Part shown: one piece after another, positions 1 through 64,000 of the stretch | Layout of the letters: each line of letters begins with the position of its first letter | Position numbering within the stretch: the first letter of the stretch is position 1 | Program-made: the position numbers and the translations under genes | Notes under the pieces: model-generated | Database searches by the model: none | The model's input: only the letters and a program-made list of their open reading frames with translations | What the model was told of the DNA's origin: nothing | Assembly (NCBI GenBank): GCA_001661245.1 | Contig: KV454013.1 | Coordinates: forward strand, 439,981-503,980 | DNA length: 64,000 nucleotides | Reading direction: 5' to 3' | Source: Pachysolen tannophilus NRRL Y-2460 | Taxonomy: Eukaryota

Positions 1-16
1 AAATTTTTTTTTTTAA

Positions 17-52
<36 letters not shown>

Positions 53-183
53 TTAAAAAAAAAAAAAGAAACCAAATAATTACAAAATCAAAATGATGGA
101 AATTAGAAAATAAAAATTAGAAAATGGAAAATGGAAAATGGAAAAATTTATACAAAAAATTATTAAATTATCAATTAAACAAT

Positions 184-3100
184 TTAAAATGGATACGTAG
201 AGTATCTAACGAACTCTGGCGTTGTAGTTAATATTGTTTTTGGTGCTTTGATTCCTGTATCATTATTATCTTGATGATTAGGTTGGATTAAACTAGTGAT
301 AAACCCATTATTAACTGAATCCCTAATTACTGGAACATAATTACTTCCAATTGCTGGAGCAATTATTAGACTGGCAAAGAAGCAAATCATGAAAAAATAC
401 ATAAAACAATATCTGAGAACCCTTCTTCTTCGTCTTGATTGATTTGCCAATGATTGTATTCCACGACGATATTGTACTTTAGGACCAAGCCAAAATAACA
501 TCGATGAATGTAATTTATCAATATAAGGTATTAACACAAAAGGTGTCAAGACAAAAAATAAACAATGACCTAATACAAAATCTGCTGCAAATAAACTCAT
601 TTCTACAGTCTTTACAATAGCTTCTCTAAATGGTTGTGTAAGTCCTAAAGAACCAACCCCACTTTTAACCCAAGCTCCAGACCACCAAGCTCTACTTGCA
701 TAGTCTTCTTTTAATTCTCTTGTTAAGAAACATACTTTAACAATTTGGAAAATCACTCTTTGAAAAAAAATTGCACAAATAAAAGCCGACAACGATCTTC
801 TAAAATTCCAACCTTCCAACATCCATAGCACTTCAAACATAATTATATGAATTAAAACACCACATCCATGAGCAAAACCTGCCAAGATTTTTGGTGTCTT
901 AGAACAACAAAAATTTAAAATTGGTCCTGCAATACATGAGAAGGGAAATATAACCATCAATATAATCATGTTTAAGGCTATAGGTATTAATACCAAGAGA
1001 ATCATTCGAGCAACGGAATTGATTAAAACCGGATTCTGTACACCATTTTGTGCATTTATAAAAGTATAACCAATAAATGCACAAAAAGCTTGAATTAAAG
1101 GGAATATAACTTCAGTGAAAAAACTATTGGCAAATGAAGCCTTATGAACAAGTTCCAATTGTTTGTGCTCTTCTCCTAAAGCTCTTTTTTTCAAACCAGT
1201 GAATTTAGATCTTGAAGCTCTGGTAAACGTAATCCATGATAGATTATGATGCTTTGCATTCCCTCTAGATAACCATCTAATAAAGTTTCTGTAATCAAGA
1301 AAATAATCAAAAAATGAAAATTGATGAGGATTGAAGAAAAATGGAGACAAACACATCGAAGCCAGAGTTACCCAAAACCATAATAATGCCGGTTGCCACA
1401 TACTGGTAGTTGCAAATAATAAGACTAAAAACAACCTTGAACCAGAGTAAATGGATGTTCCAGCATACCTAGTATACAATTCAGTAAAACTAATACGTTT
1501 TGTGGCAAAACCACGTCCTGTTCCAATATAATGAGCTCCTCCAAATGTAAAATCACTTTTCAAAGAATTAGAGTAAATTTGACAAACAAAAACTTCAAAA
1601 ATTGGAGACCAACAAAGTAAATGCCTAAAAAATCTTGAAACAGCTTTATAAAGACCTCTTTCAGAAAGTTCTTGCACAAGCAATGGTGCAAAAGATATGA
1701 AAAAACAAATAAAAATGGAAAGGACAAAGCGCGTGACCCAATCAAGAACCGGCTGTAAATTGTAACATCCAATAGGTTTTTGAAGATCGGTAAAAGGAAT
1801 GTCTTTATTATACATACAAATAACGGATTCATGAGTCAACGAGCCCAAGTTTAGAAGAACCATCATGAACAATTGAACAGAGAGAATGATGAAAAGATTA
1901 TTGATATGGAAACCAGGATGTGCATAGTAAAAGGATAAAAATTTATCAAGAGGAAGTTGAGTGCCGAGATAAAAATATTCTCTAGATAACATTTGTTCAC
2001 CCATTCCACCTCCAATTTTCGAAGTGAAGTTAAGAATTGAACTAAAACCAAGATCACGGCCTTTACCACATTGGAAAAAATCAGAATGTTTAATACGACC
2101 ACCACGACAAACTGCATTCATTCCTGCATAAATATCTTCATTTAGATGAAGTCCCTTTTGTGCTTTTGAAATACCACCACGCGTGGTCATGAAAATGGCA
2201 TTTAAAAAATCTGGATGTCCATAATGAAGTTTACCTCCAATTTCAGCCAACGTACGAGCAAATAAAGTCCCAAAAGTTTGTTCTTTACCCGCCGCAACAT
2301 CACCCAAGACACCAATCATCTCTGAAAAAATGTGTTCACGAGCACCAACAATGGCCACAGGATCATCCTCAGTATAAAGGTAACCAGGCTGATACGGATC
2401 TACTAGAGCGGTGTTAAGTTCTTCAAATTCAGCCAAGACAGAACGAATTTTTAAACATTCTTCAATATACATGTCTTGATTTGCATCAATTACTTGAATA
2501 TATTCACCACGGTAAAAAATCAAAGCGTGATTTTGATTATCAGATTTACCATCACCTAAAATTGGATTTCCTGAAAGCTTAATCCTGTAAACTGTTTCTA
2601 AATTAGGTTTTATCTCTCCTAAAATGCTTACAGGTTCATTTTGCTTTACCGCTAAAAGACACGAATAATAAGTTGGATCCTCTCCTTCTTTTGAAGGAGG
2701 AACTTCTTCTAAAGTTGCAATCTTGAGATCTGGGAACTCTGTTAGTAATGTCTTAACAGACTCAAATTCAGCATCAGTAAATTTATTATAACGTTGCATC
2801 GAAACTAATAATTGAAATTTCTTATTAGCAATCCATGTTAACGTTGGGTCAGATAAGACATCACCAAATTCATAAACATCACAGTTCTCAACATAAATCA
2901 TTAATTTAATTGCTAACATATAATTCATAAAGCCAGATACAGTTCGATACAATGTTTGAGTTCTCAACGAAGCCCATTTTCTTGTTCTCAATATAAGATC
3001 AGTATTAGAATCTTTAAACCCAATACAATAATATGGGATATCTTCAACTCTTTCCTTTAGCTTTTTTGTTTCTCCTTCATTGAAAGCACTGAGTGGTGGA

Positions 3101-5847
3101 ACTTGAACTTTAGTGCCTTTTTCTTCCAAATCTGGAGTCAGACATTTCATCTTTGTCATTTCCTTTGTATCAAATACAAAATTACTCCATTCATTTTTAT
3201 GAAGTTCTTTTAAATATTCCAATAATGATATCTTGGAATCACCATCCTCTTTAATAACGTCTTTTAAAGATAATAAAATTTTTTCTGAATAATGTGGAAT
3301 CAAAACAGTAAAAGTTGGCATTGATTCAGCTGGTAATGGATCCGGTAAAGGAGTAGAAATCGAATGAGCAAAAAATGTAATTCTCCTTTCAGCTTCAGAA
3401 CCAGGTAAAAAATAACGACTTATTGTTTGTGAACTATCATCTTGATTAAGGAAAAAAGTTGGTTCGGTGACAACAACATCATATTGTCCACTATCATCAC
3501 TTAATTTATAAAGTAAATTGTAAGCATGATCTCTTGATAAAAGATGTTCTTGATACATATTAAGAACTATACCATTCCAAAGTTTTGAAACAGAAAATTC
3601 AAGCATAGATGCAGCAGTATCATTTTCCATCTTAGAAATCATCTTAGTTTTAATTCTTTGAGGTAATCTTGTGAAAACATTCCTCCAAGGTGAAAGTATA
3701 GAAATTCCAAGTGTAAATGATAATCCAACAGAAAAAATACAATTGCAAATGATATACCACAAATAAGTATCTAAAAAGAATAAAATCAAATCTGTTAAGT
3801 AAATCAATACCAACGTGAATCTAGCCTGTTGTTTACAAAGGAAATTTCCAAAAAAAGCTTCACCTTTACAACGAGTCATAACCATGACTGATAAATCTCT
3901 AATAGGATCACGTAATGATAATGTCAAGAAAAAATAAGATTCAATGAATTTTGCTGCAAAAACTGATATCCATAAACTGTAAGAAAGTAATTTGCTTCTA
4001 CCACGTAAACGTGGGAAAGATGCAGTAAAAGTTTGTGATGAAATATATTTCCTTTTACCCTTTTCAAGATAAGATCCAAATAATCCACCTAAAGGTTTAA
4101 ATGAAAATATTAAAACCGTAATCATTGCAATGGCAAATTGAACAATTGAAACAATATATGCACTTTTTGAATAAACGTTAAAAGGAATATACCAAAAGAC
4201 GTAAACTGAGGGAGCAAAATTAATAATAAAAGCTAATAGACCAATAATCACTTTACCACGGCAATGTTCTCTTCCAGGCCATTGTTTAGGAACAAACATC
4301 ATTTCTGCAAAGACCGCAATAAGATATATCAGTGAAGCAATTGATCCAGCTAATGCTATTGCAGACCAACGAGCTTGAGGTGTTGGAGGATTATTCAATA
4401 ATTGAATATAATTTGGAGTATAAATTGTTGGTGAATTAAAACATGTATAGATCCAAAAAACTGAAAGATGAATAATCCAAATTCTGCTAAAATTAGTTGC
4501 AAGATGAAACCAAGAACGATATTCATAATAAGTCTTATAAAATACTTTTTTCCATTTAACATCACCTAATTGTAAAAAACGTTGATCTTTTGGAATATCA
4601 ATAAATTTTATACCATTAATTGTAATTATTCTTTTTATACCTTCAGGGTACCAAAAAAGTTGATTAACATCATCATAACCAATTATTTTACTATGATCCC
4701 TTTCAAGTCTATAATATTTACCATTTTTTTTTTCAAATTGTTGATCTCTAATATAATTATAAAGTGGAGTAATAACACGATCAAGATAATCATTTTCTTG
4801 TAATGGTGCTTGTTTTGAAATCTCTTCAATTGGAACAGAAAAGATATAATCACTTGCACATTTATAAATAAAGCAAAGACATTCAGGAACAAAACGTATT
4901 TGATTTGCTTCTCCCCATATTAATAAATATAAAGCAATTTGATAAACCAATTCAGTACGAGTAAAAGTACTCATTTTTTTTTTCCATTTAAATTCTGCTG
5001 CATATAAAGAATTTATATTATCTAATTCTTCTAATGAATATTTTAAAGGTCCATCTTTTGCTTGTCTTGATTTTTTTTTATTAATTTTTTTAAATTTAAT
5101 ATTTGATTTTTTAACATTTTTAAAACCAACTTCATCATCCAAATCCAATTGTGCAGCAAAATACCATTTTCTATAATTTGAATGTTCACCACCAATATAA
5201 TCTGAATGTAATGAAAGTAAAGAATCAGAAGCACTCATTCTACTTGCTCTTGATTCTAATTGAACCATAAAATGTTCATACATATTTTTCAGAGAATCAA
5301 GTTGAAAACCTAATCTTTTCTGTAAAATATGGAAAATATCCCAAATATCATCTTTAGATAATTGAATTGAATCATCTGTTGATAATGAAATATATTTATC
5401 ATCTGTTGGATAAGGTTTTTTTTCATATTTTTCAGATACAAAAGGTGCATAGTTATCCGGTATCATATTAGGATAAGAATCTGTTGGGAAAGGACTAAAA
5501 CCTGTATAATTATAATTACCATAGTTATAGTTATAATTATTATAATTATCATAGTTATTATAATTATAATTATAATTATCAGCTTGTTGAGGATAAAATT
5601 GTTGATAAAAACTTTCTGGTGCAACTTCATCATATAAATTTCCCTGAGCAGATTGATGACGAGAATTATAATGACCAGTGCCATCCCCTGGAGCATGCAG
5701 ATGCGGATTCCCTTCGTCGTAACCGCTGTAAAATTGTCCTCCATTAACATTTGCATTGGCGGTATTATTCCCCCCATCTAACCCCCTTATATACGTGGTA
5801 TATGTTTCAAAAAAAGAAGCTGAATCACCACCCGCGCTATCATTCAT
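184..5847 (-). CDS. FKS3: 1,3-beta-glucan synthase catalytic subunit, FKS3-type (sporulation) paralogue
   Basis: 1887-aa ORF with FKS motifs YRKWYFAAQ, LLIWGEANQIRF, FLTLSLRDP, NPILGDGKSDNQNH, LHYGHPDF, LHLNEDIYAG. The hot-spot-2 region (DWVTRFVLSIFICFFISFAPLL) resembles Fks3 more than Fks1 (DWVRRYTL). Confidence 0.85.
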   Translation of the reverse strand: MNDSAGGDSASFFETYTTYIRGLDGGNNTANANVNGGQFYSGYDEGNPHLHAPGDGTGHYNSRHQSAQGNLYDEVAPESFYQQFYPQQADNYNYNYNNYDNYNNYNYNYGNYNYTGFSPFPTDSYPNMIPDNYAPFVSEKYEKKPYPTDDKYISLSTDDSIQLSKDDIWDIFHILQKRLGFQLDSLKNMYEHFMVQLESRASRMSASDSLLSLHSDYIGGEHSNYRKWYFAAQLDLDDEVGFKNVKKSNIKFKKINKKKSRQAKDGPLKYSLEELDNINSLYAAEFKWKKKMSTFTRTELVYQIALYLLIWGEANQIRFVPECLCFIYKCASDYIFSVPIEEISKQAPLQENDYLDRVITPLYNYIRDQQFEKKNGKYYRLERDHSKIIGYDDVNQLFWYPEGIKRIITINGIKFIDIPKDQRFLQLGDVKWKKVFYKTYYEYRSWFHLATNFSRIWIIHLSVFWIYTCFNSPTIYTPNYIQLLNNPPTPQARWSAIALAGSIASLIYLIAVFAEMMFVPKQWPGREHCRGKVIIGLLAFIINFAPSVYVFWYIPFNVYSKSAYIVSIVQFAIAMITVLIFSFKPLGGLFGSYLEKGKRKYISSQTFTASFPRLRGRSKLLSYSLWISVFAAKFIESYFFLTLSLRDPIRDLSVMVMTRCKGEAFFGNFLCKQQARFTLVLIYLTDLILFFLDTYLWYIICNCIFSVGLSFTLGISILSPWRNVFTRLPQRIKTKMISKMENDTAASMLEFSVSKLWNGIVLNMYQEHLLSRDHAYNLLYKLSDDSGQYDVVVTEPTFFLNQDDSSQTISRYFLPGSEAERRITFFAHSISTPLPDPLPAESMPTFTVLIPHYSEKILLSLKDVIKEDGDSKISLLEYLKELHKNEWSNFVFDTKEMTKMKCLTPDLEEKGTKVQVPPLSAFNEGETKKLKERVEDIPYYCIGFKDSNTDLILRTRKWASLRTQTLYRTVSGFMNYMLAIKLMIYVENCDVYEFGDVLSDPTLTWIANKKFQLLVSMQRYNKFTDAEFESVKTLLTEFPDLKIATLEEVPPSKEGEDPTYYSCLLAVKQNEPVSILGEIKPNLETVYRIKLSGNPILGDGKSDNQNHALIFYRGEYIQVIDANQDMYIEECLKIRSVLAEFEELNTALVDPYQPGYLYTEDDPVAIVGAREHIFSEMIGVLGDVAAGKEQTFGTLFARTLAEIGGKLHYGHPDFLNAIFMTTRGGISKAQKGLHLNEDIYAGMNAVCRGGRIKHSDFFQCGKGRDLGFSSILNFTSKIGGGMGEQMLSREYFYLGTQLPLDKFLSFYYAHPGFHINNLFIILSVQLFMMVLLNLGSLTHESVICMYNKDIPFTDLQKPIGCYNLQPVLDWVTRFVLSIFICFFISFAPLLVQELSERGLYKAVSRFFRHLLCWSPIFEVFVCQIYSNSLKSDFTFGGAHYIGTGRGFATKRISFTELYTRYAGTSIYSGSRLFLVLLFATTSMWQPALLWFWVTLASMCLSPFFFNPHQFSFFDYFLDYRNFIRWLSRGNAKHHNLSWITFTRASRSKFTGLKKRALGEEHKQLELVHKASFANSFFTEVIFPLIQAFCAFIGYTFINAQNGVQNPVLINSVARMILLVLIPIALNMIILMVIFPFSCIAGPILNFCCSKTPKILAGFAHGCGVLIHIIMFEVLWMLEGWNFRRSLSAFICAIFFQRVIFQIVKVCFLTRELKEDYASRAWWSGAWVKSGVGSLGLTQPFREAIVKTVEMSLFAADFVLGHCLFFVLTPFVLIPYIDKLHSSMLFWLGPKVQYRRGIQSLANQSRRRRRVLRYCFMYFFMICFFASLIIAPAIGSNYVPVIRDSVNNGFITSLIQPNHQDNNDTGIKAPKTILTTTPEFVRYSTYPF
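5505..5580 (-). repeat. Coding low-complexity Asn/Tyr repeat in the FKS N-terminus
   Basis: Degenerate TTATAA/TTA repeats encoding NYNYNYNNYDNYNNYNYNYGNYNY. Confidence 0.8.
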
Positions 5848-6698
5848 CTAATCAATTCACAAAAAATTAACCGCCATTGTTAGAAATCTGATTAAAAAAA
5901 AAAAATTAATTATAATTATAATTATAATTATAATAATAATTTACATTCCGTCATCTTCATACACGTTTTAATGTGTATTTTTTTTAATTCATCTTGGTAA
6001 TAATTACCGTTTATTTCTTCACCCTACCCTGAAGATCTATGAAACTAAAATACAATACAATATAAAAAAAAAAAGTAGATGCCTCCAATTAATTCACTAA
6101 GCGCCTTTTATAAAACTTTTTTTTAAAATGAAAAGAATATAAAAATCCCCCTCATACAAATAAGGAAAATTCAAAAATCAATTATTCATATTTAATCTTG
6201 TTTTAATGTTTAAAAACAAAATATCAACTTTTTAGTTGTTTTCTGTTTTGTGTTTGTGGTATTTAAAACTGTGAGATCAAAAAATTTCCTCAAATGGAAA
6301 TTGATTTTACAAACACGATTTTTTAAAGTTTTTTTCAAATTTTTTGAATTTTTTTTTTTCTTTTTTTTTCTCACCACAATTTTCAAAAGTTTTCATTATC
6401 ATAATTTTTACCGTTTTTGATCTAATGTAGAATTATTAAGGTACTTTCTTTCTTTTTAAGTCCTGTTTCGTTATCGGTACCAATAATTTTAAATCATTAA
6501 TATTAAAAAAAAAAAAAAAAAAATTTTTTTTTTTTTTTATAAGAAACTTTTATTTCATTAAAAGATATAGAAAAAGAGAAGGTTAAAAAATATATAGTTA
6601 AATAAATAGCTGTTTCAGATTGACAGACGGTACGAAAGAGTGTTTGAATAGTTGTTCCTGAGCTTGAAACTAATAGTAGAATAGTGGAAATAATCAAT

Positions 6699-8903
6699 AT
6701 GTCCTCGAAAAAAATTTTTCCAGGTGATAGTACCAATGGGTCCTCTGGACCTCCAGATTATGTTACTTTCAAGCCATGCCTGCATATTCAGCAAGTATTG
6801 GCATCGCAAGCCAGAGATACGGTTTTGAGAAATTATTCATTGGGGTTAAAAGTTTCATTGTTATCGTCAAATAAAGAAGTTAGTTATAAGAATTTAGAGA
6901 ATGGTACAATTGTTGATCATAAGAAAATTTTGAAATTGAGATCGAAGTTGTTGAAATGTAAGTCTTGTTCGAATAATTGCGGTTTATTATTTATGTGTTT
7001 GCAATGTTCGAATATTGGTTGTTTTAAAAGAAATCATGCTTTTAACCATGCTAAAAGCGCTGGACATGTTTTTGGTTAAGTTTTTTTTTTTTTTTTTTTT
7101 TCAAGCAAGAATCATCACTAACTGTTGCTGATGAACAGGTATCGAATCTAATAATGGCCATTTATACTGTTTTAGGTGTGGTGATTATGTTAGTGATCCG
7201 AAATTGGAGGAAGTTCGTATACTGCACATCAACAATTCAAATAATAATGGTAAGTAAAACTCAACACCGTTTTTTTTTNNNNNNNNNNNNNNNNNNNNNN
7301 NNNNNNNNNNNNNNNNNNNNNNNNNNNNNNNNNNNNNNNNNNNNNNNNNNNNNNNNNNNNNNNNNNNNNNNNNNNNNNNNNNNNNNNNNNNNNNNNNNNN
7401 NNNNNNNNNNNNNNNNNNNNNNNNNNNNNNNNNNNNNNNNNNNNNNNNNNNNNNNNNNNNNNNNNNNNNNNNNNNNNNNNNNNNNNNNNNNNNNNNNNNN
7501 NNNNNNNNNNNNNNNNNNNNNNNNNNNNNNNNNNNNNNNNNNNNNNNNNNNNNNNNNNNNNNNNNNNNNNNNNNNNNNNNNNNNNNNNNNNNNNNNNNNN
7601 NNNNNNNNNNNNNNNNNNNNNNNNNNNNNNNNNNNNNNNNNNNNNNNNNNNNNNNNTTTTTTTCTTTTTTTNTTTTTTTTTTTTTCTGTCTTCTTCTATA
7701 GGTGTTTCGACATGTGATACTGACAATGTTTTCTTACTTATAGTTCAAGGATTACAAGTATACCCAATTGAAACGGATAAAAAGAAAAAAGCATTGATTT
7801 TGTCTGATTCTCGTGCTCCAAGTTTAAGGGCATCGAGGGGATTACGTGGATTTGTTAATATGGGATCGACATGTTTCATGTCTGTTATCCTACAGACCTT
7901 AATTCATAACCCATTTATAAGAGACTATTATCTTTCAGGAAAGCATCTAGGTTGCGATAAAGAACCTCTTAGTTGTATTCCTTGTTGTATAGATGACATT
8001 TTTGCAGCATTTTATACCATGGATGAAAATAAAGGGTTTGGGCCAACTGCTTTATTGACCGCTGCATGGAAAGTTAAAAGATCATTAGCAGGATATACTG
8101 AACAAGATGCACATGAATTTTGGCAATTTTTATTAGATGAAATGCATAAGGCTGATATCTTATTATTGGAAAATAAAACTGAACAAAATAATCAAAAGAA
8201 AATTGAAAATGGTAATTCTGCAATTATTGATAAAAATGGGAAAAAAAATTCTCCACATGCTACTCCTTTAGATTGTCCTTGTATCACACATAGAACTTTT
8301 TCAGGGGAATTACAAAGTTCAATTACATGTTCTAAATGTAGAAAAGTTACAACTACAATTGATCCAATGTTAGATTTATCATTAGAAATTTTACAACAAA
8401 ATAGAAAAGTTGCAGGAAAATCATTACCACCCATAAGACAAATGAATCTCCTTGATTGTTTAAAAAGGTTTACAACACCGGAAAAGTTGGATGTATTATA
8501 CAACTGTAGCACTTGTGGTCACAAGACAATGGTTTATAAGCAGTTAAAAATTAAAAAATTACCACCAGTGCTAGGAATTCAATTAAAGAGGTTTGAACAT
8601 TTATCAACTTCAGCTAAGATTGAAACTCATGTTACATTCCCATTAATGTTGAATATGTACGATTATATTTTACATGATCATGATCATTTGGATAAAATTG
8701 AAACAGATTTAACATATGAGTTGTTTGCATTAGTTTGTCATATTGGATCAGTTAATACGGGTCACTATGTTTGTTTAGTGAAAAATAGAGACGGTAATTG
8801 GTTTAAATTTGACGATTCAAAAGTAACTTTAGTCTCAATTGATGAAGTCACAAGCACTAAAGCTTATTTGTTATATTATATTATACATGACTTATCTTCC
8901 TAA
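6699..8903 (+). CDS. UBP8: SAGA deubiquitinase Ubp8 (ZnF-UBP + USP domain); 3 exons
   Basis: join(6699..7074,7139..7249,7744..8903). Splicing gives CLQC..GC..H..GHVFGIESNNGHLYCFRC, then Cys box GFVNMGSTCFMS, QDAHEFW and His box HIGSVNTGHY. Intron 1 GTTAAG..CACTAAC..CAG; intron 2 GTAAGT..TACTGAC..TAG spans the N gap. Phases are consistent. Confidence 0.9.
7279..7656. other. Assembly gap (N run) inside UBP8 intron 2
   Basis: Run of n flanked by poly-T on both sides. Confidence 0.99.
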
Positions 8904-9135
8904 AGACAATTTCGATGAAAAACTCAGCATTTCAACTTTTATTTCAATTTCTTTTAGGAAAACATATTAAAGCATTTATTTTTATCATTTTCTACTTTTT
9001 TTTGTTGCATAGGACATTCTTTCTACACTCTTTCTACACGAGTGGTATATATATATATATATATATATTTTTAAGTTTTTTCATACATCTTATTATACTG
9101 CTTTTTTTTTATGTTTTTTTCTTCTTCTTTTCAGT

Positions 9136-9912
9136 TTAGTCAAAAAAATCATCATCATCATCATCATCATCATTTTCATTAGCACCTCCTCTAATAGATT
9201 TTTTTGCAAACTTTATTTTCGATCTGTTTTCTATATCTTCTTCATCTTCCTCCAGATTCATAATTAATCTTTTATCCTTTTCAACAACAGCACCCACATC
9301 TACTAGCACTTTTTCTAAATCGTTCAATGTGGTGGAATTTCCTCCTAATTCTGTTAATGTTATATATTGCTTAACAACATCACCTTTATGATATATTAAT
9401 ATGGTAGGACAATTTGAATCAGGGTAATTCTCTACAGCTCTATTAGCAGGTATTTCGACAAACTTTATCTCTGGGAATTTTGATGCCAATGATATCATTA
9501 GAGCTGAAAGTTTTCTAGATTGTAAATTACTCTGCAAAGTCATATGCAAGAAAACATAGTTTGATTTTGATGACTCGGCAACTTCTTTTGTATATTCAGG
9601 TTTTGATATTGGTAATACTGATCCGAACTTGGATTTAGAAGCCAATTCCCTTATTTGTTGCAATCTTTTTTGCTTATAGCTATTCAAAAAATCTTCATCC
9701 TCTTCATCTTCCAATGCATCTAGCTCATCTAATGTCTTGCCCTCTAGTCTGTTCTCATGTTGCTTCGCAACAGCTTCGGATAATGCTTCTTCTATTTCAT
9801 CTGTAGGATCTTTTGGCTTTTCTGGGATAATTCCATGAGACCTTAAAATATCATTCCATTCAGTATCCTCATTAGGATCAACTTCCACTTGGAATTTCGC
9901 ATTGGGATCCAT
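9136..9912 (-). CDS. PLP2: Phosducin-like protein 2 (CCT co-factor)
   Basis: PNEDTEWNDILRSHGIIP N-terminus, thioredoxin-like domain with ENYPDSNCPTILIY, acidic tail ending DDFFD. Confidence 0.92.
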   Translation of the reverse strand: MDPNAKFQVEVDPNEDTEWNDILRSHGIIPEKPKDPTDEIEEALSEAVAKQHENRLEGKTLDELDALEDEEDEDFLNSYKQKRLQQIRELASKSKFGSVLPISKPEYTKEVAESSKSNYVFLHMTLQSNLQSRKLSALMISLASKFPEIKFVEIPANRAVENYPDSNCPTILIYHKGDVVKQYITLTELGGNSTTLNDLEKVLVDVGAVVEKDKRLIMNLEEDEEDIENRSKIKFAKKSIRGGANENDDDDDDDDFFD

Positions 9913-10362
9913 ATTGTATTTCTTTGTTGAAAATTACAAAAAGAATCAAATGATTATTTAGGTGTATAAATTATATATGTCCGCTCCCGAATTTTGCCCA
10001 TTTATTTAAGTTCACCAAAAAATGCTTTTTTGCTTTTTTTAAATTTTTTTTATTAGTACTTTCTTGCTCTACAGAGCTTTAAGCTCCAATACAACCTCAA
10101 ATTCAAATTCGAATTCAAATATCTTGTTGAACATTGATTATCATACATAGGATCTTATTCTGTCTATATCAAAAATAATAATAGTAATAGTAATAGTAAA
10201 AAAAAAAAAAAAAAAAATAAAAATATAAAAAATATAAGGTAAAATAAGTTCTTTTTAAAATTCAATAATTAAAAGGTCTTTTATACGATTTCTTCAAATA
10301 CAAATCGTCAAGAATAAAATTAAAATGAAGTTGAGAGAGCAAGGGAAAGAGCAAAAAACACA

Positions 10363-11952
10363 TCATTCCCTATTATTACCAGTAAAACCTCCTCCTCTTC
10401 TACCTCTGCTTCCTCTAACAAAACCACCTCTTCCTCTTCCTCTCCCTCCTCTTGAACCGTTTTTGGAGTTATAATGAGTTCTACTTGTGGAGAGCGATTC
10501 TGCACCATCGTTCGTGAATGATTTTTTGCCATTTGACAGGCCTTCATCTTGCTCACCTTGTTTTTGATTTTGAGATGAAATTGATATCTTCTTCATGTCA
10601 GAGCTAAGATCTTTTCTGTAGTTGAAATTGAAACCTTTTGCATGACACTCCATATTGAATTCACCATTATTTAAATTTAACACTAATGAACCAAGAGATA
10701 AATCACATAAATTAAAATGCCAAGTATTCTGGAAAGAAAGGTAATATAAATCATTCAACTGCCTTATTATTGATGTTAACTCTTTCTTTGGTGACTCATC
10801 AGTTTCAAGGGAATCTTTATTAGCATTTTGTTGTTTTTCCGGCAAGGTAAGTTTGATGGATAAAATTTCTTCATGATTACTTGTAGATACTGGGATTTTA
10901 TCATATACATCCAAGGCCAATGAAATATATTTTATCAGATTGTTGCGTTCATTTAAATCTTCAATGTTTTCCAATAATTTTATAAATTTTTCCTGTAATT
11001 TAAACCAAATAACGGATAATTTTAAACGGGACTCATTAAATTTTAATTTAAAGTTTTCAAAATTTGGATTTATAGATAACTCATTATAAGAAGATGGGTA
11101 TTTGAAATGTAAACCATTTGAGACGGTAAAATCCATTTTGAAAAAAATCGAAAGATGTTGCAATAATGGTTCTCTTGTTGGTGATTGATGTGTTATGAAA
11201 AATTTAACAGACTCGTCAAATGAATCTCTTTCAGAGCTATAATATTTAGTAAAATTATCTATTAATTTTCCCAATTGTAACATTGTCACCCATATGTTCC
11301 CCGGATCTCCAGAAACAGGTATAAGATCAATTTTCGTAGGATCACCTGGTATCTCGTATGAAGTCCCATGATGAAACAATTTATGATAAGACAAAGATCC
11401 ACCTAACCCTGTTAATAATATATTTGTACCATCTTTTGTCTTTATTTTATAAAAATGGTCTTCATCAATTATGAACAAATTGGGTATAGAATAAATTCCA
11501 TATTTAAACTTATTCAAGACTATAGAATCCTCACACATTCCACTAACAGTATATACCGGATAATCCAATTTTCTTTCACCTTTAAGGAAATAAGGCAATT
11601 CAGAAATCAATTGATTTTCCAAAATTTTTTTCAAATTTGTCTCGTTATTAGAAAGATGTTCAACATTATCTCCACTAACTTTGGACAATTTTGAAATAGA
11701 AGTTATCAAATCACTGGATAAAAGAGGAGAAAACTCAACAATATGTCTAAGATAAGATTCATGAATTCTATCTATACTATTTTCATCGAAAAACCCAAAA
11801 TTCCCCGTATGTATTATAATATCCGAACCATATTGCTTGGCCAAATCGTTGAGTTTTGATAACTCACCTCTGATCTCTGCTATCAACAAAATCTTTAACC
11901 CATTCTTATCAATTAACCTCGGCAGCGAAACTATAGGATAACCCGAAGACAT
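10363..11952 (-). CDS. Uncharacterised fungal calcineurin-like metallophosphoesterase-fold protein (DUF2433-like) with C-terminal RGG box
   Basis: 529 aa; ILLIAEIRG, IIHTGNFGFFD, YTVSGMCED, FITHQSPTREPLL, GLHFKY resemble the five metallophosphoesterase motif positions; tail SRGGRGRGRGGFVRGSRGRRGGG. Confidence 0.65.
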   Translation of the reverse strand: MSSGYPIVSLPRLIDKNGLKILLIAEIRGELSKLNDLAKQYGSDIIIHTGNFGFFDENSIDRIHESYLRHIVEFSPLLSSDLITSISKLSKVSGDNVEHLSNNETNLKKILENQLISELPYFLKGERKLDYPVYTVSGMCEDSIVLNKFKYGIYSIPNLFIIDEDHFYKIKTKDGTNILLTGLGGSLSYHKLFHHGTSYEIPGDPTKIDLIPVSGDPGNIWVTMLQLGKLIDNFTKYYSSERDSFDESVKFFITHQSPTREPLLQHLSIFFKMDFTVSNGLHFKYPSSYNELSINPNFENFKLKFNESRLKLSVIWFKLQEKFIKLLENIEDLNERNNLIKYISLALDVYDKIPVSTSNHEEILSIKLTLPEKQQNANKDSLETDESPKKELTSIIRQLNDLYYLSFQNTWHFNLCDLSLGSLVLNLNNGEFNMECHAKGFNFNYRKDLSSDMKKISISSQNQKQGEQDEGLSNGKKSFTNDGAESLSTSRTHYNSKNGSRGGRGRGRGGFVRGSRGRRGGGFTGNNRE

Positions 11953-12210
11953 TCTTTTCTCAAACTGTTATTCTGATTGTATGTATGTATGTATGTATTA
12001 TGATTATTATTTTATATATTGTATATTTATCTTTGACAGAGAGTTAATACGCCTTTATTTAAAAAGTTATACTAAAAAATCAACTTAAAAAAAAAAAAAA
12101 AAAAAATTAAAATACAAATTTTACAAAACAAATCACAACTACTATTATAAACATACAAATATATCGATATATATATATATATATATGATCTATATATGTT
12201 TCTGTTATAA

Positions 12211-13212
12211 ATGTCTTTAGTCCTATTTAAGCAATAATGGAGGATAAAATGAACAACTCTGAGAATCATCAAGTTAGTAAATTATCTTCAAAAATAAGTA
12301 AAACTACAAAAAAAAAAAAAAAAAAATAAAAATAAAAATAAAGATACATACCCATAATAATACGTAACTCCAGCCCAAAAATTTCGATATTATACGTTAA
12401 AATCATCAGATGGTATATCTGTTGATTTTTTGTTTTTAAACACGTTGGGATACTGTGCTTATCTTACGTCGTTATCATTGCAAGTTTATAACAATAATGT
12501 AAGAGACGAATTCCATCAGAAATATGATCATTACCCTTTGTTGAGTTATATTGATGTCATATATGCTCTGCATGGGTTGATATTGAATTTAGTAACAATT
12601 TCTCAGATTTTTTGTTCTGGATATAAAAGAACTGTTAGCAAAAGGGTTAGTTTTTTCACAAAATGTTTTTATTGTTTTTTTTTAGTTATTGTTGGTTTCC
12701 AATTATTATTAATCAGATCTCGAAAACTTTTATTACTTGAACTTGTGATAAACCTTTCATATATCAAAGTTTTGATTAGCTTTTTAAAATATTTACCTCA
12801 ACTAATGCATAATTATAAGAGAAAATCGTGCTCAGGTTTTTCTATAACTCAAATATGGCTCGACTTATGCGGAGGTACTTTTGCATTGCTGCAGTTGTTC
12901 TTGGATAACATTGTTGAGAATGACAGTAAGCTCAATTTGGAAGAATTACTAAATAATAAGGGGAAATTGGGATTGAGTCTAGTTACTTTCTTCTTTGATT
13001 CCGCTTTTTTAATTCAATATTATATCATCTATAAAAACTCGGCTCCTTTTGTACAGGACTTCAAGACTTCATTCCCACAACCACAGATATCTCAAAGCTT
13101 AGACTCACAGTCTCAGATACCATTACAGCCATTATCCTCGCCATTGTTGCCGTTGTCGTCATCGTCGGTGTCATCGTCGTTGTCGCACTCAAAACAGCAT
13201 CAACTTGTCTAG
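12211..13212 (+). pseudogene. ERS1: Cystinosin/Ers1 PQ-loop vacuolar cystine transporter, interrupted as assembled by an internal inversion (~12227-12389)
   Basis: Plus strand 12391-13212 encodes YTLKSSDGISVDFLFLN...KYLPQLMHNYKRKS...GKLGLSLVTFFFD..FLIQYY. The missing first helix SKFLGWSYVLLW/SCSFYPPLLL and an intron are on the minus strand at 12389-12227. As assembled, ATG 12211 reads MSLVLFKQ-stop. Confidence 0.85.
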
Positions 13213-13493
13213 ATTAGAACAATACAAAGTAGTGTATATACATACCAACGTACCTTTTTGGGACGAATATAATTTCTCAATTTCTATACAACACATTGAA
13301 TTAGTCTTCATAAAATAATGATAATAATAAAAATAATTTAATTTTATATATCATTTACTTTAGATTTATTCAATAGAAATATAATAGAAATCTCTTGGGA
13401 AAGTAGAGACTTTATAAGGAAAAAAAAAATTAGCTGTGAAGATACAACCTTTTCGTTTTTTTTTTTGAAAAACAGAAGGGAAAAATAAAAATA

Positions 13494-13525
<32 letters not shown>

Positions 13526-13791
13526 AAAAAACTGTAATAGCGGTTACAGCATAATTTTATTTGTCTATTCTTGTGAATTTTGATAGAAGGATAATAACTC
13601 ATACTCATCATTAACTAATCATTTTGAATTTATTGGTGAGGTGTGTGTGTTTTCTTTTTTTTTTTTTTTTTATTTTTTTCTGAAATTAGTCTTGTCATAT
13701 TTCAAAAATAGAAGAGTAATTTGTTTTATCAACTTTCAAGTTTATTTGCTAAGTATAATTAAAAGAAAAATAATAGGAATAATATAAAAAA

Positions 13792-15087
13792 ATGAATTTT
13801 TCGGATTCTCAACATAGCGAAGATATTTCCAAAGATGTTCCCATGGTTGATATGAATTCAAATAAAAATAATACTATATCGAGTTCATCACATATATCTG
13901 GGGAGGGTTCCGAGAATCCTTTATCATCTTCATCTTCATCTTCAGCATCAAGTTCAAATAATCCAAATCCGAATAGCGCCTCGTCTATGAATCTAGACGA
14001 AGATGTGGATCATACTTCTTCAAAGATAAGTTCTGCAGGTGATTTTGGTGAACCGATTCATCCAATGCGAAGAAAATCAACCATAATCTTAACTGATGAA
14101 CCGGAACAGCAACATCAAGAATCTCTGCAAAGAGGGGACCAAGGACAAGATCAACAACACCAGCAAGACCAGAAACTCACTGATGGAAACTCAAACGAAA
14201 ATGATAATATGAATGTTGATTACAGAAATAACGAGGAAGACGAAGGTACTCAAAGCCGGAATTCCACTCAGCAGGATCAGCAATCTTCAGAACATCCTGA
14301 ATTGATTCCAGTTGAGTTAAGCTGGGTTCAAGGAGGCTCAAGAGTATTTGTAACAGGTTCATTCACTGGGTGGAGGAAAATGATAGCGTTAAATGGACCT
14401 TTTACAGATGGCTCATTTAATGTAAAATTATCATTGCCACTGGGAACTCATCGTTTTAGATTCATTGTAGATAATGAACTACGATTTAGTGATTTTTTAC
14501 CAACAGCAACCGATCAGATGGGTAATTTTGTCAATTACTTGGAAATATTACCTCATGCTCCACAAATTGATGATTTAAATGCCACACTTGATAAGACAAA
14601 TTTAAATAACGAGGAAAGGAAACTTTCCAAATTTGATAGAAATGACAAATCAACAAAATCGATATCGACAATAGACCGTCTTACAAATGACGATGACGAC
14701 ATGGGAGATGGATACTCTAGATATCATGATGACGAAGAAAATTTACAACCATGCGAAAAACAGTATCTTCAAGATATACCTCCGATTTTCACAGACCCAA
14801 AAGTGATGGAACAATATTATTTGACCCTTGATAACAACCAACAAAACAACAATAACAACCAACAATGGTTGATTCCTCCACAATTACCCCCACATTTAGA
14901 AAGTGTCATTTTAAATAATTTCAGCAATGACAAAGATAATAATGCTGGGTCATTACCTATCCCAAACCATGTTGTCCTCAATCATTTGGCAACAACAAGC
15001 ATCAAGCATAATACTCTAGCTGTGGCAAGTGTCGTCAGATACCAAAGAAAGTATGCCACTCAAATCTTATATGCTCCATTACAGTAG
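13792..15087 (+). CDS. GAL83: SNF1/AMPK beta subunit (Gal83/Sip2 family)
   Basis: Glycogen-binding domain WVQGGSRVFVTGSFTGWRKMI..GTHRFRFIVDNELRFSDFLPTATDQMGNFVNY and ASC domain PPQLPPHL..LPIPNHVVLNHL..KYATQILYAPLQ. Confidence 0.9.
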   Translation: MNFSDSQHSEDISKDVPMVDMNSNKNNTISSSSHISGEGSENPLSSSSSSSASSSNNPNPNSASSMNLDEDVDHTSSKISSAGDFGEPIHPMRRKSTIILTDEPEQQHQESLQRGDQGQDQQHQQDQKLTDGNSNENDNMNVDYRNNEEDEGTQSRNSTQQDQQSSEHPELIPVELSWVQGGSRVFVTGSFTGWRKMIALNGPFTDGSFNVKLSLPLGTHRFRFIVDNELRFSDFLPTATDQMGNFVNYLEILPHAPQIDDLNATLDKTNLNNEERKLSKFDRNDKSTKSISTIDRLTNDDDDMGDGYSRYHDDEENLQPCEKQYLQDIPPIFTDPKVMEQYYLTLDNNQQNNNNNQQWLIPPQLPPHLESVILNNFSNDKDNNAGSLPIPNHVVLNHLATTSIKHNTLAVASVVRYQRKYATQILYAPLQ

Positions 15088-15380
15088 GATCCATCTTAGG
15101 GCTCCTCTTTAAATACATTCCATGAAAAAAAGTTTACATTTACAAATAAATAAATTAGATTACAAATCCTTTTTCTTTCATCCATTTTCTTACTTCGTTC
15201 TGAAAACAAGTCTCTAGTCATATATAAGTGTATAGATAGAAACCATATTTGATAAGAACAAATAATATAATTCAAATTTTTAATGCAGAAACTAGATCCT
15301 ACACCATCTCCTCTGCGCAATGCAAACTTCCCAATCAAGTATTTAATTTCCTAATTGGAAAGAACTAAAAACTGCTATTT

Positions 15381-15388
15381 GTAAACAA
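15381..15388 (+). promoter_or_regulatory. Forkhead (Fkh1/2)-like site upstream of KIP3
   Basis: GTAAACAA, with an imperfect Mcm1-like TTTCCTAATTGGAAA about 20 bp upstream. Confidence 0.35.
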
Positions 15389-15794
15389 GAGAAAAAAAAA
15401 GAATAAAAAAATAAATAAATAAAAACAAATCAAACTAAAGCCAACATAAGTTTATAGCTGAACTTGTTAGTGTTATATCCAAACCTGATGTTATAGAGGA
15501 AGGATATTGGGGCATTTCTTTTTTTCAAGATTTTATTTAGAAGCAGATTTAAGGTATTTGATTTTTATTTTGGATCAACTGTTTTGTTTTGATTTTTGGA
15601 AGTCTTGGAAAGAAAACAGGAGAGAGAAGAGAGGAAAAAAAAAAAAAAAAAATAGAAGAAAAAGGTTAGATTTCTGTTGCATTTGATAATAGAGAACTTG
15701 ATAAAGATCAATAATATATATGATTTTAGCCACTAGTTGAGGCATTAGGAACCCCTCTTGTGAATACAGTATATGCTATAGAGGCTAATATATT

Positions 15795-18749
15795 ATGACT
15801 TCAAAAGAATCATCCATTACAGTGGCAGTAAGAGTGAGACCATTCACGCAACATGAACAAAATCATTTAATAGAACACGTTCCAGATCAGGTTTTTCTAG
15901 GAGATGGCGCTTTGTCTCTGAAACCTAAGCATTCACAACAGATGAAATTTCAGCCGAAGGGGATTAGGAAAATATTAAATATTGTCGATGACAGAATGTT
16001 AATTTTTGATCCATCGGAGACAAACCCTCTTAATAACATTGACACAAATTCATTTAACAATGGAGGAAACCAAAGATTGAGTGCTGGTGGGAGTAGTGGG
16101 AATTCGGGCTCTGGAAGCTTTATCGGTAAACATAGCAATAGGATCAGAGAGCATAGATTTGTATTTGATAGGTTATTCGATGAAGGAGCACAACAAGAAG
16201 AAGTGTATAATAATACTACAAAACCTTTATTGGATAGCATATTGGATGGCTTCAACGCTACTGTTTTTGCATATGGTGCAACTGGATGTGGAAAGACGCA
16301 TACGATTACAGGAACACCAAATTCGCCAGGGATCATTTTTTTAACAATGAAAGAATTGTTTGAAAAAATTGACCTGATGAGTGATACTCACACCATTGAA
16401 CTATCTCTAAGTTATCTAGAGATTTATAATGAAACTATAAAAGATTTGTTGAATCCATCACCGGCGCTGGGTCCAAAATCGCTTCTGCTAAGAGAAGACG
16501 AAAATAAAAGAATATCAGTTTCCAATCTTTCTGTATATAAGCCGCAATCGGTAGATGAAGTCATGGAATTAATAACCATTGGAAATGAAAACAGAACTAT
16601 ATCTCCAACAGAGGCAAATTCTACCTCATCTAGGTCTCATGCTGTCTTGCAAATTAATGTCGACTCGAAAAATAGAACTGCAAATATTGATGAAGACCAT
16701 GCTTTTGCAACGTTGTCGATAATTGACTTAGCAGGTAGTGAAAGAGCTTCTGCAACTAAGAACACAGGTGAACGGTTACATGAGGGAGCCAATATAAACA
16801 AATCGTTATTGGCTTTAGGAAATTGTATTAATGCCTTGTGTGATCCCAGAAGAAGAAATCATGTTCCATACAGAGACTCTAAGCTAACCAGGTTATTGAA
16901 ATTTTCCTTAGGTGGAAATTGTAAAACTGTAATGATAGTATGTGTATCACCTTCGTCTCTTCATTATGATGAGACATTGAATACTTTGAAATATGCCAAC
17001 AGAGCCAAAGAAATTAAGACTAAAGTCATGAGAAACCAACAAAATTTAACCAGACACGTTGGATCATATTTGAAAATGATTACTGAGCAGAAACAAGAAA
17101 TTGAAGAGTTAAGAACAAGAGAATCCAGAGTTGTAGAACAGAATGTAATGAAACAGAACTTACAGCGAGAGAAATGTCAAAAGAGGCTGTTAGAGTCATT
17201 AGATGAGTTAGATAAAAGTATTAAGAGAAATCAAGCACAGATGAATAGTAAAGCATGCATATTAGCTAAGAGGAAATTTTTGATGATATTCAAGAAACAT
17301 ATAGACGATTTTTTACTTTCATTTAACGAGTTGTTTGGTACAAATGAAGATGATTTCACAGAGATGGATTCAATTTTACCTGGTTTCAGTTCAATATTGC
17401 ATATCTCAGAGACATTAACCACCAAATTGGTTGTTCAGATTGAAGAATTGGAAAATTTATATTTGAAAGAAAATGATTTGGATTTAATTTTGAATAATTC
17501 TTCTAAATCTATATTACGTAAACTCTCTGAGTTAGATGGTTGGAACTCTTTTGATTCAATTAATTTTGAATCACATATTAGTAAATTGAGAGATTCAGTG
17601 GAAAAGGAAGTTTTATATCAAAGCTCTATATTAATAGATCAATCATTAAACAAGTTATCGTCATTTCGTTTCTTGTCCTATAGTTTATTGAAGTTATTAA
17701 AACTTAATATCAATAGCGAGAATGTGAATTTGGTTTCTTTAAATGAGATAACCCGTGATATTCAAAGTAAACTAAATGATTTGTTACATGATGAGATGAA
17801 TTTAGTTGTTGAATCATCTTTTGTATCCAAATCTATAAAAACTTCTCCACCAACTTTATCCCATAAAAATTCGTTTTCCATAATGAGTATGAACAAAAGA
17901 GCAAATTCACCTATGCATAAGTCTCCAACCAAAATTTCGAAACCAAGATCACCTTTGAAAACGACAAAACCTATCAAGAAAGTTAGATGGAGTGTTCCAT
18001 CTCCATCTAATGATTCTAGTATACTGGGTGAGGAGTTTGAAAACGACTATAGTGCAGAAAATACAGATACGGATGTCGAAATGAACGATCTTACACCATT
18101 ACATGAAAAGTTACAAAAAGAAATGAATATATCTCCTGCAAAGGAAAAATATAAGGAAAATAATGGAAATAATAGATTGCCTGCGTTAAAAGGTTCTAGA
18201 GTTAAAGCAAGTTTGACAAGCCGAAAACTTATTCCGCCAACATTAAATAACAAAGAAAACCAGGTAGAACTGACTGGTAACATTTCATTTAGTAACAAAA
18301 ACAGTGGAGACTTATCCCCATCGAAAACTAATTTTACATTTACTGCTCCATCACAGCTAGTCGTCAACGAAAAAGAAACTACTAGATTATCAGAAACCCC
18401 CCATTTTAGTAATCTCAACAATAAACATGAAGATGATAAAGAATTGGGATATATAATCGATGGGTCACCAACACGACAAAAAAAATTCAGCTTGGGTCCA
18501 CCACAGAGAATATTCATGCCTCTCAAACCCTCCTCTAGTGGTTCTATTCAAGAAGTTGGTGATTCCTCAAATATGAAACTATCAGATGGAATCGATGAAA
18601 ATAGTATGATAGTGAGTAACAATGATTTTATTAGAAATAAGAATGTTGAAAGAATTGATGGAGCTAGTTCAGCAGACAGTGATAAGAATAATGAAAACAG
18701 TGAAAGTCCTATGAAGAGTGTTTTTGGAAATATTACTTCCATATTTTAA
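15795..18749 (+). CDS. KIP3: Kinesin-8 motor
   Basis: SSITVAVRVRPF, P-loop YGATGCGKT, SSRSHAVLQI, DLAGSER, HVPYRDSKLTRLLKFSLGGNC, HVGSYLKMITEQK. Confidence 0.93.
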   Translation: MTSKESSITVAVRVRPFTQHEQNHLIEHVPDQVFLGDGALSLKPKHSQQMKFQPKGIRKILNIVDDRMLIFDPSETNPLNNIDTNSFNNGGNQRLSAGGSSGNSGSGSFIGKHSNRIREHRFVFDRLFDEGAQQEEVYNNTTKPLLDSILDGFNATVFAYGATGCGKTHTITGTPNSPGIIFLTMKELFEKIDLMSDTHTIELSLSYLEIYNETIKDLLNPSPALGPKSLLLREDENKRISVSNLSVYKPQSVDEVMELITIGNENRTISPTEANSTSSRSHAVLQINVDSKNRTANIDEDHAFATLSIIDLAGSERASATKNTGERLHEGANINKSLLALGNCINALCDPRRRNHVPYRDSKLTRLLKFSLGGNCKTVMIVCVSPSSLHYDETLNTLKYANRAKEIKTKVMRNQQNLTRHVGSYLKMITEQKQEIEELRTRESRVVEQNVMKQNLQREKCQKRLLESLDELDKSIKRNQAQMNSKACILAKRKFLMIFKKHIDDFLLSFNELFGTNEDDFTEMDSILPGFSSILHISETLTTKLVVQIEELENLYLKENDLDLILNNSSKSILRKLSELDGWNSFDSINFESHISKLRDSVEKEVLYQSSILIDQSLNKLSSFRFLSYSLLKLLKLNINSENVNLVSLNEITRDIQSKLNDLLHDEMNLVVESSFVSKSIKTSPPTLSHKNSFSIMSMNKRANSPMHKSPTKISKPRSPLKTTKPIKKVRWSVPSPSNDSSILGEEFENDYSAENTDTDVEMNDLTPLHEKLQKEMNISPAKEKYKENNGNNRLPALKGSRVKASLTSRKLIPPTLNNKENQVELTGNISFSNKNSGDLSPSKTNFTFTAPSQLVVNEKETTRLSETPHFSNLNNKHEDDKELGYIIDGSPTRQKKFSLGPPQRIFMPLKPSSSGSIQEVGDSSNMKLSDGIDENSMIVSNNDFIRNKNVERIDGASSADSDKNNENSESPMKSVFGNITSIF

Positions 18750-19020
18750 AGTTTTCATTCAAATATACCCACCTAAAAGTATTCCCCCTCCCTTATAATC
18801 ATTAGCTACATATATAATAGTTTTACTATTTTCGCCAATAGGAGCATTTGAATATTTTATAAATTTTATTTGCATATCTGAACTCCAACAATTTCCTGTA
18901 GAAATCTTTTTATACATCTAAAAGTAGTAGTACTAGGAACCCCTAAAAAAAGAGAAAAAAAATCAAGTCAAAATTATATAAAAATATAGATATTATTTTA
19001 TTTCATTAGAACTTCAAATC

Positions 19021-19518
19021 ATGAGTTACTTTCTATTGAGACAGTCCTTGTTTGGAAATCAATTCCATCTTTCTACGAAACGTTTTGTTGCGAGGACGCC
19101 TTTAAGATTATCATTGACGAATTCATTGTACTCAAGAAATTTTACGTTATCTCTTACTAGATTAAATGAAAAGAGATCCACTTCAGCAAATGATCACAAT
19201 GATCACAACGAACAGCAACTATTAGAGAAAGAGATCAAGGAAAAGCACCATCAAAAGTTTTTAAAAGAAGAAATTAAATATGAGCATGAACATGAACATC
19301 CTAAGCCATACAATCCCCACGTAAGTAAAAAAGTGATTTATAAACTATAAAGTATTATTTCATTGACTAATTTTTTTTATATGTATTTTTGATTTTAGAG
19401 GGAATTTTACAGGACATTACTGAAACCTTTCCTGAAAGTTTTGGGAATAACAATGGTAACATATTATTCATTAATTTATTTGTGGGAGTATTTGGATAAG
19501 ACGTCAGATAAAAGTTAG
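19021..19518 (+). CDS. Small predicted mitochondrial single-pass membrane protein (possibly Ina17-like); 2 exons
   Basis: join(19021..19320,19399..19518). Intron GTAAGT..GACTAAT..TAG, phase 0. Arg/Ser/Leu-rich presequence-like N-terminus; exon 2 adds REFYRTLxKPFxKVLGITMVTYYSLIYLWEYL (x = CTG), a TM segment. Confidence 0.7.
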
Positions 19519-19722
19519 AAGGTTACTTAAAATTTATATCAAGTTCAACAATTCTGCAAGTTTTTGCATCTTGTATTGAAAGCTACATTACATTAGGTAA
19601 CTCGAATACATACATACATATATATATATATATAATGACCAATGAATATTCTTTTTTTTTTCAAGTAAAAAAAATTTTTTTTTAAAAGATATGTTTTATT
19701 ATTTTAATATCATTTGAATTCT

Positions 19723-21105
19723 TCATAATTTAAGTTCTGATTTCAATTTCTTTTCAACAGCATCCAAGAATTCTGTGGTGGTAACATAATCGGATCTATT
19801 AGTATGACCTCCTGCAAGAGCTAAATCTTTTGTCATGATACCATCAACTTGAACTGTATCTATAACGACTTTTTCTAAAGTTTCTGCAAATTTAATAACG
19901 TCTGGGGTGTTATCCAATTTACCTCTTTGAATTAAACCTCTGGTCCAAGCGAAAATTGAAGCAATAGAATTTGTCGAAGTTTCTTTACCCTGTTGATAAA
20001 ATCTGTAATGTCTAGTAACAGTACCATGAGCAGCTTCTGATTCAAAAGCTTTACCATCTGGAGTCATTAATACAGATGTCATTAAACCTAATGAACCAAA
20101 ACCTTGGGCAACAATATCCGATTGAACATCACCATCATAATTTTTCAAAGCAAGAACAAACCCACCTTTAGACTTGATCATTTGAGCAACGATATCATCA
20201 ATAAGACGATGTTCGTATGTTATACCAATTTTTGAGAATTCTTGTTTATAAGTAGAATCATAAACTTCTTGGAAAATATCTTTAAATCTACCATCATATT
20301 TTTTTAAAATAGTGTTTTTAGTTGCCAATTTTAAATCCATCTTCTTACTCAATGCCATCTTAAATGAAGAATGAGCAAAACCAGTAATCGATTCATCAGT
20401 ATTATACATTGCTAAACCAATACCAGCACCTTTAAAATCAAAAACGTTTAAAGTCTTTGGTTCACTACCATCTGCAGGAGTATATTTTAATTCCAAAGTA
20501 CCAGCACCTGGAACTAATAAATCTGTAGCCTTGTATTGATCACCATGAGCATGTCTACCAATGATAATTGGTTTTTCCCAACCAGCAACCAATCTTGGAA
20601 CTTTTGATCCAATAATAATAGGCTCTCTGAAAACAGTACCATTCAATATATTTCTAATAGTACCATTTGGAGATTTCCACATTTCTTTTAAATTGAACTC
20701 TTCTACTCTAGCTTCATCCGGAGTAATTGTAGCACACTTAACACCAACACCATATTTCTTTATAGCATTAGCAGCTTCAACAGTAATCTTATCATCTGTC
20801 TTATCTCTTGACTCAATACTTAAATCATAGTACTTCAAATCAATATCCAAGTAAGGATTGATCAATTTTTCCTTAATAAATTTCCAAATGATTCTAGTCA
20901 TCTCATCACCATCCATCTCAACAATTGGGTTCTTAACTTTAATCTTACCCAAAGATTGTTGAGATTGGTGAAACAAACGACGCTGTGAAAGATAATTAAA
21001 GTATCTTCCACTAACCGAACCACTAGCAACTACGGAAGCGCTATAAACAGTTTTAGCAGCAGCAAATCCAGCTCCTCTGATCTGAGATTGTCTTGTAGAA
21101 AGCAT
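19723..21105 (-). CDS. IDP1: NADP-dependent isocitrate dehydrogenase, mitochondrial
   Basis: Presequence, then [51 protein letters not shown]. Confidence 0.95.
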
Positions 21106-21550
21106 TGCCTATTTTTCTTCCCAAAAACTTCAATTCAATGAAATATATATATATATATATATGGATATATATATGGATATATTTATATATATATATATAA
21201 GTCAAAATAACGAGTATTAATAATGACTGATACAACCTCTCTTATTTTGCTGAAAAATTATTTCGGTCCGTTGAAGGAAGCAAAAGATGTTAGCGGACAA
21301 CGAGAAAATTTCAGCAAAAATGATGGGCATATCGGCGGGCTGAAATGTGCACATTCTAAAGTTGTAAAAGCGGTACAAACGTTAAGTGCGCACGCTGAAA
21401 GTCTCAGATGATGTCCAAGATCTGGGTAGTGTAATTCAAATAAAAAACATCCCGAATAGGAATACAACATTCGGGAGGCTATTTGCAACAAGATGATCCA
21501 AAATAGTTCGAAAAAGGGAATTTTTATAAAACTATTTGATTTCTATTATT

Positions 21551-21560
21551 TAACCGCCGA
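21551..21560 (+). promoter_or_regulatory. URS1 (Ume6)-like element upstream of CST9
   Basis: TAACCGCCGA, one mismatch to TAGCCGCCGA, about 80 bp before the ATG of an early-meiotic gene. Confidence 0.5.
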
Positions 21561-21638
21561 TAAAAGGGGAAATAAGAAAGAATGTTATTTGAAGAACTTT
21601 CTTTGGAATGCTTTTAATTGAAACTATTGGGCCTGATC

Positions 21639-23242
21639 ATGGATTTGGTTCAGCCTTTTATATATTGCGGTGTATGCCATAAGGATGGAACGTATAATGA
21701 TGGAGATGGGAAAGCAGACCCCTTTTGGCTAACCTCATGTGCTCATATACTATGTAGGGAACATGTTGGTGGAAGTAAGGATTACAGTTATTGATCTAGA
21801 GAAATATGATGAAGATAATGGAAACGAGCTAACAGTGGCGATATGTTTATTTTTTTTTTCTGTTCTTCTTTTTTCTTTGCTTAGAAATGTTGAGACCTGC
21901 AGATTTGGAAAGATTGAGAATAAGATGTCCAGTTTGTCAAACACAGGAAGTTTCTGTGGTGAGATTATCAAATAACGTATGTATCAGTCCTGTTATTGAT
22001 GAGCTATATGAATGATTGAGGGTATCTAACTTTTTTTTTTTTTTCTTTTTTTTTTTTTGCAAAACAATATAGTTGCCAGGAGACTTGAAACCTTATTTTA
22101 AACCATTCCCATCTCAAATTGAAGCATTATTTGCTGCTGCTCAATTTCAATACTGTGGTATGGCAGAGTTGATATCTCATCAAAAAAAATTTATTGATAA
22201 ATTGTTTAATAAGATTGACAAACAGAAGCAGTTATTATATGCAGCAAAAGCAGAAGTTTCACAAGTTGAAGATTTAAAAATTAAAATGACAAATCTTGAA
22301 AAACTGAACTTGATGCTAAATAAAGAACTACAAAATATTAAATTGGGATATCAAAATGAAAGACAAGGTGGTAATAGTCAATTTAGTAGTTCAATAGCAT
22401 CTATAACAAATAGAAAAATAACTCCTTCTCGACCGGAAACAGTTGATTTGACCCATTTTGATGATGAAAATGAACAAGATAACAGTGATAACAATAATCC
22501 GAAAAATCATGAAACTTTTATAAGAAAAATTCAGCAAAGCTCCACATTGAAGAAGATTCCAACAAGCTCGCAGCAACAGCAACGTCTACAGCTCCACCAA
22601 CCTTCATTTCTAACACTTTCATCTACTGCTCACAGTCAAGATAAGAATTTACATATCTCAACTGGCACTGGCACTGGTACTGGCCGTCTTGGAAATATCA
22701 GAGCAGCTACTGATCAGCAGCGGTATTACAATAGTGATGAATCAGGTTTGGATAATGAGTTTAATAATTCAGGTTTAAATAATACCTTAAAACCAATTAT
22801 GGCAGAATCTACAAATCTTTTCCATTCTCCATTTATGAATAATCAAAATAAAATATCAAATAATGGAAGCGGTAATACAAGTAGTACAACCACAAACTCT
22901 AGCTTATCAGGTAGACAGACAAACAATAACTTAATTGTCAATAGATCAGCATCAATGAGCCCTCTAACTAGTCATGGAAAAACTTCTTTAGAAGGTAACT
23001 TACTGTTAAATAATAATAAACTATCAACGATACCTAGGAACAATAACATTAATCCGAAGAAACCTGGTAACAATAGCATAAGGAATAGATCAGCTACTAC
23101 ACAGAATATCGTTCAAAGATTAACATCTCATATGAAAGTTGGTGGAGGAAATAAAAATCAAGTTACGTTAAATACAACTAACGGTAGGTTAGGAACAACT
23201 AATAACTCAAATAATAGATCACCGCTTCCCAAGAGAAATTAA
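21639..23242 (+). CDS. CST9: Meiotic RING-finger SUMO E3 ligase Zip3/Cst9; 3 exons
   Basis: join(21639..21774,21885..21976,22073..23242). Splicing gives MDLVQPFIYCGVCH..FWLTSCAHILCREH..RCPVCQ..LPGDLKPYF..AQFQ, matching the Cst9 RING. Introns GTAAGG..GCTAAC..TAG and GTATGT..TCTAAC..TAG. Position next to COX8 matches S. cerevisiae. Confidence 0.88.
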
Positions 23243-23451
23243 ATTCAGATGAGGATATTCCGCTTTCTCGCTACGATAGAACAAAACCGCAACTTTAGAA
23301 AAAAAAAATACTTTATTTTATTTTCTCACCTCGTTGATAATAAATAATTGTAGTAAAGAAGATAAAAAAAATTATAAAATCCATTTAATTTGTTTTCATT
23401 TCTTATTTAACAAATAAAGAATATAATAGAGCCCACAACAATGGAAATAGC

Positions 23452-23795
23452 TTATATATTTCCTGCTCTCTTTAATTGAACGTAACAGGCAAAAAATGGA
23501 ATACCAAAACCAGCAGCTAATAGCAAGAAAGTAAAAAAAAATTTTTTTGTTAGTAATTCAAATTTGAAACTAAAGAAAAAGTCGAATTCAACAATTCATG
23601 AATTCAAATAGCAAGTTACTTACCGAAAAATATGAAATGTGGAATAGCGTATGGAACTCTTCTGTTTTTAACCTTGAATGGCAAGTTTGAGTATGGACCA
23701 ACATCACCATGTCCTGAAAGTTTCTGGGAAGTTGAAGATAAGAATCTTCTAGTTGTTAACTGCTTAACTGGAGCTTGGGCAATACGAGAGAACAT
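23452..23795 (-). CDS. COX8: Cytochrome c oxidase subunit VIII (VIIc family); 2 exons
   Basis: complement(join(23452..23516,23624..23795)). MFSRIAQ..GPYSNLPFKVKNRRVPYAIPHFIFFAAGFGIPFFACYVQLKRAGNI. Intron GTAAGT..TACTAAC..TAG. Confidence 0.92.
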
Positions 23796-24004
23796 TTTCT
23801 TTTTAATTAGTGACAAGATTTAATCTAAAACAATAATAATAACAATTATATTAATCAATTAGTTGTATTATTATACTACTCACTATATTCGAAATAATCA
23901 GTGCGAGTATTTTTTTTTTTTTTTCTCTCTCTTTTACCCGTATAAGCTGCCAACTAAATTTTTTTCCTTTCCATAAAGTGGTTAGATTTTTTCTTTGAAA
24001 TTTC

Positions 24005-24009
24005 ATTGG
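24005..24009 (-). promoter_or_regulatory. CCAAT box (Hap2/3/4/5) in the shared COX8/COX9 promoter
   Basis: ATTGG near the midpoint of the ~400-bp divergent promoter of two respiratory genes; short motif. Confidence 0.4.
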
Positions 24010-24198
24010 CCAAAGTTAGGAAGGCCCCAAACAGAATCTTTTAGAAAGTGGCCCATAACCTCGAAAATACCAAAGAGAAAGAAAAAAATTTAATATGGGA
24101 ATAATAGATATACAAGTATAGTTAATATATTTATATAATTATATTTATTTTCAAGTGTTAGAAATAAACATATAAATATTCAAAAAAAAAATTCGAAA

Positions 24199-24483
24199 AT
24201 GGCCGTTCAAATTACAGGTATGATAAGAAGAAGAATAATTGCTGATCTCAGTGTTGGTATGTATACAAATTTGCGATGATTAATTTTTTTTATCATGATG
24301 TTTTACCAGGTTTCCATCTTACTAACTGCTTTCAATTTTTTTTTTTTTTTAATTATAGGTGTCGTATTAGGTTTTGCTGGTGCAGCATACTGGTGGTGGG
24401 GATTCCACAAGGGTAAGGTTCAAGTCAGAGAAAATTACTATACCCAATTAGCTGAAAAGAAGAAGGCAGAAGAATCTGTTTAA
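24199..24483 (+). CDS. COX9: Cytochrome c oxidase subunit VIIa; 2 exons
   Basis: join(24199..24256,24359..24483). MAVQITGMIRRRIIADLSVGVVLGFAGAAYWWWGFHKGKVQVRENYYTQLAEKKKAEESV. Intron GTATGT..TACTAAC..TAG. Confidence 0.93.
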
Positions 24484-24954
24484 AGTTAAGGCGGTTTTAA
24501 AAGAAAAGAAAGAAAAACGAAAATGAAACAAAAGTGTTTGTATCAAGAAGTCTTCAAACAAGTAAGCCCATAGTGTTTTGGTATGAGAATTGAAATAAAA
24601 GGTGTTCATTATATTATTATTATTTTTATTTTTTCATTTTCTTTTTTATATTTATTTATTATCCTTTTAAAGTATTTTTTTATGACAAAAAAAGAAAAAT
24701 AAAGTAAAAAGTAATTAATCAAAGTTAACGTACACTTATATGTATAAAAAATTTTTCTTTTTGCAAATATTAAACATAAATGAAGGTGAATTAATTCAAT
24801 AATGACCAGATGGCTGTTAATGTTGATGACACCATATAATGTAGAGTCGTGTATTTCTGTATAATATTCTTTTTTAGGAAATCACAATATATATCTTGTT
24901 GAGTTAAAGTAAAAGATGTTCCTTTGTAGAGTATTTAAATTCAATTGATATAAG

Positions 24955-27117
24955 ATGGTAGAAGCTGTTAATGAGTATTCTTCCGTGTTGGATTTGGGGG
25001 AAGTACCCGAGAATTCATTATCTGAGTTAATTGAGATTTTCAGCCGAATTTCATTGCATGAAAAACAAAATCACTTGTTGGTATTATACAGGCCATTATC
25101 CAAATATATAAATAGGTTAACACCATTTAGTAAGTTGAAAGAATTGACTCAAATTTCCAAAGTAGTATGGTTAGATGAAGAAATAGATGAAAATATATTT
25201 AAAAGCTTTGAAAGCTTAGTTTTTTTGATTGAGGATGCTTATGAAAATATTGAAACTATGTCAGATATTATCAAGAGAAAGATTTTACCTTTAGATCAAA
25301 AATTTATTTTATCATGTATATTTACTTCAGCAAATCAATATTCCGATAGTCTTATTGTTGAAAACCTTAACTTAAAGGGAGATATAGATATATATTTTTG
25401 GAAAAATTTAAAGCCAATCAAAATCTTAAATGATTTATTAATTTTAGATAATAAGAATTCTGATTTGAAAAATTTATACCAGTTGAATTCAATTTCATCG
25501 TTATCACAATTAGCTGAAACTTTAATAAAACTTATAATGTTTTCAAAATTTAAAATGAGAATAACAAATATTTTTAAAAAGGGGATATTGTCTTTTAAGT
25601 TTGTTGATATCTTCTTAAAAGATCTAGAAATTTTTAAAAATTCTTTGGATTCAAAAGACAAGAAACTGTTAAACAACATTGAAGATTGTCTTTTCCTTGA
25701 TTCAAATTCATTTTTCAACAAACAATGTGATTTAATAGTTTTGGAAAGATCAATAGATTTGATCAGTCCTTTATTGACACAATTAACCTATATGGGACTT
25801 ATAGATGAATTTTACAAGATTGATTTGAATCAAATTGAAATTGAAAACTTAAATCATACCGAATCAAATAACAATGCACAAACTTCAATAATTTCATTTG
25901 ATGATGATAATTTTTTCCAAGAAGAATTAAAAGATTTAAATTTTTCCAAAGTTGGTCCAATATTAAATTTTAAAGCAAAATTTTTACAACAAGAATTTGA
26001 AAATAGACACAAGATCAAAGATAATTTAAATGAGATGAAATCATTTGTTAAAAGATTAAACGATTTGACTAACCAGCAGAATTTGATCAAGAATCATACC
26101 TTAATAGCTGAAAGCATTTTGAATAAAGTTAAAAATAATAACAATGAAGATACAATAAAATTAGATTTAATTGAAGGAGAACAAGATGATGAAGATGATA
26201 GTTATTTTTCAAAATTTATTGATTTACAGCAACAGATCTTGTCCAATAATTTAGATAATTCTTCAAATTGTGATCAAATATTGAAATTCTTATATATTTA
26301 TGATCCACCATTAAAAGATTTTTTCAGATTATTAATTTTAACTAGTATAGTTAAACGAGGTATCCGATTTAAAGAGTATAATAGCTTCAAAAAAGAAATC
26401 CTTGAACATTATGGATTTGATAAGTTGATCTTATTAAATAAGTTGAGAGATTTAAAGTTATTTTATATCAGGGAAGGAACAAACGAGAGCAATTTCACCT
26501 TATTATTCAATAATCGTAATAATAATACTAGTATCAATAATGGTAATACAACAAATAATAACGAAAACTTACATTCAGATACCAATAATTTCCAATCTTC
26601 AGCACAATTAATTAAAGATTTTGCTGACTTAAGCTATAATCTAAATTTACTTCCAGATGGTAATAACACAAATTTAGAAGAAGAACCAGATTTCGTACTA
26701 CCGGGATATATTCCAGTTATAACTAGATTGATCCAATCCATCTATTCTAGAGATTTTATGATTAATAACACTTTAAAACCCAATGATGCCCAACCTTTAA
26801 AGAAATTTAACTGGGAAAACTTAAACCAATACTTAAGTCCCGACTATTACAAAAATTTCGAAAAAGACGAATTTACAGAAGAGTTATTAATACCTGAATC
26901 CAAAAGTCAAATTTTCAAACATGCACAACCTCGTACAACAAATAAGGAAGAAGAACTAATAATACTAGTCATGATCGGTGGCATAACATACGCAGAATTA
27001 GCAAGCATCAGATTCATCATTAACAAAATCAATAAAGATAAAGGCTACAACAAAAAACTAATTGTCTTGACAAATGGAATAATTAAAGGTGATGATATTA
27101 TAGAAATGTGTTCATAA
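24955..27117 (+). CDS. VPS33: Sec1/Munc18-family vacuolar sorting protein
   Basis: LIVLERSIDLISPLLTQLTYMGLIDE, LKDLNFSKVG, GYIPVITRLIQ, IGGITYAELASIRF; syntenic with COX8/CST9. Confidence 0.88.
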   Translation: MVEAVNEYSSVLDLGEVPENSLSELIEIFSRISLHEKQNHLLVLYRPLSKYINRLTPFSKLKELTQISKVVWLDEEIDENIFKSFESLVFLIEDAYENIETMSDIIKRKILPLDQKFILSCIFTSANQYSDSLIVENLNLKGDIDIYFWKNLKPIKILNDLLILDNKNSDLKNLYQLNSISSLSQLAETLIKLIMFSKFKMRITNIFKKGILSFKFVDIFLKDLEIFKNSLDSKDKKLLNNIEDCLFLDSNSFFNKQCDLIVLERSIDLISPLLTQLTYMGLIDEFYKIDLNQIEIENLNHTESNNNAQTSIISFDDDNFFQEELKDLNFSKVGPILNFKAKFLQQEFENRHKIKDNLNEMKSFVKRLNDLTNQQNLIKNHTLIAESILNKVKNNNNEDTIKLDLIEGEQDDEDDSYFSKFIDLQQQILSNNLDNSSNCDQILKFLYIYDPPLKDFFRLLILTSIVKRGIRFKEYNSFKKEILEHYGFDKLILLNKLRDLKLFYIREGTNESNFTLLFNNRNNNTSINNGNTTNNNENLHSDTNNFQSSAQLIKDFADLSYNLNLLPDGNNTNLEEEPDFVLPGYIPVITRLIQSIYSRDFMINNTLKPNDAQPLKKFNWENLNQYLSPDYYKNFEKDEFTEELLIPESKSQIFKHAQPRTTNKEEELIILVMIGGITYAELASIRFIINKINKDKGYNKKLIVLTNGIIKGDDIIEMCS

Positions 27118-27120
27118 CCT

Positions 27121-27159
27121 GAGATGAGAAGGTGAAAAAAAAAAAAAAAAAATTTTTTT
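27121..27159 (+). promoter_or_regulatory. PAC and RRPE-like elements upstream of IKI3/ELP1
   Basis: GAGATGAG (27121-27128) followed by TGAAAA(n)TTTT; typical of ribosome-biogenesis regulon promoters. Confidence 0.45.
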
Positions 27160-27333
27160 AGTAATTTTTTTTTCTGGTTCAGATGATCATTTTTGTCTAC
27201 CCCGTAGAAGAAAGAAATCAGTAGCTTTTTAAAAATAAAAGTGACGGTTTTCATAGTCAGTATTTAAGGTTAATTATATTGTTTGTCTTTTATGTTTTTT
27301 TTCCTTAATTTTTTATATTGGTATATTTAAAAG

Positions 27334-30300
27334 ATGCGAAATCTTACGGTATTAAATAAAGGTCGTATTGTGCCGCAATCGATAACTTATCCTGATTTAC
27401 AAGTAATAGATGCTGTATTCGATCCAATCAATGATAGTATAACGTATTGTTTAAGTAATGAGGAATCACATCTTATTGAGGTTCAGCAGTTTCTGAAAAC
27501 TGGTGAGATTACAACTTTAGCTTCATTTCCAATAAAGGAGTTTGATACGTTATTAAGTTTTAGTCATTTTGCTGATTCTTTTCAATTAATTTTCATATTC
27601 CGTCAAGGTGATATAGTGAGAGCAACATATGATCCACAAGTTCCTTCTCCTGATTCCACTGTTGTTGAGATTGTTGGATCAATAGATTGTGGTTTAAAAT
27701 GTGCTTCGTGGTCTCCAGATGAAGAAAGTTTAGCAATGTTGTCAATGGAGAACAATTTATTACTTCTTTCGAGATTATTTGAACCAATTGCTGAAAAAAT
27801 TTTAGACCCAAAAGAAGTAAACTTGAAAACACAGGTTTCTGTTGGATGGGGTAAAAAGGAAACACAATTCAAAGGGAAAGGAGCGAGAGCAATAGAAAGA
27901 GAAAAACTTTCAAAGGAAGGTGGTGGTGGTTTACAAGATCCAACCTTGGCTATTATAGAAAAGGGTGAATTGAGCGAATATGATGATCATTCAAGTAAAA
28001 TATCTTGGAGAGGTGACTGTTCATACTTTGCTATTACTAACATTGAAACCCCTGAAGTTGATGGTGATCCAAGAAGAGTCATTAGGGTTTATACCAGAGA
28101 TGGTGAATTGGAAAGTTGCTCAGAAGCAGTTGATGGTTTGGAAAGTAACTTGTCCTGGAAACCTCAAGGATCTTTAATTGCATCAACACAGAGAAGACTT
28201 GAAGAAGAGATTGGTGAGGAAGTATTGGATTTGGTTTTTTTTGAGAAAAATGGTTTAAGACATGGTGGGTTTACTTCAAGGTTGCCTCCTGCTTCTAGAA
28301 TTTTGAAGTTAGAATGGTCACTGAATTCTGAAGTATTATGCTTCCAATTAGAAAATTCTATTCAATTTTGGACCACTAAAAATTACCATTGGTATTTGAA
28401 ACAAGAAATATTAAGTGATGAACCAATTAGATTCATATATTTCCATCAGGAAAAACCATTAAGAATAATGATTGGAACTGAAACTTCACTTAGAATTATA
28501 GATTTAGCATACAAGACAATAAATGGACCTACATGCTCACCGAATGATATAGGTATGACATGTTCTATTGATGGTAGGACATGCTTGATAACTCCATTGG
28601 CTTTGGCAAATGTCCCTCCACCAATGGGATACAGAGAAATTGATTGCAATGAACCTTTATTGGATGTTTCAATTTCTTCAACAAATAGCATCATGGCTTG
28701 CTTAAGTAATACCAATTTAACTTTAGTGACACTAGATGAAAAAATTCAAGCACCAAAAATTGTTTCCGATTTCAAACTTTCTGAGTTTGATATTATCAGT
28801 GAAGAAGTAAGACAAATTGCAGTAATAAGAAACGATTTTGTAGTTATATTGTATGATAATGAATTTAACTCAAAATTGTGTGTCCTTGATATTAAAAATG
28901 ATTTATACAGACCAAAAATAATAACTACAGTTGATGTTTCTCCAAAGATTGTCTTATTAAAACAACAGTCAGATTTCAATGGTGTGACTTATGAAACAAT
29001 AGCTGGTAAAGTTTTTCAATTGACTGATGATTTTGAAAGCGTGGAACTATGTCATTTCCCACAGTTATGTACTGAATATGAAGTCGCATTAAAACCTTCA
29101 AACGAGGAATTTGGCGATGGTGAAGCAAAATTTGTTGTGTTTGGTATAACATCAAATGGTAAGCTTTTTGCAAATGATCAGCAATTGTCTTCTGCGGTCA
29201 CTTCTTTGAAAGTCACTGAGGCTCATTTAATATATACTACAGCTCAACACCAAATCAAATTTGTACATTTATCAAATGATTTGAATTATAGAGTTGTTGA
29301 AGATGCTCAAAATCAAAATAATTCCACATTTGCAGATGAAAGAGTTAGATTGATTGAGAGAGGTTCCATTATAGTATCCGTTATACCTTCAAAGCTAACA
29401 GTGGTTTTACAGGCACCTAGAGGTAACTTGGAGAGTATCTACCCAAGAATTATGACGTTGACTGGAGTAAGAAACGATATCAAGTCTAAGAATTACAAGA
29501 AAGCCTTTATGACATGTAGAACTCATAGAATTGATTTAGATATATTGTATGACTATGATCCGCAGTTGTTTTTCAGCAATTTGGAACTCTTTGTCAATCA
29601 GATTGAGAAAGTCGAATATTTGGATTTGTTTGTTAGTTGTTTACACGAGGAAGATGCTACAAAGACAAAATACAAAGAGACGTTGAATTTGAAACTGGAG
29701 AATAATATTCCTGAGGAGAATGTGCAATCTTTCAAAGAAAAACAAATTGATCCTAAGGATAGCAAAGTTAATAAAATTTGTGAAGGCATATTATCAGTAT
29801 TGTTGAAGCCTAAGTACAAGAAGAAGTATTTGCAAACGATAATAACTGCATATGCCTGTGAAAGGCCTCCAAACTTGGAAACTGCATTGACCTTGATTAG
29901 TTCTTTCACCTCTCAAGAGGATATAGAGAAAACGGTTCAACATTTATGCTTTCTCCAAGATGTCAACAGGTTGTATAACGTTGCTTTGTCATTGTATGAT
30001 ATCCCTTTGACATTGATAGTAGCCCAACAATCACAAAAAGATCCAAAAGAGTATCTCCCATTTTTGCAAAATTTGCATGTTCAACCTGATTTGAGAAAGA
30101 AATTTTTGATTGATACGCACCTAAAGAATTTTGAGAAAGCTTTGAATTCTTTGACTAAAATTGAAGATGTCGATATGGAAGAAGTTAAAGAGTATATTAT
30201 CGATCACGATTTATACAAACACGCTTTGTCTATTTATAAGGATGATAAACTGAAAATTGACATCATATTGAAGATATATGCCAAGTTTTTGCATGGGAAG

Positions 30301-31263
30301 TCCGAGTTTGTTGAAGCTGGTATAACTTATGAAATTTTAGGAGAATATGAATTGGCTCTTGAGGATTATATTTTGGCTAGAAGATGGAGGGAAGCTCTTA
30401 CATTAGCTTTAAGGCCTGAATTGAAAGAAAAAAAATTGATTGAATCATGTGAAAGGTTGACAGTGTTTTTAACTGAAGAACACAAATATACCGCAGCGGC
30501 TGAAATTGAATTCAAGTATTTGAAGAATATTGAAGAAGCGTTAAAATTGTATTGTAAGGATTATTATTTCGAAACAGCTATACTTTTATGCGTTGATGAA
30601 AACAAATTGGAGTTGATCGAGGACGTTATTGATCCTGCATTAGGTGAGGGCCTTGGTGTGATTTTGGAGTTACTTGCTGATTGTTTCAAACAAGTAGAAT
30701 CACAATTATCAAGATTAAGAGAGTTACGTTTCAAGAAAAAAGAAGATCCTTATGCTTTCTACGGTGAAGATGGTGTTGACTCGATGGACACTCCGGATAA
30801 TGTTTCTATTGCAGCTTCTGAGACATCTACAAAAGAATCATTTTTCACAAGATACACTGGTAAGACTTCGGGAACAGCTAAAACTGGTGCTTCCAGACGT
30901 ACTGCTAAAAACAAGAGAAGAGAAGAACGTAAGAAGGCAAGAGGTAAAAAAGGTACTATTTACGAAGAAGAATATCTTGTTAAGTCTATTGGTAGATTAA
31001 TTGAAAGGCTAGAGACAACAGAGCCGGAATCTGTAAGATTAATTGAAGGATTAATCAAGAGAAATAGGTTTAAAGAAGCTTATGATTTACAGAAAAGGTT
31101 TATTCAACTTTTACAGTTGTTAAAGGACAACATCCAGGAGATATACAATATCAGCGAAAAGGATAGAGAAAGAGTTGATGATAACGGTATGATTTATTAC
31201 CTCCCAGAAATCCCAATTCCATCTATTAAGGAATATCCAAAGAAAAATATTTTGGATTTTTAA
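27334..31263 (+). CDS. IKI3: Elongator complex subunit 1
   Basis: MRNL start, SVGWGKKETQFKGKGAR, SWRGD, FFEKNGLRHG, NYHWYLKQE, QAPRGNLE, SQKDPKEYLPFL, basic RRTAKNKRREERKKARGKKGTIYEEEYL. Confidence 0.95.
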   Translation: MRNLTVLNKGRIVPQSITYPDLQVIDAVFDPINDSITYCLSNEESHLIEVQQFLKTGEITTLASFPIKEFDTLLSFSHFADSFQLIFIFRQGDIVRATYDPQVPSPDSTVVEIVGSIDCGLKCASWSPDEESLAMLSMENNLLLLSRLFEPIAEKILDPKEVNLKTQVSVGWGKKETQFKGKGARAIEREKLSKEGGGGLQDPTLAIIEKGELSEYDDHSSKISWRGDCSYFAITNIETPEVDGDPRRVIRVYTRDGELESCSEAVDGLESNLSWKPQGSLIASTQRRLEEEIGEEVLDLVFFEKNGLRHGGFTSRLPPASRILKLEWSLNSEVLCFQLENSIQFWTTKNYHWYLKQEILSDEPIRFIYFHQEKPLRIMIGTETSLRIIDLAYKTINGPTCSPNDIGMTCSIDGRTCLITPLALANVPPPMGYREIDCNEPLLDVSISSTNSIMACLSNTNLTLVTLDEKIQAPKIVSDFKLSEFDIISEEVRQIAVIRNDFVVILYDNEFNSKLCVLDIKNDLYRPKIITTVDVSPKIVLLKQQSDFNGVTYETIAGKVFQLTDDFESVELCHFPQLCTEYEVALKPSNEEFGDGEAKFVVFGITSNGKLFANDQQLSSAVTSLKVTEAHLIYTTAQHQIKFVHLSNDLNYRVVEDAQNQNNSTFADERVRLIERGSIIVSVIPSKLTVVLQAPRGNLESIYPRIMTLTGVRNDIKSKNYKKAFMTCRTHRIDLDILYDYDPQLFFSNLELFVNQIEKVEYLDLFVSCLHEEDATKTKYKETLNLKLENNIPEENVQSFKEKQIDPKDSKVNKICEGILSVLLKPKYKKKYLQTIITAYACERPPNLETALTLISSFTSQEDIEKTVQHLCFLQDVNRLYNVALSLYDIPLTLIVAQQSQKDPKEYLPFLQNLHVQPDLRKKFLIDTHLKNFEKALNSLTKIEDVDMEEVKEYIIDHDLYKHALSIYKDDKLKIDIILKIYAKFLHGKSEFVEAGITYEILGEYELALEDYILARRWREALTLALRPELKEKKLIESCERLTVFLTEEHKYTAAAEIEFKYLKNIEEALKLYCKDYYFETAILLCVDENKLELIEDVIDPALGEGLGVILELLADCFKQVESQLSRLRELRFKKKEDPYAFYGEDGVDSMDTPDNVSIAASETSTKESFFTRYTGKTSGTAKTGASRRTAKNKRREERKKARGKKGTIYEEEYLVKSIGRLIERLETTEPESVRLIEGLIKRNRFKEAYDLQKRFIQLLQLLKDNIQEIYNISEKDRERVDDNGMIYYLPEIPIPSIKEYPKKNILDF

Positions 31264-31353
31264 AACAATTTGTATTTTATATATGCTAACTTTTTGAATT
31301 AAAATGCTTTGTAAATTGTTAAAATAAAAATATTGTACGTAATACTTTTAATT

Positions 31354-31833
31354 TTATAACTTCTTTTCGTGATCTAAAAGAATATCTTTCAATTCTAATA
31401 CACATTTCTTTATAGCATCATTATAACTTTCTTTCTTACATTTAGTAAATGCCAATGATTTTGAAGGTAAATTATGAGATTTAGCTATACCCACCGATTC
31501 ATGAAATGTACCATCTTTCAAAGTTAACCTTACAATTGTCGTCATTTGCATCGAATACCGATTTTCTTCTACATTCTCATCAAACAGTATTATCTCATTA
31601 CCAACAATCTGTGTAGACCAACCATCAAACCCAAACGATTCATTACACAAATTTAACACCGTGGTTAAACTCAATTTTTGAAAAGCAAATCCGTAATTAT
31701 TAAACCTCGCCTTATTATAATTTAGCAAATTGTCCAACTTCAAATTCAATGTACCTATTTTCAGAATTGACCACTCTGAAACTGGTACATCTTGGTCTAT
31801 CAACGTCTCACTAAAATCATCATATGTTATCAT
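31354..31833 (-). CDS. RAD59: Rad52-family DNA annealing protein Rad59
   Basis: 159 aa consisting only of the Rad52/22 N-terminal domain: WS..KIGTL, NESFGFDGWST, VRLTLKDGT, KCKKES. Confidence 0.85.
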   Translation of the reverse strand: MITYDDFSETLIDQDVPVSEWSILKIGTLNLKLDNLLNYNKARFNNYGFAFQKLSLTTVLNLCNESFGFDGWSTQIVGNEIILFDENVEENRYSMQMTTIVRLTLKDGTFHESVGIAKSHNLPSKSLAFTKCKKESYNDAIKKCVLELKDILLDHEKKL

Positions 31834-32079
31834 ACTACTGATCTTTCTGATCTCTCTTTCTCCTTTGGTGTTTATAATTTAAATTGCTAAAACCTTTTGT
31901 TTTTGCTAATTTTTTATTTTCTTTTACTATTTTAAATTGATGATGTCCCCGCAAAACAAGATCATGAATAATTTTTAAATAAATTAAATACTTAAACGAT
32001 AATAAATCCTCATTAGAATTGATTGATATTTTATTGAGATATCACACTTGATGGTAAGGTGTTGTAATTGTAATTGGTT

Positions 32080-34836
32080 ATGTCTACAGATACTCTTAGA
32101 TTTGATAATAAGGTTGTAATCATCACCGGTGCTGGTGGTGGTTTGGGTAAAACTTATGCTTTACTATTTGCTTCGAGAGGTGCGAAAGTTGTTGTCAATG
32201 ATTTAGGTGGTAGTTTAGCAGGTTCTGGGACTTCCAATAAAGCTGCTGACTTGGTGGTAAAGGAAATTGAGGCGAATGGTGGTATTGCACTGGCAAATTA
32301 TGATAATATTGTGACAAATCCTGATGGAATATTGAAAACAGCAATTGACAATTTCGGGACGGTTCATATCTTGATCAACAATGCTGGTATCTTGAAAGAT
32401 TCTAGCTTTGCCAAGATGAGCGAGTCTGCATTTAGTGATGTAGTTGCAGTTCATCTTGAAGGTTCTTTTAAATTGACCAAATTGTGCTGGCCATATTTTA
32501 GGAATCAGAATTATGGAAGAATTATTAATACTGCTTCGCCAGCTGGCTTATACGGGAATTTTGGACAACTGAATTACTCTGCTGCTAAATTGGGACTCGT
32601 TGGACTTAGTGAGACGTTAGCTAAGGAAGGATTTAAGTATAATATCAAGTGTAACGCTATAGCACCAATCGCACGTTCAAGAATGACTGAAAATTTACTA
32701 CCACCTAATATCTTGGAGAAATTATCACCAAACAAGATTTCTCCCTTAGTTGCGTATTTGGGTCATAGTTCAAACGAAATCACAGGTGCTATTTTTGAAG
32801 TTGCAGCAGGGTTTTTTGGCCAGATTAGATGGGAAAGATCTGGTGGAGTTTATTTCAAACCAAATGATTCTTTTACTCCAGAAGCTATATTAAACAAATT
32901 CAAAGATATTTTAATATTTGATGCTGGTACCACTCAGCATCCAAAAATGTTAAATGATTATAATAAGATTTATGAGACTACGAGTAAATTTGAGAAAGAT
33001 AATGATCAAGGTAAAGAGAAAATTGATTTGAAAGGGAAAGTAGTTATTATCACAGGGGCAGGAAGTGGTCTTGGAAAGAGTCATGCTTTATTCTATGCAA
33101 AATATGGTGCAAAAGTTGTTGTAAACGATTTTAGAGATCCTGAATCTTGTTGCAATGAGATTAATCTGAGGTATGGAAACAACACTGCGGTTCCAGCTAA
33201 ATGTGATGTCTTTTCGGAGCCTGAAACTATTGTTGATATTGCTTTAAATCATTTCGGAAGAATAGATATCTTGGTAAATAATGCTGGTATCTTAAGGGAT
33301 AGGTCTTTTGGCAAAATGTCTGATAAAGAATGGAGTGATGTATTGAACATTCACTTGTTTGGTACATTCAAATTAACAAAATTATGCTGGCCGATTTTTT
33401 TAAAACAAAAGTTTGGTAGGATTATAAACACCACTTCAACCTCAGGCATCTATGGTAACTTTGGACAAGCCAACTATGCGGCAGCAAAAGCTGCAATTTT
33501 GGGTCTTTCAAGGACTTTAGCAATTGAAGGTGCAAAACATAACATAATAACAAATGTCATTGCACCTCATGCAGAAACTTCAATGACGAAAACAATTTTC
33601 GAAAAGAATGAATTAAATAAATTTGAGCCTACTCAGGTTTCTCCTTTGTTAATTGTGTTGTCAATGGATAAGGTTCCGGTTATAGGTGAATTATTTGAAA
33701 TTGGAGCTGGTTGGATTGGAAATACAAGATGGCAAAGAGCTAAAGGAGTTATATGTCATGATCAAGATATTAGTATTGAGTTTGTTGCCAATAACATTGA
33801 TAAAATAACTGATTTTACAGAAGGTACTTTGGCTATAAAGTCTATTCAGGAATCGAGCATGTCTATATTAACAGCAGTTGATAGTAACAATGGGGGCGAC
33901 GACAACGAAGATGATGATGATGAAGATGACGATGAAAATGATGAAGATGAAGATGAAGATGAGGAGAACAATCCCGGAAATGACAGTTATCATTTCAACC
34001 ATCGTCAAGTCATTCTATATAACATCAGTGTTGGCGCAACAGCAAAAGATCTACAATATGTTTACGAAAACGATGCACAATTCAAAGTGTTACCATCTTT
34101 TGGTGTTATCCCATTTATGAACCAAGAAGATGGTGGCTTGAACATGCCCCAAATTACTAAGAATTTTAATCCAATGCTGCTATTACATGGTGAGCATTAC
34201 TTAAAATTAAACCAGTTCCCAATCCCAACATCAGGAACACTAATCACTAAAAGTTTCCCAATAGCTGTAATCGATAAGGGAAAAAACTGTGTGATAGTTG
34301 CAGGCTATGAAACGCTTGATCAAAAAACACAAAAGGTTTTGTTTTACAATGAAGCATCATATTTTGTAAGAAATTGTTCTTCAAAAACAGGTCAAACAAA
34401 GTTTTTCAAGAAAAGAGAAGAATTTGCATCCAAAATGTTCAATGCACCTTCTGGAACACCTTATTTTGAATCTGAATATAAAACTTCCCCTGATCAAGCG
34501 TCGATATACAGACTAAACGGAGATTTTAATCCTTTGCACATTGATCCAGTGTTTGCTAATGGCGCACATTTTCAACGACCAATTCTACACGGTTTGGCTT
34601 CTTTTGGTATATCTTGTAAGATATTATACGAAAAATTTGGATCATTCAACCAAGTAAAATTGAGATTTTCTAATATCGTTTATCCAGGTGAAACATTATT
34701 AGTCAAAGCATGGAGAGATTCCGCAGATAAGACTTTAATCATATGGGAAACATGGAGTCTTGACAGGAATTGTCGTGTCATCTCCAATGCTGGTCTAAGA
34801 TTACTTGAATCAAAACAGAGAAATCCCAAATTATGA
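32080..34836 (+). CDS. FOX2: Peroxisomal multifunctional beta-oxidation enzyme (two SDR domains + hydratase 2)
   Basis: Two TGAGxGLG/NNAGIL/GNFGQxNY domains, hydratase motif YRLNGDFNPLHIDP..PILHGL, C-terminal PKL. First ATG is at 32080 (the track starts at a TTG). Confidence 0.95.
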   Translation: MSTDTLRFDNKVVIITGAGGGLGKTYALLFASRGAKVVVNDLGGSLAGSGTSNKAADLVVKEIEANGGIALANYDNIVTNPDGILKTAIDNFGTVHILINNAGILKDSSFAKMSESAFSDVVAVHLEGSFKLTKLCWPYFRNQNYGRIINTASPAGLYGNFGQLNYSAAKLGLVGLSETLAKEGFKYNIKCNAIAPIARSRMTENLLPPNILEKLSPNKISPLVAYLGHSSNEITGAIFEVAAGFFGQIRWERSGGVYFKPNDSFTPEAILNKFKDILIFDAGTTQHPKMLNDYNKIYETTSKFEKDNDQGKEKIDLKGKVVIITGAGSGLGKSHALFYAKYGAKVVVNDFRDPESCCNEINLRYGNNTAVPAKCDVFSEPETIVDIALNHFGRIDILVNNAGILRDRSFGKMSDKEWSDVLNIHLFGTFKLTKLCWPIFLKQKFGRIINTTSTSGIYGNFGQANYAAAKAAILGLSRTLAIEGAKHNIITNVIAPHAETSMTKTIFEKNELNKFEPTQVSPLLIVLSMDKVPVIGELFEIGAGWIGNTRWQRAKGVICHDQDISIEFVANNIDKITDFTEGTLAIKSIQESSMSILTAVDSNNGGDDNEDDDDEDDDENDEDEDEDEENNPGNDSYHFNHRQVILYNISVGATAKDLQYVYENDAQFKVLPSFGVIPFMNQEDGGLNMPQITKNFNPMLLLHGEHYLKLNQFPIPTSGTLITKSFPIAVIDKGKNCVIVAGYETLDQKTQKVLFYNEASYFVRNCSSKTGQTKFFKKREEFASKMFNAPSGTPYFESEYKTSPDQASIYRLNGDFNPLHIDPVFANGAHFQRPILHGLASFGISCKILYEKFGSFNQVKLRFSNIVYPGETLLVKAWRDSADKTLIIWETWSLDRNCRVISNAGLRLLESKQRNPKL

Positions 34837-35023
34837 ATATATACCTTTAAATATTATGTATTTAGTTATATCTTGATGATTAAATCGTTATCGCATAGTA
34901 ATTTGAACTATCTTAGTCTTTAAAAATCAGCCGCGCGGCTGAAATGGAAATTTTTGTTCACATATAATTGAAGAGCTTCTTTTATTGCAAATGACATCAA
35001 TTCTTTCTGTGCTAAAGCAATAG

Positions 35024-36319
35024 ATGTTGAAGTTTGAAGAATATCTAGTTGACAGTTTTAACGTGTTTGATTTCAGTTGTAATGTGGACTTGCTGAAACA
35101 AATTTTAAATATAATAGCTCCTGATTTTAAAGGTAATTTAACCGAAGAACTTTTTGTGAATAATGAATTGGCTATTCTAGGATCTGGTAAGGAATTATGG
35201 CAACAGTTTTACCTCAAGGATTTGAAGACAATGCAAATTGTTTGTTCATTTAGGATAATAGTTAAAAATGGGTTTAAAGTTGTAAAGTGTAAGAAACAGT
35301 CGGATGGTAAAGTGAAATTTTTATTGATGACCCTAGTGCATACACATCCTGACTATAGAAAGATGGGACTTCTCCAACGCTTTATCTCTTCAGTAATGGA
35401 AAATTATCAAAATGAACTTCTGAGTTTGGGTGAAGAAGTTGAATTTTCTTTGCAATCGTTAAAAGAAACAGATTTTGAAATTTATTGGTACTTGTATTCA
35501 GTAATTGATCAATACTACAAGAAATTTGGTTTTCAATCATTTGATATGGAATGGTTGGTATTTGATAAGGTTTACGAGGATGGTTTGATTACATTAGTCG
35601 AGAAGGATAAGAAGGATAAAAGAAATTATAATGATGATATGGAATTGATATCATTACTTTATGCCAAACACTTTCCAAAGACTGTACAGAGATTATTAAC
35701 AAGTGAAAAATATTTGTCATTTGAGAATTTTGAAGGTGATAACAATATTTCTGTTAGTTTTCAAAACCACAGTTTAGACTTTTTCTTTGATAGAGATAAT
35801 TTGATTTGTAACGAATTCAATGCTGGTGAACCAAATAGAGATAGAAGTATAGGTTTAATCATAAAACATTCACACATTGGTAAAGAAACTTTTGTGCTTT
35901 TTTCCTGTGATTTAATATGTTCTGGATTATTGTTATCAAAGCTTTTCACAAATTTAGATTCAAATATTAGGGTTGAAAGAAAACTAATCACTAATGATAT
36001 GGATATAATAGTAAGTCACGTTATCAAGACCTATTTGAAAAATTTCAATTTTTTAGTTAATCATCCAATGTTTGATAAGAATTTTTCCAAAAATTTAAAA
36101 ATTTCCATCACCAAAGCTGATGTTGTTGCAAAAGATAGAGAAACTAAAGATTTTATAGTCAACGAACTACTTAATAATATTTTTTTAAAGAATGGATCAT
36201 GGAAACTAGTTCAAAGTAATGAAACGCATTTTTTGCCCATGATGAAAAAAGCAGATGAAGAATTTGGAAATAAAAATACTTTGAAATGGATAAACAATGG
36301 AATTTGGTGTTTTGGATAA
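35024..36319 (+). CDS. Putative GNAT-family N-acetyltransferase (Lyc1/YGR111W-like)
   Basis: LVHTHPDYRKMGL (acetyl-CoA motif A) and LYSVIDQYYKKFGF (motif B); C-terminal LPMM..WINNGIWCFG. Confidence 0.65.
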   Translation: MLKFEEYLVDSFNVFDFSCNVDLLKQILNIIAPDFKGNLTEELFVNNELAILGSGKELWQQFYLKDLKTMQIVCSFRIIVKNGFKVVKCKKQSDGKVKFLLMTLVHTHPDYRKMGLLQRFISSVMENYQNELLSLGEEVEFSLQSLKETDFEIYWYLYSVIDQYYKKFGFQSFDMEWLVFDKVYEDGLITLVEKDKKDKRNYNDDMELISLLYAKHFPKTVQRLLTSEKYLSFENFEGDNNISVSFQNHSLDFFFDRDNLICNEFNAGEPNRDRSIGLIIKHSHIGKETFVLFSCDLICSGLLLSKLFTNLDSNIRVERKLITNDMDIIVSHVIKTYLKNFNFLVNHPMFDKNFSKNLKISITKADVVAKDRETKDFIVNELLNNIFLKNGSWKLVQSNETHFLPMMKKADEEFGNKNTLKWINNGIWCFG

Positions 36320-36436
36320 TAATTTCAAATAGATTAAGCGTATATTGTCCGTCCAAAAGGATTATTATATATATTAAGCATATTAACCATATTGCAAAAA
36401 AAAGATAATGAAGCATATCTATTAAGCGTAAATTAG

Positions 36437-37462
36437 CTAATGTTTTATACCACTTTCCCAAACTTCACCAAAATGGCTACCTAAAAACTCTTGAGCTTCT
36501 TGAAAAATCTTAGTATCTTCCTCAAATGTCTTATTTTTAACTTTCCAGTACTGCGCTAATGCATCTTTCAATTCGTATAAAGTACTAGCACCTAAGACAG
36601 TTGAACCTTGTTTTCCTGACCAATTTTGAATAGCAAATCTTGTGGCTACATCTGCTAACTCCATATTATATTTCTCTTTTAAGTATACGGCCAATTCTTT
36701 GCATTTTTGATTCAATTCTGGAGAACAAGGATGGAATGATTTTGTTCCTTGAGAACGTAATAATGACATTGAAAGAATTGAACCGTTATTCAACTTTTTC
36801 AAATTTGCATTATTCATAAATTTGTCATAATAATGTAACAACTTGGTATTTTGTAAACACATATTGGAATAAGATAAAACTGAATCCAAACTTCCAATTA
36901 AAGGATCATCAACACATGCCAATGCAATCTTGTACAAAAATTCAACTGGATAACCACTAATACCAAAATTCTTTATCAACCCTTTATCTTTTAATTTTCT
37001 CATTTCCCTCAAAGCAACTATGATCTTATCTTCTTCAACAAATTCGATATCATGAAGATGTAATAAGTCAATGTAAGAAGTATGTAACCTTTCCAAAGAA
37101 TTCGCAACTGATTTGTTAATCCATTCAGGTGAATACTCAAACTCATCCAATTGGATTCTACCAACTTTGGTACATATATAAAAATGTTCCCTATGAATTT
37201 CACCATTGAGAATCAATTTATTCAAAGATTTCCCCAATAACACTTCAGAAGGTCCATAATAAGGTGAAGTATCCAACGCGTTGATCCCAAGATTAAAAGC
37301 ATACAAGAGCATATGGTCAATATCCATTGCTTCTGGATCGTTATTGTACTGAGTGTTAAAAACAGCTCCACCCATTATTAATTCAGAAATATCCGATAAG
37401 TCACCCTTCACTGGAACACCAGACAGGCCAATTGGCTTTATAATAGATTCATCAATCGTCAT
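36437..37462 (-). CDS. ARA2: D-arabinose 1-dehydrogenase (aldo-keto reductase family)
   Basis: LIMGGAVFN, DTSPYYGPSE, ICTKVGRI, LHDIEF, GISGYP, FHPCS, WESGI. First ATG at 37462. Confidence 0.88.
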   Translation of the reverse strand: MTIDESIIKPIGLSGVPVKGDLSDISELIMGGAVFNTQYNNDPEAMDIDHMLLYAFNLGINALDTSPYYGPSEVLLGKSLNKLILNGEIHREHFYICTKVGRIQLDEFEYSPEWINKSVANSLERLHTSYIDLLHLHDIEFVEEDKIIVALREMRKLKDKGLIKNFGISGYPVEFLYKIALACVDDPLIGSLDSVLSYSNMCLQNTKLLHYYDKFMNNANLKKLNNGSILSMSLLRSQGTKSFHPCSPELNQKCKELAVYLKEKYNMELADVATRFAIQNWSGKQGSTVLGASTLYELKDALAQYWKVKNKTFEEDTKIFQEAQEFLGSHFGEVWESGIKH

Positions 37463-37617
37463 TGTACCTAGATTACCCAACAATTACTAATAATTTATAA
37501 GTATATTTATTGATTGGTGAAGTTTTAGTGAAAAAAAAAAAATAAAGTGAAAATAGTTTCTTGCTAAATGATCTTATCTATCAGTTCAACTAATAAAAAG
37601 AACAATTAAAGTGAAAA

Positions 37618-38218
37618 ATGGCTCCATATAATAATTTTAAAAAGAGAAAAGCATTCCAAGCTGAAGAGGTTAAGAATAATGTTACAATTGATGTAAGTAT
37701 CGATATTATTTGACTAATATTGATTAAAAAGAGTTTTATTATTAACATTATATAATAAGATCGGTAAAAATAAACAAGTCTCAGTAAGACGATACAATGG
37801 TGTTAATTTAGTAGATATCAGAGAATACTATCTAGACAAAGCTTCTGGAGAATTGAGACCGGGGAAAAAGGGTATATCATTGACAGAAGAGTCCTGGAAC
37901 TTATTAGTCGAAAATCAATCAAAGATTGAAGATGCATTATTGGAATTAAATGGTGGTACGAAAAAGCCAAAAATAAGTAAGGATACCGTAGATGAAGAGG
38001 ACGAAAAGGAAATTGAAAGAGAAGTTGAAGAGGAGTTAAAAAGACAAGAAGAAGAACAAGTTGATGAAGAAGAAGAAAAACCAGAGTACCCAGAAAAAGA
38101 TTACGAAGACTCCGAGGATGATGAAGAAGAAGATGACGATAATTTTGAGGATGAAAATGGTGGTGACGATGATGGGGAGGAAGAAGAAGAAGAAGAAGAA
38201 TCAAACTTTGAAGATTAA
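37618..38218 (+). CDS. SUB1: Transcriptional coactivator PC4/Sub1 with acidic tail; 2 exons
   Basis: join(37618..37692,37760..38218). [48 protein letters not shown] is the PC4 ssDNA-binding domain. Intron GTAAGT..TATTAAC..AAG, phase 0. Confidence 0.9.
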
Positions 38219-38508
38219 ATTCTTTATAAACTTTCAATTACGGTTCTTCTTCTTCTTTTTTTTTTTTTTTTTTTTTTTTGGTCTTTTATTTTTGTTGCTG
38301 CTGATTGCTGCTGATGTTTTTATTGCTTTAAAACTGTTATTTCTTTTAAGTTTAACTTCATTTCTTTTTCAATGAAAAATGGATTTTTTTTTCTCTTCAT
38401 TAGAAAGGTGAGCTGCTACACTAAAGATTAGAGTAAAATGTAGAAAATCAATGTCCTTATTATTAACAAATTTTATAATATACAAAAAAGAACTCTAAAC
38501 AAGAAAGA

Positions 38509-41500
38509 TTAAGTAAGACCTGAAACTCTCTTAGCATAGACATAACATGTAAACGCTAATAAACACATACACAGAAATATACCAAAGAACCAATGTAAAC
38601 CATCTTCATCCTGACCCGGAACAAGTACATTCATTCCCCATAATCCTGTTATTATATTCATTGGTAATACAACAGTACCCAATATGGTTATTTTTCCCAA
38701 GACATCATTCATGTCATTGTTAACCCTTGTCATATCAATATTAATTTGGGCTAAATAATTTGAATGTGATCTTGCTAAAAGTTTCTCGTAATGATTCAAA
38801 GATTGAACCATAGTTACTATATGATCTTGAATATCACCTAAATACATCCCGATCTCTGATCTAGGAGCAACTTCCCATTGCTCGTTGCACCTCTTTGCAA
38901 ATCCTTTAATAACATCAGCTTTTGAACCAAGTAAACGCAAGATCGACATCACACGCTTACGACATTCACCAATTCTTCTTAACATATCTCCCTTATGCTC
39001 CCACCCTGTGATTTTTGTTGATGAAGAAGAAGTGGAAGAGATTAATGAAGCCTGCGACTTCGAAGAAACTGAACGACGTGAACGCTTGGATAAAAGAGAC
39101 GTTTTATCAGAGGTTGAATGAGTCTTTTTGCCATTAGCACCATCATTATACCAAAACGGTTCAATCAGAGATTCGTCGTCAGATTCTGAATCACTAGAAT
39201 ACTCTTCATCAGAATCATCCGAGTCATGGCTATTCATCTTTAAAATAGAATCCTCAATAGCATTAACTTCATCTTCAATACTTTCTATCATTGGAGCAAA
39301 AGCATCTGTAATATCATCGATCAACGCATAGCCGATCCAGTCGGCGCTAACAGTTAGATAGTCCCTTAATAATCTTGCCCTTCTTCTAACATTCACAGGA
39401 TGCGGGGTCGGCGCAAAATGAAACGTTAAAACGGCATCTCTAAAAACAATAATATACATATTTAAAGGCTCTAATTCACCTTCTCTTGGTTTATGTCTAT
39501 ATCCTCCTTTTTGTTTATTTTCCTTTACTATTAATTCCTTTTGCTTTCTCGCAGGTCCATCTGAAAAAATTGAAGATTTCACAGATGATGGTTTTGAATG
39601 ACGAGAAATATTATTATTTGAAGCTTTTTCTTTTAGAAAAAACAATTTCCTAATCGCTTTTTTAATACCAGATTTATTAGCTTGATGATCACGTTCATCA
39701 TCAGATATATCATTATTAATTTCCTTACTTGTTAATTTTTTTTCTATTAATTTTTTTTGCTTATATCTTTCATGGACTATGTCAAAAGACCTAAAACAGA
39801 CCAAGTAATAATCTTTGAAAAGTTCCACTTTTTCTCTTGTCTCACCCAAATAGATATCCTCTGTTGTCAATGGATGAATATTGAATGCCTTTGACAAAAC
39901 TTTCATTTCTTCTTCAGTAGGATTTAAAACATCTAACCAGAAAGGTGAAACACCTCCCAATTCATCTTGATCCTTGATATTAACAGAAGGGGTTGGTGTT
40001 TTATAATTACTAGGAGTATTTGATTTAGAGTTTTGATTTTGTTGTAATGGAGGTTGCTGGGAAGAAGAATTCGTTAAAGTGTGTTCTAATCCATCAGAGG
40101 CACTCATTGATGCTTGCTTATTATAACTCATGGAACCATAATGTGAAGCTGAAAACAAATCTGCAAATGATTGTCCCTCTTGTAGTAAACCACTAATAGT
40201 AGGTGAATGAATGGTTGATTCCAAATCTTCTCTAAAATAAGTAAAGCGAAACTGTTCAATTAAGTTCTTTGAGTAATCAAAGTTGTTATTAATATTTGCA
40301 CCGAGTACTTGTGGGGGTAGTGGCGACGCTTGCTTTTGTGGTTTTCTTTCCCATGGAACAACTTTAGGTGGTCTTAATCTACCGTTTATCGGTTCAGTCT
40401 CATTTATTCTTAATTTTGAAGACGATAAAACATTAGTGTCAACGGCGGAAACTATAGGATTTTGGAACCCCACAATATTATTATTGCCACTGTAGCTACT
40501 GGTACTAGATTTTCTTGTAAACCCAGTATGCTCTTGTTGCTGTTGGTAATCGGTGGTATTGATTTTAGAAGCTTCTTCTAGTTGTTCGAGCTCCTCGCGA
40601 GCAAATTCCTCCAAAACTTTCAAGTCTGGCCAAACTTTTTGATGACCTTGTTCATCTAATTCTTCCAATGGGAAACATACATCATCCAATGAAGAAGCAT
40701 TTGATGATCCTCTAGAACTCGGATTAGAGCCACTAAACTCAAACTCATCTGAAGATGATGAACAGCGGGCATCTTGTTGAGGGGGATTTATATCCTCGTA
40801 TTCAGGTTCAAATTGTGGTTCAAAAGAATTCTCAAACCTAAGGTGATGAGGAGAACGGTTATGACGGTAGATTTCAAAACTGGCCTTATTCTGGGGTTCT
40901 TGTCCTGTTGATCCATATCCAGAAACACCCGTTGCAGTGGCTGGCTTAGTATCAGCTGCCGAAAAATTACCATGATTAGCGCTGCTACTTCCTGACTTTA
41001 GATGTTTAGATTCCCGCTGTTGCAATGATGCACCTCCATTATCGGAAATGTCAGGAGTAGAAGAATCACCATCGTTCAGAAAATCGCGTTTATCAATTGA
41101 AGATTGTCTTCTAACCCACTGTTCTGCGAAAGTAGGCCTAGTTGCATGTTTTGGGATATATTTTGAAGTCTTTGAAGTAGTTTTCGAGGATGGTAAAGCA
41201 GTTTCATGTGACACACTGGAAAGCAGAGGAGGAGAAACAATAGTTGTTCCCAGCAGGTGAGATTTTGACTTGAATCTCGAAGTGTTTCTATTTCCCAGAC
41301 GACTAAAGTTTGTATGATCTATAAAAGCCCCTACAGCACTTCCTATATTAGCAGAACTTATTGAAGAATCAGAAAAATCTGTATGCAAAATCCCCAAGGC
41401 ATCAACTTCGCCTTCAGCGTCGTTTTTGTTATTGTTCTTTCTAAAACTTGAATAAGATGGGTTAACCCCCAGTCCTTTGGGATGTGGACTAGGCAAATCT

Positions 41501-41790
41501 AACGGGAGGTATTTTGCATCATTTAAAGTTGAATTTCGTCTTGAAAGATGCTGAGGTGAACTATGCAAAAAAGAAGTTCCAAAACTTGCTCTTCTCTTAA
41601 CTCTATGATGATTACTACTTGGTCTATGGCCATGACTATGGCCATGTACATTTTCTTCATGATCACCTCCATGATCACCTATATTTTCATTACTTCTATG
41701 ATTACTATGACTCTTATCATCGTTATCATTGTTATTGTTGACTGGTAATAGAGGATCAACTTCCTCGTCCTGATTATTTGAAGCAGACAT
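38509..41790 (-). CDS. MNR2: CorA-family Mg2+ transporter, vacuolar Mnr2 type
   Basis: FWLDVLNPTEEEMKVL, IHPLTTEDI, IDDITDAFAP, NDMNDVLGKITILGT, GLWGMNV signature and two C-terminal TM helices. Confidence 0.85.
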   Translation of the reverse strand: MSASNNQDEEVDPLLPVNNNNDNDDKSHSNHRSNENIGDHGGDHEENVHGHSHGHRPSSNHHRVKRRASFGTSFLHSSPQHLSRRNSTLNDAKYLPLDLPSPHPKGLGVNPSYSSFRKNNNKNDAEGEVDALGILHTDFSDSSISSANIGSAVGAFIDHTNFSRLGNRNTSRFKSKSHLLGTTIVSPPLLSSVSHETALPSSKTTSKTSKYIPKHATRPTFAEQWVRRQSSIDKRDFLNDGDSSTPDISDNGGASLQQRESKHLKSGSSSANHGNFSAADTKPATATGVSGYGSTGQEPQNKASFEIYRHNRSPHHLRFENSFEPQFEPEYEDINPPQQDARCSSSSDEFEFSGSNPSSRGSSNASSLDDVCFPLEELDEQGHQKVWPDLKVLEEFAREELEQLEEASKINTTDYQQQQEHTGFTRKSSTSSYSGNNNIVGFQNPIVSAVDTNVLSSSKLRINETEPINGRLRPPKVVPWERKPQKQASPLPPQVLGANINNNFDYSKNLIEQFRFTYFREDLESTIHSPTISGLLQEGQSFADLFSASHYGSMSYNKQASMSASDGLEHTLTNSSSQQPPLQQNQNSKSNTPSNYKTPTPSVNIKDQDELGGVSPFWLDVLNPTEEEMKVLSKAFNIHPLTTEDIYLGETREKVELFKDYYLVCFRSFDIVHERYKQKKLIEKKLTSKEINNDISDDERDHQANKSGIKKAIRKLFFLKEKASNNNISRHSKPSSVKSSIFSDGPARKQKELIVKENKQKGGYRHKPREGELEPLNMYIIVFRDAVLTFHFAPTPHPVNVRRRARLLRDYLTVSADWIGYALIDDITDAFAPMIESIEDEVNAIEDSILKMNSHDSDDSDEEYSSDSESDDESLIEPFWYNDGANGKKTHSTSDKTSLLSKRSRRSVSSKSQASLISSTSSSSTKITGWEHKGDMLRRIGECRKRVMSILRLLGSKADVIKGFAKRCNEQWEVAPRSEIGMYLGDIQDHIVTMVQSLNHYEKLLARSHSNYLAQINIDMTRVNNDMNDVLGKITILGTVVLPMNIITGLWGMNVLVPGQDEDGLHWFFGIFLCMCLLAFTCYVYAKRVSGLT

Positions 41791-42239
41791 CTTTAACCTT
41801 ATACAATAACCAATTTATTATTCTCTTTTCGAATAAATTATAACTAAATTGATCAAATGACCATGAGCAAACAATCCTTAGGCTATATTATACTTTAAAT
41901 AATAATATTATTAATTACTTTGCTTGTCTTGCTTGTCTTGCTTGTATCAATATATATAGCAATTTAAAACATTTATACGATTTTTTCTGTCCTGTTTTTC
42001 CCATATGATGCAGCGGCGGTGACCCTGTTCTTTTAGCCGCAAAGCAGAACCCTTGGTAGCTAAAAGGTCCTATCCTAAGGTTTACAGTAAGAAAGATATC
42101 GGCTTCAAGGCTAAGTGAAGGTTGCAAAAATTAGGCTGCCTCTCAAGACTTGATCTAGTGATCTGGAAAGATAAGGATATCGGTTTATAGTATATTAGAT
42201 ATCTTTGATGATTTCTAATTTGATGTATAGTTAACACTC

Positions 42240-42426
42240 TACACCACTATCACACCACTGTAATACCACAAAGTACTGAATACACCCTGCACCAAGTTTT
42301 TATTAGCTCCTACACCAGATCTTACACCAGCTCCTACACCAAATCCTACACCACACCTTGCACCACTCTTTGGCATTTCAAAATACTTTCTACATCACTT
42401 ACACCACATAGTTTACCTCGTACACC
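42240..42426 (+). repeat. Intergenic array of (T/C)RCACC motifs, including five 12-bp units at 42305-42364
   Basis: agctcctacacc agatcttacacc agctcctacacc aaatcctacacc acaccttgcacc plus further scattered copies, all on one strand. Confidence 0.8.
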
Positions 42427-42562
42427 TTTTCTTCTTCAAAGATTGATGGATTGATTAATATATCTATTTTACATTTTATTTTTATTAAGATTATACAAAA
42501 GGAAAAAACTCCATAAGTTAAAAGCATGAAAAAGAAATAATAATAATAATAATACAAATTGC

Positions 42563-44710
42563 TTAGTTAATTGGAACTAGGTAATTACTTGGAGCTACAC
42601 CGACAGCTCCATCGCCGTTCAAGACTTCGCATTCCCACCAACCGTCTTCTTCTTCTATTCCCAAGACTAGCATAATATCTCTTTTCTTAAAGGAGAGTTC
42701 TTCGGGTTCTCTGGCTTTGTAAGTATATCTTGCTCTACAGTATCGTATGATTGGCTTTCCTGTGGCTGGTCCTCTTAATGGCAACCCATCATCTCTCAGT
42801 AGCGGTTGATGAACTATCGGTGTATTTTTTTTATTGGAAGCAATGGCATCATAAACCATTGATTTGGGTCTTGATTGATGTTTTTGTTCCGGTGAGTCTT
42901 TCAATAAATTGGCATAGGCATTTGAAGCAATATATTGAGATCTCGATCTATGTGGTGGTTCTTGTAACAGCAGCATTTGTTGCATGTGCTGTTTCTGCTG
43001 TTTCTGCTGCTTATGAGGAGATGAGGGTGCTCCAGAAATACCTCGTATAGATTGTCTTAAAACATTCATATCTCCGTTTCCTCCCATTTTCAAATCCTCC
43101 AATGCAGACCTCAACCTATCAGTACCAAACGACAGATCGATCATTGCATCCTCTGCTGATTCATCGGTATGTTTTTTAAGAAACTCATTTTTCCCTTCTT
43201 TATCATTGTTTAATGAGGAAAAAGCTGGTAAGGAAATTGCACTATTTCTAATTCTGTGTTGCTGATCCATATTCACGTTATTACTAGGGTTTGCAAAATC
43301 AGCTGAAATTTGGGAATTTCTATTTCTTAGTCTTCTTGGTGAATTCCAATGCTTACCGTTCTTATAACTTCCATTTCCAGAAGATACTGTTGTTGGATCA
43401 GAATAATGACTGTTAGCTGGGTAAGCAGAGCTTGAAACCGATACTGGGGATATTCCAGAAGAAGCCTCAGATCTAGGTGGTTCTAATCTTGTATTTTCAT
43501 TTTCGATAAATGTACATGCATCGCTCTCTTGCTCATTATGTGATTGCAGATTTAACATTTTAATATTTTCCAGATGTCTTACCTCAAACGTTATTTTCGA
43601 ATTTTCCTTTTCACTCAATTGAGGTGGAGTTGGCCTACGAGTAATCTTAACAGTAGTTGAAGAAGGACTAGCTTGTACAGCTGTGGCATCAGATCTGAAA
43701 TTAGCATATGTAATTTCATTGGACTCTTCTCTCTTATGATTTCTTTCTCCATTGAGATAGTCAATGAATTTAGGAGCAGGATGTATTTCATTTCCAGTAC
43801 CGTACAATCTTGTAAATTCTGCAATCTCTGCTTTAGCGTCACATTTTTCTAAACTCAATCTCACATTTTCACATGAATTATCATCAGATAAACAGGAAGC
43901 TGAGATCAAATTGACGTATTGCCAGACATTTGATCTTAAAAATTTTATTCTTTCTTCTTCTAATTCCTGAAATTTGACAAGAGCTAATCTCCACTCTCTG
44001 ATCCAGCGTTCGTGTATTTCATTAGATTCCTTTACACATTCGTAATACTCATGACGATATGATTGAACAAGTTGGTTAGATTTTTCAGCTTTTGATGCTA
44101 ATTTTTCTAATTCTTTACCATCCAATAAATGTTGCTGAGCATAATAGCTTCTGACTTTACCGCTCTCTAGTTCATATTTTTGTCTTGAATGTTCTAATTT
44201 ATTTGCAAGAGCATCTTTATATTTTTTCAATTTGTCAATATTAGCCTCTATAGTTTTCCTATTAGCCTTGAACGACGAAATGAAGTTTTCCAATGGTTTA
44301 TATACTTCGTTCACAAGCAGATTAGCCTGTGTGGAGTGGGATTTGGAGATTTGTTGAGTTTCTATTCTTAGGGTCTCAAAAGAGTCTCTTAAATTACCTA
44401 TTTCTGATGTTCCGATAGTTCTCTTAGCAATGGAATTGATTCTTCTGGAATATTCATCCTCTAATTGAATTCTTTCTTTATAAAAGTTTTGTAATTCCTC
44501 GCATGTTTTCTTACCCCATTGCATTTTTCTTTCCATGACTTCTATGGCTTTGTCATCTTTATCCTAAATATTTGAAATGAAAATAAAAAAATTTTTTTTT
44601 GAAAAAAAAGATGTTAGTACCATAATTAGTTCTTCCTTTCTTCAAAACTTTAGTGTTTTTCAACTTACCCAAAAGTTATTGACAAAAGCATTATCAATAC
44701 TAGCAGCCAT
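42563..44710 (-). CDS. HOF1: F-BAR/SH3 cytokinesis protein; 2 exons
   Basis: complement(join(42563..44563,44669..44710)). Exon 1 MAASIDNAFVNNFW, intron GTAAGT..TACTAAC..TAG. F-BAR (FYKERIQLEDEYS, FQELEEERI, YGTG), RPKS motif, C-terminal SH3 (ELSFKKRD, GWWEC, APSNY). Confidence 0.88.
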
Positions 44711-45008
44711 CTTTACTTTTGACCAAAAAATATAGCTCTAAAAGGTTTTAAAACTTTTTTACTCGTAAATTTCAACTCCGGTATTAATTCTTATTTTTTC
44801 TGAAATATAGAGCGAAAATTTCTAGTTGTAAATACTGAATTCAAACCAGAACTTAGAAAGTAGAAGTAGGATCAAGATTTCAGCAAAAAGTTAGCTTTAC
44901 GAAAAGAAAATGGAATATTTAAATCAAAATCAATACATTGTCAATTTGTAAAAGAAGAAGAGCAAAAGAACTACTAGTACTTTCAGAGAGAAGTGGTTTA
45001 ATTTCATC

Positions 45009-45015
45009 TGTTTAC
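45009..45015 (-). promoter_or_regulatory. Forkhead-like site in the HOF1 promoter
   Basis: TGTTTAC (GTAAACA on minus strand) about 300 bp upstream of a G2/M gene. Confidence 0.35.
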
Positions 45016-45550
45016 ATTTTGCCTGTTTGAGAAACATTTCCTCTTTTGTATAATTGGGGCTATTATACACTACTTATATTGATCAACTGTAAAGTTTATC
45101 AACTTCAGTAAATTCATACAGAGAATGAAGCAGATATCGGTTTGAATGGAGGACTAAAATTATTTAAGCATTAGTAGTTGTACTTCAAAGCAAATTTTTT
45201 TTGGCAAGACATATTATGGTAATACTACAAACCCATAAAAAAATAATTATGGGAAAATGTTGAAAAAAAAATAGCACAATAACGCAATTTATTTAAAAAT
45301 ACATAGTATTCATCAAACCTTTCATTCTCAAAATTTTCATGTTCCCCTGAGATTGCTGATAGCATCTGCAACGTCAAAAACAGTGCCTAGAGCAATTGAA
45401 ACAAAGAAACTTAATGAAAAAAAATCAAATTAAAAAAAATTAATAAAAAATAAAAATGAAAGGAAAGAAAATAGTTAATTTAACTAATCCTTAATAAATA
45501 CATTACCGTTTCCATCTTCCTTCAGTGCTGATTTTTCATTCAGAAAAAAT

Positions 45551-45901
45551 TTAAGCAGCAATAGTAACTTCGACATCTACACCTGGTTCAATAGTGATTT
45601 GGGTGATTTGTTTGACAACTGAAGCTGGAGCTTGTAAATCGATATATCTCTTGTGGATTCTCATTTCATAAGTATCCCAGGTCTTAGAACCTTCACCATT
45701 TGGAGTCTTTCTGGTGTTAATCTTTAAGACTTTAGTTGGCATTCTAACTGGACCTTTCTTGATCAAGTTGTGTCTGTTAGCATTGTTGATAATGTTGTTA
45801 GAAACTTTTTCCAACTGCTTAACCTTGGTGGAGATTAAAGTGATTCTAATCTTGTGAACCTCTGGTTGCTCAACGGATTTTTCGTCTTTGATGTCTGACA
45901 T
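45551..45901 (-). CDS. RPS20: 40S ribosomal protein S20 (uS10)
   Basis: [51 protein letters not shown]. Confidence 0.97.
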
Positions 45902-46078
45902 GGTGATAGTATGTGTTTACTTAAGTTTGACGTTAAGAATCCAAAAAAAATATATATATATTAAAAGGAAACACACATATAATCTTTAATAGTCCATCCT
46001 GCCAGACCTACTAGGTGAAAAAAAAAAAAATTTTTTTTTTTTGTTTCTGGTTGTGTGAAAAAAAACAAAAAAAACGTT

Positions 46079-46120
46079 TTAGGGTTATAACCTAACTAAT
46101 AAAACCTACATCCGTACACC
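46079..46120. promoter_or_regulatory. Tbf1-like near-palindrome plus Rap1-like site in the RPS20 promoter
   Basis: TTAGGGTTATAACCTAA (46079-46095) and ACATCCGTACACC (46108-46120). Confidence 0.6.
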
Positions 46121-46296
46121 TTTTCATTTTTTTCTTGAATCCAAAAAGTAAGTGCATCTAGGTACAAATAGTTTCATTTTCAGTATACCGCATTTCTTTG
46201 GCTATTATGTGCACCTTCAGCTAGCGCAACTTGTACGCACTTGCTAAAGTGTTATTTTTTTTCGTTTTTATTGTCCGCAGATTTCCTCCGGCTATC

Positions 46297-46302
46297 GATA
46301 AG
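46297..46302 (+). promoter_or_regulatory. GATA (nitrogen catabolite) site upstream of URC4
   Basis: GATAAG about 120 bp before the ATG, next to CCG/CGG triplets. Confidence 0.35.
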
Positions 46303-46422
46303 ATCAAATAATCAAAATGCAGACGCTGAAGCTAAGTAGTAAAGTGTATAAATATAAGATGAAGTTCTTTTTTGCTTTTTTTATTGTTAAGTTTTAAGTA
46401 GGAGTGATTTTAATAATTGAAA

Positions 46423-47802
46423 ATGACTAAGGAAAATGCTGATTACTTATTGTCGATCAAGTCAGTAAGGGAAACAAATTTATCTACCAGAGATTTACTT
46501 TTAACAAATAAACTAAGCAATTTTGATGTAGATTTATCAAAATTACCAAATATTATCAAGTTTGTCTGTGAGACAATTAGATCATCATTTCCTACTGAAG
46601 ACTCGTTTCAGAAAATACCAGTTCATGGTAGATATCAGCATTTTGAGGTTGGTGGTAAGACGAGACTTACAAATTTGATTGAGCATTGGAAAGAAGTTTT
46701 AGGATTATCTGATTATGAAATTTGTAAGAAAATCATTGATTTATTCGTAATTAGTGTATTATTAGACGCAGGTGCTGGAAATGATTGGTCTTATAAAGAA
46801 GATGATGGTACTGTATCAAACAGATCTGAAGGTATTGCCATTGCTACTTTCCACATGTTTTCAAGAGGTGTCTTTAGTGATTCTAGCGATTCTAGTGATC
46901 CTTATCAGGTCAATGGATCAAAATTAGCTCTGTTCAGCACTGAATCACTTACTATGGGATTTCAAATCTCTGAAAGTAATCCAATTGCTGGTTTTGAAGG
47001 CAGATTAAATTTACTTCAAAAATTAGGTAAAACTTTAAGTTCAAATAAAGAAATGTTTGGAATTGACGGTAGACCAGGTAATTTAATAGATTACTTGATG
47101 AAATTACCAACTACTACAAAACTCAATGATGACCAATATGAAATTGATCTTGTTGATTTATGGACAGCTTTAATGAATGGTTTAAATCCAATTTGGCCCG
47201 ATGATGATAGATTAAAGTTTGAAGGAAAGTCATTGGGTGACACATGGATTCTTCAATCTAAAATTAACGAATCTTTACAGAAATATCCAGAATATAAAAC
47301 AGCTGAAGAACTACCAATAAATTTGAAAGTAGTAACTTTCCACAAACTAACTCAGTGGTTGACCTATTCTCTTTTTTTACCATTATCAAAATTTGGTCAT
47401 TTCAAGATTAAAAATGAAGAATACATGACTGGACTACCAGAATATAGAAATGGTGGATTATTTGTGGACTTTGGATTATTGACATTGAAATCTGATGTCT
47501 TGAAAAGAGGCATTCAATTTCAACAAGAAATTAATGGGAATGACAAAGAACATTATCTTCCAGCCTATTTGCCTAAGGACGATGTCATTGTTGAATGGAG
47601 ATCGTGTACTATTGTCTTGTTAGATTATATCTTACCATTAGTCAACAAAGAATTGCAAATAAAAAACCCCAATAATAGATTAAGTTTGCCACAATTGATA
47701 GAAGCTGGAAGCTGGAAATCTGGTAGGTTGATTGCTGCAAAATTAAGACCAACAACTAAAGGTGCTCCAATTGAATTAATAAGTGATGGAACTGTATTCT
47801 AA
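46423..47802 (+). CDS. URC4: Uracil catabolism protein 4 (DUF1688 family)
   Basis: IPVHGRYQHF, DLFVISVLLDAGAG, RSEGIA, FHKLTQWLTYSL, TGLPEYRNGGL, IVEWR, EAGSWKSGR, SDGTVF C-terminus. First ATG at 46423. Confidence 0.88.
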   Translation: MTKENADYLLSIKSVRETNLSTRDLLLTNKLSNFDVDLSKLPNIIKFVCETIRSSFPTEDSFQKIPVHGRYQHFEVGGKTRLTNLIEHWKEVLGLSDYEICKKIIDLFVISVLLDAGAGNDWSYKEDDGTVSNRSEGIAIATFHMFSRGVFSDSSDSSDPYQVNGSKLALFSTESLTMGFQISESNPIAGFEGRLNLLQKLGKTLSSNKEMFGIDGRPGNLIDYLMKLPTTTKLNDDQYEIDLVDLWTALMNGLNPIWPDDDRLKFEGKSLGDTWILQSKINESLQKYPEYKTAEELPINLKVVTFHKLTQWLTYSLFLPLSKFGHFKIKNEEYMTGLPEYRNGGLFVDFGLLTLKSDVLKRGIQFQQEINGNDKEHYLPAYLPKDDVIVEWRSCTIVLLDYILPLVNKELQIKNPNNRLSLPQLIEAGSWKSGRLIAAKLRPTTKGAPIELISDGTVF

Positions 47803-48032
47803 AAATTAAAACTTACTGATTTTAGAAATTAATAATATAATACATAAATGTTATTTGATTCTCTTCTACAAAATTTTATTCAGTTTATACTACTATACAC
47901 AAAACCACCTAACAGACTGAACAAAAGCGTAAAAGTAAAACAAAAAATAAAAAAATTAATAAAAAAAAAAAAAAAATAATTAATAGAATTTTAGAAAAAG
48001 AAATAAAAAATATGCTCATTGACTTAATTTTA

Positions 48033-50102
48033 CTATTCCTCTTCCGAACTTTCATCTGTGCTCTCATTATCATCACTCGAAGATTCATCTACGTTTGTAT
48101 TAACATCGACAACACCTTGCCCATTATTATCAAACTGCTGTAACTTCTTTCTAATAGTTTCAATCTGCCTGTTCTGTTCATCTTCACTCAATAATTTCTT
48201 CTCCTTTCTAAGTTTTGTAATACCTGTTGATGGTCTACCTGGACCTGATCTTTTCTCCTTCTTAAAGACTATATTGTAAATTCTGGCAATTGTGTCATTA
48301 TCCAAGACGTCGATATCCAATTCAATTTCATCTTCATTATTCTTTGATAAATCTGGTAAGTTATCTCTTATAATTTTAATAATTGTATTCAATTGTTGTT
48401 GAGGTATTCTTCCACTATTGATTAATTCAGAAAGTTCTTGCTTCATTGCGTAAGTAACATGTTCCGCATTAATGACTCCATTAGAACCTGACAGAGTGGA
48501 TTTCCGCTTCTTCTTGGCACTTCCACTACCATTGGCACCACGTTTAGTCTTCTTTCTCTTCTTTAAAGTTTCTCTTTTCACTTCTTCGTACAAATCACTT
48601 TTCATTTTTTCTAAATCTTTCTTCATTCTTTCTATTTGTTGCTCCAAATAGTCAATAGCAGGATTTGTTAATAATGATGAATCTATTGTTAATTCTTCAG
48701 GTTCTTCTTCAGATTCTGACTCGGATTCGGATTGCGGTGGTGGAGACAGAGGAGTAATAGGTTTATCCAAGAATTTCTTGCTAAATATATCTTCCATTCT
48801 ATGTCCCATCATATTAACAGCAGATCCTTCTGGATTAAATTTGTAACAATTGGAGAAAACCAACCTAACATCTTTTTCAAATTCATCTGCATTTTCATAT
48901 TCATTATTTGATAATTTTTTCTGAACAGTACCTAAATCCATTGGATGTTTAACAATATCAAAGTATGTCGGACAATCCAATGCTACTGGATCCACTGGTT
49001 CCATGAATGGGAAAGAAAATGATTCATATTTCTTTGATTGTAATTCTTTTAAAACTTGTTGACAAAATCTCAATTCTGGAATAAATCTCTTCTTTCTTGG
49101 TTTAACTTCATACATTATATCTTTTGATTTTGGAGGATGAATTTCTCTTTTTGGTCTTCCATCCACTGCACTTTCTCTTCTAATCTTTGGAATTCCAGAC
49201 AGAACCAATTCTTCTGGTTGCTTTCTTCTTCCCTTTAAGCCTGTTCCATTTTGTGGTGCATCTTTTGGTGGCATATTGAGCATATGTTTTTCAAAACTTG
49301 CTTGAATATTTCTTGCCATCTGAGCAATTCCTGAATCTTTACCGTTAAATCTCTCACAATTAGAAACCATCAAATTGAAATCATCAATAACTTGTTGAGG
49401 GGTCTCATACGCATTTACCGTTATTTTTCTTTCAATTGTAGAAAGATCCATTGGTCTCTTAATGAAATTATAGTACAACGGGATATTGAATTTAATAGTA
49501 TCAACTGGATTTAAAAAAGGTGCAGCATCTTTCAAACGCTTCACAGCCTTAATCGTTGTCAATGCATGTTTTGATTGATGCTTTGGCATCGGATTTGCAG
49601 GCAAATTGTTCATATCTGGTTCCGGAGAAGGCTTTGGAGCAGGTTCCATTGTTGGATTCAACCGTTGCATTTCAGCCATGGATGAAGGTTCTTCTAAAGT
49701 ACCATCTTCAGACTTTACCTCCCCATTCACCTTTGGTTCCAGATCCAACTTTAACGATGGATCTATTATTTGTTCATTACTGCCGCTATTACTATTACTA
49801 TTACCATTACTATTATTATCATCATTATTATTGTTATTATTGTTATTATTATTGTTATTATTATTATTGTCGTCGTTGTTATTAGTTATCAGTTCTGAGT
49901 GTGCTGTTGATGTTGCCATTACCGGAACTTGAGCTTGGCTATCCGTTGGCGCAACAACCTCTTCCGGTTTTGGTGTAGGCAATGACTGCTCGGATATACT
50001 TTGATTATCCTCCTCCTTTGGTTTCTGTTCCTGTTGCAGCTTTATAGCTTCACCATTACTAACATTTGCAATATTATTCGATGTTTCCTCTGCTGTGGAC
50101 AT
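48033..50102 (-). CDS. BDF1: BET-family double bromodomain factor
   Basis: BD1 (PFLNPVD..YYNFIKRPMDLSTI..FNG), RPKREIHPPK, BD2 (PFMEPVDP..PMDLGT..FNP), ET domain (EIELDIDVL), SEED tail. Confidence 0.93.
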   Translation of the reverse strand: MSTAEETSNNIANVSNGEAIKLQQEQKPKEEDNQSISEQSLPTPKPEEVVAPTDSQAQVPVMATSTAHSELITNNNDDNNNNNNNNNNNNNNNDDNNSNGNSNSNSGSNEQIIDPSLKLDLEPKVNGEVKSEDGTLEEPSSMAEMQRLNPTMEPAPKPSPEPDMNNLPANPMPKHQSKHALTTIKAVKRLKDAAPFLNPVDTIKFNIPLYYNFIKRPMDLSTIERKITVNAYETPQQVIDDFNLMVSNCERFNGKDSGIAQMARNIQASFEKHMLNMPPKDAPQNGTGLKGRRKQPEELVLSGIPKIRRESAVDGRPKREIHPPKSKDIMYEVKPRKKRFIPELRFCQQVLKELQSKKYESFSFPFMEPVDPVALDCPTYFDIVKHPMDLGTVQKKLSNNEYENADEFEKDVRLVFSNCYKFNPEGSAVNMMGHRMEDIFSKKFLDKPITPLSPPPQSESESESEEEPEELTIDSSLLTNPAIDYLEQQIERMKKDLEKMKSDLYEEVKRETLKKRKKTKRGANGSGSAKKKRKSTLSGSNGVINAEHVTYAMKQELSELINSGRIPQQQLNTIIKIIRDNLPDLSKNNEDEIELDIDVLDNDTIARIYNIVFKKEKRSGPGRPSTGITKLRKEKKLLSEDEQNRQIETIRKKLQQFDNNGQGVVDVNTNVDESSSDDNESTDESSEEE
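49787..49884 (-). repeat. Coding AAT/AAC trinucleotide repeat (poly-Asn) in BDF1
   Basis: (TTA/TTG)n on the plus strand encoding NNNDDNNNN...NSNGNSNS. Confidence 0.85.
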
Positions 50103-50814
50103 ATTCTTTCAAAAATTTTCCTTTTATAAAAATGAAAATATATTTAATTATAATTATAAACCGACGATTACGTAATAAACACAGGGGCTATTTTTCACTT
50201 CAGTTTAATTTATCTAATCAAAAATAAAAACAATAGGGCTGTCGCTTAAAACCCAGTGGTTATGAACCCTTTCTGTAATCTTTATTATATTGGATTATGT
50301 AAGAAAAAAATATTTCCTTTTTTTTTTTTTTTTTTTTTTTTCACGTTCCTTCCAAACTAGAATGAATCTGGGAATTCTGTTCCTTATATATAAAGTGCAT
50401 ATTGATTAGAACAATTTTTTTAAAGTTACAAATACATGACTAGATTTACGCCCACTTGATAAAAAAATAAAAGTAAAAAAAGTAGTGTTACATCAATTAA
50501 AGAAAATTAAAAAATAAAAAATTTTTTCACCACCAAGAGAATAGTAGTGAGTTAGTAAATGAATGCGTTATTGCGAGGAGGAGATAGATAAGACTTGATA
50601 ATTAAGAAGAAGGATGATTTATCCGAATATAAACATATCTGATACTCTTTGAGTGTTCTTTTTCTTTTTTTTTTGATTTTTATTTTTTTTTACTTTTTTA
50701 TTGTATAATGTAGATTAAACGAAATATAGAGAAAATTAAGAATAAAATAAACCCGAAAAAAACAGGAGCAAGGGAGATAATGAATGAATATAAGAATATA
50801 TCAAAAAAAAAAAT

Positions 50815-51045
50815 GGGAAGTCGGGCTCTTTCTTAACTACCGCAAAGAGAGGGTAACTGCGTGATGGCAAATACGCACTATTCTGTAGCATCAACCTGCA
50901 TATTTGCCACCGTGTTCACAAAGTAAAACAAAAAAAAATATCAGATTTCCTATTCCGGATACGCCGTTTGAGCTTGCTATTAATACTCATACGCTTTAGC
51001 CGTATCAGGAAGTTGTCGGTATGATAAACCTGTTGAAAATCACTT
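50815..51045. ncRNA. Candidate structured non-coding RNA (family unassigned)
   Basis: GC-richer island bounded by poly-A/poly-T with long imperfect inverted repeats: TGGCAAATACGCA/TGCATATTTGCCA and TTCCGGATACG..CGTTTGAG/CTCATACG..CGTATCAGGAA. Confidence 0.4.
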
Positions 51046-52038
51046 TTTTTTAGGTAATTTCCCATTTTAAACAAAACAAAAGTACTACAAAATACTACAA
51101 CATGTATTTTTTTTTACATGGGAGAGAAAGGGGGGAGGCAGGATAATAAGAAATGGGTATATAGTCAAGTCAAACTCATTTTGAAATCTCTTTTTTTTTT
51201 TTTTTGTTCTAAATTCTTTATGAAAATGATTTTTAAGTTGGACTAAAGTTAACTTTTGTTCATTGAATGCATTGAAATTTCTGAAATTTTAATGACGGTT
51301 GAAGATGATGGATGATTGATAATCTTGTAAAATATAAGCCAAGAAAGAAATATTATGAATGAGAATGAGTATTGTGCGCACTGTAACAGCGCTTAATGAA
51401 TTAATCGTTTGTAATGATGACCTTATTGATTGAATATCACTAAACACTTGATATTATCTAGTATCTAGTATTCTTGTTCTTTTACTTTACTTATTGATTG
51501 GATTGATCTTGTAGAAAATCGATATGAATGATTGAATCCTTTTTTTTTTTTTTTCTTTATTCAAGGGAAACATTACTTATTTATATAGTAGTATCGTTCA
51601 ACCATTAGCTGATCACACTCATTGACAAATCTTCCATCCTATGATAATTTCTATTGAACTGAACTTGACTGTAATTTGATCTATTAATATTTTTTTGAAT
51701 ATTAAAGGAAGAAATTCCAAGAAATTAAATATGAAAGCGCGCTTCTTACAGAAAAACACTAAAAAAAAAAAAAAAAAAAAAATCAAAAAACAACCAAAAA
51801 AAGAAGAAGAAAAAAAAAAATCAAAGAAAAAATATCGCTATACAATATAGTAATCATTCAATATTTATTATTAATATTTAATATTACCAATAGAAAGTGG
51901 GAAAGGTTTATAAGATTTAATTGTTCCTTTTTCAAAGTGTCATCATTGAATTAGCATTTATTCATCTTGTATATTTTTTTTTTTTTTTTTTTTTTTATTT
52001 TTTCTTTTTGGTTATTTTTTGATTTTTAATTTAAAAAA

Positions 52039-53670
52039 ATGTCTTCGATCCAGTTATTAAACCCTAAAGCTGAATCATTAAGGCGTCAACAAGCTTTAGA
52101 AGTCAACGTTGCTTCTGCTCAAGGTTTGCAAAGTGTTTTAGCTTCAAATTTGGGTCCTAAAGGTACGCTTAAGATGCTTGTTGATGGTTCGGGTAATATT
52201 AAATTGACAAAAGATGGTAAGGTGTTGTTGTCCGAAATGCAAATTCAAAGTCCAACCGCGGTTATGATTGCAAGAGCTGCTACAGCACAGGATGAAATTA
52301 CTGGTGATGGAACTACTACAGTATGTTTATTGGTTGGTGAATTGTTGAAACAGGCCAAAAGGTTTATTGATGAAGGAGTTCATGCAAGAGTTATTGTAGA
52401 TGGTTTTGAAATTGGAAGAGAAGAAACTTTGAAATATTTAAATGAATTTGTTGTTAGACCAGAAACCATAGATAGAGAGTTATTGTTACAAGTTGCTAGA
52501 ACTTCATTATCCACAAAAGTTAATAAAGAATTGGCTGAAGTATTAACTCCAATTGTTACTGATGCTGTTTTACAAGTTAAAAATAAAGAAACAAATGAAT
52601 TAGATTTACATATGATTGAAATTATGTCAATGATGCATGAAACCCCAAAGGATACCCAATTAATTAAAGGTTTGGTGTTGGATCATGGTGCAAGACATCC
52701 AGATATGCCAAAACAAGTTAAGAACGCTTATGTCTTAATCTTGAACGTTTCATTAGAATACGAAAAAACTGAAGTAAATTCTGGTTTCTATTATTCTAGT
52801 GCAGAACAAAGAGAAAAATTAGTTGCTTCTGAAAGAAAATTTGTTGATGATAAATTAAAGAAAATAGTTGATTTAAAAAATGAAATTTGTGGATCTGATC
52901 CTTCAAAAGGTTTTGTTATAATAAATCAAAAAGGTATTGATCCAATGTCATTAGATGTATTACTGAAAAATAATATTTTGGCTTTAAGAAGAGCAAAAAG
53001 ACGTAATATGGAAAGATTACAATTAGTATGTGGTGGAGAAGCTCAAAATTCTGTTGATGATTTATCACCATCTATATTAGGATTTTCAGGTTTAGTTTAT
53101 GAATATACAATTGGAGAAGAAAAATTTACTTTTGTTACTGAAAATAATAATCCAAAATCTTGTACTATTTTAATTAAAGGTGCTACAAATCACGTTGTTC
53201 AACAAACCAAAGATGCTGTTAGAGATGGTTTAAGAGCTGTAGCAAATGTATTAAAGGATAAGACTTTAATTCCAGGTGCTGGAGCATTCTTTTTAAGTTG
53301 TTCTCATTATTTGAATCAAAACGTTTCTAAATTGGCAAAAGGACGTGCCAAATCTGGTTTAAAAGCTTTTAGTGAAGCATTATTAGTTGTCCCCAAGACA
53401 TTAACTTCTAACGCAGGATTTGATCAATTGGAAACTATTGCAAATTGTCAAGATGATATAGAAGATGGAAGAGTTGTAGGTATCGATTTAATATCAGGTG
53501 AACCAATGGATCCAACTGTTGAAGGTGTTTGGGACTCGTTTAGAGTTTTAAGAAATGCCATTGCTGCTGCCACCGGAATATCTTCAAATTTGTTATTATG
53601 TGATGAATTATTAAAAGCTGGAAGAAGTAGCTTAAAAGAAGGTGGTGCTGGCGGTGCCGGTGGTCAGTAA
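52039..53670 (+). CDS. CCT6: Chaperonin CCT/TRiC zeta subunit
   Basis: [58 protein letters not shown]. Confidence 0.97.
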
Positions 53671-54181
53671 ATTAATATATGTATATATATATATATATAT
53701 ATATTCATCCATATATAATTTCCTGATTCGTCTTTTCTATCGTACAATACAATAATAATACATTATTCTATATATATATATATATATATTTATGTAATAT
53801 ATGTATGTATCAAACCCAAAACTCAAAACACAATTCCTGTTAGATACTTGCTTTCTGGGTTAAAAAAAAAACGCTCACTTATGTCTTTCTTGTCTTTACT
53901 GTCTTTACTGGTTTTCTTCTCTTTTTATGCTTAATTAAAAGCCATCTTGCTGCTGTTGTACGTAATATCTGCAGCCGCATTAACATAATAAGGAAAGCAA
54001 AAAATTGGAAAGCTTTTCTCTATGAAGAAATATAAAAGTTTATAGTTTTATAAATATATATAAATATATATATATATATATATGAATTGAATTTTTAATG
54101 AAATAATAGTTGGAAAGGTTGCAGGGCTGAATTGTATTTGTGAATTGAATTTGTGAATTGAATTCAAATAGAGCTATTATA

Positions 54182-55798
54182 ATGTCATTGAGTGGGATTT
54201 CCAATGAAAATTATGATGATTCAACTATCGATGGTAATGGCAAAGGGTCTAGTACCATTGTTTATGAAGAAAGTTCATCTTCCACTACATTGAATAAAGC
54301 TGGTAGTGATGACATTGAAGAAGAAATTCGTGAGACTTCACCTTCTTCTACTACAAAGCAAGAGGCTGTTGTTAAAGTCAAATACTTGGATCATGATGTT
54401 TATCTTGATACTTTAAATTTCCGTGAGTCAAACAGACTTAAGGTTCAGATCTTGGTTGTTTTTTCCTTTTTTTTCTATAATGGATTAATTGATCAAACTA
54501 TTGGAACTCTTGTTCCTAGTTTCTTACAATATTATGAAGGTTTAAATAACTCATCTGTTTCTTATTTGTTTCTTTCGCCGCTCTTGGGTTACATCACTAC
54601 ATCGTTATTAAATGACTATATGCATAAATTGGTTGGATTTCAAGGTACGTTAAGAATTTCTGCCTTATCCAGTATATTATGTTTTGCCTTAGTTTCTTGT
54701 AAGCCGCCCTTTTATGGTTTGGTAGTTGCTTATGTCTTTTGTGGTATAGGTAATGGTACACAAGGTTCTGCAGTTAACACTTGGGTAGGTAAATTAAAAT
54801 ACCATAACGAAATAATGGGCGTTTTACATTCTTGTTATGGGATTGGATGTATGTTATCTCCACTTATTATTACTAAATTAGTAGATAATGGTATTAGTTG
54901 GAATGTTTGGTATATGGTTTTAACCTTTTTAGGTGTAGCTTTATTAGCATCTACGTTTACTGCTTTTGAGTATGAAACAAGTTGGAAATATTTATTTTTG
55001 GTTAGGCAATCTGAAACCAAGCTATCCAATGGTCGTGAAAGCAGTACTTATGAGTACGATGATGATTATGATGACGATTATGATAACGAGGAGGATTGTG
55101 GGAATGACGATGGTGATGAAGATGCAGAAGGCACAAGCTTATCTAAATCGAGTTTCCGCACAATTATTAAAAATAAGGATGTTTTATTTTTCAGCACTAC
55201 AATTTTTTTCTATGTTGGAGGTGAGGTTGCTTTTGGTAATTGGTTATACAATTACTTATTAAAAGTTGAAGACACTACGGGTGTTAAAGCTTCATATATT
55301 ACTTCAAGCTATTGGTTTGCACTTACTCTTGGAAGATTTCTCTTGGGCCTAGTTATTGGGAAATGGTTTGAAAATAACGAGTACACGGTTGCAATGTTCC
55401 TCTGCGCCTTAATTGCAGCCTCTGCATTTTTGTTTGCCTTTGTAGATACGTTGGCCTTCAAAATCTTAACAATTGCACTATTAGGGTTTTTCGTTGGCCC
55501 AATGTATCCAACCTCAGTTATCGTGGCCATGAAGACAATACCTTCAAGTGTAATTGTACTTGCCATTGGCTTTATTGTTGGAACCTCAAGCACAGGTGCT
55601 TCTGTGCTCCCGTACTCTATTGGCTGGTTAAGTGAAATGAAAAGTATTAATAAAAATGGTAAAGGTTTAAAAGTATTTCCTTGGTTTACTTTTGCAATTT
55701 ACACAATCAGTTTGTGTATGTGGATTTTTTTCTATATCAAACAATCAAGAAAAAAATTTAAACTTGCTGCTGGAGATGTGGCCTACGAAATGATGTAA
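54182..55798 (+). CDS. Major facilitator superfamily transporter (Bsc6-like)
   Basis: About 12 hydrophobic helices; GLIDQTIGTLVP, MGVLHSCYGIG..SP, FYVGGEVAFGNW, YWFALTLGR, GFFVGPMYP. First ATG at 54182. Confidence 0.8.
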   Translation: MSLSGISNENYDDSTIDGNGKGSSTIVYEESSSSTTLNKAGSDDIEEEIRETSPSSTTKQEAVVKVKYLDHDVYLDTLNFRESNRLKVQILVVFSFFFYNGLIDQTIGTLVPSFLQYYEGLNNSSVSYLFLSPLLGYITTSLLNDYMHKLVGFQGTLRISALSSILCFALVSCKPPFYGLVVAYVFCGIGNGTQGSAVNTWVGKLKYHNEIMGVLHSCYGIGCMLSPLIITKLVDNGISWNVWYMVLTFLGVALLASTFTAFEYETSWKYLFLVRQSETKLSNGRESSTYEYDDDYDDDYDNEEDCGNDDGDEDAEGTSLSKSSFRTIIKNKDVLFFSTTIFFYVGGEVAFGNWLYNYLLKVEDTTGVKASYITSSYWFALTLGRFLLGLVIGKWFENNEYTVAMFLCALIAASAFLFAFVDTLAFKILTIALLGFFVGPMYPTSVIVAMKTIPSSVIVLAIGFIVGTSSTGASVLPYSIGWLSEMKSINKNGKGLKVFPWFTFAIYTISLCMWIFFYIKQSRKKFKLAAGDVAYEMM

Positions 55799-55838
55799 AC
55801 CACAACAGGTGAAGCCTCTCGCTGTTGTTGTCATCGTC

Positions 55839-55904
55839 GGCCACTCCGGCCACTCCATTTTAGAGCCCACTCTTTTGAGGGCCTACTCCATTTTAGGGGT
55901 TAGG
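55839..55904 (+). repeat. Short degenerate tandem repeat (~16-17-bp unit) upstream of SSY5
   Basis: ggccactcc ggccactccattttag agcccactcttttgag ggcctactccattttag gggttagg. Confidence 0.6.
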
Positions 55905-56183
55905 AAACCACCCTCTTTCATACCAATTTTCCATTAACTCCTTATTATTCGTTCCCCTTATCTTGATATAATTTGCAAAAGGAAAAAAGAAAAAAAAAAA
56001 AAAAAAAACAATTTCCATTTAAGGACAATTTGATTTTTCAGCACGACTGTGCTTAGTTAGTTAGTTTATATATATTTGTGGTATTTGGTTTTTTCTTTTG
56101 ATTTTATGGTTCTGTTCATAATATATATATATATATATTGAGGTAAAAGTGTTGTATTGGCTTTAGTAGAAGTAGCTATAATT

Positions 56184-59174
56184 ATGGCAGTTAAAAAATT
56201 AATATCGTCTTTTAAGAAAAAGGAAAATCAGTCACTGGACGTGGGTTCAATACATTCGAATAATGAAGATGCTTTATCGACAAATAGTAATGGATCGAAT
56301 AGTTCGTCGACTAAATCATCTTCGAAAAAAAGTAGTTCTAAGCTGCTGAGTTATCTGCAGCAACAACTGCTGGTGCTGCCGCAACTGCAGCGTTTTGGTG
56401 GTTCATCGTTACCTGTTACTGGTTCTGGCGCTAGTACTGGCATTGGTTCTAGTGCTGGTTCTACTGCTAGTGTTGGTTTTGGAGCTGGTTCTGGTACTGG
56501 TTCTTCATCAAATCCGAAAGATTATTATTCAGATGTACAATCTTCGAATTTCAAAAGTTTCCAGTATTCGTTTAACTCCAATAATAACTCTTTATTTAGT
56601 AATAATACAAGAAGTAGGAGAACATTCCGTACTGCTTCTACGGATTTATCATCGAATACTAGTTTTTATAGTGGGAATAAAAAACCACAACTGCAACCAC
56701 GAGCAGCTATTAGCAGTATAGGACAGCCTTTACGAGTTTTAAATGAACAAGACCTGCTTGAAAGTAATGAGAGCACTGATGAACAAGAAAGTGTTGGTGG
56801 AAGTAGTTCTTTAAAGAAAAAATCGTCTTTTATAAGATCAAATGATGAAGATATTTCAGCTTTACCAGCTTCAATTTCTACTTTGAGTATTCAGTCCCAG
56901 CGTATTCCTTCTTCATCCTTATCATCTCCAACATCATCATCATCAGCACAAATGACAACCACTCAAGGAAACATTAATACCGTTGATGAAGCTAGTTTGA
57001 ACACGATTGTGGAAAAAGTTGAGAAACAACTCAAGATTTTATCTGTAGAGTTAAATAATATAATACTTCAGATTAATCAATCAATATTGAATTTTACAAA
57101 ATCTTCAATTATGGTTGGTGACTTGATTCAAAATACAGTCAACAGTTTAAGTTCTCCTAATTTGAAAAATGGTTTAAAAATTATACCTTTTAATCATATA
57201 ACTACAACGAATTCTCCTAGTTTAAGAAAAATTGTCAAAATAATATTATATATAATTGATAATTTATTGAATCAAGATGTTTACAATAATTCAAGAGCGT
57301 TGATATTGAAAAGTTTTAACGAATTATTGATCAAGTTGAAACTTGTAAATCAAAATTTTTCAGGTACTTACAATAATAATAATAATAACATTAACGATAT
57401 AGTTAATTACAATGCATTATTACTGCCAAAATTATTTTCAATTGGATCAACAACTAGACCTTTCCCAAATGAAAATAAAGTACAATCGATCATGAACACT
57501 TTACTTGAAAAGTTTAATGGTAATAGTCCTAATAAGGATAAATCTTTGTTAGATCAAGAGGGTTCATTCATTGCACCTGTAATGAGAGGTTTTTATAATG
57601 AAAACATCAGTGTCATTTCATTTATATTTGGGTTTCCGGAGTTGACAAAGGACCATAAACAAATTGTGAATTTTTTTTATGGATTGATTGAAGATATTCA
57701 TTTCATGTGTCAAAAGAATTATATAAAATTGGCTAATGATGATGGTTCTAAGAAGTCATACTCGCCTATGTACAATTTCAAGGCTCCTTTCCGTATCCCA
57801 TCAAACCCAAATGAACCACCAATTTCGCTTTCAATAGCATGTGAAAATTCTACAAACCTATCTGGAACCCTTGGAGGTTATGTTTTCCCAAAAATTCCAA
57901 AATCCACTATAAATAGTAAGTTGTTGAAATACCAAAATAGTATTTTTGGTATAACATGTGCACATGTGGTATTAGCAGCTAATTCTCGCAGTGACCATTT
58001 GGAAGAAGAAGAATACCCATCGGTTAGTGTTCCTTCACCTGTTTTGATTAATTTGTATAAGAGGGCTTTAAACAATGAAAAAAACAAATATCACCATAAA
58101 TCGGAAGAACACAATGCTTATGCTAGTATTGTCAAACAAATTGATCAAATATTCCCATTAGCAGAATTAAAAGTCATCTTGAATAGCAATAATAATAGCG
58201 TTCAAGAGGAAATTATCAAGAGGAATTTGCCAAGGAATAAATTTGGACAAATTATTTGGGGCGAACGTATCGTTAATAATCAAAGCGGTAAATTATCAGA
58301 TTTGGCTGTGATTAAGATAAACGACAATGAAAATAAAATCAAATGTTTGAATTACCTCGGTGACGATATAAATTTCAACGAGTATGATCCTTCATTAATG
58401 TTTTCGAATTTATATATTAAGAGGACAATTGATTTGAGCACTTTAAACAAGTCTTCAAGAGAAGGAACAAATATAAATGGAGGAGGGTTAGAAGTTTTCA
58501 AATACGGTTCTACTACAAAATATTCGAGGGGTGCTCTTAACGGTATCAAGATGGTTTATTGGTCTGATGGAAAATTACAATCTTCTGAATTTGTTGTAAA
58601 ATCTTCAAACTTTGATAATCTTTTCCCAAGCAGCCGTCATGGTGCTGATAGTGGTGGTGGTGGGGCTGGTTCTCTGGCTGCCCAAACTAATCTTGGATTT
58701 GCCTCTGGTGGTGACTCGGGTGCTTGGATATTATCTAAATTGGAGGATGTGGACAAGTATGAAAATGACAATGTTAATAGCTCACGCAGGCCTCAAAACC
58801 AACAATATCAGCAAACTCAACTGAAAAGTCCTTTGGATACAATTTTTGAAAAAGTTCAGACTGACTTGTCAATTTCACCTGCTTCGTCTTCTTCATCTGA
58901 ATCTAGACAACAAAAGCAGCCCCCTAAAACGGGTTTAGGTGTCATTGGTATGTTACATTCTTATGATGGTGAGTTTAAGCAATTTGGATTATTTACCCCA
59001 ATAACCACCATATTGGATAGATTAGAAGAAGTTACTAGTTTAAGCTGGGGAGTTGTTGGGTGCGATGAGGATTTGGATGATCCACTGAACGAAACGTTGA
59101 TGAGTGATAATGAAGATGTAGATGCTGATCTCAGTGATGATGAAGACCGGGATGCAGTTTTAAGTAGAAATTAA
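56184..59174 (+). CDS. SSY5: SPS-sensor serine endoprotease (peptidase S64)
   Basis: DQEGSFIAPVMRG, FKAPFRIP, SGTLGGY, ITCAHVVL (His), LSDLAVIK (Asp), FASGGDSGAWIL (Ser), GMLHSYDGEFKQFGLFTP. First ATG at 56184. Confidence 0.92.
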   Translation: MAVKKLISSFKKKENQSLDVGSIHSNNEDALSTNSNGSNSSSTKSSSKKSSSKLLSYLQQQLLVLPQLQRFGGSSLPVTGSGASTGIGSSAGSTASVGFGAGSGTGSSSNPKDYYSDVQSSNFKSFQYSFNSNNNSLFSNNTRSRRTFRTASTDLSSNTSFYSGNKKPQLQPRAAISSIGQPLRVLNEQDLLESNESTDEQESVGGSSSLKKKSSFIRSNDEDISALPASISTLSIQSQRIPSSSLSSPTSSSSAQMTTTQGNINTVDEASLNTIVEKVEKQLKILSVELNNIILQINQSILNFTKSSIMVGDLIQNTVNSLSSPNLKNGLKIIPFNHITTTNSPSLRKIVKIILYIIDNLLNQDVYNNSRALILKSFNELLIKLKLVNQNFSGTYNNNNNNINDIVNYNALLLPKLFSIGSTTRPFPNENKVQSIMNTLLEKFNGNSPNKDKSLLDQEGSFIAPVMRGFYNENISVISFIFGFPELTKDHKQIVNFFYGLIEDIHFMCQKNYIKLANDDGSKKSYSPMYNFKAPFRIPSNPNEPPISLSIACENSTNLSGTLGGYVFPKIPKSTINSKLLKYQNSIFGITCAHVVLAANSRSDHLEEEEYPSVSVPSPVLINLYKRALNNEKNKYHHKSEEHNAYASIVKQIDQIFPLAELKVILNSNNNSVQEEIIKRNLPRNKFGQIIWGERIVNNQSGKLSDLAVIKINDNENKIKCLNYLGDDINFNEYDPSLMFSNLYIKRTIDLSTLNKSSREGTNINGGGLEVFKYGSTTKYSRGALNGIKMVYWSDGKLQSSEFVVKSSNFDNLFPSSRHGADSGGGGAGSLAAQTNLGFASGGDSGAWILSKLEDVDKYENDNVNSSRRPQNQQYQQTQLKSPLDTIFEKVQTDLSISPASSSSSESRQQKQPPKTGLGVIGMLHSYDGEFKQFGLFTPITTILDRLEEVTSLSWGVVGCDEDLDDPLNETLMSDNEDVDADLSDDEDRDAVLSRN

Positions 59175-59401
59175 TAAAGGGTTATCTTATCTATAATTTT
59201 TAAAAGAGTTTTGTAATTTTAGAGATTACTACAATCAAAGAAATATGATATATACAATCTATTCGAGCTTTACTAAATAAATATTAATGAGGGAAAAAAA
59301 AAAATAAGAAAAGAGAAAAAAACCAAACAAAAACACATTTGGGCTGGAATTTTAGAAACCGTCTGTTTGTTTTCCCTAATTTCCCACATTGCTTGCATCA
59401 T

Positions 59402-59861
59402 CTATAATGGAACATCTTCTGGATCTGGATTGTGGATCCAGTGCTCACCAACGTATGGGATCTTTTGATATATAGCACGTTTGAAAGCTGGAATGTTATC
59501 GGTAAATGTGAAAATACCAAATACAGTAGCAAGACCCCAGAAGGTTAAAACTGGAGTATACGCAAGAAAACCTGCTGAATTGAAACGGCCAAAATGTGGG
59601 AGAGTCTTGTAAACTGGTGCTTTAATGTACTATATATAAAAAGCAAAAAAAATTAAAACTAAACTTGTTTTCGTTAGGAATGATAATTCTGTATTTATTA
59701 TTTCATCTCTTCAAAGCAGAAACCAAAAAAATACATAATAAACACAAAACGAAAACCAAACAAAAACAAATCAAAATTTTTTTTAAAAAAAAGTTAGAAT
59801 TTCCTCTTCAAAGATAATAGCTATCATAAAAACAAATAATTCATTAACTTACGTGAACCAT
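59402..59861 (-). CDS. QCR10: Cytochrome bc1 complex subunit 10; 2 exons (absent from the ORF track)
   Basis: complement(join(59402..59629,59853..59861)). MVH/YIKAPVYKTLPHFGRFNSAGFLAYTPVLTFWGLATVFGIFTFTDNIPAFKRAIYQKIPYVGEHWIHNPDPEDVPL. Intron GTAAGT..TCCTAAC..TAG. Confidence 0.9.
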
Positions 59862-60146
59862 ATTGTATTTGTCTTGTTCAGTTGATTATAATAGTTAATA
59901 CCACTGTAATCGCTGTTTAACATATATATCTCTTAAAACGAAGAAAAAAAACTACTTAAAAATTGAATAATTTTGGTTGGCTAATAAAAAGTCGTTGCTC
60001 CAAAAACTAATTTCCGTATTAGGAAATAACAGAAATTGGAAGTTAAAATTAAAATTAAAAAAAAAAATTTTTCCATTGATAATCAAAAGTAGTGTCTGCA
60101 AAGCTAAAAATGTAGAGAGTAGTGTAAATAAGTAAAAAACTGTAAT

Positions 60147-60243
60147 GGTGTAGGGGGTATGTAAGTGGTGTACGTGGTGTTGGAGGTGTAGATGGTGCAA
60201 ATGGTGTAAAAATGTAAGAAATCTAAGTGGTGTGAGTGGTGTG
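60147..60243 (-). repeat. Intergenic array of GGTGY motifs (RCACC on the minus strand), five at a 9-bp period
   Basis: GGTG at 60147, 60167, 60176, 60185, 60194, 60203, 60229 and 60238. Confidence 0.75.
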
Positions 60244-60443
60244 GTATGTATGTTTTTTTCTTGGGTTGATAAAAAGGGGTAACGGGCCAGACTCTTTCCT
60301 ATCAACAGCTAATATTAAGAATTACAACTACGAATTACATAAAACGAGTGATACAAATAAACAAGCCTAGATATTAAATAAAGAAGTCACAAATGAAGAA
60401 AAATAAAAGATAAAAATTAGAAAAAAATAATAAAAAAAAAAGA

Positions 60444-63068
<2,625 letters not shown>

Positions 63069-63221
63069 TCACTTCCTACAAACACTTAAACACCTATCAG
63101 CTTATAAGAGAAAATTTCACGGATAGATAGTATCAAAACATATAAATTATATAAATGGTTTTAAAATGTCCTCTATATTTATTCGTTTCTGCATTTTTTT
63201 TTTTTTAATAAAAATAAAATA

Positions 63222-63263
63222 TTTCCTCTTTAGGAAAATTAATTAAATTGAAAAAAGACGCGT
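63222..63263. promoter_or_regulatory. ECB (Mcm1) and MCB elements in the MCM3 promoter
   Basis: TTTCCTCTTTAGGAAA (63222-63237) and ACGCGT (63258-63263), 160-200 bp upstream of the ATG. Confidence 0.65.
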
Positions 63264-63455
63264 AAAATTCCAAAATCTTAAAAATTTTGAAAACTTCAGA
63301 TGAAGTTCAACAACCTTTCAAGTGTTCAACTCATCGGGTTTTGCTTGCTCGATTAGAATAGGATTAGTGTGTTTAATAATAGCATTTCAATTTATATTGA
63401 AGAAAGAAAAAAAAATAAAGAAAGCAAAAGTATGAATGTATAAAAATTCCTAAAA

Positions 63456-64000
63456 CTAGTGGATGACAGCAACAAGATCACCTGCTTCAACCATATCTCC
63501 ATTGACGTGAACGATTTTAATAACCTTTCCTGATTTTGGTGCGTTCACAACCATTTCTGTCTTCATAGCCTCAACAACCACTAAACCTTGACCTTCTTGA
63601 ACAACATCGCCAACTTGAACCAATGATTTCCAAAATCTACCCGAATACTCGGAATAAACCAATTCTGCGCCTTCTGGAAATTGATCTTCCTCAATAACTT
63701 TAGCACCCCCAGATTGAGCCAATTCTTCATTTGCAACTTGAATCAACCTGCTAAATTCTTCTTTCTTTTCTCCACTTTGACTATCAACGAATGTCTTGAT
63801 TGAATCTATATTATCTTGGATCCAGTCCAAATATTTGGCGTGATCAAAGACAGATTCAACAATGTCAACTTTGAAATGGCCATGGTTAGCTTCTTCGCTG
63901 AATTTGTCCAATTCTTCTTCAGAGACTGGGTAGAATTCAACTTGATCAAACGGAGTTAATAACCATGGTTGATTATTAGAAAACTCTTTGGAATGCTCAC
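63456..64000 (-). CDS. DUR1,2: Urea amidolyase / urea carboxylase, C-terminal part (runs off the window)
   Basis: PWLLTPFDQVEFYPVSE, VYSEYSGRFWK and biotinylation motif VEAMKTE; the frame is open to the window edge. Confidence 0.85.
   Translation of the reverse strand, partial: EHSKEFSNNQPWLLTPFDQVEFYPVSEEELDKFSEEANHGHFKVDIVESVFDHAKYLDWIQDNIDSIKTFVDSQSGEKKEEFSRLIQVANEELAQSGGAKVIEEDQFPEGAELVYSEYSGRFWKSLVQVGDVVQEGQGLVVVEAMKTEMVVNAPKSGKVIKIVHVNGDMVEAGDLVAVIH

What the first reader, a model, noticed from the sequence alone, without database searches (positions are those of the whole stretch)
12227..12389. Clean ~162-bp inversion flips the first helix and a whole intron of ERS1 (cystinosin)
Seen: the minus strand of this segment reads tcg aaa ttt ttg ggc tgg agt tac gta tta tta tgg, then an intron (GTATGT at 12351, TACTAAC, CAG ending at 12259), then agt tgt tca ttt tat cct cca tta ttg ctt aa. 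The flanks are plus-strand coding: ATG TCT TTA GTC CTA at 12211 and TAT ACG TTA AAA TCA at 12391. Re-inverting 12227-12389 and splicing the 93-nt intron gives an uninterrupted 302-aa protein, MSLVLLSKFLGWSYVLLWSCSFYPPLLLNYTLKSSDGISVDF..., the canonical cystinosin N-terminus, with no base gained or lost (12226-12390 also restores the frame). As assembled the gene stops after 8 codons. No flanking inverted repeat longer than 1-2 bp is present and the rest of the ORF shows no decay. Inference: a very recent loss-of-function micro-inversion, a polymorphic or switchable allele, or a local mis-assembly or edit. The missing inverted repeats argue against a classical recombinase switch.
Basis: seen in the sequence. 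Interest (0 to 1): 0.85.

Follow-up and report, generated by a model that had tools for sequence, protein, structure and literature searches.

The report
Flipped gene start is assembly error
A 163-base piece at the start of a yeast cystine-transporter gene lies back to front in the public Pachysolen tannophilus reference genome, but sequencing data from two studies show it the right way round, so this is a reference error and not biology.

Summary
Window 12227-12389 (163 bases) carries, on the minus strand, most of exon 1, a canonical 93-nt intron and the start of exon 2 of a cystinosin/ERS1-type gene. Its ATG (12211) and the rest of its body (12390-13212) lie on the plus strand. Flipping the piece back gives an open 302-aa protein whose N-terminus aligns with fungal cystinosin relatives.

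The organism is Pachysolen tannophilus NRRL Y-2460. The flip is in the public assembly, not an edit of the window. The deposited gene model PACTADRAFT_2247 is letter for letter the translation of the flipped form, with a made-up 20-residue N-terminus and a made-up 112-nt intron.

Contigs built from public reads disagree with the assembly. In 4 of 4 runs laid (two samples, two studies), contigs join the flanks to the piece in the intact orientation. None carries the window's junctions. No inverted repeat flanks the breakpoints, and no recombinase family was found in the 29 window ORFs scanned.

Verdict: a local error in the reference assembly that also corrupted one gene model. The gene is intact in bulk DNA. 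It is neither a pseudogene nor a switch. Interest is low, apart from curation.

The parts
12211..12226 (+). True start of the cystinosin/ERS1-type gene: the ATG and the first 16 nt of exon 1, correctly oriented in the window.
   Evidence: In all 4 runs a 213-214-nt contig continues from 12226/12227 into the minus strand of 12389/12388.
12227..12389 (.). The 163-base piece that lies reverse-complemented in the reference assembly relative to read-derived contigs.
   Evidence: joints on opposite strands, 12227->12390 (X4, X5) and 12228->12389 (X1, X3), with one ambiguous base; flipping it restores a 302-aa frame.
12352..12389 (-). Remaining 38 nt of exon 1 (encodes SKFLGWSYVLLW, part of the first membrane helix).
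   Evidence: It aligns with VLGWTYVLCW of P0004.
12259..12351 (-). 93-nt spliceosomal intron: GTATGT donor, TACTAAC branch site 14 nt before the 3' end, CAG acceptor, 84% A+T, with a T19 run.
12227..12258 (-). First 32 nt of exon 2 (encodes SCSFYPPLLL, the start of the first PQ-loop).
   Evidence: It aligns with SASFYPQPIS of P0004 and SISFYPPIEL of P0002.
12390..13212 (+). Rest of exon 2 to the stop codon. It holds the PQ-loop repeats and is correctly oriented.
   Evidence: PF04193, E 1.8e-21, 2 stretches; human cystinosin 8dke, E 1.4e-21; 99% identity to P0001.
12237..12409 (+). Spurious part of the public gene model PACTADRAFT_2247: a false first exon at 12237-12297 (MEDKMNNSENHQVSKLSSKI) and a false 112-nt intron at 12298-12409 (GTAAAA...CAG). 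Both are read from the wrong strand of the flipped piece.
   Evidence: translating 12237-12297 plus 12410-13212 under code 26 equals P0001 exactly (287 aa).

Best explanation
The inversion is a local error of the public reference assembly of Pachysolen tannophilus NRRL Y-2460, or of the molecules behind it. The assembly is named GCA_001661245.1 in a paper. That the window comes from it is inferred from the gene model, not shown. The inversion is not the state of the yeast's genome. In bulk DNA the gene is an intact, two-exon cystinosin/ERS1-type PQ-loop transporter gene of 302 codons with a 93-nt intron in the first PQ-loop. The error made the annotators' pipeline invent a false first exon and a false intron, so the deposited protein lacks its real first 35 residues (the first helix and the start of the first PQ-loop). 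Shown here: the flip is in the public record, and the reads' contigs have the intact order. Inferred: that the assembler or a gap-closing step produced the flip. How it did so could not be determined.
For: (1): 4 of 4 runs were laid (X1, X3, X4 from one sample; X5 from another sample and study). In each, a contig of 788-1223 nt joins window 12227/8-12293 to 12389/90-12900 on opposite strands. It has 66-67 and 511-512 letters on the two sides, no other letters and no gaps, at depth 168, 159, 120 and 91. A second contig of 213-214 nt joins 12200-12226/7 to 12358-12388/9 on opposite strands. These are exactly the two junctions of the flipped-back form. No piece bridges 12226|12227 or 12389|12390 in the window's order. 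(2): the public model P0001 equals the translation of the flipped form, so the flip is in the deposited assembly and not in the window alone. (3): the flipped-back form gives a complete protein, colinear across both junctions with relatives P0004 (35% identity, E 3e-45) and P0002 (52%, E 4e-85), and no base is gained or lost. (4) ('both' = 1): no inverted repeat or microhomology that a recombinase could use. (5): 25 of the 29 window ORFs scanned match Pfam families, and none is a recombinase or transposase family. (6) (passages of PMC13232491): the assembly has contig N50 in the 10^4 bin and under 2% N, so it is a fragmented short-read draft.
Against: The runs are held as contigs, which drop rare variants. 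A minority of molecules with the flipped form cannot be excluded (tool note). At the left junction only 27-28 letters are laid on one side, below the tool's 31-letter rule for bridging, because the rest of that contig falls in skipped low-complexity sequence. The breakpoints lie in unique sequence with no repeat, which is unusual for a graph-traversal error, and I could not show how an assembler would make such a flip. I could not confirm that sample S1 is the DNA the assembly was built from. The assembly paper (Riley et al. 2016) is not held.
Confidence: 0.87

Rival explanations
1. A real micro-inversion, for example a replication template-switch event. It would be private to the DNA preparation or clone the reference was assembled from, or present as a minority of cells. 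It would be a null allele of the transporter gene that is not fixed in the strain.
For: The breakpoints are clean, in unique sequence, with at most 1 base of ambiguity and no base gained or lost. That is how in-place template-switch inversions look (recalled: the four-point model of Loytynoja and Goldman, named in an earlier finding listed; not read here). Contigs cannot exclude rare variants.
Against: 4 of 4 runs from two samples and two studies show only the intact junctions. Their contigs run through the junctions without a break, which argues against a second form at appreciable frequency. An assembler would not normally choose a rare form over a form at about 100-fold depth (inference).
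Confidence: 0.1
2. A programmed, reversible inversion that switches the transporter gene on and off.
For: The flip is exact and would switch the gene off. The species does use a large flip-flop inversion for mating-type switching (passage in PMC5499181), but that is at another locus with long repeats.
Against: There are no inverted repeats at the breakpoints ('both' = 1). No recombinase family was found among the 29 ORFs scanned in the window. Only one orientation is seen, in 4 of 4 runs.
Confidence: 0.01
3. A fixed pseudogene: the yeast has truly lost the gene through this inversion.
For: As assembled, the frame stops after 8 codons.
Against: Read contigs of 4 of 4 runs carry the intact form. 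The rest of the frame shows no decay and is 52-57% identical to relatives over 180-233 residues.
Confidence: 0.02

Closest known systems
Cystinosin / yeast ERS1 family (PQ-loop cystine transporters; solved human cystinosin 8dke, plant homologue 7zk1)
   Same: The gene body matches Pfam PQ-loop PF04193 (E 1.8e-21, 2 stretches). It matches solved cystinosins over query residues 4-227 (E 1.4e-21). The flipped-back N-terminus aligns with the first helix and first PQ-loop of a fungal L-cystine transporter.
   Different: Nothing unusual once the piece is flipped back. It has a 93-nt intron inside the first PQ-loop and a Ser/Pro/Leu-rich C-terminal tail. Transport was not tested.
Local mis-assembly (small inversion) in a draft short-read assembly
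   Same: The reference record and contigs rebuilt from reads disagree in the orientation of a short block. The assembly is a fragmented draft. An assembly gap of 378 N lies 4.6 kb away.
   Different: The breakpoints are not in repeats or at gaps and have no flanking inverted repeat, so the usual cause, an ambiguous path between inverted repeats, does not apply. My literature search for a documented artefact of this kind found nothing usable.
Site-specific DNA inversion switches (Hin/Gin/Cin/Pin type) and the flip-flop MAT inversion of methylotrophic yeasts
   Same: A segment that sits in the opposite orientation and would switch a gene off.
   Different: No inverted-repeat crossover sites, no recombinase gene found nearby, and only one orientation in the reads' contigs.
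Short-range template-switch mutations (in-place micro-inversions)
   Same: Size range, clean breakpoints, and no loss or gain of bases.
   Different: The flipped form is not seen in any of the 4 runs laid, so there is no evidence that it exists as DNA in the organism.

Membership tests
Cystinosin / ERS1 (PQ-loop family, PF04193) | Two PQ-loop repeats | tested here: met
   PF04193, E 1.8e-21, 76 bits against a cutoff of 22, 2 stretches in the plus-strand ORF 12361-13209. The start of the first repeat lies on the flipped piece.
Cystinosin / ERS1 (PQ-loop family, PF04193) | Sequence similarity to experimentally solved cystinosins over most of the membrane domain | tested here: met
   8dke E 1.4e-21 (query 4-227, chain 153-369); 7zk1 E 8.1e-18.
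Cystinosin / ERS1 (PQ-loop family, PF04193) | Complete N-terminal first helix plus first PQ-loop, colinear with relatives | tested here: met
   the flipped-back protein aligns from residue 6 with P0004 (from its residue 15) and from residue 19 with P0002 (from its residue 3). This holds only for the flipped-back order, which is the order in the read contigs.
Cystinosin / ERS1 (PQ-loop family, PF04193) | Seven membrane helices and proton-coupled cystine export | not tested
   No topology prediction or fold was run. Transport needs an experiment.
Recombinase-driven invertible DNA switch | Inverted-repeat crossover sites at both breakpoints | tested here: not met
   of 53 inverted pairs in 12100-12520 the tool listed the 25 longest, and none of those has its arms at 12226/12227 and 12389/12390; 1 base of ambiguity at the joint.
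Recombinase-driven invertible DNA switch | Recombinase gene nearby | tested here: not met
   29 ORFs of the 64-kb window were scanned against Pfam. 25 have families and none is a recombinase, integrase or transposase family. ORFs under 110 aa were not scanned.
Recombinase-driven invertible DNA switch | Both orientations present in DNA of a culture | tested here: inconclusive
   only the intact orientation appears in the contigs of 4 of 4 runs, but contigs drop rare variants.
Real micro-inversion allele (template switch) | Flipped junctions present in sequencing reads of the organism | tested here: not met
   no contig with the window's junctions in 4 of 4 runs. Raw reads were not available.

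The most novel reading that the evidence does not exclude
The flipped form is real DNA: a clean, repeat-free, in-place 163-base template-switch inversion that knocks out the cystine exporter. On this reading it was present in the particular culture or clone that gave the reference assembly, and absent or rare in the stocks sequenced in the four runs laid. That would make it a caught-in-the-act spontaneous micro-inversion in a laboratory yeast stock.
Probability: 0.08. Interest if true: 0.3.

Novelty: not a real feature. Interest (0 to 1): 0.1.

Why it matters
The biology is ordinary, because the gene is intact. The practical value is curation. The public reference of the CUG-Ala yeast Pachysolen tannophilus carries a 163-base flipped block. 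The deposited protein PACTADRAFT_2247 (listed by UniRef as cystinosin) therefore has a false 20-residue N-terminus and lacks its first membrane helix. Anyone using that protein for alignments, intron surveys, gene-loss calls or structure prediction inherits the error. The case also shows that a clean, repeat-free micro-inversion in a draft assembly should not be read as a pseudogene or a switch before the reads are checked.

Tried and rejected
- **Own genome:** no whole genome is held for this window, so other flips elsewhere in the assembly could not be sought.
- **RNA:** no RNA holder listed, so splicing and expression could not be checked.
- **Parts without cover:** 11700-12191 and 12315-12355 had no laid cover in any run. 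The tool skipped the repeats at 11970-12199 and 12294-12357. These holes prove nothing.
- **Share of words:** 0.90-0.91 in the five holders. Loss of the junction words would account for about 6 of 134 sampled words by my arithmetic, but the rest may be low-complexity sequence. I do not use this as evidence.
- **Open-frame control:** 1134 of 10320 arbitrary inversions gave an open frame under a loose splice rule, so 'frame restored' was dropped as an argument on its own.
- **Assembly method:** Riley et al. 2016 is not held by DOI or by the PMC id I recalled. Liu et al. 2012 is not held. The cause of the flip therefore stays unknown.
- **Supplements of PMC4937558:** none readable. Their gene predictions on the independent CAHV01 assembly might show the intact N-terminus.
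- **Literature:**, 111 papers held at least two of my terms (misassembly, small inversions, ALLPATHS-LG), and 12 were listed. I opened one, PMC4580222, and it has no occurrence of 'inversion' or 'inverted'. I do not claim that such artefacts are undocumented.
- **Earlier findings:** none for this genome, none for the narrow word set, and 29 for 'inversion assembly artefact', of which 8 were shown.
- **Other broken genes in the window:** a coarse Pfam look at 29 ORFs showed none, apart from the one cut by the N gap. This test would miss small flips outside conserved domains.
- **A planted edit of the window:** rejected, because the public protein matches the flipped form exactly.

Full report
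**1. The observation.**
- An ATG at 12211 opens a frame that stops after 8 codons as assembled.
- The minus strand of 12227-12389 carries three things in order: 38 nt of coding sequence (12389 down to 12352), a 93-nt intron (12351 down to 12259), and a further 32 nt of coding sequence (12258 down to 12227). The intron has GTATGT, TACTAAC 14 nt before its end, and CAG, and is 84% A+T.
- From 12390 the plus strand carries an open frame to the stop at 13210-13212.
- Reverse-complementing 12227-12389 (163 bases) and removing the intron gives a 302-aa frame. Flipping 12228-12388 gives the identical sequence. Flipping 12226-12390 keeps the frame but alters two residues.

An open frame alone is not strong evidence. 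Under a loose splicing rule, 1134 of 10320 arbitrary inversions around this spot also gave an open frame. Homology is what settles it.
- The flipped-back protein aligns colinearly from residue 6 with a Sporormia L-cystine transporter (P0004, 35% identity, E 3e-45).
- It aligns from residue 19 with a closer relative (P0002, 52% identity, E 4e-85).
- Both alignments run across the junctions.

**2. What the gene is.**
- The plus-strand body matches the Pfam PQ-loop family (PF04193, E 1.8e-21, two stretches).
- It matches solved cystinosins (8dke, E 1.4e-21; 7zk1, E 8.1e-18).
- The best database hit, at 99% identity, is PACTADRAFT_2247 of Pachysolen tannophilus NRRL Y-2460, listed by UniRef as cystinosin.
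- This yeast reads CTG as alanine. P0001 shows A where the standard code gives L, and code 26 reproduces P0001 exactly.

**3. Where the flip lives.**
The deposited protein P0001 (287 aa) begins MEDKMNNSENHQVSKLSSKI, which has no counterpart in relatives. Translating window 12237-12297 plus 12410-13212 under code 26 gives P0001 letter for letter. The implied intron is 112 nt, GTAAAA...CAG. The public gene model was therefore built on the flipped form. The flip is in the public assembly and was not introduced into the window. The assembly is named in a paper as GCA_001661245.1, LZCH01, 12.6 Mb, contig N50 in the 10^4 bin, under 2% N, credited to Riley et al. 2016 (passages seen).

**4. What the reads say.**
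Five public runs hold the stretch: X1-X4 from one sample and study, and X5 from another sample and study. None is RNA. I laid X1, X3, X4 and X5, which are held as Logan contigs.

| Junction | Contig in each of the 4 runs | Letters laid on the two sides |
|---|---|---|
| Right | 788-1223 nt, joins 12227/8-12293 to 12389/90-12900 on opposite strands | 66-67 and 511-512 |
| Left | 213-214 nt, joins 12200-12226/7 to 12358-12388/9 on opposite strands | 27-28 and 31-32 |

- The right-junction contigs have no other letters and no gaps, at depth 168, 159, 120 and 91.
- The left-junction contigs have depth 101, 85, 67 and 38. One side is below the tool's 31-letter rule because the rest of the contig lies in skipped low-complexity sequence.
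- These are exactly the two junctions of the flipped-back gene.
- No piece carries the window's own junctions.
- If both forms were present at comparable levels, I would expect contigs to end at the junctions rather than run through them (inference).
- Contigs drop rare variants, so a small minority of flipped molecules is not excluded.

**5. Against a biological switch.**
- Of 53 inverted pairs in 12100-12520, the 25 longest were listed, and none of those has arms at the breakpoints. They are low-complexity A/T matches.
- The joints have one ambiguous base.
- Of 29 ORFs scanned in the 64-kb window, 25 match Pfam families, all ordinary housekeeping genes. They include glucan synthase, a ubiquitin hydrolase, an AMPK beta subunit, a kinesin, ELP1, MFE-2, MCM3 and CCT. 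None is a recombinase.
- The species' known flip-flop inversion concerns the mating-type loci (passage in PMC5499181) and has no bearing here.

**6. Explanation.**
Most likely (0.87) the block is a local error of the reference assembly or of the molecules behind it. In the organism the gene is an intact two-exon cystinosin/ERS1-type transporter gene.
- Shown: the record has the flip, and the reads' contigs from two samples do not.
- Inferred: that an assembly or gap-closing step made the flip.

I could not find the mechanism. The breakpoints are in unique sequence, with no gap and no repeat, which is odd for a graph error. The assembly paper is not held.

Rivals:
- A real but private or minority template-switch inversion in the assembled DNA (0.10).
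- A fixed pseudogene (0.02), contradicted.
- A programmed switch (0.01).

**7. Comparison and novelty.**
The gene is an ordinary member of the cystinosin/PQ-loop family by every feature I could test. Topology and transport were not tested. The inversion is not a real feature of the genome as far as the data go. Its value is as a correction. The public protein lacks its real first 35 residues and carries 20 false ones. The true intron (93 nt, canonical signals) is replaced in the model by a false one.

**8. Limits.**
- Only contigs were available, not raw reads.
- The link between sample S1 and the assembly is unknown.
- There was no RNA.
- The independent CAHV01 assembly could not be reached.
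- The supplements of PMC4937558 could not be read.

Noticed in passing
window 7279-7656 and 7672: A run of 378 N plus a single N sits inside a ubiquitin-hydrolase gene. It separates the zf-UBP finger (6648-7076, profile cut at 40 of 63) from the UCH domain (7674-8900). It is probably an assembly gap of this draft, so that gene model is incomplete too.
   Followed up: partly
window 12237-12409: The public protein PACTADRAFT_2247 (P0001) has a false 20-residue N-terminus and a false 112-nt intron with a GTAAAA donor. Both are read from the wrong strand of the flipped block.
   Followed up: yes
window 11960-12200 and 12294-12357: There is very low-complexity sequence around the gene start: (TGTA)n, an A run of about 27, (TA)n, and A19 inside the intron. 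The read contigs of all four runs break there. The flipped block sits between and across these tracts, which may bear on how the error arose.
   Followed up: no
window 12361-13212: The two in-frame CTG codons of this gene appear as Ala in the deposited protein (AAHG, ALAQ) and as Leu under the standard code. This is the CUG-Ala code of Pachysolen.
   Followed up: partly
other genomes (earlier findings e1-7379206, e1-635428): Two earlier findings of this scan describe flipped pieces of almost the same size inside genes of other genomes: 165 and 166 bases, against 163 here. This may be coincidence or a shared artefact or mechanism. I did not examine it.
   Followed up: no
window 22073-23239, 35024-36316, 18982-19347, 59955-60308: Four ORFs of 118-431 aa have no Pfam family at E 1e-5. 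The 118-aa one (59955-60308, minus strand) is His/Leu-repetitive and may not be a gene.
   Followed up: no
window 31357-31878 (-): A short (174 aa) Rad52/Rad22-family ORF covers profile positions 2-130 of 153. From recall it resembles Rad59 rather than Rad52. It lies next to ELP1 and the MFE-2 gene.
   Followed up: no
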